Source: Bdellovibrionota bacterium
GTDB lineage: Bacteria > Bdellovibrionota_C > UBA2361 > OMII01
DNA: 44,101 nucleotides
Assembly (NCBI GenBank): GCA_044345405.1
Contig: JBIJBE010000029.1
Span: 1-44,101 of the forward strand
Direction of reading: 5' to 3'
Shown: one piece after another, positions 1 to 44,101 of the stretch
Layout: each line of letters starts with the position of its first letter
Position numbering within the stretch: position 1 is the stretch's first letter
Notes under the pieces: generated by a model
Seen by the model: only the letters and a program-made list of their open reading frames with translations
Database searches by the model: none
What the model was told of the DNA's origin: nothing
Translations under genes and position numbers: made by a program

Positions 1-820
1 GGAAATTTCCACACGGAGACCAACACACAGCGCGATCCGCGCGGTGATCCTCGGTGAGCTGGACTAAGTGAGTGCCGTCGCGATTGGATACGTAAACGTC
101 CCCATCATCTTGAAACGCCTTCATCAGTTGCATCGCTTTTCGGGCCTGCGCGTTGTTTCCGTTCCGAACGATCTCACGATACTGTTCAAAGACCTCCTGA
201 TATTCTTCCGGAGTCTTTCCATTCCGGTGAGAGGTAAAGGCTATCCGCTCACCGTCAGGCGAATAGACCGGACCAGAATCGTGCGCCGGATGAGAGTGAA
301 TAGCCCTGATGCGCGCATCGGAGAATCGATACTCCATAATATCGGTCACGCCGATGGGGCTAAACCGTCCCCCGTCCTGTCGCGCCGCCGCGAAGATAAC
401 GGACTCGCCATCGGGTGAGAGCCTCGGTGTCGACTCGATCCCCGGGGCGTCGAAGAGGGTTTTCAACCCCGACCCGTCGATTGAAACCGAACAAACACTT
501 AAATCTCTGCGATCTCCGCCGTTACCGGAGAAGATTATACTCGTTCCGTCGGGATGCCATGAGGGAAACTGGCACGCTATGTTGTGCGTAAGTTTTCTTT
601 GATTTTTGCCGTCAGGCTCCATTAACCACAGCGAGGAAATACCATCCTCCTCAACGCGCGTGAAAGCTATCAAAGCTCCGTCTGGTGACCACCGGGGGTG
701 GTCGTTGAGGTGAACTCCACGCGTCAACTGCGACAACTTTCCGGTCTCAAGGTCGAGGGACCATATATCAAAATCGACCGCTCTGCCGGATGAAAAAACA
801 ACTTTCCCTTTGAGTCCCAT
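1..820 (-). CDS. TolB-like / PD40-repeat beta-propeller protein (3' end runs off the window)
   Basis: Not in the ORF track because it is open at the edge. Manual translation from ATG 820 gives MGLKGKVVFSSGRAVDFDIWSLDLETGKLSQLTRGVHLNDHPRWSPDGALIAF...PSWHPDG...PRLSPDG...PVYSPDGERIAFTSHRNG...CWSPCG, i.e. repeated PxWSPDG motifs. Alternative start at 844. Confidence 0.88.
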   Translation of the reverse strand, partial: MGLKGKVVFSSGRAVDFDIWSLDLETGKLSQLTRGVHLNDHPRWSPDGALIAFTRVEEDGISSLWLMEPDGKNQRKLTHNIACQFPSWHPDGTSIIFSGNGGDRRDLSVCSVSIDGSGLKTLFDAPGIESTPRLSPDGESVIFAAARQDGGRFSPIGVTDIMEYRFSDARIRAIHSHPAHDSGPVYSPDGERIAFTSHRNGKTPEEYQEVFEQYREIVRNGNNAQARKAMQLMKAFQDDGDVYVSNRDGTHLVQLTEDHRADRAVCWSPCGNF

Positions 821-932
821 ACGCTTCCCCACTTTTGTCTCCATAGGAGCTTCGGCTCAACGATGTCTGCCCTTAATCCTTGGGAGCGATGAAGGGATGG
901 TCTAGGTGTTTCTCGTAGGGGACGTCCAGAGG

Positions 933-1880
933 TCAAGAACTCGCGAGCCGAGCGAGCGCTGCGAGCGCGACCCTAACGGCGTCAGAGACCTGGGAAGAGA
1001 TCGCCGTTGAAAAGGTATCGAGCTCGCGATGAGCCGCTGCCACGCAGATAGCGCCCGCCCGATATCCGAACGCTCGGCAGAGGTGAAGAACAAAGGCGGT
1101 CTCCATGTCCATATTGAGGAAGCGAGGATCCCGCGCGAGCAGACGATCGATATCCGGGACTGCGGGGCGCACAAGGCTCACATCCCGGCCTTGAGGCGCG
1201 AAGAATCCGCTCGCGGTAACCGTTGCCCCAACCTGATAGGCTATACCTAAGGCGTCCGCGCTTGCACGGAGCGCGTCAACAACCGCGATATCCGCGACTG
1301 ACCCGTAGGGATGAATCTTTCCGTGCGCGACATGGTGAGGCTCCAGCGCTCCCTCAATCACCGAACGCGCACCCGCAGCGAGTTCCCTCGCGGTCGCGTC
1401 ATCCGTCATCCCGTCCCCGTAGAACCAAGCGGTACTATCGATCCCAACAGCGTGAGAGGATATCACGGCGGTGCCCAATGGCGTCGAACGTTGCAACGCT
1501 CCCGATGTCCCGACACGGATAATCGTCAAGGCCGAGGGGCTTGACGACCGTCGGATACGCGTAGCCGTGTCGATCTCAGACAATGCCGAGATCTCGTTCA
1601 GCACTATCTCGGTCGAGGGAGCGCCCATTCCGGTCGTAGTGACGGTCACTCGCTGCCTGGTCTCGCGAACGATCCCGGTGCATGTCGTTAATCCACGGTG
1701 CGAAACGCGACACTCGTGCGATTCGAAGAAGGTATCGGCAATCAAATCAACCCGCTCGGGATCTCCCACAATCACGATCGACGGAGCGAGCTGCTCAGCG
1801 GAGATACCGAGGTGATACGCGATCCCCCCGGCCAACGGCAGGTCGCTCATGGAATATGGGGTCGCGCGAGGAGAGGTCAT
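933..1880 (-). CDS. udp: Uridine/nucleoside phosphorylase (PNP_UDP_1 family)
   Basis: YHLG, VGDPERV, TGMGAPS, IIRVGTSGAL, GFFAPQGR and NMDMET motifs. Confidence 0.85.
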   Translation of the reverse strand: MTSPRATPYSMSDLPLAGGIAYHLGISAEQLAPSIVIVGDPERVDLIADTFFESHECRVSHRGLTTCTGIVRETRQRVTVTTTGMGAPSTEIVLNEISALSEIDTATRIRRSSSPSALTIIRVGTSGALQRSTPLGTAVISSHAVGIDSTAWFYGDGMTDDATARELAAGARSVIEGALEPHHVAHGKIHPYGSVADIAVVDALRASADALGIAYQVGATVTASGFFAPQGRDVSLVRPAVPDIDRLLARDPRFLNMDMETAFVLHLCRAFGYRAGAICVAAAHRELDTFSTAISSQVSDAVRVALAALARLASS

Positions 1881-1921
1881 ACGGAAACTCTACAGAGCCA
1901 TGGCTCGCGACGACAGCCCTG

Positions 1922-2659
1922 TTATGGAGATCGCTTCCGCGCTAGGACGACATCGCCACGGCGCTCAATGAGCTCAAAACCGAGACACTCAGCGATCCAC
2001 TCGAAGGTGCGCTCGGAATAAAATACGACGTGGGTCGGATCGCGGTGATACCACCACCCCTCGAAATCGTCGGGCACCCTCCTCGTAACCACACCGAGTA
2101 CCCCTTTCGGTTTCAACATCGCGCCGAGCCGCGAAAACTCTGCCCCAGGCTCTTGAAAATGCTCCGAAACCTCGCAACACGAGATATAGTCGTAGGTATC
2201 GGTGGTCAGGAGATCCCGCCGAGGAAAGAAGATCAGATCGTACGAAACGCACCGTATACCCCGCTCCCGCATCAGCGGCTCAATAGAGAGCACGGGACCG
2301 CATCCGTAATCGAGACCAACCGCGTCACGTGGCAGAAGCGACACAAGAGGTTCCACGAGCCGGAGGAGGTGCGCCCGATATCCCTCATCCTCAAGATCGT
2401 TGTTGTGTTTTTCGTAGTGCGCGCGCTCCTGCGCGCGGTTCGCGCGAACCATCGGGTCTTTGATGACGAGCGAGCACTCCTCGCACCGATAAAAGCGTAA
2501 TCCATTCCCCATCCGCGAATGGGGAGCGTAGAGATGCCATGGAACGCCATGAGTAACGACCCAATAAAGCGGCACTCGGTCCCCCGCGCAGAGCGGACAT
2601 CGGTATAAGGAAGGAGCTGGCGCTGTCTCGAGACTCAACACCCCTCTACCCAACCACAA
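1922..2659 (-). CDS. Class I SAM-dependent methyltransferase with N-terminal Zn-binding CxxC pairs
   Basis: CPLC...CEEC, YEKHNN, LDYGCG, EVSEHF, WWYHRDPTHVVFYS; start uncertain. Confidence 0.85.
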   Translation of the reverse strand: MWLGRGVLSLETAPAPSLYRCPLCAGDRVPLYWVVTHGVPWHLYAPHSRMGNGLRFYRCEECSLVIKDPMVRANRAQERAHYEKHNNDLEDEGYRAHLLRLVEPLVSLLPRDAVGLDYGCGPVLSIEPLMRERGIRCVSYDLIFFPRRDLLTTDTYDYISCCEVSEHFQEPGAEFSRLGAMLKPKGVLGVVTRRVPDDFEGWWYHRDPTHVVFYSERTFEWIAECLGFELIERRGDVVLARKRSP

Positions 2660-2692
2660 AAAGATACCGCACGCGAGAGGGTTTAGCCGCTA

Positions 2693-3565
2693 CTACAGAG
2701 GAGCGATCAGGCTTGACACCTCGGTCTCTCGGGGCGCAATCATCATCTTGCGCTCAATTCCCCACGCTCTATGGGAGATATCTCTACTCAGGTCGCATGG
2801 CCTCACACACGAGAGGACCTCGCCCGTCGAAAGGTCTCGCAAGACACATCCAAGACGCTCTGCTATCGCGAGCGGCGCCATAAGATCCCACAAGCGCTGC
2901 TTCCCGACCATCGAGCCACACAGCTCGCCGGTAGCGGTTTCCATAAAATCGTGGACGGATGAACCGCTCGATACCCACGGCAGCTTCATCTCAAAACCGT
3001 GCTTAGCGAGCCAACCACGATCGCTCGAATTAACAGATATCCGCCTCTCAAAAACAGCCCTTCGTTGAACCTTCTCTTCAGCTCCAGAGGCGAACACCTC
3101 TCGGACCACCTCATGTCCCGTTGTCCAGAAGATAACCCCAGCGAACGGGAGCGCGACAACGCTTGCGATCGGCCACACTCCATCACCTACGGAGCGCGTC
3201 AACGCGACCGCCACACAGAACGGCTTACCACCCTCAACGAAATTCTTGGTACCGTCGATAGGATCAAGGATGATCTGGTTGGGCGAACGAAGAAAAGAGG
3301 AGTACAGCCCCTCCGGATTCGCACTACCCTCCCCCTCTTGCGCCGTTGCCATTTCCTCGCCCAACACCGGAATACCAGGAAAAGCATGTGCGAACCCCTG
3401 ACTGAGGTGCCGTTCAACCGCGGTATCGGTCTCCGTTACGAAACTACCATCGGGCTTAAGGGTCGGGGTGCGAGAGTCGGCCGCCGCCGCCGCAAGGATG
3501 ACGGGCAGAACCTCCCGAACGAGTTGGCGCGCAGTTACAACGAAAGATTCTTCTAAAGCAGACAC
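2693..3565 (-). CDS. Inositol monophosphatase family protein
   Basis: KPDGSFVTETD, GEE, DPIDGTKNF and WD motifs; GTG 3565 follows a purine-rich SD (ORF extends to 3601). Confidence 0.85.
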   Translation of the reverse strand: MSALEESFVVTARQLVREVLPVILAAAAADSRTPTLKPDGSFVTETDTAVERHLSQGFAHAFPGIPVLGEEMATAQEGEGSANPEGLYSSFLRSPNQIILDPIDGTKNFVEGGKPFCVAVALTRSVGDGVWPIASVVALPFAGVIFWTTGHEVVREVFASGAEEKVQRRAVFERRISVNSSDRGWLAKHGFEMKLPWVSSGSSVHDFMETATGELCGSMVGKQRLWDLMAPLAIAERLGCVLRDLSTGEVLSCVRPCDLSRDISHRAWGIERKMMIAPRETEVSSLIAPL

Positions 3566-3669
3566 GGATTCCCCTTTAAGGAGCAACAACGTGCACTCCA
3601 CCTCTAGCTACACCAGCGAGGATATCACAACCGCCATGTGGTCGGAACAGCGGCCTTCACCGATACCAC

Positions 3670-4287
3670 CTAGCTTGGAAGGGGGGTAACCAGCGGAACT
3701 GCACCAGAACCTATCAGAACGCTCCCGAGCATAAGGGAAATGATAACCAACGCGACAATACTGAGCAGTATGGTTCCGATAAAGAACAAGGCTCGCTTTT
3801 CAGATCGCACGTCGACCATAGCGGGAATCCCCTGCCATGCCCAGTACAGCGTAGCCACAGAAGCGACGAGCCCCACCAACGCTCCGATAAACGGAACGAT
3901 ACCCGCCAACTGACCAACAAAACTTACCATGGACGCGTGGATTGCCCAGCTATAGGCCTTATCAAGACTTACGTTCCCTCCAACAAAAGATGCGACCTGG
4001 GTCGCGATAAACGCCACGACAAAGCCGGAGGCGCATCCCATAACGATAGCGGAGACAAACTGAAGCACGACGAGACGGGTCCCCACGACGGAAGCGAACC
4101 CCGACAGGAAAGCCCCTACTGCAATGACGAGGGCCGAAATGACCGCCATGGGAACCGCGAACTCTTTAAAGAGCGTTTTAGCGTCCCGGGAATCCGCGGA
4201 TACCGTCGTCCAACATCCCGAAGGATCCGTAACGACCATCTTTACACGTTCAACGAGCGGGGCGATTGAGTAGGTTGTGTTAGTCAT
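3670..4287 (-). CDS. Yip1-family membrane protein
   Basis: ERVKMVVTDPSGCW N-terminus, about five hydrophobic segments, GIPAM motif near the end. Confidence 0.75.
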   Translation of the reverse strand: MTNTTYSIAPLVERVKMVVTDPSGCWTTVSADSRDAKTLFKEFAVPMAVISALVIAVGAFLSGFASVVGTRLVVLQFVSAIVMGCASGFVVAFIATQVASFVGGNVSLDKAYSWAIHASMVSFVGQLAGIVPFIGALVGLVASVATLYWAWQGIPAMVDVRSEKRALFFIGTILLSIVALVIISLMLGSVLIGSGAVPLVTPLPS

Positions 4288-4445
4288 GCGGCAACGGTAA
4301 TCCAAACAAAGCAGGGTCGACAACTAGCTTTATCATGCTGAAGCCCCCCAAATGGAATGACCTTCGAGCCGCATGGCGCCGCAATTTCGATAAAAACCAA
4401 AGATTTATGGCTCAGGTAGGCCGTGGGTCCATTACCTGACAGGCC

Positions 4446-5264
4446 CTAGCGGTCGTCGGAGGCGAGAAACTCCCTTGACCTGTCGGTCAACACGACATCA
4501 ACACCCGCACCACACACCTGTCGCCACGTCACTGGCTGGTCGGTCCCAGGTTTGAGGGTCTTCACAACAACCCGAGCACCCTTCGCATGGATCAAGCCCA
4601 CCGAACGTTCGAGCCCCCAGTCGTGATCTACCTGAACATACTCAGGGGAATGCTCAAGTAAGCTCTCAACCTCAGCCGGCGCGTGGGCCCGGGCGAGGAC
4701 GGCGACCTTTGGATAGCGAGACCTCATGAACTGAAGGATCGCCTTCGTTGGACATTGCACCACAACGTGAGACTCCGCACCCACCTCCTCCACCTCACCC
4801 ATGACCCGTGTATAGTCACGGGGCGAGGCGGACTTAATATCAAGCATCAACATTCCGGAGCCCCCCTGAACCTCACGCAGGACCATTCGTAATTTCGGAA
4901 TCCTCGAACCATCTGGAAGTCGAATTAGGTTGAGCTCCTCACGGGAGAGCGATGATATCGGCTGTCCAAGAAGGCGATCACCGCCTCGAACGTTTGTCGA
5001 CGAAAGGCGCCGGTCGTGAAAGAGAACGAGTTCATTATCCGCGGTCCCCCGAATATCTATCTCGATGTACGGGATCCCCGCCGCCGCACGGATAGCTTCG
5101 ATGCTGTTACCCGAAGCCCTTGTATGTTCCCCCCGATGCGCGCTCGGAACACACCGATGCTCGGCCCGGGCAGGCACAGCGATATAGCAGCACGCCATGA
5201 TCGCCACCCAGAAAAGAGGCAATAGCCATCTCACGAACACGATGGAGCAATGGTAGTAATTCAT
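4446..5264 (-). CDS. Glycerophosphodiester phosphodiesterase family protein (probably exported)
   Basis: AHRG, IEIDIR, LVLFHD, DIK, GVDVVLTD motifs; hydrophobic N-terminus; start uncertain. Confidence 0.82.
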   Translation of the reverse strand: MNYYHCSIVFVRWLLPLFWVAIMACCYIAVPARAEHRCVPSAHRGEHTRASGNSIEAIRAAAGIPYIEIDIRGTADNELVLFHDRRLSSTNVRGGDRLLGQPISSLSREELNLIRLPDGSRIPKLRMVLREVQGGSGMLMLDIKSASPRDYTRVMGEVEEVGAESHVVVQCPTKAILQFMRSRYPKVAVLARAHAPAEVESLLEHSPEYVQVDHDWGLERSVGLIHAKGARVVVKTLKPGTDQPVTWRQVCGAGVDVVLTDRSREFLASDDR

Positions 5265-5493
5265 ATAATCGAGAGGGGTGTATTCCTCCAGTCTACCCCG
5301 CGGGTGAACCAAGCCCAAAGGTTTTCCGCGAGCCGTGAGCTATCAGGATATAGCCCTCTCCGATCGCTGAGGCGGGTCAACGCTAAAGCCCCATCTCCAT
5401 CAGTTGGTTAGCGGTCAAATGTATGAGATACTCCCAACGGTCCGTTGTAGGGATCACTGTTTAATCTGACTACCCCTAAAGAGAAGTCGCAGT

Positions 5494-6291
5494 ATGTCCA
5501 CAGCTCGCTCCGCGTCGTTCGACAAATACGAAGCTTACGCCCGTTCCGTGCAATCTCCTCGCGAGGACGCTCGCTTCATGCGTCTCGTCTACCGAAACCT
5601 CAACAAGAGCGAACCGACGATTATGCGGGAGGATTTCTGCGGCACATTCGCGCTGTGCTGCGAATGGGTCAAGCTCGATGAGACAAAGAGAGCTATCGGG
5701 CTCGACATCGATCCGGAACCACTGGCGTACGGCACGGAGACCTACCTTTCTGAGCTCACGCCATCCCAACAAAAACGGGTAAGAACCCTTGAACGGGATG
5801 TGCTTGTTCGCTACGCGAGCAAGTCGGACATCATCTGCGCTCTTAATTTTAGCTACTTCTGCTTCCAGGAGCGGGCGACCCTCCTCCGCTATTTCAAAGC
5901 GTGCCGACAATCGCTTCGCCCTGACGGACTCTTCGTCGTCGACGCCTTCGGCGGACCACAGTGCGGAGAGCCATCAACCGACAAGAAGCGCCTTCCTGGA
6001 CTCACCTACTACTTTGAGCAGGAAAACTTCGATCCGATAAACAACCGTACGCGGTTCAGCATTCACTTCAAACCCAAAGATGGGAAGACACGCAAACGGG
6101 CCTTCACCTACGACTGGCGCATGTGGAGCATTCCTGAGATTCGAGATGTGATGCTCGACGCCGGATTTAAAGAGGTCGAGGTCTACTGGGAAGGCACCTC
6201 CCGTGACGGTCGTGGAAGTGGGCGATTCAATCGAAAAGCCAAGGGCGAGCCGTGTCAGGTATGGGTCGCCTACGTAGTGGGCCGAGTCTAA
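5494..6291 (+). CDS. Class I SAM-dependent methyltransferase
   Basis: REDFCGT motif I, GLDID, DIICALNFSY, L-x-P-x-G-LFVVD, YDWRMWSIPE. Confidence 0.82.
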   Translation: MSTARSASFDKYEAYARSVQSPREDARFMRLVYRNLNKSEPTIMREDFCGTFALCCEWVKLDETKRAIGLDIDPEPLAYGTETYLSELTPSQQKRVRTLERDVLVRYASKSDIICALNFSYFCFQERATLLRYFKACRQSLRPDGLFVVDAFGGPQCGEPSTDKKRLPGLTYYFEQENFDPINNRTRFSIHFKPKDGKTRKRAFTYDWRMWSIPEIRDVMLDAGFKEVEVYWEGTSRDGRGSGRFNRKAKGEPCQVWVAYVVGRV

Positions 6292-6304
6292 AGCCTCCCT
6301 TACG

Positions 6305-6931
6305 TCAACGAGCCTTTGGGGTCGCCTCTCGCAACACGGCGGCGACCTTTCCTGGATTGAACTCAATACCGGCGAAGTAGCGAAGTACTGTCCCGTTAGG
6401 AGCGACGAGAAATATAGCCGAGCTGTGTTCAAGCTCCTTGTCGGCGTACCGCACTCTAAATCCGAGCTCCTCGTTAATGGCGGCGATATCGCCTGGCTTA
6501 GTCGTGAGAAATCGGATCGCCTCAGGTGGCACCGGCTGTTTCTCAATCCGCCTCACCGTCTTCGCGCGCTTCTCCGTGGCGTCTGCACTCGTATCATCCG
6601 GGTTGAAACTATAAAACACGACAGAGTAGTCACGCCCCAGAGCAAGCGGAATCTGATTGATGAGAGCGACGACTCCAGACACCGTCAATCCGCACAGGCG
6701 TGGGCACTTATAAAAAACAGGGACGAGGATAAAGGGACGCTCCGGTAGCACGAGAGCACCGAGCGGAGCCGTCTCTCCATGTGCGTCGACGAACGAGCGA
6801 GTGAGGTCGACGCGAGCGTTAGGCTTGGTATAGATCCCCATGCGAGGAGATTCCGAATCAGCTAGCGCCCCGATGCTCGTGAGCGATAACAACAATCCGA
6901 CGAGAGCACACACACGAAGGATCACGAGCAC
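6305..6931 (-). CDS. SCO1/SenC copper chaperone family protein
   Basis: CPRLC (CxxxC), SFNPDD, conserved His in HSSAI; signal peptide; overlaps the stop of the upstream oxidase. Confidence 0.85.
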   Translation of the reverse strand: MLVILRVCALVGLLLSLTSIGALADSESPRMGIYTKPNARVDLTRSFVDAHGETAPLGALVLPERPFILVPVFYKCPRLCGLTVSGVVALINQIPLALGRDYSVVFYSFNPDDTSADATEKRAKTVRRIEKQPVPPEAIRFLTTKPGDIAAINEELGFRVRYADKELEHSSAIFLVAPNGTVLRYFAGIEFNPGKVAAVLREATPKAR

Positions 6932-8412
6932 GGACGCCCCTGCACCATTCGGTTGTTATCAACGGCCCCGGGATTGCTCGGATCAACGACGACGATATTT
7001 TGCATCATCCCGCCATCCTCATGCTCAAGGATATGACAATGAAACACGAATCGACCAACCTGGCTCGGTCGATTAAACGGTATGATAATCTGGATGCTCT
7101 CTCCCGGACCAATGTCGACGGAATCCTGATAGCCAAGAAACTCAACCGCGCTTCCGTTCCGTCCTATCACCTGGAAGTCGGTCTGATGAATGTGAAAGGT
7201 GTGAACCTCTTGAGAATTGTTAACGAGGTCCCACCTTTCCACGGATCCGAGAGGTACGACGACGTCATCACGACTTGGGCTGTACATCTTGCCATTGATG
7301 AAGAACTGCCCCTGATCGTTATTTTCGCTGAACACGATACGACGACTTCCAGTTACGGCGAGTTTTCGAAGGTCAGGAACGTTGGAGAGGGTCTCTGGGA
7401 TGATCACCGGGGTGTCTTGAGAACCAGACACCTCAAGGGTTCCGAGGGTATCCTCAGGAGTTGGGTCTCCATCTGGCCCCGTATTCACCGCGAGCGTCCG
7501 AAAGGTGTAGGTACCAGGCGCGCCCCCTGTGATCAGGAATTCGGTGCGGGCGCCCGGAGGAAGTATAGTCGTTTTCTGTCTAACGGGCTTCGTGTGAATA
7601 TTCCCGTCTCGCGCGATCTCGACCATCTCGTGTCCATCTATGGAGAGCTTATAGAGAAGATTGGCGCCCATGTTACCTACTCGCCACAACTGCGTTTCAC
7701 CGGGCCGAATCGCGATTGAGGGACGAACGATCCCGTTAATCGTTCGGAGCGTCGGCTTACTGTAGTCGGGAGTCGTCACCTTTCCATCACTCGACGCCTG
7801 CACATCCTTGAGAACCATGACCCGCTCCCGAATGCCATCGAGAAAGGGAAGCTGTTCCGTAACTCCGTCAATCAGAAGCCCTCCAGAGAGGCCATTAAAA
7901 ACCTGGGTCTCAGCAAGTCCCATCATGTGCGAGTGATACCAGTAGAGTCCTGTACTTTGATCGCTCGGAATGTTGATCGTGTAGTCGTAGCAGTTTTCGG
8001 GCTCAACCTGCACAAAGATGCTATCACCGGGAGGTTTTGGTGAAACGTTGAGTCCGTGGTAGTGGACGTTTGAGGGCTTGCTGGGATCGAGGTTACGGAG
8101 ACGAAGATTAATGGTGTCTCCTGGACGAACCCGGAGAAGTGGCGCGGCATAATCACCGTTGTAGACAGTAGAGGTAAAACGAAGATCGCCCGCCTTGTTC
8201 TCCTGAAACGAGATAGTGAGTTCCGTATGCAGCTTTCCCCCACTGCTGCGAATCTCCGATGGTGACTCAAAGGTCTCGGAAGAACCTCCACCTCCGTTAC
8301 ACCCCACGACGAAGAGAAGCGCCATCAGTGGCCCAGCGAGCGTTGCCGTCAGAGGCCGAGCCGAGCGCATGCCACCCACTATGAGCGTAAAAGAACCAAC
8401 ATCACTTCGCAT
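6922..8412 (-). CDS. Multicopper oxidase (laccase-like), probable lipoprotein
   Basis: All four Cu motifs: HYHG, YWYHSH, HTFHIH, HCHILEHEDGGMM; lipobox-like LFVVGC. Confidence 0.93.
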   Translation of the reverse strand: MRSDVGSFTLIVGGMRSARPLTATLAGPLMALLFVVGCNGGGGSSETFESPSEIRSSGGKLHTELTISFQENKAGDLRFTSTVYNGDYAAPLLRVRPGDTINLRLRNLDPSKPSNVHYHGLNVSPKPPGDSIFVQVEPENCYDYTINIPSDQSTGLYWYHSHMMGLAETQVFNGLSGGLLIDGVTEQLPFLDGIRERVMVLKDVQASSDGKVTTPDYSKPTLRTINGIVRPSIAIRPGETQLWRVGNMGANLLYKLSIDGHEMVEIARDGNIHTKPVRQKTTILPPGARTEFLITGGAPGTYTFRTLAVNTGPDGDPTPEDTLGTLEVSGSQDTPVIIPETLSNVPDLRKLAVTGSRRIVFSENNDQGQFFINGKMYSPSRDDVVVPLGSVERWDLVNNSQEVHTFHIHQTDFQVIGRNGSAVEFLGYQDSVDIGPGESIQIIIPFNRPSQVGRFVFHCHILEHEDGGMMQNIVVVDPSNPGAVDNNRMVQGRPCS

Positions 8413-8690
8413 AGAAAATTCCCCGTAGGTACTCTGTATGTGGACCGAAGATTTTCACCTCATCGGTAGAATCGCAATACTCTTTGATACTTTGGCGCCG
8501 ACTCTCCCTCTCACCTCGGCGAGCCATGCTCTTAACGGGTAGTTAGCGCAGGGCTCGCGATCCTACTCCCCTCGCACCTTTCATCCGGCGTCACACGTTC
8601 ACCAACTATGAGAGATCATCCCTCTCCGACGCGGACCTATCGAAAATAAGCTCAAACCATGGAGTTACAACCACCTTAAGGAGATTACGT

Positions 8691-9302
8691 ATGAAGATGT
8701 CTGCGACAACACTTTTCGCCATCGGGGCGACGATGTTCGCTTTCAGCGATTGCCAAGCCCAACCCGCGACAGGAAGGATCCGACTTGAGATAGCCAACCT
8801 GACGTGCGCGGCGGTATCTCCCGAATCGGCGAGTTACGACAACCCGAATCCATCCGACCTTAACGATGGAGATCTCGATCGAGCCGAGACGACAGCGATT
8901 CAGCAGGGATGCACCCTGCGAGCGAGCGCTGTCGATGGCGCCGGTACTCCGCAATCGAACCTGCAACTCACGCTCGTTCAGGCTGCCGCCCCGAACGGTG
9001 AGTTCAGGCCGTTCGGCAATCCCCGACTGACCGACGCGCAGGGCAACGCGACTTGGAGATTCCAACCTAGCCCCAATACGGACTTTATATACGAAGCGGT
9101 TAGTTCGACTCCTGGTCAATCCGGAGTTCGTTCCAACTCAGTAGAGATTCAGCTCTGCACGGGGGAGAGCAGCGTGGGCGCAATCGAGGGAGCTCCTACC
9201 ACAGATAGCGGTCAGGGATGTCAGGGAGAAAATGATTCAACTGGCGGAGATGACGTTGGAGATTCAGTGAGCGATTTTCTTCAAAACGGACCGAACAAGT
9301 AA
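8691..9302 (+). CDS. Secreted hypothetical protein with a possible Ig-like (Big-1-like) segment
   Basis: Strong SD (TAAGGAG), signal peptide, TDAQGNATW motif, acidic C-terminal tail. Confidence 0.7.
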   Translation: MKMSATTLFAIGATMFAFSDCQAQPATGRIRLEIANLTCAAVSPESASYDNPNPSDLNDGDLDRAETTAIQQGCTLRASAVDGAGTPQSNLQLTLVQAAAPNGEFRPFGNPRLTDAQGNATWRFQPSPNTDFIYEAVSSTPGQSGVRSNSVEIQLCTGESSVGAIEGAPTTDSGQGCQGENDSTGGDDVGDSVSDFLQNGPNK

Positions 9303-9315
9303 CAAGACAACTGGA

Positions 9316-9337
9316 GCGCACGCCCGCGGGCGTGCGC
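9316..9337. terminator. Perfect 22-bp palindrome between convergent genes, likely bidirectional terminator
   Basis: GCGCACGCCCG/CGGGCGTGCGC between the stops at 9302 and 9355; no U-tract. Confidence 0.5.
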
Positions 9338-9354
9338 CACCGGAGACTCGTCGA

Positions 9355-10551
9355 TTACCAACTTGCCCCCTTGGAGTCGTCAGCTGGCGAAGCACCAGCC
9401 CGAGCCACATCAGCGATGATCGCCTTGAGCGTGGTAACTGCCTCAACGAGCGCCCCATCCGAGATGACAATTGGAGGAACGAAACGAAGTACACTGTCCG
9501 AGGTCGCGTTCAGTACGAGACCTCGCTCAAGTCCCGCAGCTACCACAGAGAACGCGAGCGGGCTCTTGAGAACGGCGCCGATCATTAATCCAGCGCCACG
9601 AACCTCCTGAACCTCATCGATCGTCCGAAGGAGCTCTGAGAAGAGCTCCCCTTTTCGTCGAGCGTCCGCCATAAGCCCTCGCCGCTCAATCTCATCGAAG
9701 GTCGCGACCGCGGCGGCGCACACCACAGCCCCACCTCCGAACGTCGTCCCGTGATCGCCCGGTCCGTAGACTGACGCGTAGGGCTCATCCGCGATACACG
9801 CTCCGAGGGGGAGTCCGTTCGCGATTCCCTTCGCCGATGTCAGAATATCTGGCTTCACTCCGAGCGTTTGAAACGCCCACCACGATCCCGTTCGTCCAAC
9901 ACCGGTCTGAACCTCATCGAAGATTAAGGGAATCTTGGCGCGGTCGCACAGCTCTCGAAGCCCCTTCAGAAACGCTGGAGTCGCGGGGATAACACCACGC
10001 TCACCTTGAATCGGCTCAACAAATATTCCAGCCACCGAGTCATCAACGGCGGCGGCGAACGCTTCAAGATCGTTGTAGGGATTGTGTACGAACCCTTGAG
10101 GAAGGGGCTCAAATCCCCTCCATTTCTCCGGCTGTCCGGTCGCGGCGAGGGTCGCGAGGGTACGTCCATGAAAAGCGCCTTCAGCCGCGAGGATCTTGAA
10201 ACGCTTTCCGCCGCCAGCCTTTCGCGCGAGCTTGATGGCGCACTCGTTGGCCTCAGCGCCAGAGTTACAAAAGAAAACGCGTCCCCACCCACCGGTCGAC
10301 GCGTGCAAACGATCGGCGAGCTCTCTCATCGGGAGATTACCGAAGAGGTTTGAAACGTGAACAAGCTTCGAAGCTTGCTCACTGATCGCGCTGGCGACCC
10401 GTGGATTGGCGTGTCCAACCGACACGACCGCCACCCCAGAGAGAAGATCGATGTAGCGCTTCCCGGTAGTGTCGTAGAGGTATTCCCCCTCTCCGCGGAC
10501 GAAATCAACCGCTGCTCGTTTGTAAGTGTTCATCAGGGGGGTCTGGTTCAT
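9355..10551 (-). CDS. argD: Acetylornithine aminotransferase (class III PLP aminotransferase)
   Basis: FFCNSGAEANE, FHGRT, EPIQGE, DEVQTGVGRTG, SAKGIANG (PLP Lys), HGTTFGG. Confidence 0.92.
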   Translation of the reverse strand: MNQTPLMNTYKRAAVDFVRGEGEYLYDTTGKRYIDLLSGVAVVSVGHANPRVASAISEQASKLVHVSNLFGNLPMRELADRLHASTGGWGRVFFCNSGAEANECAIKLARKAGGGKRFKILAAEGAFHGRTLATLAATGQPEKWRGFEPLPQGFVHNPYNDLEAFAAAVDDSVAGIFVEPIQGERGVIPATPAFLKGLRELCDRAKIPLIFDEVQTGVGRTGSWWAFQTLGVKPDILTSAKGIANGLPLGACIADEPYASVYGPGDHGTTFGGGAVVCAAAVATFDEIERRGLMADARRKGELFSELLRTIDEVQEVRGAGLMIGAVLKSPLAFSVVAAGLERGLVLNATSDSVLRFVPPIVISDGALVEAVTTLKAIIADVARAGASPADDSKGASW

Positions 10552-10743
10552 AATCGACTCCATTGAGGAAAAGGCGTACAAGGACCTGGCGGTTTGAGAG
10601 CGCAAACAGGAGCAACTAGTATATACCGGAAACTCCTCGCAAAGACAGCGCCGAGAATTACCCCTCTAAACACAGAGACTACGGGTCCCCGGTGGGGTAT
10701 CCTGAGAGGGATATCGTACGCCCACCCGGGCGGCGCCCCACGT

Positions 10744-11523
10744 ATGAAACTTCCACGTCTCCGACCGTTATCTCCACCATCGCGCCCTCGAGGCCCGGCG
10801 CTGCTCAGCTACGCCAGACGCGATGATATCCAGGCGCTCTTCGAGCTGCTCGGCATGGTAGCCACCACAACAACATGGCACCCAAAGCCCGACATTCAAC
10901 AACTCGATCGATTCATCTCGACTCACCTCCCCGCGTCGGAGCGGGAATTCGCAATCTCCTGTTTCCTCCAAGGAACAACGATCTCCAAGATGCGGGAAGC
11001 TGTTGTGAAACGGGCATTCCAGTTGTACGGATTCCGCGATCACAGCGAGCCCGATCGATGGCTTGATCCACTTCAAGTGCTCGATATCCTCCTGCGCGTG
11101 GCGCTGAGCGAGGGAGACTTTACAGTCGTGAAGCGTCACGTCATCGACTATACGCGCCAAGCGCTCGGAGTCCACAACCGCGCGTTTTGGATCATTCGCG
11201 ATACGATAGCGCACCAGCTCGGGGTAAACGTCGAGCGAGAGAGCGTCTCTTTTTTTGACGCTACGGAGTCGGCCTCGTCAAAGACTGCGCACGGTACCGC
11301 GCAACGCGCCTCGCTTCCTCGCTCAGAGGCGCTGAAAAGACTGGGGCTCCCCGATAGCGCGACGCCCTCTGATATAAAAGCGAGGTACCGCGCCTCGGTG
11401 AAGGAGTGTCATCCCGATCTCGTCACCGCCAGAGGGGATGACCAGGCGATCAAAACCGCGGCCCTTCGGTTCTGCGAACTCCAGGAGGCGTATGAGGCGC
11501 TCTGCGACTCGCTAACTACCTAA
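10744..11523 (+). CDS. C-terminal J-domain co-chaperone (DjlA-like layout)
   Basis: LGL...IKARYR...CHPD...F..LQEAYEAL J-domain at the C-terminus; middle region weakly TerB-like. Confidence 0.78.
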   Translation: MKLPRLRPLSPPSRPRGPALLSYARRDDIQALFELLGMVATTTTWHPKPDIQQLDRFISTHLPASEREFAISCFLQGTTISKMREAVVKRAFQLYGFRDHSEPDRWLDPLQVLDILLRVALSEGDFTVVKRHVIDYTRQALGVHNRAFWIIRDTIAHQLGVNVERESVSFFDATESASSKTAHGTAQRASLPRSEALKRLGLPDSATPSDIKARYRASVKECHPDLVTARGDDQAIKTAALRFCELQEAYEALCDSLTT

Positions 11524-11608
11524 AACCTCTCGCAAGATTTATCCCTTAGGAACCCTCAACATACCCTTTTGACGGAGACCCCATTTAAAGGGTTTAATCG
11601 GGCCCCAT

Positions 11609-12823
11609 ATGACAGACACTAACCCACACATCAAAGTTATCCCCGCTAAGACAAAAGGCTTTATCTCGATCAACAGCCACCCCGTTGGCTGTACCAAGAG
11701 CGTGACCGAGTGGTCAGAGCGAGCTAAGTCAAAGCCAACTATCACCGGCCTCGGATCAGAGCCAAAGGCGCTCATCCTCGGCGGCACAACCGGCTACGGA
11801 CTCGCGACCCGCGTTATCCTCACCGAAAACCTTAACGCCTCGACGATCTCGGTGGGCTTCGACGCCGCCGCGTCCGAGAGCCGTCCTGGCACAGCGGGGT
11901 GGTACAACACCTACGCTTTCCATCAACGACACAAAGGTAGCGGCAAGCATTACAGCCTTAACGGCGATGCTTTCGCGCAAGAGACCCGAGAGAACGTCGT
12001 AAAGCTCATTAAGGAAAAGTTCGGCAAGATCGGCATCTTCGTTTACAGCATAGCGGCGCCTCGTCGTAAGGATCCAGCAACCGGTACGGTGTACAGCTCC
12101 GTTCTCAAGCCAGTTGGCGCTCCGTACTCAGGCCTCACCGTTGAGTTGGATGGTGGAAAGCTCTCGATGGCGAGCCTTCAGCCAGCCAGCGAAGAGGAGA
12201 TCGCGAACACCACTAAGGTAATGGGTGGCGAGGATCTCATGCTCTGGATCGATTACCTCAAATCGCAGGGCGTTGTTGAGGACAACCTCAAGATTGTCGC
12301 CTACACCTACGAGGGACCATCCCTTAGCTGGCCTGTCTACAAAGACGGCACGATCGGCAAAGCGAAGGATGACGTGAAGGTGAAGTGCGAATCGCTTAAC
12401 AAGGAACTCGCGAAGGGCGGCGGTATGGCTCGAGTAGCGTACCTGCAAGCGACCGTAACGCAGGCGAGCCTCGCGATCCCGACCGTTCCACTCTACGTGG
12501 CGGTATACTCAAAGATCATGAAGGAGCACGGGCTCTTCGAGGACAACCTCGATCACGTCTACCGCATGTTACAGATCCTCGGGCAGGAGAAGGCAGGAGC
12601 TGACACGAGCGTCTCCCTTCGCGCTGACGACCGAGAGCTCGACGCGAAGATCCAGAAGATCGTCACCGAGCGCATGAGCGTTCTTCAAGCCGGAACGGTT
12701 CTTGATGACACGCACTTCTCAGCGCTTCGCGGCGCGTTCCTCAACCTCTTCGGATTTGAGGTTCCAGGGATCGATTACTCCACCCCGGTAGATACCCTCT
12801 ACGGCAAGGAGTGGGAGCTCTAA
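11609..12823 (+). CDS. fabV: Enoyl-ACP reductase FabV / trans-2-enoyl-CoA reductase
   Basis: HPVGC, GGTTGYGLA, TAGWYN, YSIAAPRRKDP, VMGGED, YKDGTIGKAK (Y-x8-K), FGF...IDY. Confidence 0.92.
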   Translation: MTDTNPHIKVIPAKTKGFISINSHPVGCTKSVTEWSERAKSKPTITGLGSEPKALILGGTTGYGLATRVILTENLNASTISVGFDAAASESRPGTAGWYNTYAFHQRHKGSGKHYSLNGDAFAQETRENVVKLIKEKFGKIGIFVYSIAAPRRKDPATGTVYSSVLKPVGAPYSGLTVELDGGKLSMASLQPASEEEIANTTKVMGGEDLMLWIDYLKSQGVVEDNLKIVAYTYEGPSLSWPVYKDGTIGKAKDDVKVKCESLNKELAKGGGMARVAYLQATVTQASLAIPTVPLYVAVYSKIMKEHGLFEDNLDHVYRMLQILGQEKAGADTSVSLRADDRELDAKIQKIVTERMSVLQAGTVLDDTHFSALRGAFLNLFGFEVPGIDYSTPVDTLYGKEWEL

Positions 12824-12850
12824 GAGCAAGCTCACTACGGAGCGTAGACG

Positions 12851-12884
12851 AGCCCCTTGACTCTCACGAGTCCGGGGGCTTTTT
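12851..12884 (+). terminator. Rho-independent terminator after fabV
   Basis: AGCCCCTTGACTC-TCAC-GAGTCCGGGGGCT followed by a T run. Confidence 0.8.
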
Positions 12885-13018
12885 GATGTCGTAGACGCTC
12901 GCGAAAGCACGCGAAGCAAACAGATTGCGACACAGCACACTGACTGTTTATTCTCAACAACCTGGCCTTAAGGCCCCGGTCGGTTTACGATAGTTTCTCT
13001 TTAAACAGGAGCACACCT

Positions 13019-13387
13019 ATGCGCATCGGCAACACACAGGACCTCTTAAACGCTACCAGAGCTCAAGCGGCGAGTCAGCTCGATTTCGCGTCATTAACAT
13101 TCACACAGGACCGGAGAGAGCGGCTGCTCACCGTCGTAGGACACTCAATGGCTGAGCTCTCGTGGAGATCCGAGACATCCGCCAACGATCCAAAGCGATA
13201 CAAAATAACCGCTCTAGCGCACGACTCAGCGAAAATTATCGTTGACGCCGCCACACAGCTTGAAGAGAAGCTCGGAGAAGGGATATCACTCAAAGAGCTC
13301 GTCGCCAGCCCACAGTTGCGAGAGATGGCGAGCGACACCCGACTTACGGTAGTGTCCTTGTGGGAGCGGCACGCGCGGGGAAGGTAG
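13019..13387 (+). CDS. Hypothetical protein
   Basis: AGGAG SD before ATG, 122 aa, apparently co-transcribed with the next gene. Confidence 0.7.
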   Translation: MRIGNTQDLLNATRAQAASQLDFASLTFTQDRRERLLTVVGHSMAELSWRSETSANDPKRYKITALAHDSAKIIVDAATQLEEKLGEGISLKELVASPQLREMASDTRLTVVSLWERHARGR

Positions 13388-13401
13388 GCGCTCTGTCGTG
13401 A

Positions 13402-14454
13402 ATGTCTGACCGATCACTTCAAAAATTTCAAAAACAGTGGGCGCTCGAAGAGAGCGCCCTCCCCGCTTTCCACGATACTCCGTTGAGCGAGCGCTTCGGC
13501 AGAGACGCGCAACTGCTCTGCGATCAAGCGTTCAACATACCCTCGGCGGATCTGCCAAGAGTGGTCTTGGCGGACCTCCTCGAATCAAAGGGCGAAGAAG
13601 CGCTCTCCCGGTACATCAGGGTCTCGATTGAGGGAACAGCCCCCACGGAATGCACGGAGCTCCTCAATACCCACCGAAGAGAATGGACCGCCCTCTTCGT
13701 GCCGGACACCTCACCCCTCGACGATGAACCAAAGATCCACTTCCAGCGCGGTCTTCCATCCACCATCGAAACCAACGGAAGCTTCATCTGGGAGGGGTGG
13801 TTCTCTCCCGTCACGATTCCTCTGCAGCGACTCTTGGTCCGATACGGGACGCCGCTCGACGAATCCCTGCGCAGCACACTGTCGAACCTTGCCCACTACG
13901 CTCGAGGGAGTCGTGAGGGGACCGGCCTTCATGAGACCGCGATCCTCCAGCACACGGCCGCGCCGGTTCTTGAGCGACTCGATCCCGTCGCTTCACACGA
14001 AGACCTCCTCGAAGCGGTGTCAAGGTCCATCATGTTTATGCGGGAGCTTCATGAGCGCGGCCTCGATACCGGTCGATGCCCGAGAAGTTGCCTTGGAACC
14101 GCGATTCGAGCGAGTCAACGAGTTCTGAAGGTATCGGATATCCACGACCTCGCCCTCAACATCCTCGTTACTGTAGACGCCTGCGAGGGCAAGGGGGCTA
14201 TCCGCGGGGCGGTATGTGAGGGCCTTCTTCCGCTGATAGGAACGCTTGCCGATGTGAGAGCTCAAGAGCCACTACGCGCCTACCTTCCCGCACTATCCGA
14301 GTACGTTACCGGACTTGCGCGCATCGGAGTGCCTATTGAGCCGGTGATGCGCCACCACTTCTTAGGAATAGCCCAAGGTCTCGCGAGAGATCCCTCGCCC
14401 CACCACTTCGCCGAACTTACCGCCCAGGCCTTGCTCAGAACACACCGAGGGTAA
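13402..14454 (+). CDS. Hypothetical protein with a TIGR02996-like N-terminal motif
   Basis: PSADLPRVVLADLLESKGEEALSRYIRV resembles the P-DD-PRLVYADWLEE-G----AEFIR consensus. Confidence 0.65.
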   Translation: MSDRSLQKFQKQWALEESALPAFHDTPLSERFGRDAQLLCDQAFNIPSADLPRVVLADLLESKGEEALSRYIRVSIEGTAPTECTELLNTHRREWTALFVPDTSPLDDEPKIHFQRGLPSTIETNGSFIWEGWFSPVTIPLQRLLVRYGTPLDESLRSTLSNLAHYARGSREGTGLHETAILQHTAAPVLERLDPVASHEDLLEAVSRSIMFMRELHERGLDTGRCPRSCLGTAIRASQRVLKVSDIHDLALNILVTVDACEGKGAIRGAVCEGLLPLIGTLADVRAQEPLRAYLPALSEYVTGLARIGVPIEPVMRHHFLGIAQGLARDPSPHHFAELTAQALLRTHRG

Positions 14455-14460
14455 TAGGCA

Positions 14461-14487
14461 CGACCGGAGGGGAGATCCCTTCGGTCG
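14461..14487. terminator. Hairpin between convergent genes, likely terminator
   Basis: CGACCGGAGGG-GAGAT-CCCTTCGGTCG stem-loop with one G-U pair. Confidence 0.55.
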
Positions 14488-14496
14488 CGGCAACGA

Positions 14497-16050
14497 CTAG
14501 GAGGCCCCCGATGTTGAGGTGACCTGCTCCATCACACGCTCCAAGTTGAAGCTACCCGGCTTCTGTCGTGGAGGGAACTCGCGGAAGCTCTGCAACCACT
14601 GACCAACGTACGCCGCGGCTGGAGCGATCACGAACATGTGCTCCAGGTACCACCGTTGCCAATCCATACCGATGTCGTGCGCAAGCTCAAACGGATCCAT
14701 GCGAAGGTTCGTGATGAGCGGCGCTCGAAGCTCCTCAAACGGGGTCTGCCACACGTGCAAGCCGTGCGCGTTCTGTTTGAGGAAGGTGATCTTCCAATTC
14801 TCATACCGAAGCGCCGCTGGCTGTCCATCGTCTGTCCAGTAGATGAAGTCCCTACGTGGCCACTGCCCCTCGCCCTTCAGCGCGGGCATGAGGTTGTACC
14901 CATCGAGGTGTACCTTGTAGGAATTTCCGTTTATCTTGCGTCCCTTGAGAAGATCCTCTTTCGCGGTTGAGTCACCAGCGGCGGCGAGGAGGGTGGTCAT
15001 CATATCCTCATGCGCCCCCACGTCGTTAACAACCGTGCCGGGTTTGATCACTCCGGGCCATTTGATGGCGCACGGAACGCGGTATCCACCCTCCCATTGG
15101 GTGTTCTTCTCACCACGGAACATCGTCGTTCCACCATCAGGCCAGGTAAACGCCTCGGCTCCGTTATCGGTTGAGTACATGACGATAGTGTCGTTCTCGA
15201 TGCCAAGCTCTTTGAGCTTCGCGAGAAGCTCACCGATCTGGCGGTCGTGCTCGACCATTCCGTCAGCGTAGATACCAAGACCGGTCTTACCAGCTACGCC
15301 CTGTTTGAGGTGGGTGAAGATGTGCATCTTGGTTGAGTTCCACCAGAGGAAGAAAGGCGTATCGGATTGCTTCGCTCGCTGCATGAAGTCGAGAGCCTTA
15401 GCGTTAACCTCTTCATCGATCGTCTCCATCCGCTTCTTGGTAAGAGGTCCGGTATCCTCGACCTTACCGTCAGCGAAGCTATGAATGACACCACGGGGAC
15501 CAAAACGCTTCTTGAAATCAGGATTCTTAGGATAATCCGGATTCTCCGGCTCCTCCTCCGCGTTGAGGTGGTAGAGATTTCCGAAGAACTCATCGAATCC
15601 GTGCTCGGTCGGAAGCATATCATCCCGATCGCCCAGGTGGTTCTTACCGAACTGTCCGGTCATGTATCCTTGGGCTTTCAACAGGGTCGCAATGGTGGGA
15701 TCCTCTTTTTTCATTCCCTCGGGAGCGCCGGGCAACCCAACCTTAGTAAGACCAGTGCGGATCGGAGATTGTCCCGTAATGAACGCGGCCCGCCCCGCGG
15801 TGCAGCTCTGCTGACCGTACCAGTCAGTGAAGAGCGCTCCATCTTTGGCGATTTGGTCGATGTTGGGGGTCTTGTAGCCCATCATGCCGTTGTTATAGGC
15901 ACTCACGTTGAACTGCCCGATATCATCTCCCCATATTACTAAGATGTTCGGCTTCTTCTTGCTCGGCTGAGCTACAGCCACCACCGGCACTACGCTCTGC
16001 GCAATCAACGCGGCGGACAAGATGATTTTGACAAAGAATAGTGTTCTCAC
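14497..16050 (-). CDS. Arylsulfatase (formylglycine-dependent, Cys-type)
   Basis: KPNILVIWGDD, SCTAGRAAFITG (CxxxR), GKNHLG, STDNG, GEKNTQWEGG; signal peptide; GGAGG SD before GTG 16050. Confidence 0.93.
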   Translation of the reverse strand: MRTLFFVKIILSAALIAQSVVPVVAVAQPSKKKPNILVIWGDDIGQFNVSAYNNGMMGYKTPNIDQIAKDGALFTDWYGQQSCTAGRAAFITGQSPIRTGLTKVGLPGAPEGMKKEDPTIATLLKAQGYMTGQFGKNHLGDRDDMLPTEHGFDEFFGNLYHLNAEEEPENPDYPKNPDFKKRFGPRGVIHSFADGKVEDTGPLTKKRMETIDEEVNAKALDFMQRAKQSDTPFFLWWNSTKMHIFTHLKQGVAGKTGLGIYADGMVEHDRQIGELLAKLKELGIENDTIVMYSTDNGAEAFTWPDGGTTMFRGEKNTQWEGGYRVPCAIKWPGVIKPGTVVNDVGAHEDMMTTLLAAAGDSTAKEDLLKGRKINGNSYKVHLDGYNLMPALKGEGQWPRRDFIYWTDDGQPAALRYENWKITFLKQNAHGLHVWQTPFEELRAPLITNLRMDPFELAHDIGMDWQRWYLEHMFVIAPAAAYVGQWLQSFREFPPRQKPGSFNLERVMEQVTSTSGAS

Positions 16051-16226
16051 AGGAAGCTCCTCCAACAATGAACGGCCGGCCGAATATCTGACATCTTGGG
16101 GGCGCAGACAAGGACTTTCTTCACCCCTGGACACCGTAAACACCCCCTTTTCAGCGGAGGATGATCGTGACATTAATTTTTACTGATAGTCCGGTCCATC
16201 AACAATCGTTCTACCCCCAGGCACCT

Positions 16227-16982
16227 ATGCGTCCCCATCTCGCTTTGCTCCTTCTGATTGCGGTAATTCTACCAAGTACTCGTGAGTGTAGGTCTGACGA
16301 CTGGAACTTCATCGTTGCCCCGTACGCGCTTATGCCGAACATATCGGGCGACGCCTCCGTCGGTCGAGTCGACAACGTCGATGTGGATGTAAGCACGAGC
16401 GACATCCTTGATTCATTAGACCTCGGCGCCATGCTTCAGCTTGAAGCGCGTCATTCATCAAACTTCGGCGCGATGGTGAACTACGCCTTTATGGATCTCG
16501 GACAGAGGGTCGACGGTCCGCTCGGCTTTACGCATGTGAAAGCGGATATCTTCCAGGGGATCCTTGAGGGCTTCGGAAGCTATCGCTTCACCTTCGAAAA
16601 GAGCACCCTCGACGCTTACGCAGGGGCGCGGTGGTGGGACATCAACCTTGGGGTCGACGCGGACACACCGTTCGGCTCTCGTGACTACAACCGCGACGAG
16701 GACTGGGTAGATCCGGTTCTGGGTGCGCGGTGGCTACCCCGAATCGCGGAGCAGTGGCGCCTCCTCATTCAAGGAGATGTCGGCGGATTCGGCGCGGCCT
16801 CACAGTTCTCTTGGTGCGCTCAGGCAGGAGTGCTATGGGATGCGTCGGAGATGACCTCCGTTACCGTCCTCTATAAAGCGCTCGGGGTCGACTACCATTC
16901 CGGCGCACGCCATACCCCTGGATACTTCGAGTACGATACGATTACGCAAGGGCCGCTGATCGGGGTGGTTTTCAGATTATGA
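16227..16982 (+). CDS. Outer-membrane beta-barrel protein
   Basis: Signal peptide, alternating beta-strand pattern, WVDPVLGAR, GDVGGFG, C-terminal GPLIGVVFRL. Confidence 0.75.
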   Translation: MRPHLALLLLIAVILPSTRECRSDDWNFIVAPYALMPNISGDASVGRVDNVDVDVSTSDILDSLDLGAMLQLEARHSSNFGAMVNYAFMDLGQRVDGPLGFTHVKADIFQGILEGFGSYRFTFEKSTLDAYAGARWWDINLGVDADTPFGSRDYNRDEDWVDPVLGARWLPRIAEQWRLLIQGDVGGFGAASQFSWCAQAGVLWDASEMTSVTVLYKALGVDYHSGARHTPGYFEYDTITQGPLIGVVFRL

Positions 16983-18037
16983 AATCTCCACTCCTCGCCT
17001 CCCTTCTAACGACGACACTTTTCGCAGCCGTCTTCGGTACCGCGCTTACGGCTCGATGCGCTCCGGCGCCGTCGGGAAATTCGCTCCATGAGGCGATGGT
17101 CTGGATTCCGGGGGGCACCTTCACCATGGGAAGCCAAGATGAGAGCAGTCGCCGCAACGAGGGACCGCCTCATGAGGTCAAGGTTGATGGATTCTGGATC
17201 GACGAACACACGGTCACAAACGCGCAGTTTGATGCCTTCGTTCGAACCACAGGATACGTCACCACCGCCGAGCGCGCGCCGAGCTGGGAGGAGCTTCAAA
17301 AGCAGCTTCCACCGAATTCTCCAAGACCGGACGCGAGTCTGCTCGTCGCTGGGTCTATGGTTTTCACTCCCACCAACGGGCCCGTAGAGCGAGGCGATAT
17401 GCGCAACTTTTGGCGGTGGGTACCGGGGGCAAACTGGAGACATCCGGAAGGCCCAACAAGCGACATCAAAAACAGGATGAATCACCCCGTTGTCCAGGTT
17501 TCGTGGGATGACGCGAACGCGTACGCGCAGTGGGCTGGCAAGCGCCTCCCAACGGAAGCGGAATGGGAAATCGCGGCGCGTGGTGGAAAAGAGAGGCAAA
17601 AGTTTCCATGGGGTAGCGAGTTCAGACCGGACGGAAAGTTCATGGCGAATACCTGGCAAGGCGATTTCCCGTATCGAAATACCGGAGAGGATGGATTCAT
17701 CGGTACCGCCCCAGTTAAATCTTTTCCTCCAAACGGATACGGCCTCTATGATATGGTCGGGAATGTATGGCAGTGGTGTAGTGACTGGTACCGACCGGAC
17801 ACCTACGTTCGACGAGCGGAGAACGCTCCCAGCGAGGAGCACTCGTGTCACAATCCGAAAGGCCCCGACCAGAGCTTCAACCCAACGAATCCAGCCTCAC
17901 CGGAGCGAGTAACGAAAGGAGGCAGCTTCCTCTGCCACGTCAGCTACTGTGAGAGCTATCGTCCAGCGGCGAGGCGAGGCACTCCCACAGACACCGGGAT
18001 GTCTCATATCGGATTTCGGTGCGTGACCTCCAAATAA
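16979..18037 (+). CDS. Formylglycine-generating enzyme (sulfatase-modifying factor)
   Basis: GGTFTMGS, HPVVQVSW, RLPTEAEWE, NGYGLYDMVGNVWQW, GGSFLCHVSYC (catalytic Cys pair), IGFRC; ATGA overlap with the barrel gene. Confidence 0.93.
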   Translation: MKSPLLASLLTTTLFAAVFGTALTARCAPAPSGNSLHEAMVWIPGGTFTMGSQDESSRRNEGPPHEVKVDGFWIDEHTVTNAQFDAFVRTTGYVTTAERAPSWEELQKQLPPNSPRPDASLLVAGSMVFTPTNGPVERGDMRNFWRWVPGANWRHPEGPTSDIKNRMNHPVVQVSWDDANAYAQWAGKRLPTEAEWEIAARGGKERQKFPWGSEFRPDGKFMANTWQGDFPYRNTGEDGFIGTAPVKSFPPNGYGLYDMVGNVWQWCSDWYRPDTYVRRAENAPSEEHSCHNPKGPDQSFNPTNPASPERVTKGGSFLCHVSYCESYRPAARRGTPTDTGMSHIGFRCVTSK

Positions 18038-18156
18038 CGTGTAAGCACCATGCACAGAGACGATAGCGAGTTTGTCCGGTCTTGGCTAAGCTGATGGCAC
18101 AGGTGGGTCGTTAGAGGTCCATTCCGAATCCCGTTTATTTGAAAGACACTACGGCT

Positions 18157-18840
18157 ATGAAACACTCAATTCGCATCGCCCTCCTCACCTCCTGCCTGGT
18201 CTCGCTCCCAGCGACCTCCTGGTCTGGCCCCCTTCGGGATGTGGCGAACGCTGTTGGCGACGCGGCGGGATACGTTGGTGAGACCGTTGGAGATACCGCG
18301 GTAGCGGTGGGCAAAGGGGTCTCAGGAACCGCCAAAGAGATCGCGGGCACAAACGACCCAGCCGCCACTCGTCGCGAGATAGATTCCGTCGCCGCCTCAA
18401 CACTCTCAAAGGTTCTCGATTCAAGCGCTGGAGCCAAGGGGCTCTTCGAGAAAAGCTATGGCTACGCCGTATTCGATTCCCGAAAGGCGTCGTTCCTCAT
18501 CACGACAGGGCGTGGCGTGGGCGTCGCGATTCGCAAATCAGACGGAAAGAAAACATATATGCACGTGGCGTCAGCGGGTGTGAACGTCGGAGCGGGGCTT
18601 CAGTTCTACCAAGGTCTCTTCCTTTTCGAGACCGAGGACGCCTTCAACCGCTTCATCAACCAGGGATGGCAGGCGGACGCCACCGCGGGAGCGACCCTCG
18701 GTAAGGCGAGCCTTGAGGCGCAGGCGAAGTTCACGAACGGTATGGCTTACTACCAGATATCGGAGACCGGCGTCATGCTAGACGCTGACATCACCGGCAC
18801 CAAGTACTGGAAGAGCAAAGAGCTTAACTCCCTGAAGTAG
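18157..18840 (+). CDS. YSC84/SYLF-related lipid-binding protein
   Basis: SYGYAVF, GRGVGV, YM..ASAGVNVGAG, GWQADATA, GTKYWK. Confidence 0.75.
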   Translation: MKHSIRIALLTSCLVSLPATSWSGPLRDVANAVGDAAGYVGETVGDTAVAVGKGVSGTAKEIAGTNDPAATRREIDSVAASTLSKVLDSSAGAKGLFEKSYGYAVFDSRKASFLITTGRGVGVAIRKSDGKKTYMHVASAGVNVGAGLQFYQGLFLFETEDAFNRFINQGWQADATAGATLGKASLEAQAKFTNGMAYYQISETGVMLDADITGTKYWKSKELNSLK

Positions 18841-18972
18841 CGGGTTAAGAAAAGGGGTCGCGGGTTTTCCGCGTCGTAGGGGCCCGGCGGGGTGCAGGTT
18901 TGGGATGAGCTTTTTGTTAGCTGAGAGGATCCCCTTCATGATATTCTTTACTAGCTCTCTTATTTTTCCTCT

Positions 18973-20964
18973 ATGAAACGTGGAACACTCCCCTCTCTTT
19001 GGGTCTCGCTGATTGTGTTCGCTGTGGCGGGAGCCGCCTCGCTATGCCACGCCCAAACCATAACCAGGGGCCCTTACCTGCAACGTGGTTCCAAAGACTT
19101 CGTCATCCTTAAGTGGAGAACCAGCAGCTCGATAGCACCGACCGTGAAGATCGGAACGACCCCGGGGGCGGAAAATTTCTCATTCAGCGGCTCCGCCGCC
19201 ACCAACCACCGTGTCGAGATATCGGGACTACAGCCATCCACGAAATACTACTACAAGGTCATGGCAGGAACCTTGCTTCTCGCGGGAGGAGATTCGTCTC
19301 ACTACTTCGTGACATCACCCAACGATGGTGACGAGCCGTTCAACGTCTGGGCATTCGGTGACTCAGGCATTTCAGCAACACTCGCGTCCGGCGAGCATCC
19401 CCAACAGGCCGCCGTGAGAGATGGATTTCTCAACGTCACGCCGCTTCAGGATCTCTCGTTCCTTATGCACCTCGGAGATATCGCCTACTACGAGGGAACA
19501 GATACTCAATATCAGCGAGGGCTCTTCGATATCTACCCCTCCATTCTGCGAGCGCTCACAACCTGGCCGACGCAGGGCAACCACGACTTCACCGCAAACG
19601 CCTACTACGATATCTTTTCACTCCCCCGCTCCGCCGAGGCTGGAGGCGTTGCCTCTTCGACCGAGGGATACTACTCCTGGGATTTCGCAAACGCTCACTT
19701 CATATCCCTAAACTCTGAGGACACCTCCACGCGAGTTGCGATGGAGGCGTGGCTTCGAGACGACCTCAGCGCGAGCACAAAGACCTGGCGAATAGTTATC
19801 TTTCATCATCCGCCCTACACCAAAGGCTCTCATGATTCCGACAACGTCGGAGATAGTTACGGCAAGATGCAGTATATGAGAGAGACCATCCTCCCTATCC
19901 TCGAACAGCATGGAGTCGATCTCGTGATGTCAGGTCATAGCCACTCGTATGAGCGGTCCTTTCTTCTTAACGGCCACTACGGACTCTCCTCGACCTTCTC
20001 AAATTCGCACAAAGTATCATCGACTTCAGGTCGCGACGAAGAGGCATACACGAAGAACACGCTGACCCCACAAGCGAACTCAGGCACGGTCTATGTCGTG
20101 GCCGGAAGTGGTGGTATGCTTGACGGCTCCGGTCCGCTCAACCACCCGGCGATGTTCACCTCGAAGGCTACTCTGGGCTCTATGTTTCTCGCGTTCAACG
20201 CGAACGAACTCACGGTCAAGTTCATCACGGGGAGCGCTACAATCGATGATTACTTCACGATTCGAAAGTCGCCATCTCGTCCGAGAGCACCCTCCGCACT
20301 GAATGTTCAAGCAGGCTCTGGATGCGGCCTCTCCTTGGCGTGGGGCGCCGCGTCGGGAGCGACCTCGTATGAGGTGTACCGTTCAGAAAGTAGAGAGACA
20401 CGAGGCGTATCCATCGCGGGCGGCATAACGACCACCTCCTACACCGATCCGGCTCCTACTCCGGGAACCTCTCATTACTATTCCGTTCGCGCGACCAATA
20501 GTGGTGGTAACGGACCATGGAGTGAACTCGATAGTGGAGTGGTCCCCACCTTGGATAGCGACGGCGACGGATCGCGGGATTGCGAGGACGAGTGCCCCAA
20601 TTCCCCATCGATCTCACGTCGTGGCGAATGTGGGTGCGAACACTCGCCGCTCGGAACCTTCGCTAACGGCAGCACCAACTGTCGGGCGAGGCTCACTCCC
20701 AAAAGAGTGCCCTCTCCTCCGCTCGTCACCTCCGCTGGTCGATTTGTCAAAATTAAGATGGACGCGTACAAAACCGGCGTTACCGGTTACTCCGTTACCG
20801 TTTCACAGAACGGCACGGTCCTTCAACGCCTCAACATGAAACGCCCAACGATTACCCTACGAAAAAAGTGGCGAGACACCGCGTGGATTCGCTACCGCAT
20901 CAAGTATAAGACTGGTGTTACACATGGAAGCACGCAGTGGAGCAGGGCCATACGCGCGAGATAA
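18973..20964 (+). CDS. Secreted purple acid phosphatase-like metallophosphoesterase with FN3 domains
   Basis: FGDSG, LGDIAY, GNHD, HHPPY, GHSHSYER; N- and C-terminal FN3-like segments; DSDGDG...DECP Ca-binding-like repeat. Confidence 0.88.
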   Translation: MKRGTLPSLWVSLIVFAVAGAASLCHAQTITRGPYLQRGSKDFVILKWRTSSSIAPTVKIGTTPGAENFSFSGSAATNHRVEISGLQPSTKYYYKVMAGTLLLAGGDSSHYFVTSPNDGDEPFNVWAFGDSGISATLASGEHPQQAAVRDGFLNVTPLQDLSFLMHLGDIAYYEGTDTQYQRGLFDIYPSILRALTTWPTQGNHDFTANAYYDIFSLPRSAEAGGVASSTEGYYSWDFANAHFISLNSEDTSTRVAMEAWLRDDLSASTKTWRIVIFHHPPYTKGSHDSDNVGDSYGKMQYMRETILPILEQHGVDLVMSGHSHSYERSFLLNGHYGLSSTFSNSHKVSSTSGRDEEAYTKNTLTPQANSGTVYVVAGSGGMLDGSGPLNHPAMFTSKATLGSMFLAFNANELTVKFITGSATIDDYFTIRKSPSRPRAPSALNVQAGSGCGLSLAWGAASGATSYEVYRSESRETRGVSIAGGITTTSYTDPAPTPGTSHYYSVRATNSGGNGPWSELDSGVVPTLDSDGDGSRDCEDECPNSPSISRRGECGCEHSPLGTFANGSTNCRARLTPKRVPSPPLVTSAGRFVKIKMDAYKTGVTGYSVTVSQNGTVLQRLNMKRPTITLRKKWRDTAWIRYRIKYKTGVTHGSTQWSRAIRAR

Positions 20965-20965
20965 T

Positions 20966-21895
20966 CTAGCGTCGAATCGCCTCGAGCGCCGCTAGTAATC
21001 GACCATGAATCACGCGTATATCGTCGGCAGTAGCGCTCGGATGAGCAAAGAACATAATTTTTTGACACCCTTTACGAGGTGCTGGTAGGTCAAGGGTCGC
21101 CAATCGCTCAATCTTCTCATCGTCTCCGATGACCCGATCCTTAAAAGCGTTTTTCGACTCATACTTGTCAGGGTTGATTTGTCGCGCGCGATCGAAAAGG
21201 CACCACTCACCCTTGGCCGATTTGACAAGGTAGAGAAGAGAAGCGTTCATCTCAACTCCCATACCAAGGGAGGCATCTCCTCCTAGACCACTGACGCCGT
21301 TAAGAAGGTAACGCTCGGGGTCGGCGATGCCAGGCCCCTCGTCAGCAACCATGGCCATGAGAATCCGATGAGGTGGTCTTCCTTCAGCAGGAATCGCGAA
21401 CTCCCGCGCGAACAGAGCGGCTGGGCCGAAACAACTCTTTCCAAATCCCACCGCACGCCAATCATGCCCGTGCTGTCCAACATTTCGTATCGCCTCTCCG
21501 ATCCCTCCGCGAACGGTCGAAGCACCAGTTGTGTAAAACGCTCGGAGGGAATGTTCAATCTGTGAATGATTGTACACGGCAGCGTACGGATCCCGGTGTC
21601 CACCCGCGTACGTAATGAATATAGGCCATGCGATGCAACCACCCACCTCCACACCACCCACCGCGCGGGCAGTCTCAACCGGAACAGTGTGTGTGGGGAC
21701 GGTCTGCGCGAATATATCGACGAGCGATCGAGCGCCAAGCGCTACGGAGCGGTCGTGAGGACCATCGACTCGCTTCTTGAGAAGAGAGCGCAACTCCCGA
21801 ACGAGCGATACCTCGAATTCAGGAGCGATAGACTCTTGCCTTGGATCGGGCACCCCATCACGAGGCCCCGTTCGGGTTGACTGTTTACTCGCCAT
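20966..21895 (-). CDS. Hypothetical protein with GHKL (HATPase_c)-like motifs
   Basis: EAIRNVGQHG (N-box-like), VADEGPGI (G1-like), GLG/GMG (G2-like). Confidence 0.6.
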   Translation of the reverse strand: MASKQSTRTGPRDGVPDPRQESIAPEFEVSLVRELRSLLKKRVDGPHDRSVALGARSLVDIFAQTVPTHTVPVETARAVGGVEVGGCIAWPIFITYAGGHRDPYAAVYNHSQIEHSLRAFYTTGASTVRGGIGEAIRNVGQHGHDWRAVGFGKSCFGPAALFAREFAIPAEGRPPHRILMAMVADEGPGIADPERYLLNGVSGLGGDASLGMGVEMNASLLYLVKSAKGEWCLFDRARQINPDKYESKNAFKDRVIGDDEKIERLATLDLPAPRKGCQKIMFFAHPSATADDIRVIHGRLLAALEAIRR

Positions 21896-21990
21896 GTCCT
21901 TGTTATGCGATATTTCGATCGCCCGGTATCCAAACGATTTTCAGATCCATGTAGGGGAACCTCGTAGTGGGCGAATGGCTGTGATGAGGG

Positions 21991-22269
21991 CTACTTGGAG
22001 AGCTCTCGCTCAAAAAAGAGCGTCCCAAAGGGGAGACACGAAGCCACCCAACATCGGGCGAGCTTAGGAAGACTCCAGCCGTCCCGACGAGCGAACACCG
22101 CGGCGGCCGCTACGTAGGCCATAAAGAGCACACCGTGCAGGGTACCGACCAATCGTACCGCCAACGGGTATCCCCAGATGTATTTCAGTGGCATAGCTAT
22201 CCCGAGTAACAGGATCAGCGATACCGCTTCCCAGCGGCCCAGCGAAATAAATCCTCGCTTCGAAATCAT
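21991..22269 (-). CDS. DUF3817-family small membrane protein
   Basis: EAVSLILLLGIAMPLKY, GTLHGVLFMAY, LPFGT. Confidence 0.85.
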   Translation of the reverse strand: MISKRGFISLGRWEAVSLILLLGIAMPLKYIWGYPLAVRLVGTLHGVLFMAYVAAAAVFARRDGWSLPKLARCWVASCLPFGTLFFERELSK

Positions 22270-22374
22270 TTCATCCCTCACAAGCTCTTCCCTTAGGGTT
22301 GGTAAGGTCTCCCGTAACCTCACATAAGTCAATCATTATGAGGGAAGCGCTAGCCGATCGTACAGACCAGCACT

Positions 22375-22611
22375 ATGGCCTACATCGAGTCCAATCTCTT
22401 CACGGCGGACTCAAGTGCTCTACTCATCAGCATACTGATACGGACGGAGGATCCCAACTACTCGACACGACAGACACAGGCGGTCGCCAGCTGGGCAGGC
22501 GAGCAGTTTGGAGGTGTTGGTTCGAAACCGCCAGACTATCTTAGCGACGAGCGGCGTTTCCTTGTAGAAACGCCGCTCGTCCCGAAAAACCCAGTAGACT
22601 ACTTAGCGTAG
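22375..22611 (+). CDS. Possible small hypothetical protein
   Basis: 78-aa ATG ORF filling an otherwise empty gap; 13-nt tail overlap with the convergent gene; no motif recognised. Confidence 0.3.
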   Translation: MAYIESNLFTADSSALLISILIRTEDPNYSTRQTQAVASWAGEQFGGVGSKPPDYLSDERRFLVETPLVPKNPVDYLA

Positions 22612-23264
22612 ACATCCGAAGCGCAGAGCACCCCGAGGGAATCATCGGCGCTAGCGTAAATAAAGAATGTTCCATCGGTTGCGTCAAAGGCCCGATAAAA
22701 CTGACTCATACAGTTGTTAATCACCATCGTATCAGCCGATTTCTGATCGGAGGTGCGTCCAGTGAACGGGAAGTTGAGAGTGTAGTCCTGCACCATCTTA
22801 CCAGCCTCGTAGATGCGGAACCAAACCACGATACCCGTCTTATTGTGCTGGACCGTCGCCTGACCACGTCGCCCGTCGTATTTATCGAACGCGACATAGC
22901 TTGAGGTCGGAAGACTAGCGGCGATAACACGCGCGGGAGCCGGCGTTGGGGTCGGCGTACCCTCAGTTAGCGCGCCGGTGACCACTCGTTGATTAAGGGT
23001 TACGAGTGAATTTTTAACATCCGTAACATTCGCGTTCACCGAGTTACCATTCTGCTTGAGGGCCTCCATTGAACGTCGTATCCGCGTCAACGATTGCCTC
23101 ATAGACTGAAGCTGACGAGACACCGTTGGACGTCGGGATGTGGCGCTCACCTGAGCCTCCGCCATCGACGAACCTGGAACTAAAAACGCCATTCCGATGA
23201 TGGCCCCCACAGCGATCCAAAACGCGGCTGCCATCCGATATGATCTCACTTCCTGAAACGTCAT
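22599..23264 (-). CDS. Secreted hypothetical protein (coiled coil, PT linker, small beta domain)
   Basis: Signal peptide, heptad-like segment, TPTPTP linker, two C-terminal Cys; GGAG SD before ATG 23264. Confidence 0.7.
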   Translation of the reverse strand: MTFQEVRSYRMAAAFWIAVGAIIGMAFLVPGSSMAEAQVSATSRRPTVSRQLQSMRQSLTRIRRSMEALKQNGNSVNANVTDVKNSLVTLNQRVVTGALTEGTPTPTPAPARVIAASLPTSSYVAFDKYDGRRGQATVQHNKTGIVVWFRIYEAGKMVQDYTLNFPFTGRTSDQKSADTMVINNCMSQFYRAFDATDGTFFIYASADDSLGVLCASDVYAK

Positions 23265-23787
23265 ACATTCACTCCACAAAAACGTGCGCTCGTCATAGAG
23301 CGACTGCCCGTAATCATACGCGCCGGTTGTGCCTAGTAAACGAAATCGCAACGAAAGCGGAACATATTTTTTCTCCTCATAACGCGGAAGCGTCGACTAC
23401 GATTCGACACGCATGCTCGCGCGAACGGTATCTGAAGCGGTTCTCATGTTATTTCAGGGTACACGCCTTACGGGATGTGTCGATTCACCATCGACACACT
23501 TCTCCGCCTCTCCATGCGGATTGAGGGAGACCCACTCTAGCGCGTACCGAACCGAGATAAGGCGCCCGTCCTCAAAGACCTCGACTTACCCCTGAGAAAA
23601 GCGGGGCATCGTTCTCCAGACAGCCAAAGGAACCAGGCCTTTACAGTTATAGCCTATATGCGCCTTACTAGACTGTAACTGCATTTTTGCGTGAGATGCG
23701 AGAAAACGATACACTACGGTTCGCGTGCGAGGGACGTATGTGGCACCCCTCCCACAGTACTGTACACAGAACGTCCGTGGAGACACC

Positions 23788-24435
23788 ATGCACATCAAGC
23801 CGATCGACCACAAACCCCAATTTCGAGCGCTTCGCTCCCTCGTAGCGCTTGCCGAACCCACCGTACGGGCGATGGTTCTTGAGGACCTTCTCAATAGAGC
23901 GGCTCATGGGGAGTTCGCGCTCGCCGATAGGTCAGTGATGAGTAGAGTGGACACCTCGCTTGCGTCCCTTCCGGAACGACTTGGACCATCAGCGGAGGCG
24001 GTCGCCGAGGCGGAGCGTCGAAGGGTGCGATTTTTGGAGACATACGCGATAGCGCCTCACGGAGAGGGCGGAATACGCGCCGATATGAAAGGAGCCTCCA
24101 TCACTGGCTTCCTAATGGACGCGGATCAGATATGCAGACTGATTCACCAGAAGCCCCTCGTCCACCATCATGAATTCCAATCCTGGATAGATTGCCGCCA
24201 TCCCGCGATAACAACCAAGCCGTCAGACACCCTTGAAGTCATCCCCGGCGAGCGATCGATATCGGGAGGGCATCAAGCCCTCATTTTCACCACTGGCTTA
24301 AGCGATGTCATGGCGGCCCACGCCGCTCACCTCGTTCTCACTGGCGCGAGCCTATTTCAAGGATGTCGCGCCAAGGCGTTGGATGGAGTCGTAGACTACT
24401 TCCCCTTTGGACTTTACATCCCCCGATATCGCTAA
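23788..24435 (+). CDS. Hypothetical protein
   Basis: GGAG SD before ATG 23788; longest ORF in the interval. Confidence 0.65.
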   Translation: MHIKPIDHKPQFRALRSLVALAEPTVRAMVLEDLLNRAAHGEFALADRSVMSRVDTSLASLPERLGPSAEAVAEAERRRVRFLETYAIAPHGEGGIRADMKGASITGFLMDADQICRLIHQKPLVHHHEFQSWIDCRHPAITTKPSDTLEVIPGERSISGGHQALIFTTGLSDVMAAHAAHLVLTGASLFQGCRAKALDGVVDYFPFGLYIPRYR

Positions 24436-24462
24436 ACTCCTGAGCTTAGCCTCTAACCACCA

Positions 24463-25683
24463 TCAACGAGGGGCCACCGCCTCTCGCAACACATGGTCAT
24501 AGAGCGAGGGCTCGACAAGGAAGGAATCGTGCCCCTTACGGGATGTGACAACAACAAGGTTGGAGTCAACACCCCCCTCCCGTAACGCTTGATGAAGATC
24601 CACTTGTTGGGCGGTAGGGAAACAGCAATCGGGTTCGATACCAACCACAGTAAACCGACTCTCTCGACACCGAGCGAAGAGCTCCGGGAAACTCGGAGTT
24701 TGGAACAAATCGAGAAATGTAGCGCCTTGCCATAACCCTAGCATGACGAGGTAAGAGTTGGCGTCAAACCGGTTAACGAACTTGGCCGCGTTGTTTCGTA
24801 GATACGATTCGACGGGGTAGAACATTCGATACGATGGATGACTCTCTGGGTTGGTCATCTGGGTTCCCGCTCGTTCAATGAGAGAGGATTGATCAACGAA
24901 GGTCATCTGCGCTATCTGCCGCGCCAAGACCAATCCATTGAGCGGTCCGCTCCCACCATAGTAATCCCCATTCTTAAAATGCGGATCGAGCACGATCGCT
25001 TGTTGCTGATGGAAATTTAGCGCTATCTGCTGCGAATTTGCCACGTGAGAGGTCGCGATCGGAACGATCGACTTCGCCCGGCCTGGATACTCAAGCGCGA
25101 AGGTTAACGCCATAATACCGCCAAGTGATGGCCCTACCACGGCTCGAAGGGAATCTATCCCAAGCTCGTCAAGCAAGAGTCCCTGAGAGCGCACGACATC
25201 GCGCGCATTAATCCAAGGGAATTCTGAGCCGTACCTGCGTCCCATCTTACCTGCCCCGGGCGCATCGTTCGAGACGCGAGAGGAAGGACCCGTGGTTCCG
25301 TAGCATCCACCCAACATATTGGCGCACACCACGAAGAGCTGGTCCGTATCGAGAGCCTTGCCGGGCCCGATAAACTCATCCCACCATCCGATCTGTAACG
25401 ATTCACTCCAGTCAACCACCAGGTCTTGTACATGACGATTCACACCGGCGGCGTGCTGAGAGCCACTGAACGCGTGGAAAACGAGCACGGCGTTATCTCG
25501 CGCCTCATTAAGGGTCCCATACGTCTCATAGGCGATGGTAAGGTCCTTTATCTCCTTCCCTTCGGTCAACGGGAACGAACGTCCGGTCCTTAAAAACTGA
25601 GTCTCAACCTCCCGACTTGGTCTAGGCGGGAACGCCATCGTCCCGAGAGAACCATCTATCCGGTCGCACTGTGTTGCTGTCAT
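24463..25683 (-). CDS. metX: Homoserine O-acyltransferase (MetX family, alpha/beta hydrolase)
   Basis: AYETYGTLN, HAFSG, GWWD..IGPGK.LDT, NMLGGCYGTTGP, nucleophile GPSLGG, RFDANSY, GHDSFL; SD GGAGAAGG before ATG 25683. Confidence 0.92.
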   Translation of the reverse strand: MTATQCDRIDGSLGTMAFPPRPSREVETQFLRTGRSFPLTEGKEIKDLTIAYETYGTLNEARDNAVLVFHAFSGSQHAAGVNRHVQDLVVDWSESLQIGWWDEFIGPGKALDTDQLFVVCANMLGGCYGTTGPSSRVSNDAPGAGKMGRRYGSEFPWINARDVVRSQGLLLDELGIDSLRAVVGPSLGGIMALTFALEYPGRAKSIVPIATSHVANSQQIALNFHQQQAIVLDPHFKNGDYYGGSGPLNGLVLARQIAQMTFVDQSSLIERAGTQMTNPESHPSYRMFYPVESYLRNNAAKFVNRFDANSYLVMLGLWQGATFLDLFQTPSFPELFARCRESRFTVVGIEPDCCFPTAQQVDLHQALREGGVDSNLVVVTSRKGHDSFLVEPSLYDHVLREAVAPR

Positions 25684-25843
25684 ACCTTCTCCATGTGGTG
25701 CCGCGTGTCGCGGCGGGCTTGCGTGAGAGCGGACAAAATCGGGGGGCACAAGACGCGAGCCCAAACCACCCAGCGATTCGCTGCAAGGGAGAACGGATCT
25801 CCCCATGATTTTTCAAGCGCGGCGGCTACCGCCCACGCGAGAC

Positions 25844-25946
25844 ACATCGCTCTCAAGGCTGGCTGTAGCACCTCTCAAAACACGGGAATGTTCTGTAGGT
25901 TGCCGGGCGGTCACAGGGCCAGTTCCCTCACGCCACTCACGATGCA
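25844..25946 (-). promoter_or_regulatory. SAM-I (S-box) riboswitch aptamer upstream of metX
   Basis: Minus strand reads GCATC-GTGAG-TGGCGTGAGGGAACTGGCCCTGTGACCGCC-CGGCAACCT...AGGTGCTACAGCC...GATGT, matching S-box P1, kink-turn P2 and GCAACC/GGTGC P3. Confidence 0.9.
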
Positions 25947-26227
25947 TAGAACACCTATTTAAGTGCCCTTAGGCTGATACTGTATATATCTGGCTCTACT
26001 ACGCAAGCGATCGAGCGTCGTTTCAGAACATGCCGCCGCTGAGAGCACCCCACCCACTCTCCTCAGGCGCCTAACCGGATACCGAGAAGCGCCCTCGCCG
26101 ACACCTTCCCGGAGGCAAGTCCCGTCATACCTTCAGGCCTCAACCGTCTGTAATTACCAGGGATATTCTAGCGGTATCGGTATTTTTCAATCTTGAGAAA
26201 AAGCGCCCCTTAGGGCATATCCCTTTC

Positions 26228-27511
26228 ATGACTGTTCAAAACCTTAGCTCCTCGCTCTATGAGTCCATTTGCAGCATGCACCGTCGAAATCGAACGGTAG
26301 CGTCGGCGTATGACACACCGCTCACCCCTCTCGAATCGAACACCCTGCCCGAGATTGAGGCGAATCCAGGTATCAACCTCGTGGAACTCAAAAACCGCCT
26401 CCATCTCGACCAGGTCTCAACAACCCGTCTCATCCAGGGCCTTGCGCACGACGGCTTGGTTACGCAAGAAAAATCAAAGACCGACCGACGTTTTAAAGAG
26501 ATCAAGCTCACCGCGAAGGGACGAAAGTTATTTGAGATCTCCTCCGAACGAGCCCTCGCAATCCATCAAAGCGCCCTCGAGCGCGTGCCAGCGAAGCAAC
26601 GGAAACTATTCGTCTCTTTGTTCCGCAAATTTAACGATGCCCTTGGCGCCGAAGCGGCCGCCGAGCTCCCAGGGGACGCCGCGACGATGCGAGAGGTGCG
26701 TCGAATATCTCGAGCCCTCGGCCTCCTGAGCCGGAATATGTTTGGACACGCGGAATGTTCGGCCATCGAGTGGTACACCCTCGATCTCCTCTCGCAGCCA
26801 GGAGCCTCCTCTCATGTCGTAGATCTGGCGGATCTCCTTGGAGCCCCCACAAAGACCTTCGCGGCCCTGGTTCAACGCCTCGTCACTCGAGGGATCATCA
26901 AACAATCGATCAACGCTCAGGATAATAGATACCGAACGATAACGCTCACCCCAGCTGGCAAGGCGCTTTACCGGAAACGTCGCGCGGCCGCGGAGAAATT
27001 GCTCAGTACCGCCCTCCTCAAACTCTCAACTCCGGAGCGTCGCACCATAACGCACCTCTTCAGTCTCTATACAGGTATGAACCTCCCGGCGGAGGGCACG
27101 GTCATTGCGTCGTCACTCCTCCTCCGGCGTATCAGTGACGAAAGTCTCCTCCCAGAGGCTCGGGCGTTTATCTACCGAGAACGTGTGAAGCAGGAACTCG
27201 TGCTGACCCAGTCTACCGATCTCCTGGGGGAAAAATCTGTCACCTACGCCGCATGGCTGAACGAAAAGATGGTGGCGGTTGCGAGCTTTATCCCCTCACA
27301 ACGCCAAGGAACGTGGGTCATCGCACACCTCATCTGGTCCGACTCCTACCGGAACGGCTCCGCTCAGTACGCCTGCATTCAGAAGCTCTTCGACCAGTTT
27401 TCTGTATTCACCGGCTGCGCGAGCATTATCTCTCCTCACACCGAGATCTCTGAGCCGCTTCGACAATTCGTCGAGGAGACCACCACGCTCAAGGTCCAAT
27501 CCGCGGCCTAG
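26228..27511 (+). CDS. Tandem MarR-MarR transcriptional regulator with a possible GNAT-like C-terminal domain
   Basis: Two wHTH units with wing motifs DRRFKEIKLTAKGR and DNRYRTITLTPAGK; C-terminal ~110 aa beta-rich region (YAAWLNEKMVAVASF). Confidence 0.8.
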   Translation: MTVQNLSSSLYESICSMHRRNRTVASAYDTPLTPLESNTLPEIEANPGINLVELKNRLHLDQVSTTRLIQGLAHDGLVTQEKSKTDRRFKEIKLTAKGRKLFEISSERALAIHQSALERVPAKQRKLFVSLFRKFNDALGAEAAAELPGDAATMREVRRISRALGLLSRNMFGHAECSAIEWYTLDLLSQPGASSHVVDLADLLGAPTKTFAALVQRLVTRGIIKQSINAQDNRYRTITLTPAGKALYRKRRAAAEKLLSTALLKLSTPERRTITHLFSLYTGMNLPAEGTVIASSLLLRRISDESLLPEARAFIYRERVKQELVLTQSTDLLGEKSVTYAAWLNEKMVAVASFIPSQRQGTWVIAHLIWSDSYRNGSAQYACIQKLFDQFSVFTGCASIISPHTEISEPLRQFVEETTTLKVQSAA

Positions 27512-27861
27512 CTGGCTTGGGTTCAGTCACTTCTGGGAGCTAAGGAGGTCCGCTTCGGGGCAATCCTAAGGTTATCGGATTGAACCCGCCGTATCCGCAC
27601 GGATAGCTGAAAGAGCCTCCACAGGCCCCATACCTACAACCACATACCCCCTTTTTGCCTCCTAGCCAATCGTTTCGCCACACCCAGGCGATATACGGCT
27701 ACCTCGTCCAGGTTCATAAGCGGCGCATTTATCGTTAAATAGGCTCGCTATGAAAGTAATATGACCCCGATCGCTTTACTAGCGTGGAGGAGCCGGTAGA
27801 CTGTACCTGATAAACAGCACCGCCCATCCCGTAGCCGCGGCGGCCCGAAATAAGAATACGT

Positions 27862-29202
27862 ATGAACGAGAAGATCCCCCCTCACCGTTCTCCCACTCTT
27901 CGCGCCGTCGTCGCGCTTATAGCCCTTATGTGGTGTTTGACCACTTGTGACCTCGCGTTCGGTCAAACCTGCAGTCGCACGTGCACGTACCGGATAGTCA
28001 AAGACGCGCGCACCTACAACGTCACGGCGACCGCCCAATACCCGTGCTGGAGAGGATGGTCATCACAAGGTTGCGAGATCCTGAAATCAGCGGTGATGAC
28101 CCGCTTGAGCCCAACATCGCTCTCCGGAACATGGGGAGTAAGCTGCGGTAACATCCACTCGTACGCGGCTACCCTGGAACCTACTCCAACCCCAACCGCT
28201 ACGGCGACGGCGACGGTCACGAAAACTCCGACAGCGACAGCGACAGCTACGCGAAGTATGACGCCGACGGCGACCGTAACAGCTACTCCCACAGCGACCG
28301 CAACGAGCACACCGACGACGACGATGACGTGCACGTCGAGCCCGGTCCCAACACTCACAAGAACACCAACGGCGACTCCAACACGGACGCCAACGCCCAC
28401 CCTCACGGCGACCTTCACCCCAACTCCGGTCGTCTACAAGGTCACACCGATCGCGGAATGCGTGGACGTTCTGGAAAACGGAAACCTCTTAGCCCACTTT
28501 GGCTACCAGAGTGACGAGGCCAGCTCTTTCACCATACCCGTGGGAAGCAAGAATAGCGTATCCCCCGGAGCTCAGAATGTCGGTCAGCCCTCGACATTCC
28601 TTAAGGGACGATTCAGCAACGTTTTCACCGTTGTCGTGCCGATCGTCAAAGAGGCGGTTAGAATCGAGAGCGTATCGGACTACATGCGGTGGACCCTCGG
28701 CGATACCTACGCCGACGCAACGGCGGAGACAGCACGATGCTCACCCCAAGAGATCAGGTGCCAAGATCAGGACAATCGTTCAACACAAGCGGAGCTCGAC
28801 AACCTCGCCGCTCGACAACGTCAAACTATCCGAGCGCTGTCGAAACGGATTCTTCAAGCTGGGCGGGGCAGAACGTACACCGCGCTCGCTCAACGGTATG
28901 CGCAACAGGCCCAAGAGCTTTACACCCAGCAATGGACGACTATCTGGTCCCGCTTCTCGCAATTCACTAAATCATGTACGGGATGCGCCGCCATCGACAA
29001 GACCTCTAACATCGCGGAGATAACCGATCGGTCAAAGAAACTGTTGCGCCTGAGCAAGTTGGCTGCGTCCACCTTAAAGAAAGCCAGAGGAGGTCGCCTC
29101 TCCTCGGCCGATTCTGGGCTCGTGAATACCGCGACCTCTCTGCACGAACGAACACTCAACGTGTCTAAGCAGCTGCCCACCTTTGATAGCCAATGCGGCT
29201 AA
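27862..29202 (+). CDS. Secreted protein with a Thr/Pro-rich linker, an Ig-like domain and a Cys-bracketed helical C-terminal domain
   Basis: Signal peptide, Cys-rich N-domain, ~85-aa TPTAT linker, PIAECV...AHFGY...GQPSTF domain, helical basic tail ending CG. Confidence 0.8.
   Translation: MNEKIPPHRSPTLRAVVALIALMWCLTTCDLAFGQTCSRTCTYRIVKDARTYNVTATAQYPCWRGWSSQGCEILKSAVMTRLSPTSLSGTWGVSCGNIHSYAATLEPTPTPTATATATVTKTPTATATATRSMTPTATVTATPTATATSTPTTTMTCTSSPVPTLTRTPTATPTRTPTPTLTATFTPTPVVYKVTPIAECVDVLENGNLLAHFGYQSDEASSFTIPVGSKNSVSPGAQNVGQPSTFLKGRFSNVFTVVVPIVKEAVRIESVSDYMRWTLGDTYADATAETARCSPQEIRCQDQDNRSTQAELDNLAARQRQTIRALSKRILQAGRGRTYTALAQRYAQQAQELYTQQWTTIWSRFSQFTKSCTGCAAIDKTSNIAEITDRSKKLLRLSKLAASTLKKARGGRLSSADSGLVNTATSLHERTLNVSKQLPTFDSQCG
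28180..28430 (+). repeat. Low-complexity coding repeat (Thr-Pro/Thr-Ala)
   Basis: Repeated ACN-GCG / ACN-CCN codons encoding PTPTPTATATAT... Confidence 0.8.
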
Positions 29203-29288
29203 AGACGAACGGGGCCCGAATCGCAATAATCTGGGAGTCTCTTCGTAACGGCCCCCGGCGGCATGACCTCACACCGTCGGGGTCATGA

Positions 29289-29717
29289 TCATCGAGAAGC
29301 TGATGGCAATGAGGCTCCCTCAAATGGATTAACCGGGGTAGTAGTGATGATATCGATCCAACTTCGGATCGTCGGCGCGGTATTTCGAACACTACTCTCA
29401 GGGGCTCCCGGAACTCCGAATACGGCCTCGGCACTCGCCGTACCCGGCGTGGTAAGGGTTAGTCGGGTGGTGAGACCATATCCGAAATCATTCGCGAAAC
29501 TAGCATGGATGGCGACGGTGCCTCGTGGTCCCTGCAGCTCCCAACGGGCGTGATAGATCGAATGTCGAGCGGACTCCTCCCCCTTTCGGTGCTCCACCTC
29601 AACTTCGCCGGAAAGCTCTGTAAATTGTGGATGAGCGCGAATCTCTGCTTTGAGGGAATCCATGAAACTCTTCGTTTGCCGTATGTACGCAAGGGGGCAC
29701 GATGTTTCCGCTTTCAT
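29289..29717 (-). CDS. Hypothetical protein
   Basis: Strong SD AAAAGGAG before ATG 29717 (MKAETS...). Confidence 0.65.
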   Translation of the reverse strand: MKAETSCPLAYIRQTKSFMDSLKAEIRAHPQFTELSGEVEVEHRKGEESARHSIYHARWELQGPRGTVAIHASFANDFGYGLTTRLTLTTPGTASAEAVFGVPGAPESSVRNTAPTIRSWIDIITTTPVNPFEGASLPSASR

Positions 29718-30249
29718 ACCGTTCTCCTTTTGAAAACAACCGGAGGAGGCGCGATCTCCCCTTCGGATGTGCCCCATAATCCCCTCATAGGGGTCGGTAG
29801 TCAAAGAAGAGGGGTTAATTCGAAGACTATTCCGTCTAGAACCGATCGCTTGCGTGGCGGCCGACGGCCCCATCGACCCTCTTCGCATGCTCTAACCCGC
29901 TGAACCACGGTCAAGACGGCCTTCCCCTCTCCCTAGTCTAAACCTAATCCTTCTCTTCCTGCTGCTCCTGTACCGTATTGCTCTTTCTCACCAATGGATG
30001 TCGATGCTCACATGGTCGAGAGGACAGGATCCGTCGACTTGAGTTTTGCCTCAGCACGGTAGGCTTCGGACCCCTCGTGAGTTTCTTTTATCAAAAGTCG
30101 ACGGTGAGGGGCGCTTGAAATTCCCTGGAGGATGACGAGGAAACCGGTGTAGGTGGAGCATGATGAGAAGAAAAAGGAGGGAGGCGAGCATGGTCCACTA
30201 GGAAATCGTCCAGCTCACGAGACATCGCATCGTCAGCGATCTCCTTCTA

Positions 30250-30876
30250 CTACCAGAGACGAGCCACAGGCTCCGTTGCGCTTAGGGAAAGTACCGGTAT
30301 CCCTACTAGCCCCTCGCGTTGGTCGGTGAGAGGGGTGAGTCGGGCGCTCATCCGATCGAAGAGACCGGTCAGGGTCACTCCCGGCGTCAGGTCAGCGGTA
30401 ATCGGATAGGCACTTGCTCTGTGATGAATACCCCGAGAAAAAAGATACGCCTCCTGTCCCGCACCGGGAAACCCGTCCCTCACTCGAGAGGAGGACTGCA
30501 CGACACCGTACTCATCAACAAAGGCTAGCACCTTCACACGAAGGAGTGAGGAATCCGCTTGTTCGTGCGCCTCTACGTGGACAGCCCTATGCATTCCATC
30601 GATAGGCACAAAGCATGGTCGCTGACTCGCGACTCCGCTCGCCGCGTCAGTTCGCTGAGCGCACATACGATCCACCCCTCCGTGAAGGACCACAACACCT
30701 CGCTCTTCACTGCCCGCCAACGCAAACACTTTATAACCGGAAACAAAGCATGGTATCCGATCCGCGTTACCTGGATGCACGTGATAGATAGTGCAGGGGG
30801 CGGCGAGTCGCTCGAGGAGCTCAAGATGATTCTGCCCTAACCGCGGGGGTAATACCGATATAGCCGTTGCTTGCAT
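30250..30876 (-). CDS. Hypothetical protein
   Basis: Longest ORF in the interval; likely ATG at 30876; no motif recognised. Confidence 0.6.
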   Translation of the reverse strand: MQATAISVLPPRLGQNHLELLERLAAPCTIYHVHPGNADRIPCFVSGYKVFALAGSEERGVVVLHGGVDRMCAQRTDAASGVASQRPCFVPIDGMHRAVHVEAHEQADSSLLRVKVLAFVDEYGVVQSSSRVRDGFPGAGQEAYLFSRGIHHRASAYPITADLTPGVTLTGLFDRMSARLTPLTDQREGLVGIPVLSLSATEPVARLW

Positions 30877-31013
30877 ACAAGCTCTGGTATGGCGGGTTTG
30901 TCCCTTAGAGTATCCTCTCAATCCATCGGAGAGCGGGCAGTCCGGCACAAGACGCACATTTCACACTGATTAGGGGCTTGAGCCTTTTACCCGCGGAGTG
31001 GAATATCAACGCT

Positions 31014-32105
31014 ATGGGACAACGATGCACCTCATATCCTAGTATAAGGCGTTTGATCGTCGTCCTCCTTCCATGGCTCCTGGCCTGCGGGAATCTCGTA
31101 GCGCAAGAACCTGCTCGAGAGATACGAGTTGCGGGACTCTTCGATCTAACCGCTGGGGGCGCTATATGGGGGAAGAGCGAGAAAAACGCCTTCCTGATGG
31201 CATGCGACGACTTTACCCGGAGCCACCCAACGATCAAGGTGCTACCTCTCGTAGAGGACACCATGTTCTCAAGTCGCCAAACGGTCACCGCGCTCCAAAA
31301 GGTTTCATCGGTCGATAAGATCTCCTACGTAGTGGGGGCTACATGGGAAACGACTGTCGCGATGATGCCGCTCTGCGAGGCAAAGCGGATACTGTGTGTA
31401 TCCCCCTCGTATCACGGAAAGGAATACTACGCTCGCCCTTGGCGCTATAATTTCACAGCGTGGTTTGACGACCGTGACTACGCGGGGGCGCTCGTCAATC
31501 AGATGAATGAACGGGGCTACAAGAAGATAGCGATATTCGCCGCGATCACCCCCTACTACGACTCCCTCGTCGAACACCTGACGCCGCGCGCAAAGGGCTC
31601 TATCGTGAGCACGCAACGCATGGTGCTCGACGAGCGAGATTTTCGAAGCATAATCGCTAAGGTTCCGCGGGATGTGGACGCCATCGTCATGCTGCTCGAC
31701 AATGCCGGTCAGATTCAAGCGTTTCTCAAGCAGTGGAGTGAGCTTCGCCGAGATCGTCCCGATATCTACTCAGACGATTTAATAGCGTACCTCGATCCAC
31801 CAGAGAATATTACGGCCTACGGGTTTACCTACTTCTACTCCTATCCGATCTTCGATCAAACGCGCCTTCAAACCTTTAACGACCGGTATCGCGCGGCCTA
31901 CAACGAGCCACCCCAGGGATCCAGCGCGGTTGTAGCGTACGATGAGACGATCCTCCTTCTCTCATGCGCGGAGAGGTCCGCGACGTTAGAGGCTACGCGT
32001 GAGTGTGTGGCTACTACCCGCGATTTTCAGGGCATGTCCGGAACGTTCTCCTTTAACGGAGGGCAAACAGCGTCGGGAAGGGCGATCGGAATCAAGCGTC
32101 TCTGA
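31014..32105 (+). CDS. ABC-type substrate-binding protein, branched-chain amino acid (LivJ-like) family
   Basis: AGLFDLTAG, VEDT, YVVGA, F...YRAAY...P....VVAYD, FQGMSGTFSF; no permease genes adjacent. Confidence 0.85.
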   Translation: MGQRCTSYPSIRRLIVVLLPWLLACGNLVAQEPAREIRVAGLFDLTAGGAIWGKSEKNAFLMACDDFTRSHPTIKVLPLVEDTMFSSRQTVTALQKVSSVDKISYVVGATWETTVAMMPLCEAKRILCVSPSYHGKEYYARPWRYNFTAWFDDRDYAGALVNQMNERGYKKIAIFAAITPYYDSLVEHLTPRAKGSIVSTQRMVLDERDFRSIIAKVPRDVDAIVMLLDNAGQIQAFLKQWSELRRDRPDIYSDDLIAYLDPPENITAYGFTYFYSYPIFDQTRLQTFNDRYRAAYNEPPQGSSAVVAYDETILLLSCAERSATLEATRECVATTRDFQGMSGTFSFNGGQTASGRAIGIKRL

Positions 32106-32110
32106 AAACC

Positions 32111-34651
32111 CTAAGATTCTCCCCTCTCGTTCTCATCGCCAACCTCGCTCGCGTTGAGCGTATCAAGCAACGCCGCTACTATATTTATTTCGGGATTGCG
32201 TGAGAGTCGCGGCGCGGGAACCGTCGGACGATAGAGGAGAGCCTTCCCAACGATATCCTTATAGTCATCGGGAGCGTCTATAACCAGATGAGGATCCTTT
32301 CCTGGAGCGCCGGTCGCGAGGTGTTCTATCGCGTCACACACCGACGAGCGCAACGCCTCGCGTTCACTCGCCTCCCCAAGCTGAGCGGAGATTCGTAGTA
32401 CAGGATATCCAGCGCCCGTCAGGATTTTAGTCACTAAGAGTGAGTGCCCATCGAATCCACGGAAAGGCCAGCTCCCATTAACGCTATGGTAGGGTTCTCC
32501 GTCTATCAGAAGGACGACCGGTGGAACTGAATCGTTCGAACTTCTTAGGACGCCATCAATCGCGGGGGCCCATGGGATGTACGTACCCCCTTGAACAGAG
32601 AGGTGCGGAATCTCATCGATCGCCGCCTTCATACGGACTTCAAGGGATGAGTGGAAGAGATTACCACCCGAACTTCGCAGCGAGGATATCTCACCCACCC
32701 GCTCAGGGTAGAGCGCCGCGATCACTATTCGATAGGAGGACCTCGCTTTCGGACTCCACCTAGCGAGCATCCGAATTGGGCGATCGTAGCGCTTCTCGAA
32801 CACATCTCTGAGGCGGTTTCGGATCTCGGGATTGGCGCCGTACACCAAAGAGCTATGCGCGTAATTGAGCCAGGAAGTAACCTCCAGATCACGACGACAC
32901 GCCTGCGCATGTATAATACTGACCGCTTGGTTTTTAGGTGCCCTCACCTCAGAGAGATTACGAGCAAGCTGCGCGGCGCAAAGGGTGTCTGGAAACCGCT
33001 CAAGAGCGGCAGCGGCTCGCTCCTCAAAGATGCGAGAGGTCTGAAAGGTAGTTCTCATTCCGGCGATAAACGCGGCGAAGCGGATATCGTTCATTAACGA
33101 GGCGCTCACCGATCCGAGCGCGACCGTTAACTCGTCGAAACCTAGACGATTAAGCTCACCTACCACACTTCCAAGGGCATCAAGGAGAACGACGGTGCCT
33201 CTGACGACGTGGTTTGAACCCGACGCCTCGGACTCTTGTCTCCAAATATTAAGGGCCTCATCTCGAACGGTACGAAGCATGTCGAGATAGAACTCCCCGT
33301 GCCATTTTCGCAACCCTGGCGCCGCCAGCGCGAGATGATACGGTCGCTCTCGAATGAGCGCTCGCAGAAACTCATACGCACCTTGGCGAGAACGCTCTGA
33401 AACATCCGGCTTCCAGTAATGCGCGGCGACGCACCGACACGCCAACGTAACCTGAGACGCTTCGTACCGCTCCTCATCCTCACGGCTCACCCAGTTCCGG
33501 GGCGCGATCTCGGTCGAAAGGCGCTTGCCATCTTGTGGCTCCCATATACCGGGGACCTCTATCCCTAATCCGCGAGCGAGCGGCATCAAAACGTGAGAGT
33601 CCCGATCAAATCGGGATGTAACGGATTGAATGCCGCGAAATCGAACGTCAGGGAAGGAGCCAAGGTATATGAAATGAGAGCTATCAAGGTCTCCCCGCTC
33701 GTCGATAACGGGAAGTTTGGAAGCGTGATCATTTCCTAACGCGTCGGTTAAAAATTCGGACTGTTCGAGGATCCATCGCTCCGTCGTCAGAAGTCTTTGC
33801 GGTTCTCGGCCGAGAGCCGGATGGGGAATCTCACGGGGATAGAGGAGCGATATCTTCAGGTTTCCCTCACACGCCACCGGCACCTTTAGCAGAAGCTTCG
33901 TAAGATCATCCCGGAGCCGCCACAACATCGCTGCCTCGGCCTCTTTTCCGAGCCATCCCCGACACGATTCGTATCGGTCTCGTATGAAGAGACACGCCTC
34001 AAGACTCGTTGGTTCCCGTCGTGCTACCGCGGTTTTCAGAAGGGCAGCGATGCGGGGGAGGTTCTCCTCTCGTTGAGCGAGCTCCATGTACCCTTCTTTA
34101 ACACAGATGAATCCGAACGCTCTTGTCCCTGGAGAGCCTCCTGCGCATGGAGAAAGCCTCAGAGCGACCTCAAGAGCGTCAAGGGCATAGTAGGACCGCA
34201 GCTGTTTAAAGCCAGCCCAAGCACCCTGGGGATTCACCGCTATCAGATCCGCGACGGTCTTCGCTGAAGGAAGATTGTGTTGCGCGAACGAATTTCTCTT
34301 GGCGTGCCGACACAAAGCCTCCGCGATATCCCATGCGATGGCGGCTCGGTGAGACGGGCCTTTGTCTAGGATCTCCTGAATAGCTCCCCACATCATCTCC
34401 GGAGCAGCGGGACCGCCCTTGGCTAATAACCGAGAGATGGTGGCGACAAACAGGGGCTCTTGATGCGCCCGGATCATCACCTCAAATAGTGGTCGTTGTA
34501 CCGGCGCCTGCGCTTCATCCTGAGGGACCGCAGGCAACGTGCCGTGGAGGTTGGAGTCACGCACTTCAGGCGCGGATTGCCCTCCATCGGAGCCGGGGTG
34601 GCGATGATTACTATCCCCCTCATGCATGTGACTCGACGGAGAAACGGACAT
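32111..34651 (-). CDS. Large hypothetical protein with a C-terminal RAP/DUF559-like (restriction-endonuclease fold) domain
   Basis: AIDGVL...LLIDGEPYH...GHSLLVTKILTGAGYPVLRIS resembles the RAP consensus; long predicted-helical N-terminal region. Confidence 0.65.
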   Translation of the reverse strand: MSVSPSSHMHEGDSNHRHPGSDGGQSAPEVRDSNLHGTLPAVPQDEAQAPVQRPLFEVMIRAHQEPLFVATISRLLAKGGPAAPEMMWGAIQEILDKGPSHRAAIAWDIAEALCRHAKRNSFAQHNLPSAKTVADLIAVNPQGAWAGFKQLRSYYALDALEVALRLSPCAGGSPGTRAFGFICVKEGYMELAQREENLPRIAALLKTAVARREPTSLEACLFIRDRYESCRGWLGKEAEAAMLWRLRDDLTKLLLKVPVACEGNLKISLLYPREIPHPALGREPQRLLTTERWILEQSEFLTDALGNDHASKLPVIDERGDLDSSHFIYLGSFPDVRFRGIQSVTSRFDRDSHVLMPLARGLGIEVPGIWEPQDGKRLSTEIAPRNWVSREDEERYEASQVTLACRCVAAHYWKPDVSERSRQGAYEFLRALIRERPYHLALAAPGLRKWHGEFYLDMLRTVRDEALNIWRQESEASGSNHVVRGTVVLLDALGSVVGELNRLGFDELTVALGSVSASLMNDIRFAAFIAGMRTTFQTSRIFEERAAAALERFPDTLCAAQLARNLSEVRAPKNQAVSIIHAQACRRDLEVTSWLNYAHSSLVYGANPEIRNRLRDVFEKRYDRPIRMLARWSPKARSSYRIVIAALYPERVGEISSLRSSGGNLFHSSLEVRMKAAIDEIPHLSVQGGTYIPWAPAIDGVLRSSNDSVPPVVLLIDGEPYHSVNGSWPFRGFDGHSLLVTKILTGAGYPVLRISAQLGEASEREALRSSVCDAIEHLATGAPGKDPHLVIDAPDDYKDIVGKALLYRPTVPAPRLSRNPEINIVAALLDTLNASEVGDENERGES

Positions 34652-34806
34652 ATCGAAAGCAGCTCGTTAGTAGGACAACCAGATGAGGATTTGATGGTAA
34701 CGAACCCTGATACTCAAGTCATCTTTGTCTAAACGATTTGGACCAATATCGACTAAAAACGACTGCTAAGGATCTCGTCTATGGTTTGCGTCGCCCCTAA
34801 AGACAT

Positions 34807-34841
34807 AAAAAACCCCAACATGTCGCGGAGACATGTTGGGG
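34807..34841 (-). terminator. Rho-independent terminator of the DUF481 gene
   Basis: Perfect 12-bp stem CCCCAACATGTC/GACATGTTGGGG followed by T6 on the minus strand. Confidence 0.85.
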
Positions 34842-34871
34842 CCGATCGTACCGGTAGAAGGTCCTCCTCTC

Positions 34872-35696
34872 TTAGAGAGTTACCTTCAATGCGGTAATAG
34901 TAATGACGTCGTTTGGCACACGGCCCTCCGCGGGCTTATTGATGTAGTAATCCCGCACCGTGAGAACCAGACTTAGGTATGAGTTGAGCGCGCTCTCAAT
35001 ACCGACTTCCGCGTTGAAGATGTACTGATCGGCGTCCTCGAAACTTACCAGATACTCCGCGAACTGGAAGATCTTCGATGTTGGAGAGAGTGACCACTCG
35101 AGACGATCAGCGATACGCGCCGCCGCGAAGTCCTCTTCCTCGTCTCCGAGCTTCTCGAAAACGTATGATGGACCTGCCTCTAGGCTGAACTTAGTCTGCT
35201 CATCGCGAATAAGGTAACGACCCGCTGAAGGGCTCACGATAACCCGATACTTCAGGTCCGCAATCTCATCGTGCGCGAACGCGGTACCAGCTCCCGCGAA
35301 CCAGTCGTCTTCAAGAACCCTCCGATAATCGGCGAGAGCGCGGAAGTTATTCTTGTTCTCAGTCTTCGGCGCGTCAGCGCTATCGGCGGCGGCGCCGTAG
35401 TTATAGTCGGCTTGAAATCGCCATGAGTTGTTCTCGTAATCACGCGCGACAAGGCCACCGGCATAGATGTTTGTGGTCTTGCTGTTTCCCTCGGTGTAGT
35501 TAAGACCGAAACTAAGGCTCTTGTCCCAAATAGAGGGATCCTTGGCTGGCTCCTCACACGTCGTCGGCGCTGCTGCCTTGGTAGGCGGCGCGGAAAATTG
35601 CTTGAGATTTTTCGAAGGGTCCTCGGCCGCGGCTACCTGAGCCATAAAACCGACGACTACAATGCCTAAGGCGCGGAGCAGGTTCTTAATCAACAT
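34872..35696 (-). CDS. DUF481 / YdiY-like outer-membrane beta-barrel protein
   Basis: Signal peptide, GLNYTEGNS, D....LKYR, LEAGPSY, Y.NKP..GR...D; GGAGG SD before ATG 35696. Confidence 0.85.
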   Translation of the reverse strand: MLIKNLLRALGIVVVGFMAQVAAAEDPSKNLKQFSAPPTKAAAPTTCEEPAKDPSIWDKSLSFGLNYTEGNSKTTNIYAGGLVARDYENNSWRFQADYNYGAAADSADAPKTENKNNFRALADYRRVLEDDWFAGAGTAFAHDEIADLKYRVIVSPSAGRYLIRDEQTKFSLEAGPSYVFEKLGDEEEDFAAARIADRLEWSLSPTSKIFQFAEYLVSFEDADQYIFNAEVGIESALNSYLSLVLTVRDYYINKPAEGRVPNDVITITALKVTL

Positions 35697-35948
35697 TATT
35701 CCTCCAAAGGTTTTACCCACGTCGTGGGAGGTCACCTGCAAGTTTGCCGACAGGTGAGTTCCGGGAATCGAGTCATGATCACCGTCATGTTCGACCCGGA
35801 TTTCTTGCCTGGTTTCAGATTGAATTGCAAGAGCAGGCACACTTGGGCGCCCTGGGTTCAAAAATAAATTCAAAGCGAAGGCGAAACAAACGACATTCCG
35901 AAACGGCGAGTTCTCGTCCGTCCATCCATAGGAAACGGTCGTCCCTGC

Positions 35949-37628
35949 CTATTTCTTCCAGGAAACTTGGTAGTTCGGACCGTGCGAGTAAGGCATACGC
36001 TCAGGGAGTTTCATTCGCACCCTGAGGGGACGGGTAAATGAGCTTCCTACGATCAAGGCTTCGCCTGGAGCGAGCGCCGGTAGCTCATCAAGGAGTTCTC
36101 TGTCACATGTACCGGTTGAGCGTTCAACGATGGCGCGATCGGTAATCCCAACAAGTCGGTGCACGATGAAGGTTCCTACCTGACTCATAATGTCCTCGGG
36201 AATGTCTCCGGGACGCTGCGTAGAGACACACAGCGTGAGTCCGTACTTCCTCCCCTCCTTCGCGATAATACGGTAGGTATCCAGGGGGAAGTCTCTGGAA
36301 AAGAGAGAAACGCTTTCGTGAAGAACCTGGTGGGCCTCATCCACTACCACGAGCGCTGGTTGCTCCATGAACACTCGCCGTCGCCCCAAGTCCAACATTC
36401 GCCTCCCGATCGCGTTGGCGACTATTTCGCGCACGTGATGAATCGAAGGGAGAAACTCGAAACTCACTCGTAAGACCGAAGCGTTATCGTCGACCAGAAA
36501 GGTGTCTAGCGTATTTATCAACGAAGGCGCCGCGTGCGGTAAAAAGATCGGCCCGAGATCTCCACGAGTAAGGATCTCGTCACACCGATGAATCAGTCCG
36601 GCACACCCCGCTAGCTCCTCATTATTTATTCCTCCCCACAGCCCGATCTCGGCTTGGCTTCGATACATATCGACGCACTCAAGTTCAATCTGAAGCGGAA
36701 GGCGATAGATGTCGAAGAGATTTTCGGGGACTTGCAAGTCATGCTTGAAATCATCCATGCCCTGATCATAGGCCCGCTTCTCGCGATGAGCCTTTGGAAA
36801 GACCCCGTCCGCCGCCAACTTCGGCTCGAGGTGAAGGAGCTTGAGTGTCTTGATCGCCGCTCTAAGCTTGAACAATTGAAGCGCGTTGTCCGGCTCTAAG
36901 ATCGACACGAGGTCAGCTTCTGTTAATTGAAAGAAGGGAAGTGAAACAGGAGCGCTTTGGATACTATCCCGGCTTGAAATCCCAAGGTGCGTGTGGATGA
37001 TGTCGCCCTCAAGGGACTCATACTCGCCGGTAAGATCTAAAAGGACGACCTTCGCCCGATGTCGTGAGCACTCCTCGACGAGTCGAGCCACCGAGCAACT
37101 CTTACCACCACCCGAACTCCCCACTATCGCTACGTGCCGACCAAAAACTTTTTCCGGCGATAGCCCAACCGAGAACCTTTCGTCCCTCGCGGCGAACGCG
37201 AGATCCAAGAGCACCTCGTCCACGACGGCTTCCCCAACACTCGACCGGTCCTCGAAGAGGGCATGCGCGATCTCCTGGTCACACCGCTCAACATGCGCGC
37301 CGACTCCGGGAATCTCCTTCGCTCCGGGCACGATGACGCCACTTTCGGCCTCAACGGTAGCGACAAAACGCACCTCAGCTATGGTGTGCTGCGCCCTCTG
37401 GAGGGAAGCAACCTCTCCGACCACACACCCAGACCCTAAATGAATTGAGAGAAGATCTCCTATCCTGACCCCTCCCGCATTTTTCGGATTAATCGCGATC
37501 AACGCGCTGATACCATACACCTCTGTAACGACGCCAAGGGGAGGCGATGCTGCCTGTCCGGGCGGCTTCGTCTCCTTTTCGACCGTGTCCTTTGGACGTC
37601 CTGATGTAGATGCTGGTGGTACGTTCAT
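35949..37628 (-). CDS. HerA-like (DUF87) ATPase/helicase with an N-terminal HAS-barrel-like region
   Basis: FGRHVAIVGSSGGGKS (Walker A), LDLTGEY, VVDEAH (Walker B), IAKEGRKYG, STQRP, HRL...DR, GEALIVG. Confidence 0.9.
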   Translation of the reverse strand: MNVPPASTSGRPKDTVEKETKPPGQAASPPLGVVTEVYGISALIAINPKNAGGVRIGDLLSIHLGSGCVVGEVASLQRAQHTIAEVRFVATVEAESGVIVPGAKEIPGVGAHVERCDQEIAHALFEDRSSVGEAVVDEVLLDLAFAARDERFSVGLSPEKVFGRHVAIVGSSGGGKSCSVARLVEECSRHRAKVVLLDLTGEYESLEGDIIHTHLGISSRDSIQSAPVSLPFFQLTEADLVSILEPDNALQLFKLRAAIKTLKLLHLEPKLAADGVFPKAHREKRAYDQGMDDFKHDLQVPENLFDIYRLPLQIELECVDMYRSQAEIGLWGGINNEELAGCAGLIHRCDEILTRGDLGPIFLPHAAPSLINTLDTFLVDDNASVLRVSFEFLPSIHHVREIVANAIGRRMLDLGRRRVFMEQPALVVVDEAHQVLHESVSLFSRDFPLDTYRIIAKEGRKYGLTLCVSTQRPGDIPEDIMSQVGTFIVHRLVGITDRAIVERSTGTCDRELLDELPALAPGEALIVGSSFTRPLRVRMKLPERMPYSHGPNYQVSWKK

Positions 37629-37790
37629 GTGCTGCGAAATGCGTTGTACTAGCCCCCGGTAACTGCATCGGCCTCTTTAAGTTACAACCTGTGGATTGGT
37701 CGCTGTATGCCTATTACTCCCCTGACCTATGTTCGAGGGCCCCTACGAGAACCTCGTATGTCCCTTCACCCTACTACGGCTCACTCAATC

Positions 37791-39626
37791 CTACGGAACA
37801 GGCCTCCCATGTACGGATGGTGTCCGCACGGGATTAACGCCTTTTAGCGGCACGGCCCTCGGTGCGCCAAGAAGCTCCTCTTCGGTGGGCATTCGCGAGC
37901 CACTCCTGAGCGCCATCACAAAAGCGGCGATCCGACGGGCGTTAGAGAGCGAACACTCCACTCGCGCTCGCTCAGCGGCGATGGAACCGATGGGATCTCG
38001 GCCGTTTCGCAGAAGTCCCCGCATTAGGTCACTTAGTTGCTCAACCGAAGCCGACCCGAAATAGAGAGTGCCTTTGCCATCCCGGTGTAGCGGAGACCAA
38101 CGGGCTCGCGCGATCGGACATCCGGAGGAGAGCGCGAGGTGAGCCCAATCGGTCTCATTCCCTCCGAGCTCAGGCAACAGGAAGGCCTCCGCCGCGGCCA
38201 ACGTAAGGAGCGTTCTCTCGCTATCCTCCGAGAGATGGTGCACCGGGATTCCCTCAAAAAGGGCCCGGACCTCTGGCTCGATAGCTCCCGCCCCTCCTAT
38301 GAACACTACGCCGAGCCCACCAAGCTGCCGAAGGGCTTCGGCCACGACCCTTAGGTTCGTCGTTCGCTCCGCGTTTACACGCTCGCCCGCCATAACCACA
38401 TACCGTTCGCGATGGCCGAGCCGGGCTCGCGCGAAGGCCCGCTCGGGGGCTGGCATACAACCGAAGATCGAGTCAGCGCCATACCAAAGTGGGCAGCTAA
38501 AAAAGCGACTTCGTCCGATGTGTTGATACCGCTCTTCCAGGGCGAGCCGAATATCGTCACCAGCGCAAAGAACCAGGTCGGCTAATTCAAAGGAGAGGCC
38601 CCCTTGGAATACCCGGAATTCGAGATTGCCTCCCAGCACCTCAGGTGTCGCTGTTGTCGCGAGCACAACGCTGGGAGTCCCAAGCGCCGTTGTCAGTCCT
38701 GTGGATACAAATACGGATGCTCCAAGTCTTCGAGCGATGGTGCCGTTTATCTCCCGCGCCGAGGTCAAAAGGAATGAATTAAAGGGAGGCGCATCGCTCT
38801 GAGTCATCCCAATCTCATCTCTCTCTAGCGCGCCACGATTGAGAAGGATGAAATCATCTCGCTGTTCGCCTTGGTGCCACTCGGTTAAAATATCTCGCCA
38901 CAACACCGTTGAAGAGCCACTTGCGAATGCGACACCATCGATGACTATCGGTCCATCAGTGGGTCGAACGCTCTTGCGATCCGGGGACCGTCCAGAAAGA
39001 ACTGGGAACGCCATCTCACAATCTTCTGCGTACCGATCAACCATGGGGTTATAGTTACGCTTCTGGGTGGCGTGAAGGTGATAGCATTTCCAATCAAGCG
39101 AGACGTTTTCAACCCCGAATCCTGAGCGAATCATGCGTCCCAAGAACAGGCTTTCGCATCCCAGTTTGCCTAAGTGTATATCGAGGTCAAACGCGGAAAT
39201 TGGCGCGTACATTGCCCACGCGTCACTGGACTGCTGATTGATCGTCCATTCGCTTTTCTCCTCGGGTTGAACCTCTCGACGTGTGGACACAAAGAGTGAG
39301 GTTCGATCAGGAAGGTTTCTGACATGCCATATCGTCTCATCGAAGTAGATGTCGGTGTTACAAAAGACGACTATCTCTTCAGCGCAGTATTCGTTTGCGA
39401 CACGAATAAGGTCGGCGTACGTCTGTCTCCCCTTGGAGACGGGAATCGGGATGACTTTGGGATTGCGGAGCAGGGTTTCATCCTCCGCCCCCTCCTCGAC
39501 AAGAGCGAAGATTCGCCCTATCTCGGGATTCTGAACATTCCGATGAAGCGCCTCGCGCAGCTCAAGTTGCCGGTAGAAATCGGAATCCTTATAGAAAGGG
39601 GTGATGACGTTTATTCGGGTGGTCAT
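37791..39626 (-). CDS. Glycosyltransferase fusion: GT-A-like N-domain plus degenerate GT4 (GT-B)-like C-domain
   Basis: N-part RQLEL...NTDIYFD...SSDAW...LGKLGCE...HLH; C-part IVIDGV...VFVST..TT..TPSV...PE...AAEAFLLP...SGCPI. Confidence 0.65.
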   Translation of the reverse strand: MTTRINVITPFYKDSDFYRQLELREALHRNVQNPEIGRIFALVEEGAEDETLLRNPKVIPIPVSKGRQTYADLIRVANEYCAEEIVVFCNTDIYFDETIWHVRNLPDRTSLFVSTRREVQPEEKSEWTINQQSSDAWAMYAPISAFDLDIHLGKLGCESLFLGRMIRSGFGVENVSLDWKCYHLHATQKRNYNPMVDRYAEDCEMAFPVLSGRSPDRKSVRPTDGPIVIDGVAFASGSSTVLWRDILTEWHQGEQRDDFILLNRGALERDEIGMTQSDAPPFNSFLLTSAREINGTIARRLGASVFVSTGLTTALGTPSVVLATTATPEVLGGNLEFRVFQGGLSFELADLVLCAGDDIRLALEERYQHIGRSRFFSCPLWYGADSIFGCMPAPERAFARARLGHRERYVVMAGERVNAERTTNLRVVAEALRQLGGLGVVFIGGAGAIEPEVRALFEGIPVHHLSEDSERTLLTLAAAEAFLLPELGGNETDWAHLALSSGCPIARARWSPLHRDGKGTLYFGSASVEQLSDLMRGLLRNGRDPIGSIAAERARVECSLSNARRIAAFVMALRSGSRMPTEEELLGAPRAVPLKGVNPVRTPSVHGRPVP

Positions 39627-39844
39627 TAACCTTCCTGAGCCCTTGATTTGTTCGAATGAGGTCCGGTGGTGCGTAGGGTAACGGTCGTTACAACTCGGTC
39701 CTTTCTTGAGTGAAAATTACAGTCAAAAAACGACCGAAAATCACCATTTTGATAAAGTACTTACACCACCCAAGCTGCCCGACCGAATGCGGCCCCCTTT
39801 CTTCTTGAATGCCGCCCTGTTTGAGGTACTCTCCCCCCCCGACT

Positions 39845-41698
39845 ATGACGAGACGCTCCGCTACCAAAGCCACTACTACATCGACGCCCGCTACGCTCCT
39901 AGAAGCGCACCTGCCAGCCGTGGAACAGCACGCCGCCCTGCCCCTTATTGTGCGCGCCGCGTTCGCGCCCCCCCTCTCAGAGATGCGACATCATCTATCA
40001 GTCACCGAACAACACTTCATGCGAACGTTTTATGGGCCCACCGTGCCCGACCTCTCAGACCCTCGCAGGACTCAGTTTCAACACCGCGCTAACGCGACCT
40101 CGCAACTTTTCGAGGCTCTCAAAGAGAGAGGGTATTCTCGAAGCGATATACGGCTTGCGCTCGAACAGAGCCGATACGCTCCCTTTCTATCTGAGGTACA
40201 AAGATGGATTCGATCGGGAGCTGATACACAACTCGCGTCTACCCCGAAGCCGATTCTATTCGATGTGCGACATCGGGCATTCGCGAAGGAGGCGTTCCAA
40301 CTGCTCGCCCATGAGCTAAGAATTCCACATCACCTCTTCGAACACGGAAAGATAGAGCCAATATTTCTGCCGAGAGCGGGCTTCGCGATGAGAGTTCACG
40401 CGGAAGGGAAGCCATTGACCTTCCTTACCGCGCTCTCAAACGGCACCTTATTCGCCCCAGCGTCTCACGATGCCCAGGAGCTTGCTCGTGGGCTTGCCTC
40501 CCCAAATAGACAGCTGGTCAATATTCTTGAGCTGCAAGCTCCAGCACATCTTGAAAAAGCGGTCTCACCACGCCCCGTATCTGAGGCCGGCTCCAAGCGA
40601 ATCGCCCTCTTTTTGAGAAACGAAGAGTCAACTCCGTCTAGCTATGTCTATCTCCCGCCCTCGATTCATGAGACTCACCTTATTCCCCAGGTGGATTGGG
40701 AAGCCCTCCGCAAGGGAGAGAGACGAATCTCGCTGTTCAGCGCTGACAAGAAGAAACTGATTGCGACGGTGACGGTTCCAACGGGGCCGCATCCTGTCCC
40801 GAGCATCTCTTTTACGAAGGAGGTCGGCGAGTCTCCGTTCAAAAGGTTTAAGCCTCTTGGCGCCTTCCTTGCTGGGAAAAACTCCGTGCGCCCAGAAGCG
40901 GTTGAGATCGAGCTCTACCGTACGCGAAAGACCGCGGGGTACACGCAACAACGGATACTGCTCGGCAAGCAGATGTCGGTACCCGCATGGTATCCGCTCT
41001 CCACGATCCGAGTACAACCTGGAATAGGCCCAGATGGGACACGATTTCTTGGTCTCTATCCTCCAGGGGTCTCCCCGACGACAAATCCTCCCCTGCGGGC
41101 CTTTACCCTTGAGAAATCGCGAGTGCATTTAAAGCCGATCCAGGTGGAGGCCGTTTGGCCTGGGCTCAAGGACCGAGCCGATCAGCTTCGCGCGTTGATC
41201 AAGAACGTGGCAACCGGGAACGCGAATATCTCAAGGGAGGCGTGGCTCTCTTTGCACGAGGTCGCCCAAGCGGAGCCTGTACTCGTCAGCGCACTCCTCA
41301 TCGGCCAGGAGAGCCCATTCTCTATTCACGATGAAAAAGCGCTGCAAGACATCCCCGGATGGGAGGTCCTTAAAGGGAGCATCGAGGGATATCTCCTACA
41401 TCAACAGGCCCGATCAGTCCCCTACGTTGCGCACCTCGTGGCCCAAGCGCATGGCATAACAACGGCGGACAGCATCGCGGCGGTCTCTCTCTTGTCGGAT
41501 GTTTCGTACGGCAAGGCTAAAGATCCCTTGACGCAACTGACACGGTTGGCCACTGTAGCTCCTGATGCCTTGGAGGAGTCCATCAAGTACCTCCAGAAGA
41601 GTCATGTGGCCGCGGTGAGGAACCTCGTGGGTACAGGCAACGCCAATCAACTTCTCCTGCGGCTGGCGCGCTCTCAGAGAGATCGAGCGTGGGTATAG
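39845..41698 (+). CDS. Large hypothetical protein
   Basis: ~617-aa uninterrupted ORF (track start 39809); no motif recognised. Confidence 0.7.
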   Translation: MTRRSATKATTTSTPATLLEAHLPAVEQHAALPLIVRAAFAPPLSEMRHHLSVTEQHFMRTFYGPTVPDLSDPRRTQFQHRANATSQLFEALKERGYSRSDIRLALEQSRYAPFLSEVQRWIRSGADTQLASTPKPILFDVRHRAFAKEAFQLLAHELRIPHHLFEHGKIEPIFLPRAGFAMRVHAEGKPLTFLTALSNGTLFAPASHDAQELARGLASPNRQLVNILELQAPAHLEKAVSPRPVSEAGSKRIALFLRNEESTPSSYVYLPPSIHETHLIPQVDWEALRKGERRISLFSADKKKLIATVTVPTGPHPVPSISFTKEVGESPFKRFKPLGAFLAGKNSVRPEAVEIELYRTRKTAGYTQQRILLGKQMSVPAWYPLSTIRVQPGIGPDGTRFLGLYPPGVSPTTNPPLRAFTLEKSRVHLKPIQVEAVWPGLKDRADQLRALIKNVATGNANISREAWLSLHEVAQAEPVLVSALLIGQESPFSIHDEKALQDIPGWEVLKGSIEGYLLHQQARSVPYVAHLVAQAHGITTADSIAAVSLLSDVSYGKAKDPLTQLTRLATVAPDALEESIKYLQKSHVAAVRNLVGTGNANQLLLRLARSQRDRAWV

Positions 41699-41773
41699 TG
41701 GCGATAAGCGGCAAAGCGCTCTACCGTCCGTTTTTCCCTTGTTACTGAAGGGACTCCCTCGTACTGTTTTGGC

Positions 41774-42487
41774 ATGTCAGAAGACACTAAAAGGGTCGCG
41801 AACTACATCCCTACGTTCTTTGAGACGGAGGACCCTCAACGGGCTCGCGAACTCATTCTTACCAAGAACCACTTGATGAGCTCCGAGGAACGGTGGGAGA
41901 AAGAGACCCCGTACCTCTGCGATAAGCTTACGACGGCACTCGCCCCCACAGCGGAATCTGTGCTCCTGGACTTTGGATGCGGCATCGGACGCCTCGCGAA
42001 GGCGCTTATTGAGCGACACTCCTGTCGGATTATCGGGGTGGATATCAGCGCCTCGATGAGACGGATGGCGGAGGAGTATGTAGCATCCGAACGGTTTCGA
42101 GTTATTGCGCCCGAGACGCTAGACCACGAATGTAACCCCGTACCAGTCCAGCCAGTCCATCAATACCCGGAATGTAACCCCGTACCATATGCCGTACCAT
42201 GTGCCGACCACGCCTACGCGGTGTGGGTACTCCAACATACGGCCCACCCTCACGACGAAATTCGCCGAATACACCGCGCCCTCAAACCCGGCGGCAAGCT
42301 CTACCTCGTGAACGCCCCCGGTCGATGCGTCCCCTGCGACCTCGGTTGGGTAAACGACGGTATCGATATCTACTCCACGGTCACCGAACTCGGATTCCGT
42401 CAAATTGACCGAGAAAAGATGTCCCTCTACCCCGACGACAACGATCCCAGTCGCATGCACTGGTGCGTAACCTACGAACGGGTCTGA
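41774..42487 (+). CDS. Class I SAM-dependent methyltransferase carrying an in-frame repeat-derived insertion
   Basis: LLDFGCGIGR, GVDIS, WVLQH, LKPGG; insert ECNPVPVQPVHQYPECNPVPYAVP. Confidence 0.88.
   Translation: MSEDTKRVANYIPTFFETEDPQRARELILTKNHLMSSEERWEKETPYLCDKLTTALAPTAESVLLDFGCGIGRLAKALIERHSCRIIGVDISASMRRMAEEYVASERFRVIAPETLDHECNPVPVQPVHQYPECNPVPYAVPCADHAYAVWVLQHTAHPHDEIRRIHRALKPGGKLYLVNAPGRCVPCDLGWVNDGIDIYSTVTELGFRQIDREKMSLYPDDNDPSRMHWCVTYERV
42128..42200 (+). repeat. Two intragenic copies of GAATGTAACCCCGTACCA plus partial stutter (REP-like)
   Basis: Identical 18-mers at 42128-42145 and 42170-42187 (42-nt period); partial CCGTACCA at 42192; core is the reverse complement of the downstream motif. 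Confidence 0.85.
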
Positions 42488-42614
42488 ATTGGTGTCTGAA
42501 TTGGTACGGGGTTACTTTTCTTTTGGTGTCTGAATTGGTACGGGGTTACTTTTCTTTTGGTTGATTTGGTGTTGGTTGATTTGGTGTGGTTGATTTGGTG
42601 CGGGGCTACTTTTC
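42482..42614 (+). repeat. REP-like repeat array upstream of the RAYT gene
   Basis: 34-bp exact tandem duplication (42489-42522, 42523-42556); TGGTACGGGGTTACTTTT at 42502 and 42536; variant TGGTGCGGGGCTACTTTT at 42596; three TGGTTGATTTGGTG stutters. Confidence 0.85.
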
Positions 42615-42672
42615 ACGCAACTTTTAATAAACGCCGCCGATAGTATGCGCGTCTATCTTGGATGCAAACACT

Positions 42673-43668
42673 ATGTCTCGCCCGCCACGTATTCTGTTAC
42701 CCCACACCTGCGCTCTCCTTACCTCTAGAGTGCAGGAGGGGCTCCCATTCGTCTGCACACCCCTCATGGAGCGAATCATCTGGAGCGCCCTAGCAGCGGC
42801 ATTCAACCTCCATCCGATCAAAATCATCTCTTTTGTTGTTATGGGGAATCATGTTCACATCCTGGTCCTCATTGAGGATCCCAGGGATGTCAAGAGCTTT
42901 ATGGAGCGTTTCAAATGCGAAACAGCTCATGCGGTCAACAAGCTATTAGGAAGGCGTCAGGTGACCGTGTGGTGCGAAGGCTACGACTCGCCAGCTATTC
43001 TCACAGTAGACGATCTTATTGAGAAACTCGCATATGTGTATGCGAACCCAGTCCGCGCCCACCGGACCGACTCGATCGACAACTATCAAGGGGTTTCAAG
43101 TTGGCAGATGTTTACGTCAGGACAAATTACAAAAGAGGTTAAACGAATTCGAAGGCCTCTCATAAACCCCTTACCCCATCGCTCTCTGTCACTCAGTCAA
43201 CATAAACAACTAGCTGACACAGTAGAACAGGCAACAAGCGAAACACTTTCATTCTCTGTTTCTCCGGATGCTTGGGTAAAGGCATTTCCAAATCATCTAA
43301 AACCGGAGGAACTCAAGCAAAGGGTTTTAAACCGAATCAGGGAAATAGAGGCTGAATTCAATCTCATACGAAAAGCGAAAGGCATCCGACTTCCTAGCCC
43401 TCAGGAGATTATTAACCAACCAATCGATTTCCCGTACTCACCAACTACCTTCGGTCGCCGGATGTGGTGCATCTGCCGGGATATCGCGGTGCGACTCTCG
43501 TTCATAGCATTTATAAAGTCGCTCAAAGCTCAAGCATTAGAGGTTCGAAAAAAGTGGGCAGGTGGTTACCAACACGAACCTTTTCCGCCCGGGCTATTTC
43601 CTCCCTGCCAACCTCTACTAGCAAATTTACTTCCCGCATTTGTTCGTAGTGCTTTACAAGCCGAATAA
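42673..43668 (+). mobile_element. REP-associated tyrosine transposase (RAYT; Y1 HUH, IS200/IS605 superfamily) with C-terminal extension
   Basis: MSRPPR N-terminus, TSR, MGNHVHIL (HUH), VW..GYDS, YVYANPVRA (catalytic Tyr), SSW; tail ending FPPG. Confidence 0.85.
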
Positions 43669-43795
43669 CATAAGTAGGGTAAAAGAGTCTGCGATTTACT
43701 TTTTGTGATGGGCGCGACTGAATGAACATACGAGTTTCCTTCTGAACTCTTCTCTCCTAAGGAAGCCATGGACCTCCGGTATACTCCCCGGATCT

Positions 43796-44101
43796 ATGCC
43801 CAAGCTATTTCTTCTGTTATTCGGCCCCAACCTTAATCGTATCGAGCGACGAAACAAATCGCTGTATGGCTCACTAACACTTCGACAGATTCACGAAGAA
43901 CTGCAAGAACGTTTTGCCTCGTCGGATGTTGTTCTGGACCTTCGCTATTCAAACTGCGAAGGGCAGCTCATCGATATTCTTCAGGAGTACTCCGATAAAG
44001 CAGCTGGAATTCTTTTCAATCCTTGAGCCTTAACCCATTACAGCTACGCGCTTCGTGATGCCATAACCGACGTTGAATGTCCTGTGCTTGAGGTTCATTT
44101 C
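43796..44101 (+). pseudogene. aroQ: Type II 3-dehydroquinate dehydratase, interrupted by an in-frame TGA and truncated by the window edge
   Basis: GPNLN, YG..TL, SNCEG.LID, then NP*ALTHYSYALRDAI...PVLEVH continues in frame past TGA 44024-44026. Confidence 0.8.

Follow-up and report, generated by a model that had tools for sequence, protein, structure and literature searches.

How did a short DNA motif that is arrayed upstream of a RAYT-like transposase gene come to be translated, twice, within the neighbouring methyltransferase gene? The original prediction was that a RAYT-associated repeat had been inserted in frame into the methyltransferase and that new protein sequence had been created in this way by the transposase. 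We analysed this question in the window, that is, the whole stretch of 44,101 nt, which is ordinary chromosomal DNA (56% G+C and 87% coding with table 11).

The methyltransferase and its variable loop

The features of the methyltransferase (MT) gene that concern us here are the following.

41774..42487, + strand: coding sequence of a class I SAM-dependent methyltransferase of 237 aa (open reading frame list, Pfam, homologues and Foldseek)
41906..41915, + strand: 10-mer ACCCCGTACC, common to the 14-nt core of the repeated motif, within the conserved EKETPYL motif
42128..42145, + strand: copy 1 of the 18-mer GAATGTAACCCCGTACCA (ECNPVP, residues 119-124), in the loop of ancestral length, with no insertion
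42146..42199, + strand: added segment VQPVHQYPECNPVPYAVP, 54 nt or 18 aa, in frame (MT alignment)
42146..42169, + strand: 24-nt spacer between the 18-mer copies, with no match found in the window
42170..42187, + strand: copy 2 of the 18-mer GAATGTAACCCCGTACCA (ECNPVP, residues 133-138), within the added segment
42180..42203, + strand: 12-nt tandem duplication CCGTACCATATG / CCGTACCATGTG (VPYA/VPCA), in the Tandem Repeats Finder row 42180-42210

The MT matched the Pfam families Methyltransf_23, 11, 12 and 25 above their cutoffs (E ~1e-14). Motif I (GxGxG) was found as DFGCGIG and is kept across the alignment, which consisted of the window protein and 18 homologues (the top matches and a spread from the best 120 of the 421 found). 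An AlphaFold2 model built from this 19-sequence alignment, with a mean pLDDT of 88.6, was compared by Foldseek and retrieved TleD, UbiG, SpnF and RebM, the probability being 1.00 to TleD, UbiG and RebM. The domain, motif I and the Rossmann-like fold together identify the protein as a class I SAM-methyltransferase. The stop codon (TGA) at 42487 has the same position as in the homologues.

As originally described, GAATGTAACCCCGTACCA occurs twice in the MT coding sequence, 42 nt from start to start and in frame, and encodes ECNPVP each time; the open reading frame across the loop reads ...LDHECNPVPVQPVHQYPECNPVPYAVPCADHAYAVWVLQH... In the MT alignment, both copies sit between GVDIS and WVLQH. In the AlphaFold2 model, residues 121-143 form a coil between the helix 113-120 and the strand 144-150, with a pLDDT of about 55 (means of 57 and 55 in 10-residue blocks). 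The surface-loop placement proposed earlier fits this model, in which the loop with the added segment is predicted to be disordered, variable and exposed at the surface. Presumably, the loop connects strand beta-3 and a short helix with strand beta-4; this placement, relative to the SAM site, is taken from the class I topology. The columns of the loop are the least conserved of the MT alignment, and the added segment falls there. The 10-mer ACCCCGTACC at 41906-41915, on the other hand, is native coding sequence outside any insert, and the residues E44 and T45 at this place are invariant in the alignment.

No extra residues were found at the site in 16 of the 18 aligned homologues, while one homologue has 4 extra residues and one has the same 18. 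A gap of 20-25 aa had been expected in the homologues; the segment is indeed missing in these 16, and its size is 18 aa. The homologue with the identical 18-aa segment, P0001 (237 aa), is 97% identical to the window protein, differs from it at 7 other residues and stands for a cluster with 8 members from 2 contigs. Since this separate cluster carries the same insert and differs at other places of the protein, the insert is not an assembly artefact of the window. The same fact shows that the expanded MT gene persists intact. Thus we have here an in-frame segment absent from orthologues and situated in a tolerant region, as expected of a translated repeat insertion.

The closest MT homologues form a length series of 219, 223 and 237 aa. 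The 223-aa protein, P0002, has 4 additional residues and reads VPCAVTCADH, corresponding to VPYAVPCADH in the window. P0003 and P0004, both of 219 aa, read LDHECNPVPCADH and LDHECNPAPCADH, with a single ECNPVP and ECNPAP, respectively. Since one ECNPVP or ECNPAP is present in these 219-aa proteins, the first ECNPVP of the window protein belongs to the loop of ancestral length and is not an insert. Distant 219-aa homologues read QESTAAPCVDQ (P0007, encoded at the locus L001 described below) and EKSNSGPWADH (P0005) in the same columns, the E, N, P and C positions being in common. Of the two 18-mers, only copy 2 lies inside the added segment; copy 1 lies in a loop of native length.

The RAYT-like gene and the repeat array

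Downstream of the MT gene, the following features were found.

42482..42616, + strand: repeat array in the spacer between the MT and RAYT-like genes (repeat comparison and Tandem Repeats Finder)
42482-42505, + strand: 12-nt duplication GTCTGAATTGGT, which includes the MT codons GTC TGA
42489-42522 and 42523-42556, + strand: two identical 34-nt units
42557-42600, + strand: three 15-nt units TTGGTTGATTTGGTG
42583-42616, + strand: diverged array unit, 71% identical
42502..42515, - strand: array core copy A, exact reverse complement of the gene core
42536..42549, - strand: array core copy B, exact reverse complement of the gene core
42596..42609, - strand: array core copy C GTAGCCCCGCACCA, older and diverged, 12/14
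42673..43668, + strand: RAYT-like gene of the Y1 (HUH) transposase family, 331 aa from ATG (Pfam, NCBIfam and alignment)

The start of the RAYT-like gene given by the ORF finder, TTG at 42658, adds 5 residues missing in the homologues, and the common start is the ATG at 42673. The protein matched the Pfam family Y1_Tnp (PF01797) with 32.5 bits (cutoff 23, E = 1.1e-7). Its score of 68.8 bits against the NCBIfam model NF047646 (REP_Tyr_transpos) was under the cutoff of 80, the match covering model positions 4-144 of 146. N59, H60, H62 and Y121 were invariant in 21 sequences (the window protein and 20 of the 120 listed homologues); we take N59, H60 and H62 (HUH) and Y121 to be the catalytic residues. 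Many of the homologues are named 'REP element-mobilizing transposase RayT' by JGI. The protein carries a C-terminal extension of about 190 aa. A single-sequence search of the PDB gave no matches, and the profile gave nothing significant, an IS200/IS605-type transposase being the best match (E = 0.33).

The first GTCTGAATTGGT at 42482 includes the last codon (GTC) and the stop codon (TGA) of the MT, and the array therefore grew in place from native sequence. In accordance with short-unit REPs, two identical 34-nt units and one 71% unit lie no more than 170 nt upstream of the start of the RAYT-like gene. REPs that flank a RAYT gene on both sides, or that form close inverted doublets, were not found: the array lies on one side of the RAYT-like gene, and the partners of its cores lie only in the MT coding sequence, 314-372 nt away. 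No partner of the core was found 3' of the RAYT-like gene, where the 9 weak inverted pairs detected in 42480-43830 did not include the core. When the array (42470-42670) was folded alone as DNA, no hairpins over the units were formed (z = +1.24; 177 of 200 shuffles at least as good). A GTAG or CGTC tag at one end is used to recognize REPs in PMC3733652; array cores A and B begin with GTAA, and only the diverged copy C begins with GTAG. The RAYT-side motif, regarded as a REP in the original prediction, is at most a candidate REP, because the units are not palindromic, no other copies are present in the 44 kb and the array lies on one side of the RAYT-like gene. RAYT genes that lack REPs and are flanked by other repeats are among the cases reported in that paper (PMC3733652).

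The motif in the gene and the array are related by a 14-nt core. As originally noted, the core of the gene copies is the exact reverse complement of two array cores upstream of the RAYT-like gene, and of the third at 12 of 14 positions. Allowing up to 2 mismatches, the core has 5 matches in the window, 2 on the + strand (in the coding sequence) and 3 on the - strand, where 0.10 were expected from shuffles and 5 were reached in none of 100. Its 9-, 10- and 11-mers do not occur in the rest of the window except for ACCCCGTACC in the MT. With its flanks, the match between gene and array extends to 16 of 17 positions. The gene and the array each underwent a recent local duplication, which accounts for the four exact copies of the core, so that a single 14-nt match is what counts as independent evidence for a link between the two. 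By rough hand arithmetic that assumes a uniform base composition, an exact 14-mer between a 34-nt unit and a neighbouring gene of 714 nt has a chance of about 1e-4. We therefore take the gene-array link, which rests on this one match, to be real.

The two gene copies are the sole complements of the array cores, and in folds of 42100-42625 they pair with them as two nested 14-bp helices. The nested helices were present in both the MFE and the centroid structure, whether the region was folded as RNA (z = -2.13; 2 of 100 shuffles as good) or as DNA (z = -1.19; 12 of 100 shuffles as good, not significant). Between 41600 and 43900, neither promoter-like nor terminator-like sites were found, and a search of 41500-44101 against Rfam gave no matches at E <= 1. 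The array might also have been derived from the gene by an old inverted duplication. This was rejected: with the cores masked, the best score was 10, a value that 31 of 300 shuffles reached as well.

At the position of Val in the window protein, P0004 has Ala, and the reverse complement of array copy C has GCA where those of copies A and B have GTA.

Among the 80 loci of relatives listed (GTDB representatives, 1,227,280 nt), the 14-mer was absent, and a tblastn search with the RAYT-like protein gave no matches. The closest of these loci, L001, comes from a river MAG labelled Pseudomonadota, the MT of which is 68% identical. The gene upstream of the MT, which encodes a protein of unknown function, is conserved at this locus (57% identity over 592 aa); 3' of the MT gene of L001, there are EnvC/FtsX/FtsE-like genes and no RAYT gene. 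A common longest-contig value served as an indirect indicator of linkage between homologues. Such values were found for MT P0006, RAYT P0269 and aroQ P0394 (108,290), for MT P0005 and RAYT P0270 (165,742), and for RAYT P0271 and aroQ P0396 (20,819). Because of these common values, the RAYT-like gene seems to be an old resident near MT and aroQ, in genomes whose MT loop has no NPVP. MT P0002 and aroQ P0392 also agree by this indirect indicator (both 172,840), and no listed RAYT cluster has this value. The relative with P0002, which has ECNPVP and the 4-aa step, may thus lack a RAYT gene on that contig, which fits either secondary loss or independence.

Origin of the added segment

The boundaries of the added segment can slide within the repeats. 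Its 54 nt are made up of the 12-nt tandem duplication and a 42-nt addition, the latter consisting of the 24-nt spacer and the second 18-mer. The 12-nt step is a clean head-to-tail repeat according to Tandem Repeats Finder, and a native quasi-repeat, CCGTACCA...CCGACCA (read by eye), could have seeded it. The 42-nt step amounts to only about 1.5 copies, the tails of which are unrelated. Of the 23 nt of copy 2 and its 5' flank (42165-42187), 21 agree with copy 1 and the sequence before it, including 5 nt of coding flank, whereas beyond the core copy 2 agrees with the array units at only about 4 of 9-11 flank positions (read by eye). Since copy 2 carries the coding context of copy 1 (ACC..GAAT) and not the flank of the array, it is a local duplicate of gene sequence.

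The spacer shows an internal 9-nt periodicity, CCAGTCCAG / CCAGTCCAT, starting from the last 3 nt of copy 1 (read by eye), and has no other occurrence in the window at up to 3 mismatches. The array was tried as the donor of the spacer and discarded: its best local alignment score, 7, was also reached in 902 of 2000 shuffles and in 36% of the window tiles. A clean tandem duplication of 42 nt was not supported either, since at offset 42 the tails have 5 of 24 positions in common, which was equalled in 4226 of 5000 shuffles. The period of 42 nt is also the spacing of two native GACCAC (Asp-His) pairs that the MT alignment leads us to expect in the 223-aa form.

The window contains 19 tandem-repeat rows, 5 of which, including the two top scores (146 and 81), fall in 42180-42600. 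This concentration marks both arms of the inverted repeat as hot spots of local duplication.

The explanation that we prefer, and to which we would give about an even chance, is a recent, lineage-specific and in-frame expansion of the disordered MT loop by local duplication or slippage, not by transposition, at the inverted repeat formed by the gene and the array. Two steps are visible in it. One is a 12-nt tandem duplication, in common with the 223-aa P0002, that converts VPCA into VPxA-VPCA. The other is an addition of 42 nt, namely a re-copy of 23 nt of the gene (ACC..GAATGTAACCCCGTACCA) and about 19-24 nt of other sequence with a 9-nt periodicity. The expansion lies exactly at loop codons of native length with a 14-nt stretch perfectly complementary to cores 314-372 nt downstream. 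The array, for its part, also expanded in place through tandem duplications, the periods being 12, 34 and 15 nt; the MT stop codon is part of its units. In single-stranded DNA, or in a transcript that reads through, two nested 14-bp helices could form between the copies in the gene and those in the array. Such pairing, possibly aided by RAYT nicking, might favour replication slippage and template switching in both arms. Templated correction of the quasi-palindrome type may have homogenised the 14-mer between gene and array, in either direction. Only in-frame products in the tolerant MT loop would survive selection.

It is worth noting what stands against slippage. The 19-24 nt between the copies are not accounted for, and the tails do not agree as a plain 42-nt tandem duplication would require. 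The DNA fold of the whole region is not significantly stabler than those of shuffles (z = -1.19). The perfect 14-nt match of the native-length loop to the array has no mechanistic account under slippage. The involvement of RAYT in the loop expansion is unproven, and a causal link from the pairing, or from RAYT activity, to the duplications is something that we infer. The codons for ECNPVP or ECNPAP in P0001-P0006, and the presence of an array there, would likewise have to be deduced from the proteins.

Another interpretation, close to the original prediction, is that RAYT moved REP units from its own flank into the MT gene, where they are now translated in the manner of the Rickettsia palindromic elements or the intragenic GTAG/CGTC REPs. 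The 14 nt exactly identical to the RAYT-side core, the intact RAYT-like gene 170 nt downstream with its conserved HUH motif and Tyr, and the lack of the segment in 16 of the 18 aligned homologues would all be explained in this way. The first 9 nt after gene copy 1 also match the array flank at 6 positions, and translated intragenic REPs are documented elsewhere (PMC3733652). However, copy 1 came without a change of length and has its E, N, P and C positions in common with the outgroup loops, and copy 2 has native gene flanks. The spacer is unmatched in the array, and the flank identity of 6 of 12 positions is no better than that of the unrelated flank of copy 2 (5 of 12). The units do not fold into hairpins, the array is confined to one side of RAYT, and no further copies were found in the 44 kb or in the 80 listed loci of relatives. 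Since only the 14-nt core is in common, copy 2 keeps native flanks and the spacer is unmatched, the added segment does not qualify as a copy of a dispersed repeat unit. REP transposition into the MT is not supported by the anatomy of the segment, and we consider it unlikely.

The match between the loop codons and the array core might also be a coincidence, with an expansion by ordinary slippage that is unrelated to the array or to RAYT. It is true that the independent evidence is a single 14-nt match, chosen by eye from many windows, a choice that enriches chance matches. The related 10-mer ACCCCGTACC is native in the ETPY motif of the MT, so that such strings do arise from MT codons, and there is no similarity between array and gene beyond the core (31 of 300 shuffles as good). 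Against this stand the rough estimate of about 1e-4 for an exact 14-mer between the 34-nt unit and the 714-nt gene and the 5 matches that none of 100 shuffles reached, with an expectation of 0.10 even at 2 mismatches. The match also falls on the conserved core of old and young array units, exactly at the expansion site of the gene. A mere coincidence therefore seems improbable to us. We are still more doubtful of a selected long-range helix, in which the coding copies and the 3' array would be joined in a functional duplex of RNA or DNA, kept by compensatory evolution and controlling, for example, the stability of the MT mRNA or read-through into RAYT. The nested 14-bp helices in the MFE and centroid structures, with z = -2.13 for RNA, would agree with it, and the absence of terminator-like sites between MT and RAYT makes co-transcription possible. 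The Ala of P0004 (ECNPAP) and the GCA of array copy C hint at a co-variation of Val/Ala with GTA/GCA between gene and array, as judged from protein sequence. On the other hand, since the duplications in both arms are recent and their copies 100% identical, no covariation signal can be read from them; Rfam gave no matches; and 314-372 nt is a long loop for a helix with a regulatory role.

Comparison with known repeat systems

In-frame tandem duplications in protein loops by replication slippage and the correction of quasi-palindromes by template switching are known processes. The MT locus resembles them in its 12-nt head-to-tail duplication from a native quasi-repeat, its stepwise length variants among close relatives and its perfectly complementary inverted sequences nearby. 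It differs from them in that the 42-nt step is not clean and the inverted partners are further apart than is typical. Rickettsia palindromic elements (RPEs) are mobile, have a length of about 100-150 nt, are present in many genomic copies and occur in frame in protein genes. Like them, the MT has a repeat-derived extra peptide in a surface region of a conserved, apparently functional protein; unlike them, its 18-aa expansion contains no palindrome itself, and no other copies of it are known.

The original prediction named Rickettsia as the best-known case of coding insertion. Its elements are indeed cited, as refs 13 and 14, in PMC3733652, but the statement is incomplete, since that paper describes translated intragenic GTAG/CGTC REPs in many species. 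According to the same paper (Di Nocera et al. 2013, PMC3733652), there are REPs in several species that lie wholly within ORFs of known proteins, and dimers that encode 20-30 aa are frequent among them. In those cases, which the MT locus resembles, RAYT-linked short repeats are read in frame and add about 20-30 aa as dimers or groups. In contrast to the cases described there, only a 14-nt core is in common here, there are no stem-loops and no dispersed family is seen in the window; moreover, one copy sits in a loop of native length, and native flanks mark the other as a local duplicate.

As in the REPIN/RAYT system (Bertels and Rainey; PMC5581495), a single-copy-looking HUH/Y1 gene has repeats in its immediate flank. 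In that paper, RAYTs are described as typically single-copy, with abundant flanking 16-mers in only some RAYT groups (PMC5581495). The RAYT-like gene tracks the divergence of its neighbours, which a vertically inherited RAYT would be expected to do. In REPINs, which are abundant genome-wide, two inverted REPs are separated by tens of nt, whereas the partners here are 314-372 nt apart and one arm lies in a gene. The RAYT-like protein further departs from that system in scoring under the NCBIfam RAYT cutoff and in its C-terminal extension of about 190 aa.

Since translated intragenic REPs and RPEs have already been described, the conceptual gain is limited. The expansion of the MT loop is a modest curiosity and gives no clear evidence of new protein sequence built by a transposase. 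It is conceivable, though we think it rather unlikely, that the loop copy in the gene and the RAYT-side repeats are the arms of one split, co-evolving inverted-repeat element that serves as a substrate of RAYT or of template switching. In that case, in-frame duplications in a neighbouring housekeeping-type gene would be seeded time and again by the RAYT-side repeats, and new protein sequence would arise without transposition. If the link to the RAYT side were causal, the MT would offer a small dated example (219 -> 223 -> 237 aa) of repeat-associated instability that adds a peptide to an enzyme loop. What the MT case mainly shows is that a match of a coding repeat to a motif on the RAYT side does not by itself imply insertion, since one copy here is native and the other a local duplicate.

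Repeats and reading frame between the methyltransferase and RAYT-like genes

The spacer between the methyltransferase gene and the RAYT-like transposase gene contains a short tandem repeat.

42557-42600: three tandem 15-nt units, TTGGTTGATTTGGTG (96% matches)

Within the repeat array, just upstream of the RAYT-like gene, these units come after the 34-nt units and before the diverged unit. As read from the sequence, hypothetical read-through of the methyltransferase TGA would leave the frame (42488-42645) open over the entire repeat array, to a TAG near 42643. Since the homologues of the methyltransferase all terminate at the TGA position, this open frame is probably meaningless.

In-frame TGA in aroQ and stop codon use

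Downstream of the RAYT-like gene, a TGA was found within a reading frame.

43796-44101: aroQ, type II 3-dehydroquinate dehydratase gene

The aroQ frame is interrupted by an in-frame TGA at 44024-44026, a position occupied in relatives by a conserved Gly (NP-G-ALTHYS). The Gly-bearing forms (clusters P0388-P0390) are full length, with 145 aa, and are 91-99% identical. The truncated form of 76 aa was also found in the database as separate clusters, P0398 and P0399, the former of which was seen on 12 contigs. The TGA may mark a pseudogene or a site of read-through, or it may be a variant within the population. A recoded genetic code in the window would be another interpretation; it is unlikely, because TGA terminates 8 of the 36 ORFs in the window, including that of the methyltransferase, where it lies at the homologous end.

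Other genes in the window

A sulfatase gene and a gene for its maturation lie near each other.

14497-18037: sulfatase gene and formylglycine-generating enzyme (FGE-sulfatase) gene

The two genes are an ordinary maturation pair. An unannotated ORF separates them.

The region upstream of the methyltransferase gene was compared with the corresponding locus of the nearest relative among the GTDB representative matches listed (L001).

39809-41698 (7889-9886 in L001): conserved protein gene, about 630-665 aa, directly upstream of the methyltransferase gene in both
37791-39626, minus strand: 611-aa ORF, flanked by the HerA-like gene and the conserved protein gene

The conserved proteins of the two loci share 57% identity over 592 aa. 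They showed no significant Pfam family, the only hit being CHAD (E = 0.0087). A HerA-like ATPase gene is located further upstream in the window and L001 alike. The 611-aa ORF showed no match in Pfam. In L001, the HerA-like gene adjoins the conserved gene with no intervening ORF. This gene order suggests that the 611-aa ORF may be an additional gene in the lineage of the window.
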